From: an uncultured Thermococci archaeon
GTDB lineage: Archaea; Methanobacteriota_B; Thermococci; Methanofastidiosales; NM3
Assembly (NCBI GenBank): GCA_964435645.1
Contig: CAYSZY010000001.1
Location: forward strand, 1-36,707
Length of the DNA: 36,707 nucleotides
Direction of reading: 5' to 3'
Program-made: the position numbers and the translations under genes
The notes under the pieces: model-generated
Databases searched by the model: none
The model's input: only the letters and a program-made list of their open reading frames with translations
Told to the model about the DNA's origin: nothing
In this document: piece after piece, positions 1 to 36,707 of the stretch
Numbering within the stretch: the first letter of the stretch is position 1
Layout: each line of letters opens with the position of its first letter

Positions 1-72
1 CGGAGAGAAAACGATGCGCCGGCGCAACGCATCCGGCCCGCCACTGCACGCGCGCAAGGGCGTTTCGATAAC

Positions 73-80
73 TTTTTATA
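73..80 (+). promoter_or_regulatory. TATA-like box (TTTTTATA) about 37 nt upstream of tRNA-Leu
   Basis: AT-rich octamer in an otherwise GC-rich stretch. The spacing fits an archaeal TATA box placing the TSS just upstream of the tRNA 5' end. Confidence 0.4.
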
Positions 81-116
81 GAGTCGCACACAGTCAAGAT
101 ATCTCTTTGAGTATCT

Positions 117-271
117 GGCGGGGTTGCCGAGATTGGTCAAAGGCGATGGACTCAAGATCGCAGGTTCCCTTGAAAAAGCGGGACGCACAAACTAGCGCCT
201 TTGGGTACGGAATGTGATGAGAAATCCATTCCTGTAGAGGTTCGAGGGTTCAAATCCCTTCCCCGCCACCA
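117..271 (+). tRNA. tRNA-Leu(CAA) with a 67-nt intron (157-223) at the canonical 37/38 position; CCA encoded
   Basis: Cloverleaf read by eye. Acceptor GGCGGGG(117-123)/CCCCGCC(261-267). D arm GCC...GGC. Anticodon stem ATGGA(146-150)/TCCAT(225-229). Anticodon CAA at 153-155. Long variable arm CCT-GTAG-AGG (type II tRNA). T arm GAGGG-TTCAAAT-CCCTT. Discriminator A268 and CCA at 269-271. Intron boundaries lie in two 3-nt bulges of an hBHBh' motif. Confidence 0.9.
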
Positions 272-278
272 CATGCCC

Positions 279-743
279 TTACTCGTCCTCGGCAGTGTGC
301 GTTGTACGGTACTTATTCCTTTTGCGGTCAAACTTGTCCCAATAATGGCGCATCTCATCGTCCCCTGGCCGCCCCACCGCTATGCCGTGGGGCGCGGGAT
401 GCCCGTCATCTCCAAGCGTTACGAATGTTACCGCGGTCTCAAGGATGCATACTCCCGGGTGGCGTGATGAAAATATCCTGCCAACCACAGTCAGGCTGGT
501 GCTCCCTGCATACGCCACAAAGGACTCTATGTCCACGATATCCCCATTTCCCACAGGTTTTGTGAACTGCATGCCTTGTACATTGATGCATACAACATTA
601 TCCGCCCTTCCGTTTTTCTTTGCAGCTGCAACAAAACACGCCTCCACCATCCACTGCGCCGTCTCTCCTGCAAACAAGGTACCGTGGTGGTTGAGATTTG
701 CATTCCGCACCAACCGTGCTACATGTGTCTTTTCCATATTCAC
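279..743 (-). CDS. Acyl-CoA thioesterase, hotdog fold (YciA/Acot-like)
   Basis: 154-aa ORF. The N-terminal VRNANLNHHGTLFAGETAQWM is typical of hotdog acyl-CoA thioester hydrolases. A TATA-like ATTTATATATGG lies 30-40 nt upstream on the minus strand. Confidence 0.75.
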   Translation of the reverse strand: MNMEKTHVARLVRNANLNHHGTLFAGETAQWMVEACFVAAAKKNGRADNVVCINVQGMQFTKPVGNGDIVDIESFVAYAGSTSLTVVGRIFSSRHPGVCILETAVTFVTLGDDGHPAPHGIAVGRPGDDEMRHYWDKFDRKRNKYRTTHTAEDE

Positions 744-907
744 ATCACTCCTTTCAAAAACGATATTCCCCTCCCCATATATAAATATCGTGAATAGGGG
801 TGAAATAGCATAGACGAGGATAATTCGTTAAGATATACGTACTTAGGGAAAAATAGATTAATGTTAACGACTATACCATACTAAATCGTTCTTTTTGGTG
901 GGTTGAT

Positions 908-1696
908 ATGGGGTATGACAAGGATAAGGCATTCAGTTATGTCATAGAACACGGCAATGTTATGGACACGTACAAGCTCGAGTTCATCCTCGGCATAGGG
1001 CGAGACGACAGGGTCCCCCTGGAATATTTTGACGCATACCAAAACCCCGACGGGGGATTTGCGTTCAACTTCAAAAAGGGGAATCCGTCATCGGTGGCGA
1101 CGACCATCTCCATGATCACCTGGTACAAGGACCTTGATGTTGCGTACACGGGATCGTTCAAAAAGGCGGTGATCTTCCTCAAGGGCCACCAGACGCAGGA
1201 AGGGTACTGGGACGAAAATCAGGAGATAGGCGCCCTCAATCCCCCTGAATGGTATATGCCCAGCGCACTTACCACCAAGCTCTGGCTCACCGCACAGGCC
1301 GCAAGCGACCTGCTCTTCTACGCGGAAGAGGAGTATATGGCCAAAAAGGCGGTCCGATTCCTTGACCAGTACCGCCGCAACGACGGCACGCTCGAGGGGT
1401 ACCCCATAACAAACTGGATTACGTTCGCACTCTATGCGCAGCTGGGGATGAACGAGTCGGCACAGAAGATCATTCCGTACATTCGCTCGAACATCGAGCG
1501 GGACACGATCATGATAGCGTGGTACCTCGACTGCCTCTGGAAAGCGAAGATGGAGCACGTGCTTGCGGACGACCTGCTCGACCTGCTAGAGTCCATGCAG
1601 GACGACTCAGGGTGCTGGAAGACCGTGGGGGAGGCCGAGTGCCACCCATCGATTACCATCGATGTCATGCGCATCCTCTCCAAGTGGGGCAGGTGA
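908..1696 (+). CDS. Prenyltransferase/terpene-cyclase-like alpha/alpha-toroid repeat protein
   Basis: 262-aa ORF with four spaced QW-like repeats: QNPDGGF, QTQEGYW, RNDGTLEGY and QDDSGCW. Confidence 0.55.
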   Translation: MGYDKDKAFSYVIEHGNVMDTYKLEFILGIGRDDRVPLEYFDAYQNPDGGFAFNFKKGNPSSVATTISMITWYKDLDVAYTGSFKKAVIFLKGHQTQEGYWDENQEIGALNPPEWYMPSALTTKLWLTAQAASDLLFYAEEEYMAKKAVRFLDQYRRNDGTLEGYPITNWITFALYAQLGMNESAQKIIPYIRSNIERDTIMIAWYLDCLWKAKMEHVLADDLLDLLESMQDDSGCWKTVGEAECHPSITIDVMRILSKWGR

Positions 1697-1743
1697 CCAC
1701 ACCGTGCATCTGGCGAAAAAATCTTATTATTCCTACGCATTGG

Positions 1744-2268
1744 ATGTATATGGACGCCATGGATGCCATTATGGGGCGGCGCAGCATACGCGCCTTTACG
1801 TATGATGATGTGCCAGACGAGACGGTCGATCTGCTGCTTCGCGCCGCCATGGCCGCGCCTTCCGCATGCAATCAGCAGCCGTGGGAATTCATCGTTGTCA
1901 GGGACAAGGGCGTGCTGGGAACGGTACCGTCGCTCCAACCATTCTCATCGATGCTCCCTCATGCGGCGTTAGGCATATTCGTGTGTGCCAACACCACGAG
2001 GCTGGCACATCCCAAATGTGCACCCTATTGGGTGCAGGACTGTTCTGCAGCAACACAAAACATCCTCCTTGCGGCGCACGCCATCGGCCTGGGTGCGGTA
2101 TGGCTTGGCGCCTATCCCTCTGAGGACGTATGCAACGGCATATCCCGGCTCCTGTCGCTCCCTGCTGGGATCACGCCCTTTGCAATGATTGCCGTTGGCG
2201 TGCCTGCCGAACAAAAGGCCCCCTCAACACGATACGACCCGGCGCGTGTGCACATTGCGACATGGTAA
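1744..2268 (+). CDS. Nitroreductase family protein
   Basis: RRSIRAFT...PSACNQQPWEFIVV...GLGAVWLG motifs. The ORF-track start at 1519 overlaps the upstream gene, so I chose the in-frame ATG at 1744. ATGs at 1750 and 1759 are alternatives. Confidence 0.8.
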   Translation: MYMDAMDAIMGRRSIRAFTYDDVPDETVDLLLRAAMAAPSACNQQPWEFIVVRDKGVLGTVPSLQPFSSMLPHAALGIFVCANTTRLAHPKCAPYWVQDCSAATQNILLAAHAIGLGAVWLGAYPSEDVCNGISRLLSLPAGITPFAMIAVGVPAEQKAPSTRYDPARVHIATW

Positions 2269-2656
2269 GGCAATTGGCAGGCAAAACAGAAACATTTATT
2301 AACACATAGAGGAATCGGATTCCGAAAGCAATGAATTTCATTTGCATATCCACGGACATTGTACTCGGATTCTTTAGCTTTGGCCACTTTTTCTTTTGAT
2401 GGCTCCCTTTGGCGCAGCATATTTGCGGGAAGGGAGACGCCTGAATTGCTACACCAAATAAGAGTGGCAACCATATACCGAAAATAAAAGGAACGATCAA
2501 CATGTACACAAGACACATGGACACGGCTGCGAAAACGCAGAACAAGGGGGAAACCATGGTTGCTGGCGCTGTTTTTTTCCGTCCTGTAACAGATATTAAC
2601 GCTGCTTGTGCCACTATGGCAAACGACACTAAAGCCGCCATGGGGGGGAGAGCCTG

Positions 2657-2779
2657 ATGCTGGGCATCGAGGACCCCCTGATATGGACAGGATACCTGGC
2701 GATGATTGCCTGTGCAGCCGCATGCGTCGTATACGGCGCCTTGAACTGGAACAAGGGGGCTGAGGAGGATGGCTGTTAG
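2657..2779 (+). CDS. Symporter small accessory membrane protein (40 aa)
   Basis: Hand translation gives MLGIEDPLIWTGYLAMIACAAACVVYGALNWNKGAEEDGC, one TM helix. It resembles the small peptides encoded just upstream of SSS transporters. Its TAG stop (2777-2779) overlaps the symporter ATG (2769) by 11 nt. It is shorter than the ORF-track threshold. Confidence 0.7.
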   Translation: MLGIEDPLIWTGYLAMIACAAACVVYGALNWNKGAEEDGC

Positions 2780-4343
2780 CACCGCCGTGCTGGCGGGATT
2801 CACAGCCGCATACCTCGTCGTCATCGCGATGCTGGCATACTATGGATACAGAAAGACAAAATGCGCCGACGACTATCTTGTCGGAGGGCGGAATATCCAC
2901 CCCGCCGTGCTGGCGCTTTCCTATGGCGCCGCGTTTATCAGCACATCGGCAATAATAGGATTCGGCGGGCTTGCAGGGCAGATAGGCATGGGGCTTATAT
3001 GGCTTACGGTGCTCAACATCGGCATTGGGATCCTCCTCGCATTCGCCATCTTCGGGAAGCGCACCAGGGCTATAGGCCAGAAACTCGGGGCGGTAACATT
3101 CCCCGACCTGCTTGGGAAAGTGTACAAGTCGCCGTTCCTTCGCAAGGCGAGCGCGGTGATAGTCACCGTCGGCATGCCGCTGTATGCGTCGGCAATCCTC
3201 ATCGGGGGCGCCCGATTCATCGAGACAACGCTTTCGGTGTCGTACAACACAGCCCTGGTCGGGTTTGCCATTGTAGTCGCCGCCTACGTCATCATCGGGG
3301 GCCTTATAGCCGTGATGTACACTGACGCGCTCCAAGGGACACTGATGACAATCGGCATGAGCCTGCTTTTGGTGCTGACCTACATCAAGCTCGGAGGGGT
3401 CTCGGAGGCGCACTCGTCGCTCTCAGCCATGAAGGACCTTGTACCCCAGGGGCTGGTGGCCGCGGGCCATACGGGATGGACGTCGATGCCCCTGACGGGA
3501 TCGGCCCTGTGGTACACGCTTGTCACGACAATCATCCTCGGTGTCGGCATCGGCGTTCTCGCCCAGCCGCAACTGGTGGTGCGATTCATGACCGTCCGGT
3601 CTGACCGCTCCCTGCACCGTGCGATTCTCGTCGGCGGCCCGTTTATCATGCTGATGACCGGTGTGGCATTCACAGTGGGCGCACTCACCAACGTATACTT
3701 CCTCAATGAGACGGGGCAGACGGCACTTGCTGCAGGAGGGGGAAACGTCGACGCCATCATGCCTGCGTACATCAACGCGGCCATGCCCGACATATTCATC
3801 GTGCTCTTCATGCTAGTGCTGCTCTCCGCAGCGATGTCAACGCTCAGCTCGCTCTTCCACACCATGGGGACCGCACTGGGCCATGACCTCCTCAAACGGG
3901 ACCGCCTCGATGCGAAGAGGATAACGCAGGGGGCAACCCTTGTAATGATTGCCGTGAGCCTAGCCCTCGCCTATATCATGCCGGTAAACATCATAGCACG
4001 CGCCACTGCAATGTTCATGGGGCTATGCGCTTCGGCACTGCTCCCCGCATTCGTCATGGCGCTCTTTGACAAGGCGCCCTCGACACTTGCTGCAAAAACC
4101 AGCCTTGTGACAGGTGCGTCGGTATGGTTTGCATGGACGGCGTTCGTCCATGTCAAGGAGTCGTCGGCTCTGGGCATATCGGGGCTGCTGTTCGGAAAAG
4201 ACACGGTGATGAGCATGCCGTGGCCGGTGGTAGACCCCCTCGTGATTGCCCTGCCGCTTTCAGCGCTGGCACTCTTGGCGATGAAGCTGTGGGAGTCACG
4301 CGCCAGCGTGCCGCAGGCAAAGGGAGAGGTGGAGCCGCTCTAA
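2769..4343 (+). CDS. Sodium:solute symporter (SSS) family transporter
   Basis: 524 aa and polytopic. The N-terminal DDYLVGGRNIHPAVLALSYGAAFISTSAIIGFGG signature is typical of the SSS family. The substrate cannot be read from the sequence. Confidence 0.85.
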   Translation: MAVSTAVLAGFTAAYLVVIAMLAYYGYRKTKCADDYLVGGRNIHPAVLALSYGAAFISTSAIIGFGGLAGQIGMGLIWLTVLNIGIGILLAFAIFGKRTRAIGQKLGAVTFPDLLGKVYKSPFLRKASAVIVTVGMPLYASAILIGGARFIETTLSVSYNTALVGFAIVVAAYVIIGGLIAVMYTDALQGTLMTIGMSLLLVLTYIKLGGVSEAHSSLSAMKDLVPQGLVAAGHTGWTSMPLTGSALWYTLVTTIILGVGIGVLAQPQLVVRFMTVRSDRSLHRAILVGGPFIMLMTGVAFTVGALTNVYFLNETGQTALAAGGGNVDAIMPAYINAAMPDIFIVLFMLVLLSAAMSTLSSLFHTMGTALGHDLLKRDRLDAKRITQGATLVMIAVSLALAYIMPVNIIARATAMFMGLCASALLPAFVMALFDKAPSTLAAKTSLVTGASVWFAWTAFVHVKESSALGISGLLFGKDTVMSMPWPVVDPLVIALPLSALALLAMKLWESRASVPQAKGEVEPL

Positions 4344-4400
4344 TCCCCTTCTTTTTTCCATTTTTCATGTCCCAAGACCAGGACCGTGGTAGGTGCTACA

Positions 4401-4408
4401 TTTATAAA
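4401..4408 (+). promoter_or_regulatory. TATA box (TTTATAAA) for the ferredoxin gene
   Basis: Consensus archaeal TATA octamer 32 nt upstream of the ATG at 4440. This argues against the GTG start at 4386. Confidence 0.5.
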
Positions 4409-4439
4409 TGAGCATGCAAAAATGTGCTTTGGTAATACC

Positions 4440-4667
4440 ATGACTATATACGTAGACACGACAAAATGCTGCGCATACGTGAAAAGCTGCGGATGCGGAT
4501 GCTCATGCGGTACGCACGAATCGGACAGCGAATGCAAAAAATGCGTCGAGGTGTGCCCAGAGGGGGCGATTACGCAAACCAACGGCATCGACATAGATGA
4601 CGAGCTCTGCAGTGAGTGCGGACTGTGTGTGGAAACATGCTGCAAAGGCGCCCTGCACCTCAACTAA
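4440..4667 (+). CDS. Cys-rich 4Fe-4S ferredoxin-like protein (75 aa)
   Basis: C-terminal CSECGLCVETC and central CKKCVEVCPEGAI cluster motifs. There is an unusual CCAYVKSCGCGCSCG insertion. In total 12 Cys in 75 aa. Confidence 0.65.
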   Translation: MTIYVDTTKCCAYVKSCGCGCSCGTHESDSECKKCVEVCPEGAITQTNGIDIDDELCSECGLCVETCCKGALHLN

Positions 4668-5581
4668 CCCTTTTTTAAACGTAAATTGATTTCCACATCA
4701 TTCTTCGATGGTGGTGGCGCCATTCGCCTGATGCTTATGAGCAGCGCCCCGCCGATAAGCATGGCGGCACCGGCAACGTGCGAACACGCGAACTGCTCGC
4801 CAAGCAGCACTACGGCAAACAGGGCGGAGAAAACTGCCCCCACCGTGAACATTAGTGCGGCGATATTGGGGCCTGCCATGCCGACTCCCCGATAGAAGAG
4901 GAGAACGAATGAAGAATAGAGCACCGCGGAGAGCACCACGTTTTTCGCAAGCAGCCACGAAACGGAACCAATATCGCCGCCCAGCGGGCCGAGGACGATA
5001 AGCGAGAGGAACAGCGAACCGAAAACGAATCGCCCCAGTGTAACCTCATCTGGCCGGAGATAGCGCATAAGGCGCTTTGCGTACGCATTGGTGAAGCCCA
5101 GGCAGAGTGCCGCGCCGATGATAGCGAGGTCTCCCGACATGGGTGGCTTGAGTGTGCCCCCGGTGGATATCAGGAATGCGCCCCCGAGCATAAGTGAGGC
5201 AGTAAGGAGTATCATGTTCCCGGGCCGCTCCCCCACGATAAGATATGCAAACGGGAATGTAAAGAGAAACGTAAGGCGTATCATGAACCCCGCGTTGACT
5301 GCGGAGGTGTGATGCTGGCCCCAAAAGAGCAGGAGGATAACGGCACCCTCTGCGATGATGCCGATGACGGCCATCTTGGCCACCATCGGAAGGTCAAGCT
5401 TCCTGAGCGAGTCCCTGTTGCGCGAAATGAGGTATGGTGCGGTCAGTGCCAGTGCCAGCACGGTGCGTATGAGCGAAAAGGCAAGTGGTTCGATGCCTTT
5501 TTGAAGACCATCCTTCACCACGATGATATCCAATCCGTAGATGCAGGATGCCAAAAGAAGGATAGCGATGGCTTTCCTCAT
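4664..5581 (-). CDS. EamA/DMT-superfamily transporter
   Basis: 305 aa with about 10 TM segments arranged as two similar halves, as in EamA-domain permeases. Confidence 0.8.
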   Translation of the reverse strand: MRKAIAILLLASCIYGLDIIVVKDGLQKGIEPLAFSLIRTVLALALTAPYLISRNRDSLRKLDLPMVAKMAVIGIIAEGAVILLLFWGQHHTSAVNAGFMIRLTFLFTFPFAYLIVGERPGNMILLTASLMLGGAFLISTGGTLKPPMSGDLAIIGAALCLGFTNAYAKRLMRYLRPDEVTLGRFVFGSLFLSLIVLGPLGGDIGSVSWLLAKNVVLSAVLYSSFVLLFYRGVGMAGPNIAALMFTVGAVFSALFAVVLLGEQFACSHVAGAAMLIGGALLISIRRMAPPPSKNDVEINLRLKKG

Positions 5582-5593
5582 GGATAGTTCACC

Positions 5594-6376
5594 TTAGAAC
5601 AGGCGCCTGATATCAGTAATCGATTTGACAACGTGGTGGGCGACGTCATAGAGCTCCTGCTTCTTTTCAAGCCCGTCCTGTATGACCAGTACGGACGTAT
5701 CGGCGGCCTTGAACGCCAAAAGGTCGTTGGAGTCGTTTCCCACCATGACCACAGTGTCGTACCGCTCCTTGAGCATCATTATCGACTCGGCCTTTTTAGG
5801 TTCGGTCTGAAAGCAGAATATGTTTTTGCATGGGATGTCAAGAGTTGTGGAAATCTCGCGCATGCCCTCAAGCGTGTCGCCCGTGGCGATGTATATGTGC
5901 CAGTCACGTTCCTTAAGGTATGAGAACAGCTCTTTTACTCCAGGGTAGATGCACCCGCCAGTGCACAGGACGTGGCTGGGCCGCAGTGACTGGGCATCGT
6001 AGACGACACCAAGATTGGTACGCACCGCCCCCATTAGCCCCATGAGCTTTAGGAGTGTCTGCTGGAACAGCCACAAGGGCACGTCCTTGCATGTGGAAAG
6101 CGCCTCATCGGTATCTATATGCTCCGCAGAAGTGGAATAGACGTTTTTCAGGGACAAGGAGCGCCTGTGGCAAAACGTGTCAAAAGAGATGTCGGGCTGT
6201 TCGTCAAGAATTTCCTTGCTGACGCTCCGCTCGAGGATGAGCAATGCGCCCTTCTCCATGTTGTCAACGATGCATGCAGACGATATGCCTGCCTGGATCT
6301 CGCCAGTGGAAAGGTCATAGGCGACCCGCATCGTGTCAACAAACGTTCCTGACTTGTCAAATACGATGGCTTTCAT
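5594..6376 (-). CDS. HAD-superfamily protein of the soluble P-type-ATPase-like flavour
   Basis: Motif I is FDKSGT (compare DKTGT of P-type ATPases). IATGDT and [15 protein letters not shown] are also present. There is a cap insertion of about 120 aa and no TM segments. Its ATG overlaps the mcrC stop (ATGA). Confidence 0.7.
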
Positions 6377-6978
6377 GATCGTGAAGTAGTCTCATTCAAT
6401 GCTTTGCGCACTTTGAATACTATCTCGTCGAGCTTGCGCTGCTCGACGGTGACACCCCTGGTGACGCCGGTAATGATATCGACAAGCTCGCCCTTCGACA
6501 CCGGGTTCCGGGGCCGCACGACACGGGTCTTTACACCAATCTTGGCAAAGTCCTCGAAGTCCGCGGGCACCTGGCAGACGATGATGGCGGGGATACCAAC
6601 ACGGCTCAGGATAAATCGCGCCTTGTAAATAAGGTGATTCTTGACATTTCCGTGGTGGATAAGCGCAAGCCTGAATCCATTGGCCTTTTCAATCTCCTCA
6701 TCCTCGAGCCCGAATCTCGCACCCATTTTACCGAACGGGCAGTCCGCGGGCACTCCTGTTCCTGCATTAAGGACTAGCACTGATGTGTCAATCTCCTCCT
6801 CCCGAAGCGCATAGGTAATCTCACAGACCGGCTTGGTGATATGCCTCCGTCCGGGGGACATGGCAAAGGCGACAACGTCGCCCCCGCACATGGCAATTGT
6901 CCCCCGTTGGGCCATGCCACCGCCGAGCCCCATCCCCATGGCGGCCCGGCAGTTGACAACGTGATGTTTGCGTTCCAT
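6373..6978 (-). CDS. mcrC: Methyl-coenzyme M reductase operon protein C (McrC)
   Basis: 201 aa. [20 protein letters not shown]...[18 protein letters not shown]...[15 protein letters not shown]...IIVCQ closely matches McrC as I remember it. Confidence 0.85.
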
Positions 6979-8588
6979 TACTCGAGCACCTTTCCCGCAG
7001 AGAGCGCGTTCCGGTGCAGTTCCTCGGTAATCTCGTCAGCGTTGCCCGTCTTGACTATCTTTCCAAACTCCATCATGGACACCCGGTCGCATACTTCTCT
7101 TGCAAAGTCCATGTTGTGTGTAACAATAATAAACGTTTCGTCAAGATTTTTTCGGGCGTTCTTGATGGCGATGGCCACCTTAGACCGCGTTATGGGATCC
7201 ATGGTGCCCGACGGTTCATCAAGGATTATGAGGTCCGGCTCGCGTATGAGCACCTGCGAAAGCGCGATGCGGTGGCGCTCCCCGACTGAAAGCGAATTTG
7301 GGTATGTGTCAAGAATACTCTTTGACTTTTCAGGGGAGAATCCTATCGAGGTAAGCACCTGCAGCGCCTTGATGCGGGCAAGCTCTTTGGGGAGGGTCAT
7401 ACCGATGGCATCGGTAAGATTCTCAAAGATGGTGCGTGACGGGTATAGCGAGTACTCCTGGTGAAGAATGCCAATATGCCGCTTTGCACGCCCCCGCTCT
7501 AGGAATCCCGGCTTGGTCATATCTATCCACTCATCGCCCACGCGGACGTTTATTTCCCCTTCGGTGGGTTCTGTTATTCCCCCTATGAGTCGGGAAAGTG
7601 TCGTCTTGCCGGCGCCGCTCGTTCCGAGGAGTCCGTATATCTCATTCTCCTTCACATCCAGCGTCACGTCGTCAACAGCCTTGACCAGGCCACGCATGAT
7701 GGAGTAGAAGTACTTCTTGACGTTGCGCACCTCGACCTTGTTTTTATCCCTGGTGTCATGGTGTTCGACCTCGATGACGGGCATCTCCTCGAGAAACTCG
7801 TTGATAAGTTCCTTCGGCTTGCCATATCCGCGCATCTTGCCTTCATCCAGCCATACGACGGAGTCAGCAATCTCCTCTATGACACGGGGATTGTGCGAGG
7901 TTATAACAAGCGGCATGCCCGCTGCCTTGGCGACATCCTTAAGGACATCAAGCACGATTTTGGATGTATTGGGATCGAGGGTGCCGGTTGGTTCGTCGGC
8001 AAGAAGGATAAGCGGCTCCATCGCGAGCTGGCGCGCAAGGACTACCCGCTGCTTTTCGCCGCCGGAGAGATCCTTGGCTATGTGCAGCATCCGGTGCCCC
8101 ATCTTGACCATCTCAAGCAGTTCGGTGACCCGCTTTATGCGATCCTTTTCAGGATACCCGATCGCCTGCAGTTCCTTAAGGATATTCTCGTATACGGTAA
8201 GCTCACCGTAGAGCGCGAACGTCCGCTGTAGCATGATAGAAATATAGCTCTTCACCAGCTTCTGCTCAGAAGTAGGTAAGTTCCACAAATCAAAAGAAGA
8301 TTTTGCGTAGACGCTTTCACATTTCGGGCAATGTATACCCACCTTTGAGGGGTCATCGTAAACATCGCACTTTTCACAGTGGCTAAAGTAATATTTGATA
8401 GTACCTTCGTCGGGGCGATAATCGGTGGAACCGCGGATCATGTGGATAAGGACTGACTTTCCAGCACCGCTCTTGCCGATAATTCCCAGAACTTCACCGG
8501 ATTTGAGGTCAAACGACACATCGTCGAGAACCTTTGCCCCGTTGAAAGACTTCGATATGCCCTTTACGGATAAGAGAATTGATTGCAA
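6978..8588 (-). CDS. atwA: MCR system component A2 (AtwA), tandem ABC ATPase
   Basis: 536 aa with two ABC cassettes: GKSGAGKS with LSGGEKQR and GTSGAGKTT with LSVGERHR. The first cassette carries the CEKC...CPKC zinc-ribbon insertion typical of AtwA. Its stop overlaps the mcrC start by 1 nt. Confidence 0.9.
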
Positions 8589-8660
8589 AATACTATACCC
8601 CCTTTGGCGAAAGTGGGATATGAGAATTTAAAAATGTATGCCCAAATCTTTTTAAACAAA

Positions 8661-8674
8661 TTAGGTTAACCTAA
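8661..8674. promoter_or_regulatory. Perfect 14-bp palindrome TTAGGTTAACCTAA, a putative DtxR-family operator at the feoA promoter
   Basis: It lies between the TATA-like TTTTTAAA (8649-8656) and the GTG start of feoA (8679). Its arms match the outer arms of the DtxR/IdeR box (TTAGGTTA...TAACCTAA). Confidence 0.6.
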
Positions 8675-8678
8675 TCTT

Positions 8679-8903
8679 GTGTCAAAAAGATTATCAGAGA
8701 TATCATCAGGAGGGCGCGCGTACGTACAGAGTATCGAAGGAGGGCTCAATGTCCGACAGAGACTGTGCGAGCTCGGCGTGCATCCCGGCGAGTCGGTGCT
8801 GGTGGAAAAGACCGGCATACTCGGAGGCCCCCTCATGCTCAAAGTTGGGGATCACCATATTGCAATTGGCAAAGGGCTGGCACAAAAAATTCTCGTGGAT
8901 TAA
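8679..8903 (+). CDS. feoA: FeoA-family protein
   Basis: 74 aa with a GTG start. RLCELGVHPGESVLVEKTGILGGPLMLKVGDHHIAIGKGLAQKILV is an SH3-like FeoA pattern. Confidence 0.85.
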   Translation: MSKRLSEISSGGRAYVQSIEGGLNVRQRLCELGVHPGESVLVEKTGILGGPLMLKVGDHHIAIGKGLAQKILVD

Positions 8904-8945
8904 CTACGCATTCCTGCAGAATCGCACCAGCACTTCGCCAAAAGT

Positions 8946-8982
8946 AATAGGGGTTCCTAATAATAATAGGGGTACCTAATAA
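8946..8982. promoter_or_regulatory. Two tandem TAGG-N4-CCTA palindromes (8948-8959 and 8967-8978) upstream of feoB
   Basis: Direct repeat AATAGGGGT(T/A)CCTAATAA with a 19-bp period. Each copy contains TAGGnnnnCCTA, as does the feoA site. The copies flank an AT-rich TATA-like TAATAATAAT. The SD AGGAGG lies at 9029-9034. Confidence 0.55.
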
Positions 8983-9042
8983 CCGAATCGGCATTGTCAG
9001 AGGCAGCCGGCCAACGTACAGGCCCAACAGGAGGAACACGAG

Positions 9043-10950
9043 ATGAACATAGCGATGGCAGGACAGCCAAACAGCGGCAAAAGCACCATCTTTAACCATG
9101 TCGCGGGTTACAAAACGATAACATCTAATTTTCCGGGCAAGACCGTCGAGTACACTGAAAGCAAGGTGACGATAGATGGAGGGGTCCACACACTCATAGA
9201 CCTTCCGGGCACCTACTCACTCACGTCTCTGGACCCGGCAGAGCTTGAGGCGCGCAACTACCTGCTCAGGCGGCATGCCGACGTTACCATCAACGTGGTG
9301 GACGCATCCCTGCTTGCGCGCAGCATCGAGCTGACCATACAGGTCTCGGAGCTTGAGGTTCCGTACATCCTGGTGCTCAACATGATGGACGAGGCGAGCA
9401 GGAAGGGTGTCATCATCGACAAGGAGCGATTGTCCCGGGAGCTCGGCGTCCCCGTGGTGGAGGCCATGGCGAACAAGGGAATCGGCATCACCCAGGCCTT
9501 AGAAGCGGCCGTAGCCCACGCGGGCGGGGTGCCCCGGCAGCATGTCATCAGGTACAGCAAGCACGTGGAGGATGCCATCCTGGGGCTCATTCCCCATATC
9601 GAGGGGCATGCGAAGGCCCATGGCCTGCCGGCACGGCTCTTTTCCCTCAAGCTTCTGGAGGCGGACCCCTACTTCGAGAATCTCGTCCCGGTGTCTATAA
9701 TGGAGGACGTGGTGGTGCCGGCGCGGGAAGTGCTGGAGGAAGACCACGGCCAGCCATCGGATGTCGTCATCTCATCTGAGCGGCACGCCCAGGCGCTCAA
9801 CATCTTCGAGCGCGTCGCCTATGTCAAAAAAGCGGTTACGGAGCCCAGCGAGCGTCTTGACGGGCTGCTCATGCACCCCGTCTACGGGTATGCGGCGCTT
9901 ATCATTATCCTCTACGGGTTCTTCAATCTCATCTTCAGGGTGGGAAACGTGCTGGAACCGCCCATAATGGACTTTTTCATGTTGGAGGTGGAGCCTGCGG
10001 TTCTCGCCCATATCCCGGAGGGATTTGCCTCGACAGCCGTCACCGGCGTGATTCAGGGCATTGCCGGCGGCATCGGCATCGTCCTCCCCTACCTCCTGCC
10101 GTTCCTTGTGGGGCTCTCGCTCCTAGAGGATGTGGGATACCTTCCCCGAATCGCATTCCTCCTCGACACCTTTCTCCACAAGATAGGCCTTCACGGCAAG
10201 TCCATCATCCCGCTCATCCTGGGGTACGGCTGCAGCGTCCCAGCCATCATGGGGGCGCGCATCCTCGAGTCGAGGCGGGACCGATTCATCGTCATAACGA
10301 TGACGTCGATGATTCCCTGTGCCGCGCGCATTACGATCATCCTGGCGCTTGTCGGCGCCTACCTCGGCGGCAACTGGGCGCTCTTCGTGTTCCTGTTCAA
10401 CATCGCGGTCATCGCGCTGGTGGGGTTCATTCTTTCGCGCATTATGCCTGAGGACGTCCCGGGCATGATGCTCGAGATCCCCTCATACCACAAGCCATCA
10501 CTCAAGGTCATCATGCACAAGACCTGGTTCAGGATGAAGGAGTTCATCGTCATCGCATGGCCCATCATCATCGCCGGGTCCCTCGTGCTCTCGATACTGG
10601 AGTACCTCGAATGGGTGACGTACATCAACACGGCGCTCTCGCCGCTTACCCTGCTTCTCGGGCTTCCCTTAGTCGTGGGGACCACCCTGGTCTTCGGTGT
10701 GCTGAGAAAGGAGCTGGCAATGCTCATGCTTTTCCAGGCACTGGGGACCGACGTGGTGCTCGACGTCATGACAAAGACACAGATAATGACGTTTACCATG
10801 TTTATAATATTCTACGTGCCCTGTGTGGCAACGATAGGGGTCATGGTGCGCGAACTCGGAAAACGGGGCACCGGGCTTGCCGTCGGAATCGGCCTGCTGG
10901 TAGCGACCGTGGTCGGCGTGCTTACGCGGGTGGTGGGGATGGTGCTTTGA
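9043..10950 (+). CDS. feoB: Ferrous iron transporter FeoB
   Basis: 635 aa. N-terminal G domain (GQPNSGKST, DLPGTYSL, NMMD) followed by a polytopic membrane domain. Confidence 0.95.
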   Translation: MNIAMAGQPNSGKSTIFNHVAGYKTITSNFPGKTVEYTESKVTIDGGVHTLIDLPGTYSLTSLDPAELEARNYLLRRHADVTINVVDASLLARSIELTIQVSELEVPYILVLNMMDEASRKGVIIDKERLSRELGVPVVEAMANKGIGITQALEAAVAHAGGVPRQHVIRYSKHVEDAILGLIPHIEGHAKAHGLPARLFSLKLLEADPYFENLVPVSIMEDVVVPAREVLEEDHGQPSDVVISSERHAQALNIFERVAYVKKAVTEPSERLDGLLMHPVYGYAALIIILYGFFNLIFRVGNVLEPPIMDFFMLEVEPAVLAHIPEGFASTAVTGVIQGIAGGIGIVLPYLLPFLVGLSLLEDVGYLPRIAFLLDTFLHKIGLHGKSIIPLILGYGCSVPAIMGARILESRRDRFIVITMTSMIPCAARITIILALVGAYLGGNWALFVFLFNIAVIALVGFILSRIMPEDVPGMMLEIPSYHKPSLKVIMHKTWFRMKEFIVIAWPIIIAGSLVLSILEYLEWVTYINTALSPLTLLLGLPLVVGTTLVFGVLRKELAMLMLFQALGTDVVLDVMTKTQIMTFTMFIIFYVPCVATIGVMVRELGKRGTGLAVGIGLLVATVVGVLTRVVGMVL

Positions 10951-11366
10951 AATCCAGGGTAGAAGAGTATCTCAGGGCAATGTGGTCACTTGAGGAGAAG
11001 GGCATAGGCCCCATCAGGGTGAGGGACATAGCCCTGGCCCTTGACGTCACGCCGCCCAGCGTCGTGCAGATGCTCCACAAGCTTGAGGCACTGGGGCTCA
11101 TAAGCTACAGCAAGCACCGGCATGTGACCTTTACGGAACCGGGGCGCACGGAGGGTGCCACCATCGTCCGGTACCATCGGCTCATGGAGGTTCTCTTCGC
11201 GGATGTCATAGAGGGGGAAAACGAGGATGTGGAGCGGCTTTCAGAGGGCGCGGAACATTTCATCTCCCCTGCAATCGCAGAAAAGCTCTGCACGTTCCTG
11301 AATCACCCTGACACATGCCCGCATGGCAAAACGATTCCGAAAGGGCCCTGCTGCGATATCGAATGA
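10947..11366 (+). CDS. DtxR/MntR-family metal-dependent transcriptional repressor
   Basis: VEEYLRAMWSLEEKG...VTPPSVVQMLHKLEALGLI...YHRLMEVLF...CPHG motifs. Proposed TTG start at 10947 overlaps the feoB TGA (TTGA). The ATG at 10980 is the conservative alternative. The 10557 extension in the ORF track is an artefact inside feoB. Confidence 0.85.
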   Translation: MKSRVEEYLRAMWSLEEKGIGPIRVRDIALALDVTPPSVVQMLHKLEALGLISYSKHRHVTFTEPGRTEGATIVRYHRLMEVLFADVIEGENEDVERLSEGAEHFISPAIAEKLCTFLNHPDTCPHGKTIPKGPCCDIE

Positions 11367-12268
11367 TTACACGAAGCTCCCGAATTGACGAAATGTTTAA
11401 AAATACACGCCAAGAGTACAACGTTGGTGAGACCATGGATTCTGACAATATTCCTTTGCCAGAAAATGATGGAGATTCATTCTTGCGGAGAAATTCCAAA
11501 TACATTGGCATTATCATTCTGCTCGTAATCATCATCTCTGCCCTCTTTGTGGCATTCCAGGCCAAGGGGGATGACATAGACCCGGATTTTGCGCGGGCAA
11601 ACGCGTTCTATCCGGAAAAGTCACTGCAAAGCTGGTACCTCATGTACCTATCCGATAAAAGCCTCTATTACGAAGAGGTAACCCAAAAACTAAGTGACAC
11701 GCAGTACGTCATAACGGAGGACTCCACAGGGATGCCCCACACACTGACGTTTTACGATGAAATCGACGATGTTTCAGGCGAGTCGCAATGGTATGTCATG
11801 ATTGAGGACGACAAGGAAACGGCCGAGGCCATCAGCATATACTTTGATGTGAAGGACTATGTCGGCAAAGAATCATTTACACTCATTCAGGAAACGGTAT
11901 CGTATCAGTACCTCGATAATATCCACCTGCTCTTCGGGGCATGGGAGGAAGCTGGCGTCGAAAATCAGCAGCTCGCCTACGGCATGTCGACCATCGCCGA
12001 GGCTGTCGGGAAACGGGTGGGAGATACGGACAAAATCGTTATCGACGAGATATCCGATGATTACTTTATAGATATATACAAGGGAGATATCGGCACCCCG
12101 AGCAATCCCATCATATATGTGATGACAGAACCGTATGGTGCGCTCAAGAACAATATCGTATTCCCAAACGACGGCGTTATTGTTATCGAAGTTCCAGACT
12201 ACCAGCAGCTCAGGCTCTTTAGCCTTGTGGTGGGGGAGCTTATCGCACCGTCCGGGGTAACCGAATGA
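11363..12268 (+). CDS. Uncharacterised single-pass membrane protein with an acidic ectodomain
   Basis: ATGA overlap with the dtxR stop. One TM helix (YIGIIILLVIIISALFVAF) after about 55 cytoplasmic residues, then a D/E-rich domain of about 230 aa. I recognise no family. Alternative starts at 11393 and 11435. Confidence 0.6.
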   Translation: MITRSSRIDEMFKNTRQEYNVGETMDSDNIPLPENDGDSFLRRNSKYIGIIILLVIIISALFVAFQAKGDDIDPDFARANAFYPEKSLQSWYLMYLSDKSLYYEEVTQKLSDTQYVITEDSTGMPHTLTFYDEIDDVSGESQWYVMIEDDKETAEAISIYFDVKDYVGKESFTLIQETVSYQYLDNIHLLFGAWEEAGVENQQLAYGMSTIAEAVGKRVGDTDKIVIDEISDDYFIDIYKGDIGTPSNPIIYVMTEPYGALKNNIVFPNDGVIVIEVPDYQQLRLFSLVVGELIAPSGVTE

Positions 12269-13107
12269 GGCGCATTACCGTCATTGATGCAATCATCATT
12301 GCGATACTGCTCTTTTCCCTCTATTCTTTTGTTTCGCGAGAGTCGACGGTGTACTCACAGGTTGACGAGTACTACTACACAGGCTCTCAGATTTACAAGG
12401 CTACAAGCTACATGGACTTCCTTGACTCCAAGGGATTCCTCTATGACACCTATGTCAGGGGATACTGGTGGTCGGACTACCTCGCCTTTGACGAGACAGG
12501 ATATGTCATCGAAGCGGGGAACGGGTCGTTTTCCCTGCTCAGGGACAACGGCGAGGTCGTTACCATCGGGGGGCGCATGAGCTACCGGGAACAGGTAGGC
12601 GCCAGCGAGATACGGCTTATCATCAAGACCAAGTCCGTTGTGACCATGCGCATGTACTCAGGCACATACGCATCCTTTGGGGCATACAGTGATACGGTCA
12701 TGGGTGCCTGCGCATTCCTTGGCAAGTTCGCCATAGACGACATCGCCATAACCGGCACCATCTCATGGGATGCGGATGTGTCGCCATCGAAAATCGCCGA
12801 GGCCGAGCTTGAGGACCTGATCAGGAAATCACTCCATTACGTCAAGGGCATAGACGTCGAGCTTGCCGAGGGGGGCGGCTCTGTCACCATAACCCAAGGA
12901 AGCATAGATGAGCTTTCATCCATTCCGGCACTGCTCGGGGAGCACGGAATGGGGGAGTCGCCCGTCTTTGTATCCGACGCAACGGTCATTGTGCGCACAG
13001 GGGAGGAAATCGGCGAGCTTGACAAGTACGGCATCAAGCAGCACATCAGCGACCACCTGGCGGGCATCTTCGACGCCGATGGGAACGCCATACACATAAG
13101 GTTATGA
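12265..13107 (+). CDS. Uncharacterised N-terminally anchored membrane protein
   Basis: ATGA overlap with the upstream gene. TM helix ITVIDAIIIAILLFSLYSFV at the N-terminus, then a soluble domain of about 250 aa with no recognisable motif. Confidence 0.65.
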   Translation: MRRITVIDAIIIAILLFSLYSFVSRESTVYSQVDEYYYTGSQIYKATSYMDFLDSKGFLYDTYVRGYWWSDYLAFDETGYVIEAGNGSFSLLRDNGEVVTIGGRMSYREQVGASEIRLIIKTKSVVTMRMYSGTYASFGAYSDTVMGACAFLGKFAIDDIAITGTISWDADVSPSKIAEAELEDLIRKSLHYVKGIDVELAEGGGSVTITQGSIDELSSIPALLGEHGMGESPVFVSDATVIVRTGEEIGELDKYGIKQHISDHLAGIFDADGNAIHIRL

Positions 13108-14741
13108 TCATGCTGGAGCAGCCACTCGTCATGGCCGCCAACGTGGTGTTGGCGCGATATGCACGACTCAAGGGCAGGCCCCCCCGCGTCATCGACTGCG
13201 AGGTCGCAAAAACATGGGGGGTGGAGGACCTTGCGCACGGCATCGGGTACGGCATCGATGCCACCATACGGTGGGTAGACGCCTCAATTGAAAAAAGTGC
13301 CATCGGGAGGGGACTTTCACGGGCGTACCGCTCTGTGACCACCGGCGTTCCCGGCATACCCATGCTCGGTGCGCACGCGTCGGACAGCGCCGTCGCCCGG
13401 CTTACGCACCCGCTTATCTTCATTGTTGCGTACATCGCCTTTCTCGGCTTGGGCGACCATGGGATTTCCGCCTTTGCGCTCTGGTCGCTGGCTGCGTCGC
13501 TCGCAGCATATGCGGTGGGCACCAGGCTTGGTCCAATGCGCCTGCCCCCGATTCCCGCTGCGGCAATCCGCATAAGCATCGCCGCATTCGCGCTGGCACT
13601 GGTGTCGACGGCAGCCGTGGGGCAGGCAGGCGCAAAGATTGCGCTGCTGCCGCTGTGCATCCTCATCGTGGCGGGGAGTACGGGCATCTATGCGAGCATC
13701 GCGTCCGCCGTTGCGGGGTACGCCCTGTTTACCCAAGGGCAGTGGAGCCTGGGCCTGCCGTACCTTTTGCTGGGCGCCATCGGCACCGCACACAACTACA
13801 AAAGCCCGCGGCTCGGCAGGCTGCTTGAGTCCAACGCCGTTCCCATCGCGCTCTTCCTCATGTTCATCGGCACCTTTTACTGGGTGCTTGACATCGCCCT
13901 CGTGGGGCGAATACCGCTCTTCTCGTCGCGAGAGGGGCTCGACCCCACATACACCATGCGGTCCCACCTGCTCCCCATCGGCGCCATATTCCTCATATCG
14001 ATTATGGGGGAACAGGTGTCGAGGGAAGGCGGGCATGCGAAAGCCCGCACCGTGTCCCTGCTTGCATTGGGATTCTCCTTGGCGCTCATGGCGCTGCTCG
14101 GGTACCGGACGCAGGTGCTCATAACACTTATCGGCGGCATCATAGCACTGCTGTTCTGGAAGCTCATATCCACCAAGGAGCTCATTGCCGCCGGCGGTGC
14201 CCTTGCAGGGCTCTTTGCCGTGATGACCCTCCTGAGGTCCCAGACCACGGGCGCGCACGTTGGCGTCATAGAGTCGCTGTCGCTTCGGACTGGCCTGACC
14301 CTCGACATCTACGACATGATGGCGTCCCTCGGGGGGTGGTGGGGATTTACCAAGGGGCAGACATACATGGCAACCGTCTCCAAGTTTGCCACGCTCATGC
14401 CCGGCCTTGCATACTCTCCCCGCAGGTATGTCGCCGTTTTTGCCGGAACCACCGGCATCTCGATGACATCAACGCTTCTCGGGCCCATCGCACTGGACTT
14501 CGGGCTTGCCGGTTCCATTGCGGCAATGGTCGCCGCGGGATGGATGATCTCTCGTGTGAAACATATCATCTCGGTTGCCCCCGGCCGTCAGAAAAGCATA
14601 CTCGTCACCCTCTACGCCATGGTGCTCGGGTATATGATCCTCGGCATCGAGACGGGCCTTGTGGACTATGAGGTCATCATGCTCTTTGCCGGAACGCTGC
14701 TCTACACGCTCTACGTGGGACGCATGACACAATATACTTAA
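13104..14741 (+). CDS. Polytopic membrane protein (545 aa), possibly a Wzy-like oligosaccharide repeat-unit polymerase (weak guess)
   Basis: ATGA overlap with the upstream gene. About 100 soluble N-terminal residues, then 10 or more hydrophobic helices. The Wzy-like guess rests only on overall topology and LLGYRTQVLITLIGG-type segments. Confidence 0.65.
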   Translation: MIMLEQPLVMAANVVLARYARLKGRPPRVIDCEVAKTWGVEDLAHGIGYGIDATIRWVDASIEKSAIGRGLSRAYRSVTTGVPGIPMLGAHASDSAVARLTHPLIFIVAYIAFLGLGDHGISAFALWSLAASLAAYAVGTRLGPMRLPPIPAAAIRISIAAFALALVSTAAVGQAGAKIALLPLCILIVAGSTGIYASIASAVAGYALFTQGQWSLGLPYLLLGAIGTAHNYKSPRLGRLLESNAVPIALFLMFIGTFYWVLDIALVGRIPLFSSREGLDPTYTMRSHLLPIGAIFLISIMGEQVSREGGHAKARTVSLLALGFSLALMALLGYRTQVLITLIGGIIALLFWKLISTKELIAAGGALAGLFAVMTLLRSQTTGAHVGVIESLSLRTGLTLDIYDMMASLGGWWGFTKGQTYMATVSKFATLMPGLAYSPRRYVAVFAGTTGISMTSTLLGPIALDFGLAGSIAAMVAAGWMISRVKHIISVAPGRQKSILVTLYAMVLGYMILGIETGLVDYEVIMLFAGTLLYTLYVGRMTQYT

Positions 14742-14763
14742 GGTGTGCCTCTCAAGGTTACGC

Positions 14764-15465
14764 ATGTATCTTGAACAGCTAAAGACAGGGGATTTTCCCC
14801 TGTTATCGCCTTGTGTCACCATCGTTCCTGTGGGGACCATCGAGGCCCACGGGCGGCACCTTCCCCTGGGCACGGACAACATCATCCCTGCGGAAATCAT
14901 AGCGCGCATCGAGCGGCAATTCACCCGTTTTGTTCTTGTCACGCCCATAATCCCGTTCGGCCACACCTATTATCTCGAGGACTGGCCAGGAACGCTTAAT
15001 GTCCCGGCCGGCACCCTTAAGGCGTATGTCCTTGCGGTGTGCGGCGAGCTTGTCAGGAACGGGTGCTCGCGATTCCTGTTTATCAACGGCCACGGCGGCA
15101 ACTGCGGCGCCCTTGGCGACGTCTGCGAGGAGCTCTCGTACCAAGGTGCGACATCCGCGGTGTGCAACTGGTGGGAAGACCTTGCCGACGACATTGCGGC
15201 AATAACGCCCCATACGGGCCACGCAGGGGAGGACGAGACCTCTCTGGTCCTGGCAAGCGACATCTCGCTTGTCGACATGTCCCGCGCCACATCGGGGCCG
15301 GACTGGCCAGACGGCGCCCCTCTTTCCCTTGCGGCGCGGCGCGCCATGTTCCCCGACGGGATGACCGGTGACGCCCGGGCCGCGACGCCAGACAAGGGAA
15401 GTAAGATATATGACCTCATCCATACGTATACTGCCAACCTGGTGGAGCAGCTTTTGGGTGAGTAG
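14764..15465 (+). CDS. Creatininase-family amidohydrolase (possibly archaeal ArfB-type deformylase)
   Basis: VPVGTIEAHGRHLPLGTDN, INGHGGN and HAGEDETS metal-site motifs of the creatininase family. A GTG at 14743 is an alternative start. Confidence 0.8.
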   Translation: MYLEQLKTGDFPLLSPCVTIVPVGTIEAHGRHLPLGTDNIIPAEIIARIERQFTRFVLVTPIIPFGHTYYLEDWPGTLNVPAGTLKAYVLAVCGELVRNGCSRFLFINGHGGNCGALGDVCEELSYQGATSAVCNWWEDLADDIAAITPHTGHAGEDETSLVLASDISLVDMSRATSGPDWPDGAPLSLAARRAMFPDGMTGDARAATPDKGSKIYDLIHTYTANLVEQLLGE

Positions 15466-15466
15466 G

Positions 15467-16015
15467 ATGGCAACGCTTGTACTTGTGGTGGGAATGCCGG
15501 GATGCGGAAAAGGCGAGTTTGTCGCCCAGGCAGAACAGTTCGGCTATACCGTCATGTCACTGGGCGACATCGTGCGCAAGGAGACGCTCAAGCGAGGCGG
15601 GAACGTCAAGGACTCGGGCGGGACGGCGATACGGATGCGCGAGGAGATGGGCAAGGCCGCCTTGGCGATATGCGCCCTCCCCTACATCAGCGAGAACGAA
15701 AAGTACCTCATTGACGGCATACGGTCGCACGCAGAGGTATCGCTCTTCACGTCCTGCCATGACGCGGTGGTGGTAGGGATACACTCGTCCCCCGAAACGA
15801 GATTTAGGCGATTGCGCGACAGGGGGAGGGCGGACGACCCAGACACCAGGGCAGCGTTCGATGAGCGGGACATGAGGGAGCTTGGATTCGGCATCGGCGA
15901 TGCCATAGCGCTTGCAGACCACATGCTCATCAACGAGGGCGGCATAGGGACGTTCCACGAGTCAATCCGGGAATGGTTGGAGAGAACAGGACATGAATCT
16001 GAAGCAAATTACTGA
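15467..16015 (+). CDS. UPF0200-type P-loop nucleotide kinase-like protein
   Basis: Start chosen at MATLVLVVGMPGCGKGE (Walker A). The DGIRS...RFRRLRDRGRADDP...ERDMRELGFGIGDAIALADHMLINEG pattern matches the archaeal UPF0200 family as remembered. Confidence 0.75.
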   Translation: MATLVLVVGMPGCGKGEFVAQAEQFGYTVMSLGDIVRKETLKRGGNVKDSGGTAIRMREEMGKAALAICALPYISENEKYLIDGIRSHAEVSLFTSCHDAVVVGIHSSPETRFRRLRDRGRADDPDTRAAFDERDMRELGFGIGDAIALADHMLINEGGIGTFHESIREWLERTGHESEANY

Positions 16016-17396
16016 TTACCAGTGGGAACACGCCCCGGAAGGGGGAATGAAGGTTCCGCTTAGGGTGTTTGCCACCAAAAGCCTGCTTGAGGGAATGCAG
16101 GGGGACCTCACGCTCACGCAGGCGAAAAACGTCGCCATGCTTCCGGGGATTGAGGATGCGAGCATCGTCATGCCAGATGGGCACCAGGGGTATGGATTCC
16201 CCATCGGCGGTGTGGCTGCGTTTAGGGAGGAAGACGGCATCATCTCGCCGGGGGGGGTCGGGTACGACATCAACTGCGGGGTGCGCCTCCTTACATCGGC
16301 TCTTACCATGGGGGACATCATCCCGAAAAAGGCGCGGCTCCTCGACACGCTGTTCAAAAACGTCCCCTCGGGACTGGGATCAAAGGGCAAGATACGGCTC
16401 CCCTCCCCCGAGATGGACGCCATGCTGGAACTGGGTGCCACGTGGGCCTGCGAGCATGGGTACGGAGAGAAGCGGGACATACGGCACATAGAGGAAGAGG
16501 GGTCCATGCGCGGCGACGCATCCCTTGTTAGCACCAAAGCGAAAAAGAGGGGTTCGCCCCAGTTGGGAAGCCTCGGTTCGGGGAACCACTTCCTTGAGAT
16601 TCAGGCCGTCGAGAAAATCTACGACCAGCATGCTGCAAAGGCATTCGGCCTGTTCGAGGGCCAGGTGGCGGTCATGATACACACCGGCTCGAGGGGATGC
16701 GGCCACCAAATCTGTTCCGACTACCTCAGGATCATGGAGCGGGCCGCAAAGGACTACAGCATACCGCTGCCCGACAGGGAGCTTGCCTGCGCGCCCATCG
16801 CCTCAAAGGAGGGAAGGGAGTACTACAAGGCCATGGCGTGCGCCGCAAACTTCGCTTGGGCAAACAGGCAGATGATAACCCATTGGGTGCGGGAGTCATT
16901 TGACGCCGTATACGATTCGCCTGAGCTTGACATCCTGTATGACGTCGCACACAACATAGCAAAGCACGAAGACCATGACAAGAAAAGGTACCTTGTGCAC
17001 AGGAAGGGCGCAACGAGGGCCTTGTGGAAGGGAAGGTCGGAACTCCCCAACCAGTACCGTGGCATCGGGCAACCCGTCCTCCTTCCAGGCAGCATGGGCA
17101 CCGCCTCATACGTCCTGTGCGGGGCACCGGGGGCGCGCATCTCATTCGGCTCCACGGCGCACGGCGCGGGCAGGGTGCTTTCCCGCTCAAAAGCAATAAA
17201 AAGGTATGATGGGGAAGGTATAATCGGGGAACTGGCAAAGCGGGGCATCGACGTGCGGGCGGAAAGCAATCGCACCATCGCGGAGGAGGCCCCGGGGGCG
17301 TACAAGGACATAGACCAGGTTGCGGACGTATCCCATAATGCAGGCATCGCCACCAGGGTCGCCCGGCTTGTCCCGCTCGGCGTGGTGAAAGGATAG
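15993..17396 (+). CDS. rtcB: RNA-splicing ligase RtcB
   Basis: 467 aa. MPDGHQGYGFPIGGV, GYDINCGVR, GSGNHF, HTGSRG, HNIA and AHGAGR motifs. It overlaps the upstream gene by 23 nt. Confidence 0.95.
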   Translation: MNLKQITDYQWEHAPEGGMKVPLRVFATKSLLEGMQGDLTLTQAKNVAMLPGIEDASIVMPDGHQGYGFPIGGVAAFREEDGIISPGGVGYDINCGVRLLTSALTMGDIIPKKARLLDTLFKNVPSGLGSKGKIRLPSPEMDAMLELGATWACEHGYGEKRDIRHIEEEGSMRGDASLVSTKAKKRGSPQLGSLGSGNHFLEIQAVEKIYDQHAAKAFGLFEGQVAVMIHTGSRGCGHQICSDYLRIMERAAKDYSIPLPDRELACAPIASKEGREYYKAMACAANFAWANRQMITHWVRESFDAVYDSPELDILYDVAHNIAKHEDHDKKRYLVHRKGATRALWKGRSELPNQYRGIGQPVLLPGSMGTASYVLCGAPGARISFGSTAHGAGRVLSRSKAIKRYDGEGIIGELAKRGIDVRAESNRTIAEEAPGAYKDIDQVADVSHNAGIATRVARLVPLGVVKG

Positions 17397-17410
17397 GGGC
17401 GAAGAGGGAT

Positions 17411-17806
17411 ATGACGTTTGAATGGCATGAGTACCGGCCCAGGGAAAAAGGGCACACTACGGTTCTTGGGCCGCTGGAGACGCGGATTATGGCCATTTTG
17501 TGGGAATGCGGCACCGCCACGGCACGGGAAGTCTATGACCTGCTCAGGAAAGAGAATCCGTCCATACGCCGCTCGACCGTGTCCATCATGATGGCCAGGC
17601 TCGACGACCGCAACCTTTTGGAAAAGGAGGTCGAATCGGGAAAGGGGGGCCTCAAGTATGTTTATACCGTCACAATAGGCAGAGACGCGTTTGAGGATGA
17701 GATCGTAAAGACGGTCATCTCCTCACTTGCCGATGCGTTCCCTGAAACGACAGAAAGGCACATTTCATCATACAGGCAGAATAGGAATGATAGCGATGAA
17801 CTTTGA
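17411..17806 (+). CDS. BlaI/MecI/CopY-family winged-helix transcriptional regulator
   Basis: 131 aa. LGPLETRIMAILWECGTATAREVYDLL...STVSIMMARLDDRNLLEKE...YVYTV is the BlaI-type wHTH pattern. Confidence 0.7.
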   Translation: MTFEWHEYRPREKGHTTVLGPLETRIMAILWECGTATAREVYDLLRKENPSIRRSTVSIMMARLDDRNLLEKEVESGKGGLKYVYTVTIGRDAFEDEIVKTVISSLADAFPETTERHISSYRQNRNDSDEL

Positions 17807-18752
17807 GAAACCATGGACAGAAAAATACAGGCCCCATACGTTGAAAGATATCGTTGGGAGGCCGTACATCATCGAGCGGCTCCAGTCATACGTCCAGAAG
17901 AAAAACATGCCCCACCTCATGTTTGCGGGTCCCGCTGGTGTCGGCAAGACAACATCCGCGCTCGCGCTTGCCAAAGACCTATACGGGGACACCTGGCGCC
18001 AGAACTTCCAAGAGACAAACGCATCCGACGAGCGGGGCATCAACGTGGTGCGCGAGCGGATCAAGGACTTTGCCAGGACCATGGCGATAGACGGTACATT
18101 CAAGATCATATTCCTGGACGAGTGCGACGCACTCACCAACGATGCGCAAAACGCTCTGAGGAGGACCATGGAGGTCTACACATCGACCTGCCGATTCATC
18201 CTTTCCTGCAACTACTCATCAAAGATAATATCCCCCATCCAGTCGCGCTGCGCCATATTCAGATTTGGGCCGCTCTCGGAAGACGCGATAGAGGCGAAGA
18301 TACGGATGATAGCAAAGACCGAGGGCATCGTGGTCACAGACGACGGCATGGGCGCCATCAGGTATATCGCCGACGGCGACATGCGCAAGGCCGAAAACAC
18401 GCTGCAGGCAGCCGCATTTATCGGCGAAGAGATAACGGAGGAGATAGTATACCAGGTCTCGTCGCGGGCAAGGCCCGAGGAGATACGGGACATGGTGTCA
18501 GCCGCCGTTTCCGGAAACTTCATGGCAGCACGCAAGCTGCTTGACACGCTGCTTATAGATAAGGGATTGTCCGGCGATGACGTCATCATGCAGATGCACC
18601 GCCAGATAATCACGGAAGAGTCGCTTTCCGACGACGTGCGCATAGATATCGTGGACAAGATAGGCGAACACGAGTTCCGGCTTGTCGAAGGGGCCAATGA
18701 GCGCATACAGCTCGAGGCGCTTCTGGCACGCCTTTCGAAGACAGCAAGGTAA
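17796..18752 (+). CDS. rfcS: Replication factor C small subunit
   Basis: PWTEKYRP, GPAGVGKTT, ILDECD, SRC and further RFC boxes. The ATG at 17787 is an alternative. It overlaps the upstream regulator by 11 nt. Confidence 0.9.
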   Translation: MNFEKPWTEKYRPHTLKDIVGRPYIIERLQSYVQKKNMPHLMFAGPAGVGKTTSALALAKDLYGDTWRQNFQETNASDERGINVVRERIKDFARTMAIDGTFKIIFLDECDALTNDAQNALRRTMEVYTSTCRFILSCNYSSKIISPIQSRCAIFRFGPLSEDAIEAKIRMIAKTEGIVVTDDGMGAIRYIADGDMRKAENTLQAAAFIGEEITEEIVYQVSSRARPEEIRDMVSAAVSGNFMAARKLLDTLLIDKGLSGDDVIMQMHRQIITEESLSDDVRIDIVDKIGEHEFRLVEGANERIQLEALLARLSKTAR

Positions 18753-18757
18753 CACGC

Positions 18758-20116
18758 ATGTACAACGAGACCCATATGCCACGGAGGTTCGGGGACCTCC
18801 ACGGCCAGAACAAACCTCTCAAAGAGCTCATCGCCTGGATAAACACCTGGCCTAAGGGCCGCAAGGCACTCATCATCCACGGCCCGTCAGGCTCGGGGAA
18901 GACCAGTGCCATCTACGTTATGAAGCACGAGATGAATCTCGACCTCATCGAGCTCAACACGTCTGACGTGCGGGATTCGGAGACCATAACACGTATTGTG
19001 GGCAACGCCGCGACATCCCAGGCGCTGTTCGCCTCACGCAAGGTGATCCTTATCGACGAGGCGGAAAACATCAAGGGAAGCACGGACTCGGGGGGGATGA
19101 AGACGCTTGGCTCCGTCATCAAGGAGACCAAAAATCCCATCATCCTCATTGCAAACGACTACTACAAGCTCCCCGATACCATACGGCGCATATCCGACGA
19201 CATCAGATTCAATACGCTCAGGCCAGCAAGCATAAAAAATCGCCTGAGGGAAATAGCGGACCTTGAAGGGGTATCGGTCGATGACGCAACCCTCGAGTCG
19301 CTTGCGTCGATGGCGGGCGGCGACATGCGGGCGGCCATAAACGACATGGAGTCACTGGGCGAGTCCATCACCCCGGGCATGCTTGCCCATCTTGCGCCAC
19401 GGGATTCCGAAAGCTCGATATTCAATGGGCTAAGCGCCGTGTTCAAGTCCCAGAGCATAGATTGCAGAAAGGTCTTTTTTGATATTGACAAGCCGCCTGA
19501 AGAAATTCTTTACTGGATTGATGAAAACATGCCCCGCGCATACCAGCCGCAGGACAGGGAGCGTGCCTACTACTACCTCTCCCGCGCTGACATTTTCCTG
19601 GGCAGGGTGCGGCGCAGGCAGTATTACCGATTCTGGGCATATGCCATGGACCTCATGACCGGCGGCGTATCGGTATCGCGGACCGAGCCGCTCACCTTCG
19701 CGAGATTCGAGTCCCCGTCGTTTTTTAAGGCGCTGGGGCGTACAAAGGCGAGGCGGAAGCAGCTTAAGGCCGCACTGTTAAAAATCGGCGCAAAAACGCA
19801 CTCCTCGAGCCATGATGCACGGGAGTTCCTCCCGCTGCTGCGATACGCGTGCGCCGATGTCCCCTCGGGTATAAGCGTCATGAAATACTTCGAGCTTGAA
19901 CCGGAAGAGTTCGAGGTGGTGGCCCCCGCCACTGCAAAAGAGATAATCTCATTCAAGAAAGAGGATGACGCCCGCAAGGACCGGGAAGCCAAAAAGCGCC
20001 TCGACCGGGAGAAGCGGCAAAAAGAGAAGCAATCAGAGAAGGAAGCGCAAAAGGCAACGCTCCCGAAGGCGACGAAAAAGGGATCGTCCCAGCAGACCTC
20101 GCTGTTCCAGTTCTAA
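18758..20116 (+). CDS. rfcL: Replication factor C large subunit
   Basis: 452 aa. HGPSGSGKTS Walker A and LIDEAE. Lys/Glu-rich C-terminal tail ending in the PIP-like QQTSLFQF. Confidence 0.9.
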   Translation: MYNETHMPRRFGDLHGQNKPLKELIAWINTWPKGRKALIIHGPSGSGKTSAIYVMKHEMNLDLIELNTSDVRDSETITRIVGNAATSQALFASRKVILIDEAENIKGSTDSGGMKTLGSVIKETKNPIILIANDYYKLPDTIRRISDDIRFNTLRPASIKNRLREIADLEGVSVDDATLESLASMAGGDMRAAINDMESLGESITPGMLAHLAPRDSESSIFNGLSAVFKSQSIDCRKVFFDIDKPPEEILYWIDENMPRAYQPQDRERAYYYLSRADIFLGRVRRRQYYRFWAYAMDLMTGGVSVSRTEPLTFARFESPSFFKALGRTKARRKQLKAALLKIGAKTHSSSHDAREFLPLLRYACADVPSGISVMKYFELEPEEFEVVAPATAKEIISFKKEDDARKDREAKKRLDREKRQKEKQSEKEAQKATLPKATKKGSSQQTSLFQF

Positions 20117-21177
20117 CCGAGCAGGGAGAAGAGATTTTTTCCAAGCACCGCCAGGAGTCGGGGATTCCCGATAAGGATCCGCGCAAGGGAGGAGTGATTG
20201 TCATAGTCCCCCTCAGACTCGATGCGGCCGCTGTTCTCACACAGCACGTCAAAGACCCGGGACAAATCCCGGTCTGACATGGTCTCGTAGACCTTGCGTG
20301 TTGACAAGCCGAACGATATTTCCCGCCCGTACTCCTTTTGCCATGCGGAAGGGTATGCGGATATGCTGCCGCCCCCAACAGCCGACGCGAGCATTTCAGA
20401 CGCGGAGAGCCCATAGTGGAGGCCGCCGCCGCTAAGCGGCTTTACCTGTGCCGCCGCATCTCCGACGAGTACTGCATTTCCGCATACAAGCTCCGTCCGC
20501 CCGACGGGTATCGGCGCGGAAAACGATGAGAGCACCTCGCCTGACACCCCATACTTCGCCTTAAACGCCTCAAGCCCCGATACATTGCCCACGGTGCCCA
20601 CGCGCGCGATGCCGCTGCCCTCCGGTATCACCCACGAGAAAAAGGGGCGGGAAAGCTCAACAGTCACCATGGATTCATCTTCCACGTCTGTCCGAATACG
20701 CTGCTGGCATGCGCCATACAGCGAGACCGACGCATCGAAGTGAAGTGACCTGCGCACGATGGAGCAGGGGCCATCGGCACCGATTACCATATCTGCAGCA
20801 TAGGACGCATCAGGCGTCTTAACGGAATACGTCCCCGTCCCTTCCCGTGAGACGGAGGTGACGCGCGTAGAAAAGGAGATGTCGAGGCCGTCTGAGAAGC
20901 GCATGTCAAAGGACCGCCGGTCCAGGACATGAGCGACACCTTTGCGCCGCAGGGAAAGCGAACGGCCCCCAAAGTGCACCGTGGCGCCGTCGATGCGATT
21001 GATGACCGCGGCGTCCCCGAACTTTTCGATAAGCGACGTTCCGACGAGTCCAGCACAGTTGACGGGAGTGCCGACTTCCCCGTGCTCCTCGATAACAGTG
21101 ACATCATGGCCCTGCCGCTGCAGCAACTGGGAGACGTACAGGCCGCAAGGCCCCCCTCCAACGGTCACAATGCGCAT
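20113..21177 (-). CDS. Geranylgeranyl reductase-family FAD-dependent oxidoreductase
   Basis: MRIVTVGGGPCG...VTVIEEH...NCAGLV dinucleotide-binding fold and a GDAA motif. Start moved from 21243 to 21177 to begin at the Rossmann motif and avoid overlapping tag. Confidence 0.8.
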   Translation of the reverse strand: MRIVTVGGGPCGLYVSQLLQRQGHDVTVIEEHGEVGTPVNCAGLVGTSLIEKFGDAAVINRIDGATVHFGGRSLSLRRKGVAHVLDRRSFDMRFSDGLDISFSTRVTSVSREGTGTYSVKTPDASYAADMVIGADGPCSIVRRSLHFDASVSLYGACQQRIRTDVEDESMVTVELSRPFFSWVIPEGSGIARVGTVGNVSGLEAFKAKYGVSGEVLSSFSAPIPVGRTELVCGNAVLVGDAAAQVKPLSGGGLHYGLSASEMLASAVGGGSISAYPSAWQKEYGREISFGLSTRKVYETMSDRDLSRVFDVLCENSGRIESEGDYDNHSSLARILIGNPRLLAVLGKNLFSLLG

Positions 21178-21218
21178 AATGGAACTCACGTATAATGGTT
21201 TATATGCATTACGCCCCA

Positions 21219-21779
21219 TCAGACCTCGCCGTAGCGAAAGCACGAAACGAGATGGTCGTTTACCATCCCCACAGCCTGCATAAACGAGTAGCAGATGGTA
21301 GGGCCGACGAATGAGAATCCCCTTCTCTTGAGGTCAGTTCCCATCGCTTCCGCCTCGGGGATGAACTTTGGCGCCCCCTCGAAGGACGCATAGCCGTGCC
21401 GTATGGGCTTCCCTCCGACAAATCTCCATATGTAGGCGTCAAACGTGCCGAACTCCTGCTGCACCGCATGGAATCGCTTGGCGTTGTTGATGATTGCACG
21501 CATCTTGAGGCGATTGCGTATGAGCGAATCGTTGTGCATGAGCGCTTCGTATTGTTCCTCCCCGTAGAGGGCTATGGCATCCGGATCGAATCCGTCAAGC
21601 GCCTTCCAGTACGCCTCGCGCTTGTTGAGGACTGTCTCCCAGCTTAGCCCCGCCTGCAGGCCCTCAAGTATAAGAAACTCAAAAAGGGCCCGGTCGTCAT
21701 GCACCGGGACGCCCCATTCGGTATCATGATATGCAATATACAGGGGATTTTCCGTCTTCCAGCACCGGATACGTTCCAT
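21219..21779 (-). CDS. tag: DNA-3-methyladenine glycosylase I
   Basis: 186 aa. RCWKTENPLYIAYHDTEWGVPVHDDRALFEFLILEGLQAGLSW...VGPTICYSFMQAVGMVNDH is Tag-like throughout. Confidence 0.9.
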   Translation of the reverse strand: MERIRCWKTENPLYIAYHDTEWGVPVHDDRALFEFLILEGLQAGLSWETVLNKREAYWKALDGFDPDAIALYGEEQYEALMHNDSLIRNRLKMRAIINNAKRFHAVQQEFGTFDAYIWRFVGGKPIRHGYASFEGAPKFIPEAEAMGTDLKRRGFSFVGPTICYSFMQAVGMVNDHLVSCFRYGEV

Positions 21780-21816
21780 GGTCTACTGTCGGCCCCGAAA
21801 TATAAAAGTGTCACTC

Positions 21817-22641
21817 CTAAACGAATACCGTGCTGCCAAGGCGCCGTATGACATCGCCCGCTGCACTGGGATCCAGCGACAGCACGATGGCATTGTGCTC
21901 GCATGCATGGACACACCGCCCGCACCCCCTGCATGCATCAGATACCACCGCAGCGCCATCCTGCAGCGATATGGCGCCGACAAAGCAGACGCCCCTTGTG
22001 CAGCTGCCGCAGCCCGTGCACGCCCCGGTGACGGCAACGGACACACCCGGCATGCGTGAGACCTTGCCCTGTAGCGCAGGGGCAAGCGACGGCAGCATCA
22101 TCCATAGGCAGCAGCATGGGCAGCAGTTGCATATGGTCATAAGACGCTCAGGGGGCCCCGTCCCGAGCCATACGGCGTCAAGCTTGTTGCGCCCGACCAG
22201 ATGTACAAGCCCCGCGGCCCGGCATCGGGCGACATGTTCCCGCGCCTCCTCTCGTGTAGCGGCGTGTCCCAGCGCGGGATTGATACGCTTTGCCGCATCG
22301 CCGAGAAAGAGGCACCCGAGGTCGCGAGGGTAGTCTGTGCACTTCGCCGACTCCCTGCAGATGCAGAAGTCCATGATAAAAAAATGGGATGCCCCATCGA
22401 TAAAGTGGTCAAGGACCGCCGGTGGCATCACCAGCGACGACATCTGCCCAAGATCACGCCCCACCGTGATGGATTCCACGCGTGGAAGGTAATACAGCTC
22501 GTCCCCCTCGAAAAGGAACCTGTCGATCACAGGCCCGATCAGGGGGGCGCGGGTCAGAAGCGCCAGCCGGTGCCGAAACGCAAATCCCTTTGACAGCATT
22601 CTGACCAAAACGGGGCGCCGTGGATGGGATTTAGCGGACAT
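21817..22641 (-). CDS. Fe-S cluster-binding protein with a C-terminal 2x[4Fe-4S] ferredoxin domain
   Basis: 274 aa. A CNCCPCCC motif followed by CTGCGSCTRGC and CRGCGRCVHAC. Confidence 0.65.
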   Translation of the reverse strand: MSAKSHPRRPVLVRMLSKGFAFRHRLALLTRAPLIGPVIDRFLFEGDELYYLPRVESITVGRDLGQMSSLVMPPAVLDHFIDGASHFFIMDFCICRESAKCTDYPRDLGCLFLGDAAKRINPALGHAATREEAREHVARCRAAGLVHLVGRNKLDAVWLGTGPPERLMTICNCCPCCCLWMMLPSLAPALQGKVSRMPGVSVAVTGACTGCGSCTRGVCFVGAISLQDGAAVVSDACRGCGRCVHACEHNAIVLSLDPSAAGDVIRRLGSTVFV

Positions 22642-22720
22642 TACCTATAGTGGACAAAACGGGTATAAGAGTGTTACGATTACTTTTTATTACTCAATAG
22701 AGCAATAAGTTTATATATAG

Positions 22721-22736
22721 TTACTCATATGAGTAA
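22721..22736. promoter_or_regulatory. Perfect 16-bp palindrome TTACTCATATGAGTAA just downstream of the TATA box (TTTATATA, 22710-22717)
   Basis: Perfect dyad at the expected TSS of the DUF134 gene. A related imperfect dyad, TTATTACTCAATAGAGCAATAA, lies at 22687-22708 in the same divergent promoter region. Confidence 0.5.
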
Positions 22737-22752
22737 TACAGGATGTGACAGT

Positions 22753-23076
22753 ATGAGACATTGCCACGGACAGGGAAGGGGTCGGGCGCGTGCGCCGAGA
22801 CGTATCGGGCAGCGCCCGATGTGCACGGAATACGCCCCATCCCCTAAAAATGCGGGACCGGCGGACACTACCGTCATATGCGTCAGCGAGCTTGAGGTCC
22901 TCAGGCTTGTCGACGTGCTCGGGTATACCCAGGAACAGGCCGCTGAGGCCATGGGCGTCTCAAGAAAGACGGCTTGGGCGGACATCAAGGCCGCCCGGAA
23001 AAAGCTTGTGCTCGCGCTGCTCCTCGGCAATCAGATACACATTTGCGAAGACGCGCACACATCCACAAAGGAGTGA
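22753..23076 (+). CDS. DUF134 (UPF0251) family putative DNA-binding protein
   Basis: Arg-rich N-terminus (GRGRARAPRRI) followed by ELEVLRLVDVLGYTQEQAAEAMGVSRKTAWADIKAARKKL, a sigma-70 region-4-like HTH. The ATG at 22729 lies inside the operator/TSS region, so I prefer 22753. Confidence 0.75.
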   Translation: MRHCHGQGRGRARAPRRIGQRPMCTEYAPSPKNAGPADTTVICVSELEVLRLVDVLGYTQEQAAEAMGVSRKTAWADIKAARKKLVLALLLGNQIHICEDAHTSTKE

Positions 23077-23082
23077 AAAACT

Positions 23083-23364
23083 ATGCCAGGTAGAGATGGA
23101 ACAGGCCCACTCTTCCTCGGACCCGGTACCGGGTGGGGAAGAGGGCGCTGCAGAGTGAAAACAGGGATCGAACCGATAGAACCCATCAATCCCCAGTGGT
23201 TGGGGCGAGGTAGGGGCGGATACGGTGTACAGATGCGCAGATACGAGACGATCACTGAAATGACAAAAGAAGAGCGAGCAACACTGCTCAATCAGCGCCT
23301 CGAAGTAATTGAGCAGGCCATGGAGCGCATCAAGGCCCAGCTTGCCGACATCAACAAAGAGTAG
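23083..23364 (+). CDS. DUF5320 family protein
   Basis: MPGRDGTGPLFLGPGTGWGRGRC N-terminus and a C-terminal coiled coil. It is the usual partner of DUF134 genes. Confidence 0.7.
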   Translation: MPGRDGTGPLFLGPGTGWGRGRCRVKTGIEPIEPINPQWLGRGRGGYGVQMRRYETITEMTKEERATLLNQRLEVIEQAMERIKAQLADINKE

Positions 23365-23366
23365 CG

Positions 23367-23840
23367 CTACCAGAAGCTGCAACCGCGGTCACGGTGCTTC
23401 TCGAAATACTGCTGATGGTACTCTTCAGCGCGGTAGAACGGCCATGCGTGCTCGATTTGGGTCACAATGGGCCGAGGAAACGCGCTGGATGCCTCCATCC
23501 GCTGCAGTGATGCCTTGGCCGCCGCACACTGCACATCCCCGTGGCAGAATATGGCGGACCGATACTGGGAACCGACATCGGGGCCCTGGCGGTCTTTTGT
23601 CGTGGGGTTGTGGATTTTCCAGAACACGTCAAGAAGGCGCTCATACGCCACTATAGAGGGGTCGAAGACGATACGGACCGCCTCTGCATGCCCGGTGACA
23701 CCGGTGCAGACATCCTTATAGGTTGGATTTAAGGTTGTACCCCCTGTGTACCCTACTTCTGTGGATACCACGCCCGTAACCTTTCTAAATGCTGCCTCAA
23801 CACCCCAAAAGCATCCCGCGGCGAATGTTGCCGTTTCCAT
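23367..23840 (-). CDS. msrA: Peptide methionine (S)-S-oxide reductase MsrA
   Basis: 157 aa. Active-site motif [15 protein letters not shown], plus YHQQYF. Confidence 0.92.
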
Positions 23841-24091
23841 GGGTATACTTTTACCGTTGTACTATTATATAATGTTTGCACATTATTGGAATATTCATTC
23901 GCCCATATGCAGGTGCCCGCGGCGTGCGCTCCCCCGATACCGAAAATTATTTATTAGCGCCACCATCTTTTACCTTGATTATCATGGATACAAGTAGCGA
24001 TACTGGTGAATGCTTTTTGCGTTCGCTCCAATAGGATTGCTTACAACGTGCCCGTGCCCCTTTTCGCTAACAATTATTACCGGTGTATTAG

Positions 24092-26905
24092 ATGACCTTA
24101 GATTTCAATGAAATGGAAAAAAAATGGCAGAGGCGATGGGGAGAAGCCCGACTCTTTGAGGCATCCCCTGACGACCGCGAGAAATTTTTCCTCAACATCC
24201 CTTATCCGTACATGAACGGATTTCTTCATATAGGGCGGCTTTTTACCTACCTACGGGGAGAGGTACTCGCCCGATACAAGCGCATGAACGGGTACAATGT
24301 GCTGTTCCCCTTCGGATTCCATTGTACAGGTAGCCCCATCGTGAATGCGGCAAAACGCATAGCCGAGGGCGAGGAGGGGCAGACATCCATACTCCTGAAG
24401 ATGGGGATTGACGAGAATCTCATACCCAACTTCGCAGACCCCGTCTACTGGACAGAGTTCTTCCCGCGGATGACAAAGATTCACCTGCAGGACATGGGGA
24501 TGTCAATCGACTGGAGAAGGTCATTTATCACCACGTCGCTCAATCCTCACTACGACCGATTCATACAATGGCAGTTTGAGACGCTCAGGGAGCGTAACTA
24601 TGTAATTAAGGGTGCACATCCCGTCATCTGGTGCAGCTGCTGCCAAAACCCCGTCAGCGACCACAGCCGCCTCGAGGGGGAGGGGGAAACGCCCCAGGAG
24701 TTCACACTGCTCAAGTTCTCATTGGGCACAGAATATCTCATGGCCGCCACACTGCGGCCTGAAACGGTGTACGGCCAGACGAATCTGTGGATAGACCCGG
24801 ACGAGACGTACGTCCGCGCCCGCGTTGGCGACGAGGTATGGATCGTCTCGGCCCCCTGTGCCCAAAAGCTTAGCGACCAGGAAAAGGATGTCGAGCCGCT
24901 CGGGACGGTGGAAGGCAGCGAGCTTATCGGCAAAACGGCTGTTGCACCGGTCATCGATCGCCCCTTGCTCATCCTCCCGTCGGCGTTTTGTGACCCCGAC
25001 AAGGGAACTGGAATCGTTACCAGCGTCCCGTCTGACGCCCCTGACGACTGGATGGGCCTGTTTGACCTGCAGCACGATGCCTCACTGCTCGAGAAGCACG
25101 GCCTGTGCAAGGAGGACATTATAGCGATAGAACCGGTGTCAATCCTTTCATCCAAGGGATGGGGCCCGCTTCCGGCAAAGGAGATCTGCGAAAAGATGGG
25201 CGTGCGCAATCAGCACGACCGCGAAAAGCTCACCAAGGCGAAAAAGGAGATATACAAGTCGGGATTCTATACGGGAGTAATGAATGAGGCCTGCGGGGAG
25301 TACGTGGGGCTCAGCGTCGAGGAAGCCAAGGAACGAATCAAGCAGATGATGATTGATACCGGCAAGGCCGACATCATGTACGAACCCTCTGGTACGATTA
25401 TCTGCCGCTGCCTTACCAAGTGCACCGTAAAAATAGTCCGGAACCAGTACTTCATGGCGTACGGCGACCCCGAATGGAAAGCGCTTGTCCACAAGTGCGT
25501 CGACAACATGGGGTTTGTCCCAGAGGTCATCCGCAAGCAGTTCGAATACGTTGTTGACTGGCTCAACAACTGGGCATGCACACGGAAGGTCGGGCTTGGA
25601 ACCTCACTTCCATGGGATGATGAGTGGATGATAGAGTCACTGTCAGACTCGACAATATACATGGCGTTCTATACCATAGCACACAAGATTACGGAGATAG
25701 ACCCGGAACGGCTCGACAAGAAGTTTTTCGATTACGTGTTCTTCGGGAAAGGGACGCCGGAAGAGGCGGCAGACTCCATTGGGAAGGATGCTTCGTTTGC
25801 CCAGGAGCTTCATGACGAGTTCAACTACTGGTACCCCATCGACATACGGACGTCAGGCAAAGACCTTATCCAGAATCACCTGGCGTTCTGCCTCTTCAAC
25901 CATGCAGCGCTCTTCCCCGAGCGCCACTGGCCACGGGCCATGGGCGTCAACGGGTGGCTCATGGTTGACAAGGAAAAGATGAGCTCGTCGAAAGGCAATG
26001 TGTTCACGTCCGACGACATGAGGGGAAAATACGGCGCAGACGTAGTGAGAATCGGGCTCATGTTCAGCGGGGAGGGCGTGGACGACCCCAACTGGGAAAC
26101 GAACTTCGTCGAGACCATGGGGGACAGGCTCGAGTCATGGTACCACTTCGCACAGGAGTATTACAGCAAAGGGCGCAGCGACACACGATACATCGACAGG
26201 TGGTTTGAGTCCGTGGCCGTCACCATCGTGTCGGAGGTGGGGGACGCCATAGAGAACATGATGTACCGGACAGCCATACAGAAAGGATACTTCGACTTCC
26301 AGCGGGCCCTCAAGTGGTATCTCAGGAGAACCGACGTACCCAACAAGGCGCTTATCAGCAAGGCCATCGAGGTGCAGACCCTCATGCTTGCGCCGTTCTG
26401 CCCCCATATCGCAGAGGAGATATGGGAAATGATTGGTAAGGAAGGCTTCATATCCGCTGCGCCCTGGCCGGCTGCATGGGCGGACGTGGACCCCCAGATG
26501 CTTATGGCAGAGGACTTCACCAAGGGTGTCATAGACGACATCAAGGAAATACTGCGTGTGGCAAAGATAGAGGATCCCAAAGCGGTCTACATCTACACCA
26601 GCCCCGGGTGGAAATGGGACGTTATGGAAATAGCTTCCGATGAACAGGACCTCAAAAAGGCCATGGCACGCGTTATGCAGGACGAAGCCATGCGAAAGCG
26701 AGGCAAGGGCGCCTCAAAGCTGCTTACTTCGATTATCAGCAACAAACGGTACATGGACCGATTTGACGAGGCTGAAATCCTTACACAGGCGCTCGGATTC
26801 ATCTCGTCGGAAATTGGATATCCGGTGCAAATCGACGCAGACTACGACCCCGATGGCAAGAATCAGATTGCCACTCCGGGAAGGGTAGCGATTTACATCG
26901 AATAA
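24092..26905 (+). CDS. leuS: Leucyl-tRNA synthetase, archaeal type, with atypical HIGH and KMSKS motifs
   Basis: 937 aa, collinear with archaeal LeuRS: WQRRW, NVLFPFGFHCTGSPI, the CP1 editing motifs GTGIVTSVPSDAPDD, ESLSDSTIYMAFYT and a C-terminal PGRVAIYIE. The signature motifs read HIGR (24227-24238) and KMSSS (25976-25990). Confidence 0.88.
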   Translation: MTLDFNEMEKKWQRRWGEARLFEASPDDREKFFLNIPYPYMNGFLHIGRLFTYLRGEVLARYKRMNGYNVLFPFGFHCTGSPIVNAAKRIAEGEEGQTSILLKMGIDENLIPNFADPVYWTEFFPRMTKIHLQDMGMSIDWRRSFITTSLNPHYDRFIQWQFETLRERNYVIKGAHPVIWCSCCQNPVSDHSRLEGEGETPQEFTLLKFSLGTEYLMAATLRPETVYGQTNLWIDPDETYVRARVGDEVWIVSAPCAQKLSDQEKDVEPLGTVEGSELIGKTAVAPVIDRPLLILPSAFCDPDKGTGIVTSVPSDAPDDWMGLFDLQHDASLLEKHGLCKEDIIAIEPVSILSSKGWGPLPAKEICEKMGVRNQHDREKLTKAKKEIYKSGFYTGVMNEACGEYVGLSVEEAKERIKQMMIDTGKADIMYEPSGTIICRCLTKCTVKIVRNQYFMAYGDPEWKALVHKCVDNMGFVPEVIRKQFEYVVDWLNNWACTRKVGLGTSLPWDDEWMIESLSDSTIYMAFYTIAHKITEIDPERLDKKFFDYVFFGKGTPEEAADSIGKDASFAQELHDEFNYWYPIDIRTSGKDLIQNHLAFCLFNHAALFPERHWPRAMGVNGWLMVDKEKMSSSKGNVFTSDDMRGKYGADVVRIGLMFSGEGVDDPNWETNFVETMGDRLESWYHFAQEYYSKGRSDTRYIDRWFESVAVTIVSEVGDAIENMMYRTAIQKGYFDFQRALKWYLRRTDVPNKALISKAIEVQTLMLAPFCPHIAEEIWEMIGKEGFISAAPWPAAWADVDPQMLMAEDFTKGVIDDIKEILRVAKIEDPKAVYIYTSPGWKWDVMEIASDEQDLKKAMARVMQDEAMRKRGKGASKLLTSIISNKRYMDRFDEAEILTQALGFISSEIGYPVQIDADYDPDGKNQIATPGRVAIYIE

Positions 26906-26916
26906 CCAGGGAAATA

Positions 26917-26947
26917 ATGTGGTGTGCATTGCTATGCCACATTTTTC
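26917..26947 (+). terminator. Hairpin ATGTGG...CCACAT followed by a T-run, downstream of leuS
   Basis: 6-bp stem (26917-26922 / 26937-26942) followed by TTTTT. Archaeal termination commonly uses oligo-T tracts. Confidence 0.35.
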
Positions 26948-26985
26948 CAAAACCTTTTTAATTTTTCTACTTTATATCCATTTCC

Positions 26986-27888
26986 ATGTATGACGTTGTT
27001 ATCATAGGTGGTGGGCCGGGCGGCCTTACCGCAGCCATGTACAGTGTCCGCTCAAATCTTAAGACAATTCTTATTGAGAAGGAATTCCTTGGCGGATACG
27101 TCTCTTACGCGGGCGTTATTGAAAACTACCCGGGATTCCCTGAGGGTATCACGGGATTCGAGCTTGGCCAAAAGATGGGGGAGCAGGCCCAAAAGGCGGG
27201 TGTGGAAATCTCATATGAGCCAGTAGTCGGCATCGATCCGGAAAAGATGGTAGTGCACACAGGGAAACGGGACATCGAAACAAAGGCAATCGTCCTCTCG
27301 CCCGGGCTACGCCACAAGGAGCTCGGGGTTCCTGGGGAGGATGCGTTTAAGAGCAAGGGCGTTGTCTACTGCACCACGTGCGACGGCCCGTTGTATGCGG
27401 GGAAGAAAACAGTTGTCGCGGGAAAGGGCATTCCCGGGATTACCGCATCGCTCTATCTGGACGAGATAGCCGAAAGCGTTACGCTTGTAACGCCAACTAG
27501 GGAGCTTAAGGCAAAGGAGACCATATATCTTGACAAAATCCGTGACAGCAACGTCACGGTAATCACCAACGCCACGGTAAAGGAACTGCAGGGGGATACT
27601 GTTTTGGAGCGGGTGGTAATTGTTGACAAGGCCACGGGCACAGAGACTGTGCTTGACGCAGACGGCATCTTTGTCAATATTGGGAAAGTCCCGAACACGG
27701 GATTCCTCACGGGCAGCGGCATAGGGCTGGACAAGAAGGGATTTATCACCGTAGACGAAAATCAGATGACGTCAAGGCAGCTTGTATTCGCTATCGGAGA
27801 TGCGACCACGGACCCGTACAAACAGATATCCACGGCCGTTGGGGACGGCGCCAAGGCGGCGCTCAATATCACAAAACTCCTCAAGTAG
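26986..27888 (+). CDS. Low-Mr thioredoxin-reductase-like flavoprotein lacking the NADPH-specificity motif
   Basis: 300 aa. VVIIGGGPGG FAD motif, redox CTTCDG and GDAT. The second Rossmann region reads AGKGIPGITAS...VTLVTPTRELKA instead of GGGxxA...HRRxxxR. Confidence 0.85.
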   Translation: MYDVVIIGGGPGGLTAAMYSVRSNLKTILIEKEFLGGYVSYAGVIENYPGFPEGITGFELGQKMGEQAQKAGVEISYEPVVGIDPEKMVVHTGKRDIETKAIVLSPGLRHKELGVPGEDAFKSKGVVYCTTCDGPLYAGKKTVVAGKGIPGITASLYLDEIAESVTLVTPTRELKAKETIYLDKIRDSNVTVITNATVKELQGDTVLERVVIVDKATGTETVLDADGIFVNIGKVPNTGFLTGSGIGLDKKGFITVDENQMTSRQLVFAIGDATTDPYKQISTAVGDGAKAALNITKLLK

Positions 27889-27897
27889 GTTGCACCC

Positions 27898-28500
27898 ATG
27901 CACAAGAACATGCTTTTTATGGTGCTCATACTTGCATCCATGGTGCTTTCAGGCTGCGTATCGGGAGACTCGCAACCAACGACGACAGTCTCACCCACGA
28001 CCACGGCGGCACCTACAACGGAACCGCCCACCACGGCACCCCCGACGACACCGGCTGCAGAGATACGCCAGCCTGGCGACCATGGCGACATCCCCTGGCA
28101 ACAGTATGACGATGCATTTCAAAAGGCGCGTGAAGATGGAACGTACGTGTTCATGTACTTCTGGAGAGACCAATGCAAATTCTGCTCATTACTGTCGTCC
28201 TCGACATTCATAGACCCTGCAGTGGTATCATACCTGGAAGAACACTTTGGGATTGTGGACGTGGACATTTGGTCCGATGCGCCCATCTCGGCGGCAGACC
28301 CCTCACTCAGCGGCGAGACGCTTAACGCTCGATTCCGGCCACCAGGCGTTCCTGCCATGGCCATACTTGATGCTAATGGCAACGTCATTATCGGCATATC
28401 CGGTTACAAGTCTTCAGAATCACTGCTCGCCATACTCGGGTATGTGGCGAGCGGTTCGCATGAGAATATGACAATAGAGGAATATATGAATAATATATGA
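27898..28500 (+). CDS. Exported thioredoxin-fold lipoprotein (CKFC active site)
   Basis: Signal peptide with lipobox LSGC. Thr/Pro-rich linker (TTTVSPTTTAAPTTEPPTTAPPTTP). Thioredoxin-like domain YVFMYFWRDQCKFC...GVPAMAILD. Confidence 0.7.
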   Translation: MHKNMLFMVLILASMVLSGCVSGDSQPTTTVSPTTTAAPTTEPPTTAPPTTPAAEIRQPGDHGDIPWQQYDDAFQKAREDGTYVFMYFWRDQCKFCSLLSSSTFIDPAVVSYLEEHFGIVDVDIWSDAPISAADPSLSGETLNARFRPPGVPAMAILDANGNVIIGISGYKSSESLLAILGYVASGSHENMTIEEYMNNI

Positions 28501-28529
28501 CGTGCCCTCGCCACTACAGTAGTGGGGTT

Positions 28530-28790
28530 CTATGGTTGGCATGCCCCCTCTGCCATAGCCCTTTCCATGACAGATTGATTCACGTCCTGTGCCAAAGCTA
28601 TGCTGAAAGCGGCGTTGGCATCCACGTGGCTGGCGTGCCCGCATGAAGGGCACGAAAACTCATTCCCGCCCCTGTTGTCCAGAGCCCCGCCTACACCATC
28701 CAGCAGTGCAGCAGGTGCGTGCATGGCGAACCTGGCATATGGGTACGCCCCCGTCCTTTTCTTTTTTCACTGGTGATATGCGTACCAATC
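28530..28790 (-). pseudogene. C-terminal remnant of a TnpB (IS200/IS605 OrfB) gene
   Basis: The minus-strand frames give GVPICQVRHARTCCTAGW and then, after a frameshift, NEFSCPSCGHASHVDANAAFSIAL. These correspond to the zinc-finger and RuvC-III (D-x-NAA-x-NI) end of TnpB. The N-terminal roughly 300 aa are absent. Confidence 0.45.
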
Positions 28791-28850
28791 CCGTGTGGCA
28801 ATAACCGTGCCAAGAATAATCTTTTTATGCTGTATGGATAATTCATCCAT

Positions 28851-29450
28851 ATGCAGTCCCTCTATCTCCTTCGGCATGGCCAAACGGAGGCGAATGTTGC
28901 CCACGCCTATTGCGGAAGCACCGATTCGCCCATTACACGGGAGGGAATGCGCCGCCTTGGGTCCATATGTATCCCTGCCGTGGACTCGGTCATCTCATCA
29001 CCGTCGAAAAGATGCATAGAATCGTCACAGGCCATAGGGTACCAACGCCCCGCGATAAACGAATGCCTGCGAGAAGTGGACTTCGGCACATGGGAAGGAA
29101 AGACATTTGATGCAATTGCGACATTGGCGCCCGCAGAAGCTGAGGCGTACTTATGCGACCCGATGAACTTTGCGTTTCCCGTCGGTGAAAGCCTTGCCGC
29201 ACTCGGCCGGCGCATTGTGACATTCGCATCATCGACCCTGGGGCCGCTCATGGAAGAAAAAAGGGACGTGCTCATTATCAGCCACAGCGGGCCCATACGG
29301 ATGCTGCTTCTCACCGTGATGGGAATTGGCATGCGCCATTTCTGGAACTTTAATATACGCCCGGGACGTGTAGCGCACATTCGCTACGCTGGAAGCGACC
29401 CCGAATCCTCAACGCTTATTCGGCTCAACGCCACACGCATAGGAGACTAA
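28851..29450 (+). CDS. Histidine-phosphatase-family protein, probably alpha-ribazole phosphatase (CobC-like)
   Basis: LLRHGQTEAN catalytic motif and SHSGPIR. It sits immediately upstream of cobT-cobS. Confidence 0.7.
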   Translation: MQSLYLLRHGQTEANVAHAYCGSTDSPITREGMRRLGSICIPAVDSVISSPSKRCIESSQAIGYQRPAINECLREVDFGTWEGKTFDAIATLAPAEAEAYLCDPMNFAFPVGESLAALGRRIVTFASSTLGPLMEEKRDVLIISHSGPIRMLLLTVMGIGMRHFWNFNIRPGRVAHIRYAGSDPESSTLIRLNATRIGD

Positions 29451-29453
29451 TTT

Positions 29454-30512
29454 ATGAATCTTACAGAATGCATCACACGGATAAAGCCTCTCGATATATC
29501 TACTATTGAGTCAACGCAGGGAAAACTTGACAATCTAATTAAGCCCAAGGGTTCACTTGGCAGGCTTGAGGAACTGGCCCTCCATATCGCAACGATTACG
29601 GGTACCTGCAATCCGCCACTGGAGCAGAGAATGGTCTTTGTCATGGCTGGCGACAGCGGAATAGTCGCCCAGGGCGTCAGCGCATATCCCCAGGCAGTAA
29701 CACCACAGATGATCTACAACTTCCTAAACGGGGGAGCTGGCATCAATGCACTGTCAAGGACAGGGGGATTTGGGATTACCGTTGTTGATGTCGGGATAGC
29801 GGCACTCATTTCGACAGACCACCCAAGCTTTATAGAAAAAAAAGTGCGGAGGGGAACCAAGGACTTCTCACAGGGTGCGGCAATGACGAGAGAGGAAGCA
29901 GAGGCGTCCATCCTGGCCGGCATCGAGGCGGTTCTTGAAACACACAAGGCTACGCCGCTGCACCTTACGGCAACGGGTGATATGGGAATCGGGAACACCA
30001 CCCCCTCAAGCGCCATCGTCGCAGCCGTGACAGGGGGGCGCGTAAGCGACGTCACCGGCTATGGGACAGGGCTTGACGACAAGGGGCTTGAAAAAAAGAT
30101 AACGATTATCGAACAGGCACTTGCCATGCATGCGCCATCCCCCACTGATGCGATAGGCATCCTAAGCTCGGTCGGAAGCTTCGAGATAGGCGGCATCGCG
30201 GGAGTTATTCTCGCAAGCGCATACCTTCACATTCCCGTTATAGTCGACGGATTCGTATCACAAGCCGGCGCGCTTATAGCAGCTCTGCTCAATCCGTACG
30301 CGCGGGACTACATCATACCGTCCCACCAATCAGTGGAAAAGGGGTCGCATGCCGTTTGGAATCATCTCGGCCTCAGGCCGTACCTGTCCCTTGACCTTCG
30401 GCTCGGGGAAGGTACCGGAGCCGTGCTCATGGGGCCGCTAATAGATGCATCCATGGACATGCTCAACGGCATGGCATCGTTTGCAGAAGCAGGGGTGTCG
30501 GGGAAAACATGA
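29454..30512 (+). CDS. cobT: Nicotinate-nucleotide:benzimidazole phosphoribosyltransferase CobT
   Basis: 352 aa. KPKGSLGRLEELA, GDMGIGNTT and GEGTGA motifs. Confidence 0.9.
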   Translation: MNLTECITRIKPLDISTIESTQGKLDNLIKPKGSLGRLEELALHIATITGTCNPPLEQRMVFVMAGDSGIVAQGVSAYPQAVTPQMIYNFLNGGAGINALSRTGGFGITVVDVGIAALISTDHPSFIEKKVRRGTKDFSQGAAMTREEAEASILAGIEAVLETHKATPLHLTATGDMGIGNTTPSSAIVAAVTGGRVSDVTGYGTGLDDKGLEKKITIIEQALAMHAPSPTDAIGILSSVGSFEIGGIAGVILASAYLHIPVIVDGFVSQAGALIAALLNPYARDYIIPSHQSVEKGSHAVWNHLGLRPYLSLDLRLGEGTGAVLMGPLIDASMDMLNGMASFAEAGVSGKT

Positions 30513-31270
30513 AAACCCGCGAGTACCTCACGCTCCCCGTGGTTGCGCTACAGTTCCTAACACGGATACCTGTAGCGCCATCCATGAACGTCCATAAAGA
30601 GCAGCTCGGGCGCTGCACGGCGCTGTTCCCGGTTATTGGGGCGCTCATTGCGGGGATACTGTTTGCCATTTTTGCGGCAACTCGGGAAGCGGGGATCCCC
30701 CCGGGGATGGCTGCGGCAATCGTGCTTGCTTCCGAGGCGCTCCTGACGGGCGCGTTCCATTGGGATGGCCTGGCTGACACCTTTGACGGTTTCTTCTCTA
30801 CCCACACGTCGCGGGAGGGGATGCTGGACATCATGCACGACAGCAGGGTGGGGGTAATGGGCGTTGTGGCCATTGTAACCATAGCACTCGTGCAATATGC
30901 CGGCTTGGGCACCGTCTTTTCCTGGGGGTATAAGGATGTTCTCGCGGCGCTACTGGCGATGCACATGCTGGGAAAATGGGGCAGTGTGTTCCTTTCTACG
31001 ACGGCTGCATACAGCAGGAAAGAGGGTAAAGGGCTCATATTTCTCGAATACGCCTCTTGGAAAGGGCTCGTATTTGCAACGATTGCCATTGTCCCCCTCT
31101 TCTATGCAAGACCGGCGTTTCTATTGCCTGCTGCCGCCATGGTGGGTTATCTGGTGGTATGGGGGCACTATAGCACCGCCAAGGTTGGAGGGGTAACAGG
31201 GGATGTGCTAGGTGCATCCATAAGACTGTCAGAAACGATAGTGCTTACGGCAATTGTAGCCATCTATTGA
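30509..31270 (+). CDS. cobS: Adenosylcobinamide-GDP ribazoletransferase (cobalamin synthase) CobS
   Basis: 253 aa and polytopic. LTRIPV and HWDGLADTFDG motifs. ATGA overlap with cobT. Confidence 0.9.
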   Translation: MKTREYLTLPVVALQFLTRIPVAPSMNVHKEQLGRCTALFPVIGALIAGILFAIFAATREAGIPPGMAAAIVLASEALLTGAFHWDGLADTFDGFFSTHTSREGMLDIMHDSRVGVMGVVAIVTIALVQYAGLGTVFSWGYKDVLAALLAMHMLGKWGSVFLSTTAAYSRKEGKGLIFLEYASWKGLVFATIAIVPLFYARPAFLLPAAAMVGYLVVWGHYSTAKVGGVTGDVLGASIRLSETIVLTAIVAIY

Positions 31271-31307
31271 ATTAATGCATAATCAGTACACATATTTTAC
31301 CACATCC

Positions 31308-31315
31308 TTTATAAA
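31308..31315 (+). promoter_or_regulatory. TATA box (TTTATAAA) upstream of the RING-like surface-protein gene
   Basis: Consensus octamer in an AT-rich spacer, 49 nt upstream of the ATG at 31357. Confidence 0.45.
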
Positions 31316-31356
31316 TAATTATTAATCAGTATGTAGTATATATCAGGGTGTGTAGG

Positions 31357-33420
31357 ATGGATGAGCGATGCGAGATATGTGGGGAAGGGATACCCCGCAC
31401 GTCAATGGTACACTGCAGGCACTGCAACACGATGTACCATTTTGAGTGTATTAAGAATCACCTGTTTAATAGCAAGACGTGTCCATACTGCGGAAAGCAT
31501 ACATCCCTGATGCATTACCCCCGTGGGCACCCCCACCCTTCCACGGCCGCGCCTGGCCCGAGGGAATCCCCCTCATCGCACCGCCCGGCTGTTGCAACCA
31601 AGGGGCGCCAACAATGGGGTGCATCGCCTCCTGCATCGCCACAGGCAGGTACACAGCCCCGTGCATCCCCTCCCCCCAAAAAAGAGAACGACAGGCCTAG
31701 GGGGGGTATCGTGCTTCTCATCATGAACTTTTTTGTCGTTGTGCTCTTGTTGGCTTCGGCATATTATGCAAGCTCCAATTACATTGGGTACGCACCGGAC
31801 ATAACGGCAGAAACAACTTCTGCGACCGTACTGCCGGGAGACGCGGTAACGATTCCCTTTTCTGTGGAGAACTCGGGCAATCTGGTGGCGCACTATACGC
31901 TTTCGATAGAGGCGTCGGGCACATCGCTGCCCGTGGGGTGGGACCCCATACTCTACGAAGGATCTGATGAGATAGGCCTCTCATCCCATGTTAAGCTTGA
32001 GCCGCTTTCGCCAAGAACGTTTTCACTTGCCATGACAACCGGCAGCAATGACAACGCGAACACCCAAGGGAACGTGAAGATCGCAATTACATCCAATGAC
32101 GGAAAATACACAGACAGCCTGGTCTTCAACATCGCGACCGAAGCGATATACCAATACGATATTACGCAGAGCGACACAGTCAAATACGGCTCAGCTGGCG
32201 AAACTGCATCATATTCTTTCATGATTTCCAATAAAGGCAATTCAAGCGATACCTACAACGTTGATATTGCAAGTGCGACATCGGGATGGACTGCAGCACT
32301 TCTCAAAAAAGAAAGTATCACCCTCGACGCGGGAAGGTCTGCATCACTAATCGTAACGATCACAGCACCGGAAACGGCCCAAGGCAACGACCAGGGGGAC
32401 ATATCGCTCGCAATAAGCTCACAACGCAATCCGGGGCAGCCAGAATCACTGGACTTTAGTATGGTGGTCAATCCAACATACGGATTTGAGCTGCTCTCTA
32501 ACGAGCAGAACAGGGTAGTCCTCGGCGGAACAATGACCACATTTACCTTTAAAATACGCAATGTGGGAAATTCAAGCGACACCTACACGATAATCGAGCA
32601 GGTCGCATTCCCCTCCGGTTGGGAATCCACCGTGAGCAAACGTGAACTTACGATAGCACCTGATGATGCCGTAACAGTGGGCGTTACGATCACAATCCCC
32701 GATGATGCGCTTCCCAGCCTCAAAGGCATATCAACAGTCAGTGTCATCTCCGCAGGCAGTGATGAGACGAGCACGGCCAGATTTGAGGTGTCAACTGCAG
32801 CGCGGCAATCGAAAGTTGTGCTCCTTGAGCTGTTTACCTCGGTCAACTGCGGATACTGCCCTTATGCCGAACAGGCCATGGAGCAGCTGCTCCTTGAATA
32901 CCCCGGAAAAGTCGTCGCACTGGAGTATCACCTTAATGATGAGTTCGTCAAACGATACACTGAGACAAAGGCGGCAGTATACGGCATGTCAGGGACGCCG
33001 CAGGCAATGTTTGATGGGAATAGAAAAGTGCCGGGAGGGTCGGGCAATACGTATAGCGAATATGTCACAAAGCTCCTTAATCTCATCAACGAAGAGCTGA
33101 AAGTGCGTATCGATGTTGCCAGTACCTCATCAGAAGAGCCAGGCATGAGGGACGTGACCGTGGTCCTCAAGAACATGGGGCTTCCGCCAACGGCGGACCT
33201 TGAAGTGTTCTTTGTGGCATACAGCAACGGCCTCTCCCCCAGAAACAATCGTACAAAGGTGTATAACTATGTGGTCATTGACGGCACCAGCAGGCATCTT
33301 GGCACACTGGATAACATGACGACGCTGAACATGACACTCGAGATTCCCTCTGATGGGGGGCTCGTGATCTATGTGCAGGATAAAGATACACGCACTATAT
33401 ACCAGTCGATAATGATATGA
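31357..33420 (+). CDS. Membrane protein with an N-terminal C4HC3 RING/PHD-like zinc finger, Pro/Ser-rich linker, TM helix, three CARDB-like beta-sandwich repeats and a thioredoxin-like CxxC domain
   Basis: Zinc finger: C5-x2-C8-x11-C20-x2-C23-x4-H28-x2-C31-x10-C42-x2-C45, with YHFECIKNHL...CPYC. TM helix IVLLIMNFFVVVLLLASAYYA. Three repeats of about 105 aa carrying N(S/K/V)GN(L/S)xxxYT-type motifs. VVLLELFTSVNCGYCP is thioredoxin/DUF1223-like. The ATG at 31357 is preferred over the GTG at 31348. Confidence 0.8.
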   Translation: MDERCEICGEGIPRTSMVHCRHCNTMYHFECIKNHLFNSKTCPYCGKHTSLMHYPRGHPHPSTAAPGPRESPSSHRPAVATKGRQQWGASPPASPQAGTQPRASPPPKKENDRPRGGIVLLIMNFFVVVLLLASAYYASSNYIGYAPDITAETTSATVLPGDAVTIPFSVENSGNLVAHYTLSIEASGTSLPVGWDPILYEGSDEIGLSSHVKLEPLSPRTFSLAMTTGSNDNANTQGNVKIAITSNDGKYTDSLVFNIATEAIYQYDITQSDTVKYGSAGETASYSFMISNKGNSSDTYNVDIASATSGWTAALLKKESITLDAGRSASLIVTITAPETAQGNDQGDISLAISSQRNPGQPESLDFSMVVNPTYGFELLSNEQNRVVLGGTMTTFTFKIRNVGNSSDTYTIIEQVAFPSGWESTVSKRELTIAPDDAVTVGVTITIPDDALPSLKGISTVSVISAGSDETSTARFEVSTAARQSKVVLLELFTSVNCGYCPYAEQAMEQLLLEYPGKVVALEYHLNDEFVKRYTETKAAVYGMSGTPQAMFDGNRKVPGGSGNTYSEYVTKLLNLINEELKVRIDVASTSSEEPGMRDVTVVLKNMGLPPTADLEVFFVAYSNGLSPRNNRTKVYNYVVIDGTSRHLGTLDNMTTLNMTLEIPSDGGLVIYVQDKDTRTIYQSIMI

Positions 33421-33470
33421 TGGGGATTCATACGCCGCGAACCGCGATAGATTTATATAAATTAATAAAT

Positions 33471-33485
33471 TATACTTGAAGTATA
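33471..33485. promoter_or_regulatory. Palindrome TATACTT-G-AAGTATA between the TATA box (TTTATATA, 33452-33459) and the ArsR-family gene
   Basis: 7-bp perfect arms centred about 27 nt upstream of the ATG, at the expected TSS. Candidate autoregulatory operator. Confidence 0.45.
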
Positions 33486-33504
33486 AAATTTTATTAGTGG
33501 GCGT

Positions 33505-33930
33505 ATGCAAGAAAACGGGGAGATATACCTTGAAATCAAGGCCATCTCAGACAGATTGTCTGAGGTAGCCACAAAAATAGGGCAGACGGATACGGCACAA
33601 GACCTCCCGTACGATGAAGGGGTGCCGATAGAACTGATTGATGTTGAACTGTGTGCGGACCTTTTTAAGGCACTTTCCAACGACGACCGGCTCAGGATCC
33701 TGAGGTCCCTTGGACAGGATTCGTCATACTTTGCGCAACTCTCGCAACTGACCGGCCTTGACAACAGCCCGTTGCGATTTCACCTTACCGTCCTCAAAGA
33801 AGTGAATCTCATCAACCAAGAGCGGTTCAGAGGAAAATATATGATTACCAGGCTTGGCAGGCAGGCGCTTGCTATGGCTTCATATTTTTATATTAATATG
33901 CAAAAGCAGGGAGTGCATGAACATGAATGA
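33505..33930 (+). CDS. ArsR-family winged-helix transcriptional regulator with an N-terminal extension of about 45 aa
   Basis: LFKALSNDDRLRILRSLGQDSSYFAQLSQLTGLDNSPLRFHLTVLKEVNLI is the ArsR/SmtB HTH pattern. Confidence 0.8.
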   Translation: MQENGEIYLEIKAISDRLSEVATKIGQTDTAQDLPYDEGVPIELIDVELCADLFKALSNDDRLRILRSLGQDSSYFAQLSQLTGLDNSPLRFHLTVLKEVNLINQERFRGKYMITRLGRQALAMASYFYINMQKQGVHEHE

Positions 33931-35524
33931 ACGGGAGCACACCAGCATTGTCTCCAAGGTGGGCGGGGTATTCTTTTTCCTGTGGATTATCAGCCTCGGT
34001 TCCAACGTATTGGGATCATACCAGTACAAGAAAGAGTTTCTACTCATTTCATTGGCATTATGGGTACTTGACGCATTTATCGGCGCATGCCGCACGCGGG
34101 ATGCCACGGTGGGGAAAAGGCTTGCGCACGGGTTCCTAAAAATGGGCTCCATGTCGCTTGGATTCTGGATATTGCTCCATACCCTCAATGCCATTGGATG
34201 GCTTGAGCAATGGTGGGGCCAGTATATCACCTATGCCCTGTGGGCCGCACTCGTGTTCATATGTGCAGGATTTATGCTCAATGCGCTACTATCAAAGGGG
34301 CACGTATGGAAAGTACGCTCGGGCATGTACTCTGCAGGCGGTATCGTCCTCTTATTTTGGGCAGTATTGCGCTACCAGGGGCTTTATGCACCTTCACAGG
34401 ACATGGCCATTGTCGCGGGAATTGCGCTCATATCTGTGGGATTTCTCATTGGGGCAGCGAAAAAGGAATATGACTACCCCTTTATCAATGAGGCATATGC
34501 AGGGATACGGGAAAAGATGGTAGAGGTGCCGGTATTTGAGGCATCGGACTCCGTGCATGTGCTTACCGAGGAATCAAAGATTGGAAATGATGCATCCATA
34601 ACAATCAATGCCGGTTCGCTGTTCGTGGACATCTTCAAGGATGCAATCCATGTTGGGACAGTGTACTTCGGCGAATGCAGCTATGCCATACGCACAACGG
34701 TACATACGCTAACGGGGCATGCCGCCAGCATGGTATACGGCCACGGCACAGAATGGAACGAAGCGCTGTATGGACAAGGATCACGACGGGCCGAGCAGGG
34801 GGACTTTGCCAGGTTCGGTCTCACAAAGAAGGACATCAAGGAACTTGGGCTTATCTTCGCATCAAACGACCCCCGTGCTGCAGAGAAATTCGAAGACATC
34901 ATCCAGCGCATCACAGAGACCGGTAAAAAAGTATCACTCCCGTTTATCAAAGTGTTTGAAAGCAGTGAGGGAGATTACGTCAAAGTCGGCCCCATTCAAG
35001 TGACAGACCTGAAGGGAAAAGGGTCGAAGGTGCGCATTGGAAACAGGACGTTTGTGGATCCGAAAGACGCGGTCCCCCATGACGGCGAGCACGAAGGCAT
35101 TGCCATCAGGATAAGGACGCCGGACAACACCATATCCCTCGTTATCGACAGCCATGGGATCCTGGCAGAGGATAATACGTTTAGCGTCGCCATCACATCG
35201 TCGGGCGAATCCATCGAGAAGGGGGATGTCTCTTACACCAATGATGGAAGGAAAAAAATCATTGAATCCCCCTTTGCTGAAATAGTGGCAAAGAAGGATA
35301 GGATAAACGTAAAGACAGATACGCTTAAAGTAACCATCAAAGGCGGGCTTATCACCGCATCCAAGGCGCAGCGGCACATTGAGACGACAAATGAGGCACT
35401 CGCACAGCTTTTTTCTCGAAGAATCGAGGCGTTTTTCCCTGCCGTTGTCGACGGCGCGCTTAAGGGTGATAAGACGGCTATCTCGCACCTGGAAAAATCG
35501 CTGCTGGAAGAGCTGGACCTATGA
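33917..35524 (+). CDS. Uncharacterised membrane protein: 6 predicted TM helices and a soluble domain of about 350 aa from no family I recognise
   Basis: It overlaps the ArsR gene by 14 nt (an ATG at 33923 is an alternative). Six hydrophobic helices fall in the first 200 aa or so. The remainder is beta-rich looking, with His/Cys patches (GECSYAIRTTVHTLTGHAASMVYGHG, PHDGEHEG). Confidence 0.7.
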   Translation: MNMNEREHTSIVSKVGGVFFFLWIISLGSNVLGSYQYKKEFLLISLALWVLDAFIGACRTRDATVGKRLAHGFLKMGSMSLGFWILLHTLNAIGWLEQWWGQYITYALWAALVFICAGFMLNALLSKGHVWKVRSGMYSAGGIVLLFWAVLRYQGLYAPSQDMAIVAGIALISVGFLIGAAKKEYDYPFINEAYAGIREKMVEVPVFEASDSVHVLTEESKIGNDASITINAGSLFVDIFKDAIHVGTVYFGECSYAIRTTVHTLTGHAASMVYGHGTEWNEALYGQGSRRAEQGDFARFGLTKKDIKELGLIFASNDPRAAEKFEDIIQRITETGKKVSLPFIKVFESSEGDYVKVGPIQVTDLKGKGSKVRIGNRTFVDPKDAVPHDGEHEGIAIRIRTPDNTISLVIDSHGILAEDNTFSVAITSSGESIEKGDVSYTNDGRKKIIESPFAEIVAKKDRINVKTDTLKVTIKGGLITASKAQRHIETTNEALAQLFSRRIEAFFPAVVDGALKGDKTAISHLEKSLLEELDL

Positions 35525-35582
35525 CCGGGGGCACCCCCTGCAAATTCGTAACGTTTTTTAATGCAATAACAAAAGAGAAGGC

Positions 35583-36530
35583 ATGCCTGCAGGGAAAATC
35601 CCCCCAAATATACTGAAAAAAATAGTATTCAAGTCTCTAGGGGCAAAAATCGATGATGTCATTGTCGGGCCAGCGATCGGAGAGGACGCTGCCGTAGTGA
35701 AGGGGGATTCCCGGAATCTGGTCATTGCAAGCGACCCCGTGACAGGGGCAAAAAAGAACATCGGGCTTCATGCGGTGCATGTCAACGCCAACGACATAGC
35801 CGCAACGGGTGCGGACCCGCGCTTTTTTATGGTGACGCTACTCCTCACAGAAGGGACTGAGGAACAGGAGATCCATGACATCGCATCGCAAATCCACACG
35901 GCATGCACGGAGGTTGGTGCGGCTGTCGTGGGGGGACATACGGAGATTACCCCAGGGATAAACCATACCATCATTGCGGGTACGATGTTCGGCTACACAG
36001 ACCGGCCCATCAGGACAGGCGGCGCATCTGTCGGAGACAGCATTATCCTGACAAAGGGTGCCGGCATAGAAGGGACGTCCATACTGGCCCATGAGCATGA
36101 GCAAACGCTGGCAGAACACTTCGGGGGCCGGTTCGTAGCCCGGGCAAAAACGTACTCGGGCATGATGTCAATCCTGCCTGAGGCGCGCATAATGCGACAA
36201 TGGGCCACAGCGCTGCACGACCCCACTGAAGGTGGCATTGCAGGTGCCCTCAACGAAATGGCGCTTGCGTCGGGGAAGGGGTTTTCAGTGCACCCTGAAT
36301 CCGTGCCCATACGTGAGGAAACAGCACGGATATGCGGATACTATGGATGCGACCCTCTGCAGCTCATCAGCTCGGGGTCGCTGCTGGCTGCGGTACCGCC
36401 GGAGCATACAGATAAGGCGCTCGGGGCGTTGGCACGGCATGGGATCAGCGCAGCCCGCATCGGGGTGATAACACAAGATGGCACTACCATGCCGATGCCT
36501 GACCACGATGCATTATGGGACATCCTCTGA
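35583..36530 (+). CDS. AIR-synthase-related (PurM/HypE/ThiL-fold) protein
   Basis: 315 aa. GEDAAVV, DPVTG, NDIAATGA, GGHTE and DPTEGG motifs of the PurM superfamily. It may correspond to the PurM-like methanogenesis marker family, but that is unverified. Confidence 0.8.
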   Translation: MPAGKIPPNILKKIVFKSLGAKIDDVIVGPAIGEDAAVVKGDSRNLVIASDPVTGAKKNIGLHAVHVNANDIAATGADPRFFMVTLLLTEGTEEQEIHDIASQIHTACTEVGAAVVGGHTEITPGINHTIIAGTMFGYTDRPIRTGGASVGDSIILTKGAGIEGTSILAHEHEQTLAEHFGGRFVARAKTYSGMMSILPEARIMRQWATALHDPTEGGIAGALNEMALASGKGFSVHPESVPIREETARICGYYGCDPLQLISSGSLLAAVPPEHTDKALGALARHGISAARIGVITQDGTTMPMPDHDALWDIL

Positions 36531-36652
36531 GTTCTTCCGACTCAAAATATCTTTTATAAGCATATTTAGCATAATTAATAATTATTATAAAACGAATCCA
36601 TAATCTAGAGCAACATTTATATTTTTTGATATATAATATGCATGGTGATATA

Positions 36653-36707
36653 ATGGGTACGATAGTGAAGATAGAACGGCCGGCCCTCAAGAATGGCCCC
36701 CGCTGTT
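36653..36707 (+). CDS. 5' end of an unidentified ORF running off the window
   Basis: MGTIVKIERPALKNGPRC... follows a TATA-like ATTTATAT at 36615-36622. It is too short to identify. Confidence 0.25.
   Translation, partial: MGTIVKIERPALKNGPRC

Follow-up and report, generated by a model that had tools for sequence, protein, structure and literature searches.

A predicted RING-type zinc finger tethered to an Ig-repeat, DUF1223/Omp28-like surface protein in uncultured euryarchaeal methanogens

RING fingers, the hallmark domains of ubiquitin ligases in eukaryotes, are, to our knowledge, only sporadic in prokaryotes. Here we describe an archaeal gene whose product seems to carry one on the inner side of the membrane. 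The gene encodes a 687-aa protein and lies in a 36.7-kb stretch of DNA (36,707 nucleotides, hereafter the window) from an uncultured euryarchaeal methanogen; related MAGs are labeled Methanofastidiosia or Methanomicrobia at NCBI. A sequence-only reading had joined an intracellular RING/PHD-like finger through the membrane to a redox-active domain outside, and had proposed transmembrane signaling or E3-like activity as its function.

The complete coding sequence occupies 31357..33420 on the forward strand, confirming the open reading frame first proposed, with an ATG at 31357, a stop codon ending at 33420, and 687 aa plus stop in between. An in-frame GTG is also present upstream, at 31348, and a TATA-box-like element read from the sequence about 40 bp 5′ of the ATG (TTTATAAATA, 31309..31318, forward strand) is a candidate for the gene's own promoter. 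The existing database model of this gene is 569 aa long, starts at residue 119, and leaves the finger out. We rejected that start, which falls within the transmembrane (TM) helix and disregards a conserved upstream reading frame; sequence comparison shows the N terminus to be retained in full-length homologs. Automated gene calls drop the finger from several members of the family described below, including the window's own record, and databases under-annotate the family as a result.

The gene had also been said to start a lower-GC segment. GC content does fall by about 3 to 5 points from the RING gene on (0.48 to 0.52 versus 0.53 to 0.58), but the drop lies within the spread across the window (0.476 to 0.628) and marks no island. 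We rejected a genomic-island reading on the grounds of this small drop and of the synteny from IleRS to AIRS in relatives: the order IleRS, RING gene, AIRS is syntenic in L006 and L008, the loci whose flank reaches IleRS, with orthologs 41 to 44% identical, and the order RING gene, ArsR, membrane protein, AIRS is also kept in L014 and L016. As context only, the window carries a thioredoxin-reductase-like flavoprotein (26986-27888, forward strand) followed by a lipoprotein-type secreted thioredoxin-like protein with a CKFC motif (27898-28500, forward strand), a pair that stands immediately 5′ of the RING gene ortholog in L008 and, by open reading frame layout, likewise in L001.

The cytoplasmic C4HC3 RING-type finger comprises residues 1 to 58 (31357..31530, forward strand). 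Its ligands, encoded at nt 31369-31491, are spaced C5-x2-C8-x11-C20-x2-C23-x4-H28-x2-C31-x10-C42-x2-C45, exactly as had been claimed, which fits the RING superfamily pattern C-x2-C-x(9-39)-C-x(1-3)-[CH]-x(2-4)-[CH]-x2-C-x(4-48)-C-x2-C, and a conserved tail, S50-L-M-H-Y-x-R-G57, follows within the same 58 residues. Translated in all six frames, the window shows no other RING/PHD-type pattern; of the protein's nine cysteines, seven belong to the finger and the other two are C498 and C501. Searching for the same architecture elsewhere recovered orthologs in about seven lineages (39 to 86% identity, 9 to 10 cysteines each), in all of which the eight ligands are invariant; their spacing is identical in the orthologous loci L001, L003, L006, L008, L014, and L016 and in P0001/P0004. 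Across 16 diverged family sequences, with paralogs down to 21% identity, the ligands and P43 are invariant. Judged by this comparison, the finger pattern is more than chance, since every full-length relative examined keeps all eight ligands with identical spacing.

An exhaustive HMM search showed that the finger-plus-TM module also begins the members of a small family of paralogs in MAGs labeled Methanofastidiosia; the size of the family, about a dozen 50%-identity clusters, limits comparative power. Common to the paralogs is a cassette of finger, [ST]-L-x4-5-G-x-P tail, basic linker, and TM helix; beyond it, a member may have an OppC ABC permease, multi-TM bodies, a beta-rich ectodomain, or no further domain at all, and one of them, a RING-OppC fusion, is located within an Opp operon. 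The RING is thus apparently not specific to the window protein, the cassette probably having been reused on several membrane proteins. A search for further relatives with the 16-sequence RING alignment returned one fragment only, its word prefilter being unsuited to a short, diverse domain, and a metagenome scan with a narrower subset of that alignment returned seven loci, all from one paralog subgroup. Some prokaryotic RING versions are reportedly membrane-associated, in work ascribed to Burroughs, Iyer, and Aravind from 2011. Our literature searches turned up no report of RING fingers in Methanofastidiosa, of the RING-TM-Ig-DUF1223 architecture, or of the RING-OppC fusion. The earlier statement that no such family had been described therefore stands for this particular fusion but not for its finger: C4HC3 prokaryotic RINGs are a known class, the arrangement being stated to be typical of them (PMC11354881), and NCBI already names some of the paralogs "RING finger protein."

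Between finger and membrane runs a disordered linker rich in Pro, Ser, Ala, and Arg (residues 59 to 116; 31531..31704, forward strand), recognized by its composition and by a pLDDT below 50 at residues 61 to 117; it is poorly conserved in the ortholog alignment and ends in a basic juxtamembrane stretch, KKENDRPRGG. A single TM helix follows (residues 117 to 140; 31705..31776, forward strand), the only Kyte-Doolittle peak in the protein and an AlphaFold helix over the same residues. Its flanks carry four Lys plus Arg on the N-terminal side and none on the C-terminal side, from which we infer an N-in, C-out topology. Composition, charges, and AlphaFold thus bear out a Pro/Ser/Ala-rich linker and one TM helix with the finger inside.

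Outside the membrane, three tandem Ig-like beta-sandwich repeats of the FixG_C/NEW3/choice-of-anchor-T type (31795..32796, forward strand; pLDDT, 85 to 92) span residues 147 to 261, 267 to 371, and 377 to 480, and match one another at 18 to 28% pairwise identity (E values of 5e-5 to 4e-12). They match Pfam FixG_C (41.7 bits) and NPCBM_assoc/NEW3 (40.6 bits) above the cut-offs and NCBIfam choice_anch_T at 74.7 bits (cut-off, 70), while Foldseek with the full-length model returned generic tandem-Ig proteins only. Of the proposed three CARDB/NEW3-like repeats with an NxGNxxDTY motif, the number and the NEW3 likeness hold, but CARDB (PF07705) reaches only 13.5 bits (E = 0.087; cut-off, 22.7), and the NxGN..DTY motif is confined to repeats 2 and 3, repeat 1 reading NSGNLVAHY.

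The remainder of the protein is an extracytoplasmic DUF1223/Omp28-like thioredoxin-fold domain with a C-terminal beta subdomain (residues 486 to 687; 32812..33417, forward strand). The motif ELFTSVNCGYCP lies at residues 491 to 502, and its CxxC, C498-G-Y-C501, is encoded at nt 32848-32859. DUF1223 (PF06764), a family classed as a thioredoxin fold (PMC3091736), matches at 32.2 bits (GA, 30.7) over residues 489 to 664, model positions 1 to 187 of 202. The reading of this module as DUF1223-like therefore stands, but the beta domain that had been set apart as a further C-terminal unit is part of DUF1223 itself, as the extent of the match shows. Further matches are NCBIfam Omp28_seleno (E = 4.8e-14), the MJ0307 thioredoxin, and, among PDB entries, 1fo5 (4.8e-4) and the DUF1223 protein Atu2684 (2axo, 1.3e-3). 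C498, C501, and P548 are invariant among orthologs, and P548, aligned with a Pro of the MJ0307 thioredoxin, is a candidate cis-Pro. The AlphaFold model places the CxxC between beta1 and alpha1 (beta1-CxxC-alpha1-beta2), at a pLDDT below 50 around the CxxC. The domain shares the ELFTS-x2-C-x2-CP motif with DUF1223 and Omp28-related proteins but differs from them in its setting: it sits at the far end of an archaeal protein that is anchored by a TM helix and has a cytoplasmic RING and an Ig stalk.

As to the fold of the finger, sequence profiles point to both RING and PHD, and the predicted structure points to RING. The Pfam family zf-RING_2 matches at 29.7 to 30.0 bits on the isolated domain (GA, 27.3; 24.5 bits in the full-length protein) and in 16 of 16 family members at E < 0.01. 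PHD (PF00628) also passes on the isolated domain (26.3 to 26.5 bits; GA, 24), though only over model positions 1 to 33 of 47. In a profile search of the PDB, the WSTF PHD finger (1f62) was the best single hit (1.1e-6), with the same C-x2-C-x4-H-x2-C core and all eight ligands in register, and the Arkadia RING followed at 6e-6; RING-H2 alignments keep seven ligands in register and replace a His by Cys. Unlike a PHD finger, the archaeal domain lacks the hallmark Trp ahead of its final Cys pair: the residues before C42 are S-K-T. AlphaFold models a beta-beta-alpha unit (pLDDT, 88.3; strands 17 to 19 and 26 to 28, helix 29 to 38), although the Cys/His pattern may bias the model towards RING. The 50 best Foldseek matches are nearly all RING/U-box chains (TMq, 0.65 to 0.82; rmsd, about 1 Å for most), including 3lrq, Rad18, LNX2, RING1B/BMI1, and TRAF6 at TMq 0.75 to 0.82 and rmsd 0.9 to 1.4 Å, and no PHD finger is among them. 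(An hhalign comparison of the 16-sequence RING alignment with RING-H2 and PHD-type sets gave 99.0% and 98.2%, but it is circular, the sets being the query profile's own matches, and carries no weight.) Prok-RING_1 (PF14446), the C4HC3 binuclear finger of prokaryotes, matches 15 of 16 family members at E < 0.01 (best E, 7.6e-8 among the relatives), with the window protein itself at 19.2 to 19.4 bits, below the 29.1-bit cut-off. We thus predict with high confidence that the finger is not a pair of tandem zinc ribbons but adopts a RING/U-box fold, and the fold matches suggest cross-brace ligation of two zinc ions.

This agrees with the first impression of a RING/PHD-like domain rather than a double zinc ribbon, which Pfam, the PDB profile hits, AlphaFold, and Foldseek all uphold. 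It is very improbable that the N terminus is instead two independent zinc ribbons with sequential ligation, forming a generic structural or nucleic-acid-binding tail that resembles RING and PHD domains through its Cys spacing. Zn_ribbon_3 (PF13248) does score 29.7 bits in the window protein (GA, 27), but that score adds up two short stretches, and the model matches only 2 of 16 family members against 16 for zf-RING_2; the other ribbon matches (DZR, Zn_ribbon_6, and Nop10) are weak, DZR (PF12773) reaching 15.7 bits against a GA of 27.3 and matching 7 of 16. The ligands moreover align with PHD and RING sequences over the whole domain, the model contains the RING central helix, and no match described as a zinc ribbon is among the 50 best from Foldseek. 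Whether a RING fold implies ubiquitin ligation is a separate matter. A genuine membrane-bound E3 would use its RING to recruit a charged E2-like enzyme or other ubiquitin-like carrier and tag proteins in or near the membrane, possibly according to the state of the ectodomain. In RING E3s, E2 contact and activation of E2~Ub involve an aliphatic residue in C-x-[ILV]-C, a helix residue that is Trp or otherwise hydrophobic, the Pro and a hydrophobic residue of C-P-[ILVM]-C, and an Arg or Lys linchpin following the last Cys. The archaeal finger shares the beta-hairpin and central helix and the C-x-[ILV]-C and C-P-x-C motifs with eukaryotic RING-H2 E3s (Arkadia/RNF111, RNF38, and RNF165), which with the RING/U-box fold are its best sequence-profile and structure matches. 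Its fold matches include the E2-bound RINGs RING1B/BMI1-UbcH5c, TRAF6-Ubc13, and RNF38, and two classical E2-contact positions are kept: position 7 (I7 here; I, L, or V in all 16 members) and P43. The other positions differ. The helix Trp of RNF38 and Arkadia aligns with H35, a position held by H, K, or R across the family; the linchpin Arg of RNF38 aligns with G46 (Gly in 6 of 7 aligned orthologs, Tyr in L008, variable among paralogs), the Arkadia alignment ending at the last Cys; and residue 44, after P43, is variable. The archaeal finger further differs from RING-H2 in its fourth ligand (Cys rather than His), its PHD-like spacing, and its N-terminal place ahead of a TM helix. A RING E3 cascade is known from at least one archaeon, Caldiarchaeum (cited in PMC11354881), but SAMP conjugation in euryarchaea needs neither E2 nor E3 (Humbard et al. 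2010, cited in PMC11354881), and we found no ubiquitin, E1, E2, or JAB gene in the window or in the examined neighborhoods of orthologs and paralogs, which also sets these loci apart from known prokaryotic RING systems. E3-like activity, as first suggested, is therefore unsupported, and we regard a genuine ligase as unlikely. Such a ligase would be analogous to the eukaryotic PA-TM-RING (e.g., RNF13/GRAIL), ZNRF3/RNF43, or MARCH ligases, which likewise combine ectodomain, TM segment, and cytosolic RING. PA-TM-RING and ZNRF3 ligases are type I, whereas the archaeal protein is type II, with an N-terminal RING and one TM helix. In MARCH proteins, too, a C4HC3 RING at the N terminus precedes TM helices, but the archaeal finger does not have the C-x-C-x7-H spacing of RING-CH, and RINGv is not among the Pfam matches listed. 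We treat the likeness as analogy only, having found no sign of homology beyond the RING superfamily. There is likewise a small chance that this RING family, expanded in non-Asgard euryarchaeal methanogens, serves as true E3-like adaptors for an unrecognized conjugation or extraction/degradation pathway; if so, it would be a prokaryotic counterpart or antecedent of the eukaryotic membrane RING ligases MARCH, Hrd1, and PA-TM-RING.

A different role would involve the genes downstream. As the sequence-only reading stated, an ArsR regulator and an orphan membrane protein follow: an ArsR/DUF7347 winged-helix protein (33505-33930, forward strand), whose gene overlaps the beginning of the gene for a polytopic membrane protein of 535 aa that matches no Pfam family (33917-35524, forward strand); both are given as context only. 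The RING protein could be a transmembrane signaling device, akin to an anti-sigma factor or anti-repressor, in which the redox or ligand state at the surface alters the RING's hold on ArsR or the 535-aa protein. RING gene, ArsR/DUF7347, and the membrane protein of about 530 aa are indeed neighbors in the window and, in unchanged order, in L001, L006, L008, L014, and L016, and a distant homolog of the pair in L015 adjoins Thioredoxin_3 and DsbD_2, hinting at a thiol-redox theme. However, in L006 and L008 the genes upstream keep their order as well, over more than 10 kb of unrelated housekeeping genes as far as IleRS, so that inherited gene order explains the adjacency. In distant archaea (L015 and L017 to L019) the pair is found with no RING protein, the ArsR gene has a TATA-like element of its own after an 84-bp gap, so that the two-gene operon appears to have its own promoter, and no regulator adjoins the paralogous RING-TM genes at the loci examined. 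The proposed resemblance to zinc-binding anti-sigma factors (ZAS) goes no further than a membrane protein having its zinc-binding domain in the cytoplasm: the ZAS motif H-x3-C-x2-C differs from the archaeal finger, zf-HC2 is absent from the best 25 of the 37 Pfam families reported at E values up to 10, and archaea, as far as we know, have no sigma factors. Anti-sigma-like signaling to ArsR thus finds no support in these loci, and we hold a signaling device to be improbable.

We lean, with some reserve, towards a thiol-redox protein of the cell surface, type II in topology and specific to this lineage, in which the cytoplasmic RING serves as an interaction handle shared across the family. The chain would run from the cytoplasmic finger through the disordered linker and TM helix to a stalk of three Ig-like domains, presenting the DUF1223/Omp28-type domain outermost, where the ectodomain would carry out thiol-disulfide chemistry at the cell surface or use its thiols there to bind a metal or ligand. 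Inside, the RING is most likely a docking handle, as the modularity of the cassette, shared by several membrane proteins, suggests; it would couple these proteins to one common partner, which may serve their regulation, localization, or turnover. Neither a classical E2-dependent ubiquitin ligase nor a dedicated sensor for the adjacent ArsR is assumed. The finger itself is a variant of the known prokaryotic RING finger, new as a fusion to an Ig/DUF1223 surface protein.

The DUF1223/Omp28-type CxxC domain on its Ig stalk is a candidate, of a rare kind, for thiol chemistry on the surface of a strict anaerobe. Beyond this protein, a conserved RING cassette tethered to the membrane heads several unrelated membrane proteins in one methanogen lineage, and the regions examined contain no ubiquitin machinery linked to it. 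The cassette may point to an undiscovered archaeal tagging system; alternatively, it may be a clean case of a RING used otherwise than for E2 recruitment, and as such would be informative on the ancestral role of the domain.

The plus-strand ORF is uninterrupted from 31348 (GTG) or 31357 (ATG) to 33420 and encodes 687 aa from the ATG. Its first 45 residues carry exactly the ligand pattern described in the sequence-only reading, C5-x2-C8-x11-C20-x2-C23-x4-H28-x2-C31-x10-C42-x2-C45, and this finger is the sole match to a generic RING/PHD regular expression in a six-frame translation of the whole window; seven of the protein's nine cysteines lie in the finger, and the other two form C498-G-Y-C501. 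The architecture proposed in that reading (finger, linker, one transmembrane [TM] helix, three repeats, and thioredoxin-like module) is seen both in the sequence and in a full-length AlphaFold model (mean pLDDT, 73.5). The model contains the finger (residues 1 to 55), a disordered Pro-rich linker (61 to 117), a helix at the single hydrophobic segment (117 to 140), three confidently modeled beta-sandwiches (147 to 261, 267 to 371, and 377 to 480; pLDDT, 85 to 92), a poorly modeled alpha/beta region (488 to 577), and a beta subdomain (583 to 686). Four Lys/Arg residues flank the TM helix on its N-terminal side versus none on its C-terminal side, which places the finger in the cytoplasm and residues 141 to 687 outside the cell; a single-pass, N-in/C-out membrane protein is thus strongly predicted.

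Full-length relatives are few (eight 90%-identity clusters, at 41 to 86% identity, and three genome loci), and all come from MAGs labeled Methanomicrobia or Methanofastidiosia. Every full-length orthologue has the eight ligands at identical spacing, 9 or 10 cysteines in total, and the CxxC motif. Automated gene calling has stripped the finger from three family members, although each has an open, conserved reading frame upstream (window 31357 to 31710; related locus L008, 7611 to 8000; and database protein P0003). The database model of the window's own gene (P0002, 569 aa) begins within the TM helix, the related protein P0008 is annotated at 557 aa when its actual ORF, finger included, spans 687 aa, and P0003 (660 aa) is annotated from Met26. 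A TATA-like TTTATAAATA (31309 to 31318) lies about 40 bp 5′ of the ATG at 31357, consistent with the long, finger-containing form being the real gene.

Scanned alone against Pfam, the finger scores above the cut-offs for zf-RING_2 (29.7 bits; cut-off, 27.3) and PHD (26.3 bits; cut-off, 24); Zn_ribbon_3 also gives 29.7 bits, reached only by summing two short stretches, and DZR gives only 15.7 bits. Among 16 diverged family members (orthologues plus finger-TM paralogues), zf-RING_2 matches all 16, Prok-RING_1 matches 15, and PHD matches 13, compared with 7 for DZR and 2 for Zn_ribbon_3. A finger profile built from six orthologues finds the WSTF PHD finger as its best PDB match (1.1e-6), followed by the RING-H2 domains of Arkadia, RNF38, RNF165, and RLIM; all eight ligands align in register with the WSTF PHD finger, and seven plus a Cys-for-His substitution do so with RING-H2. 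AlphaFold models residues 1 to 61 (pLDDT, 88.3) as a beta-hairpin that leads into a helix of ten residues, and the top 50 Foldseek matches of this model in the PDB (TMq, 0.65 to 0.82; rmsd of about 1 Å for most; roughly 55 columns) are RING or U-box chains nearly throughout, including 3lrq, Rad18, LNX2, RING1B/BMI1, TRAF6, and Prp19. None of these 50 is a zinc ribbon or PHD finger by description. Because curated profiles, the profile search of the PDB, and structure prediction agree, the finger is, as judged from sequence and model, a C4HC3 RING-type binuclear finger, and cross-brace ligation is inferred from the same profile, PDB, and fold matches. Profile and structure searches favored RING over ordinary tandem zinc ribbons, bearing out the initial impression that the finger resembles a simple double zinc ribbon less closely.

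Outside the cell, the three sandwiches are true repeats (pairwise identity, 18 to 28%; E values, 5e-5 to 4e-12) that score above cut-off with FixG_C and NPCBM_assoc/NEW3 in Pfam and with choice-of-anchor T in NCBIfam; of the earlier "CARDB/NEW3-like" label, the NEW3 half therefore stands, while CARDB falls below its cut-off. Residues 489 to 664 match Pfam DUF1223 (32.2 bits; threshold, 30.7) as expected, along with an NCBIfam Omp28-related selenoprotein model (E, 4.8e-14) and, in the PDB, the MJ0307 thioredoxin (1fo5) and the DUF1223 structure 2axo; DUF1223 is classed under the thioredoxin fold (PMC3091736). The ectodomain is thus strongly predicted to be an Ig stalk bearing a thioredoxin-fold DUF1223/Omp28-type domain with an invariant CxxC and a putative cis-Pro. 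Since the NCBIfam match is a selenoprotein relative, redox activity is pointed to, and the domain may carry out thiol-based chemistry at the surface, either disulfide reduction/isomerization or thiolate-based metal/ligand binding.

In the window, the gene follows IleRS, a thioredoxin-reductase-like flavoprotein, a secreted thioredoxin-like lipoprotein (CKFC), CobC, CobT, and CobS and precedes ArsR/DUF7347, a 535-aa membrane protein, and an AIR-synthase-like protein. This order is conserved around orthologues of just 41 to 44% identity (loci L006 and L008), with CobC, CobT, and CobS present in L006 and missing from L008; the shorter loci L014 and L016 retain the part from the RING gene to the AIR synthase, and L001 has an ORF layout compatible with the same order. 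The region is therefore vertically inherited core chromosome and not a genomic island. The drop in GC, earlier read as the start of a lower-GC segment, is small. The flavoprotein and lipoprotein genes (26986 to 28500), the latter encoding a signal peptide with Cys as its last residue, a linker rich in Thr and Pro, and the motif WRDQCKFC, lie directly 5′ of the RING gene in L008, where no cob genes intervene, and ORF layout suggests the same in L001. This conserved pair fits a thiol theme without proving linkage. Elsewhere in the window, three sizeable ORFs (908 to 1696, 11315 to 12268, and 12265 to 13107) lack a Pfam match, the last two directly 5′ of an O-antigen-polymerase-like membrane protein (13104 to 14741).

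Directly 3′ of the RING gene, as first described, are the ArsR gene and the polytopic 535-aa protein, which has no Pfam family (33505 to 35524); the two genes overlap, suggesting an operon. A TATA-like TTTATATAAA (33451 to 33460) about 40 to 45 bp 5′ of the ArsR gene, together with that 5′ of the RING gene, suggests separate transcription units. Distant homologues of the 535-aa protein (24 to 27% identity) again follow an ArsR/DUF7347 gene, here with an additional 110- to 125-aa gene in between (L015, 5491 to 7965; L017, 353 to 2707; L018, 528 to 2834; L019, 2486 to 4807), and no RING protein was found near these four pairs. The operon, with its 510- to 535-aa protein, thus extends past the RING lineage to metagenomic contigs, one NCBI-labeled Euryarchaeota, as an independent module, and inherited gene order would account equally well for its adjacency to the RING gene. 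Behind the operon in L015 (8384 to 9921) are Thioredoxin_3, a 144-aa ORF, and a DsbD_2 (CcdA-like) membrane thiol-disulfide transporter, a layout that hints at a connection of the ArsR module with extracytoplasmic thiol redox.

An exhaustive HMM search of 1.84 billion representative proteins with the finger profile returned 176 matches (E < 1e-3), the majority eukaryote-type RING-H2 or PHD proteins. A distinct subset shares a cassette composed of a C4HC3 finger at the extreme N terminus, a conserved tail of the form [ST]-L-x4-5-G-x-P, a charged linker, and at least one TM helix, beyond which its members are dissimilar: tiny proteins of 158 to 195 aa that consist of finger and TM helix alone, multi-TM proteins, 615- to 628-aa proteins with a beta-rich ectodomain, and a fusion of the finger to the N terminus of an OppC-type ABC permease (L025, 5929 to 7257; also P0028), directly downstream of an OppB-type permease gene in L025. 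NCBI names some of these [quoted passage not shown] and the precomputed Pfam list of P0044, a 74-aa RING fragment, contains PF27108, which may be a dedicated family for such fingers. The ectodomain of the 615- to 628-aa paralogues, typified by P0021 (L020, 3530 to 5416; L022, 6001 to 7851; L023, 4901 to 6748; L024, 6001 to 7866), ends in a weak DUF3108-like match. Their genes are flanked in L020, L022, and L024 by a nucleotidyltransferase-like gene and a 782- to 784-aa ORF whose N-terminal sequence looks like PEP synthase, and by different neighbors in L023; no ubiquitin-system genes were seen around any of the four. Among 16 family sequences with identities as low as 21%, no aligned column is invariant apart from the eight ligands and P43.

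Burroughs et al. reportedly described prokaryotic RING fingers in 2011, and these are the closest known kind to the finger studied here. They are typically C4HC3 (PMC11354881), but our finger scores under the Prok-RING_1 cut-off and has no ubiquitin-system neighbors: ubiquitin, ThiF/E1, UBC/E2, and JAB genes are absent from the window and from the examined orthologue and paralogue neighborhoods. The protein is not a ZAS anti-sigma factor, a likeness raised in the sequence-only reading, and its similarity to eukaryotic transmembrane RING ligases is confined to their logic. In the literature searched, we found no description of a RING-TM-Ig3-DUF1223 fusion or of a small RING-TM family with an OppC fusion.

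The same reading had suggested E3-like activity or transmembrane signaling. The evidence lends no support to an E2-dependent ubiquitin ligase, although such a role is possible: I7 and P43 are kept, but in the alignments the helix Trp position is taken by His35 and Gly46 stands opposite the linchpin Arg of RNF38, residue 44 varies across the family, and SAMP conjugation in euryarchaea is reported to need no E2 or E3 (PMC11354881). It is also unlikely that the RING reads out the protein's own ectodomain. Because unrelated membrane proteins begin with this same finger-TM cassette, the RING-fold finger, strongly predicted to be cytoplasmic, would most likely be a shared docking module for a common partner, with a role in the regulation, localization, or turnover of the membrane proteins that carry it.
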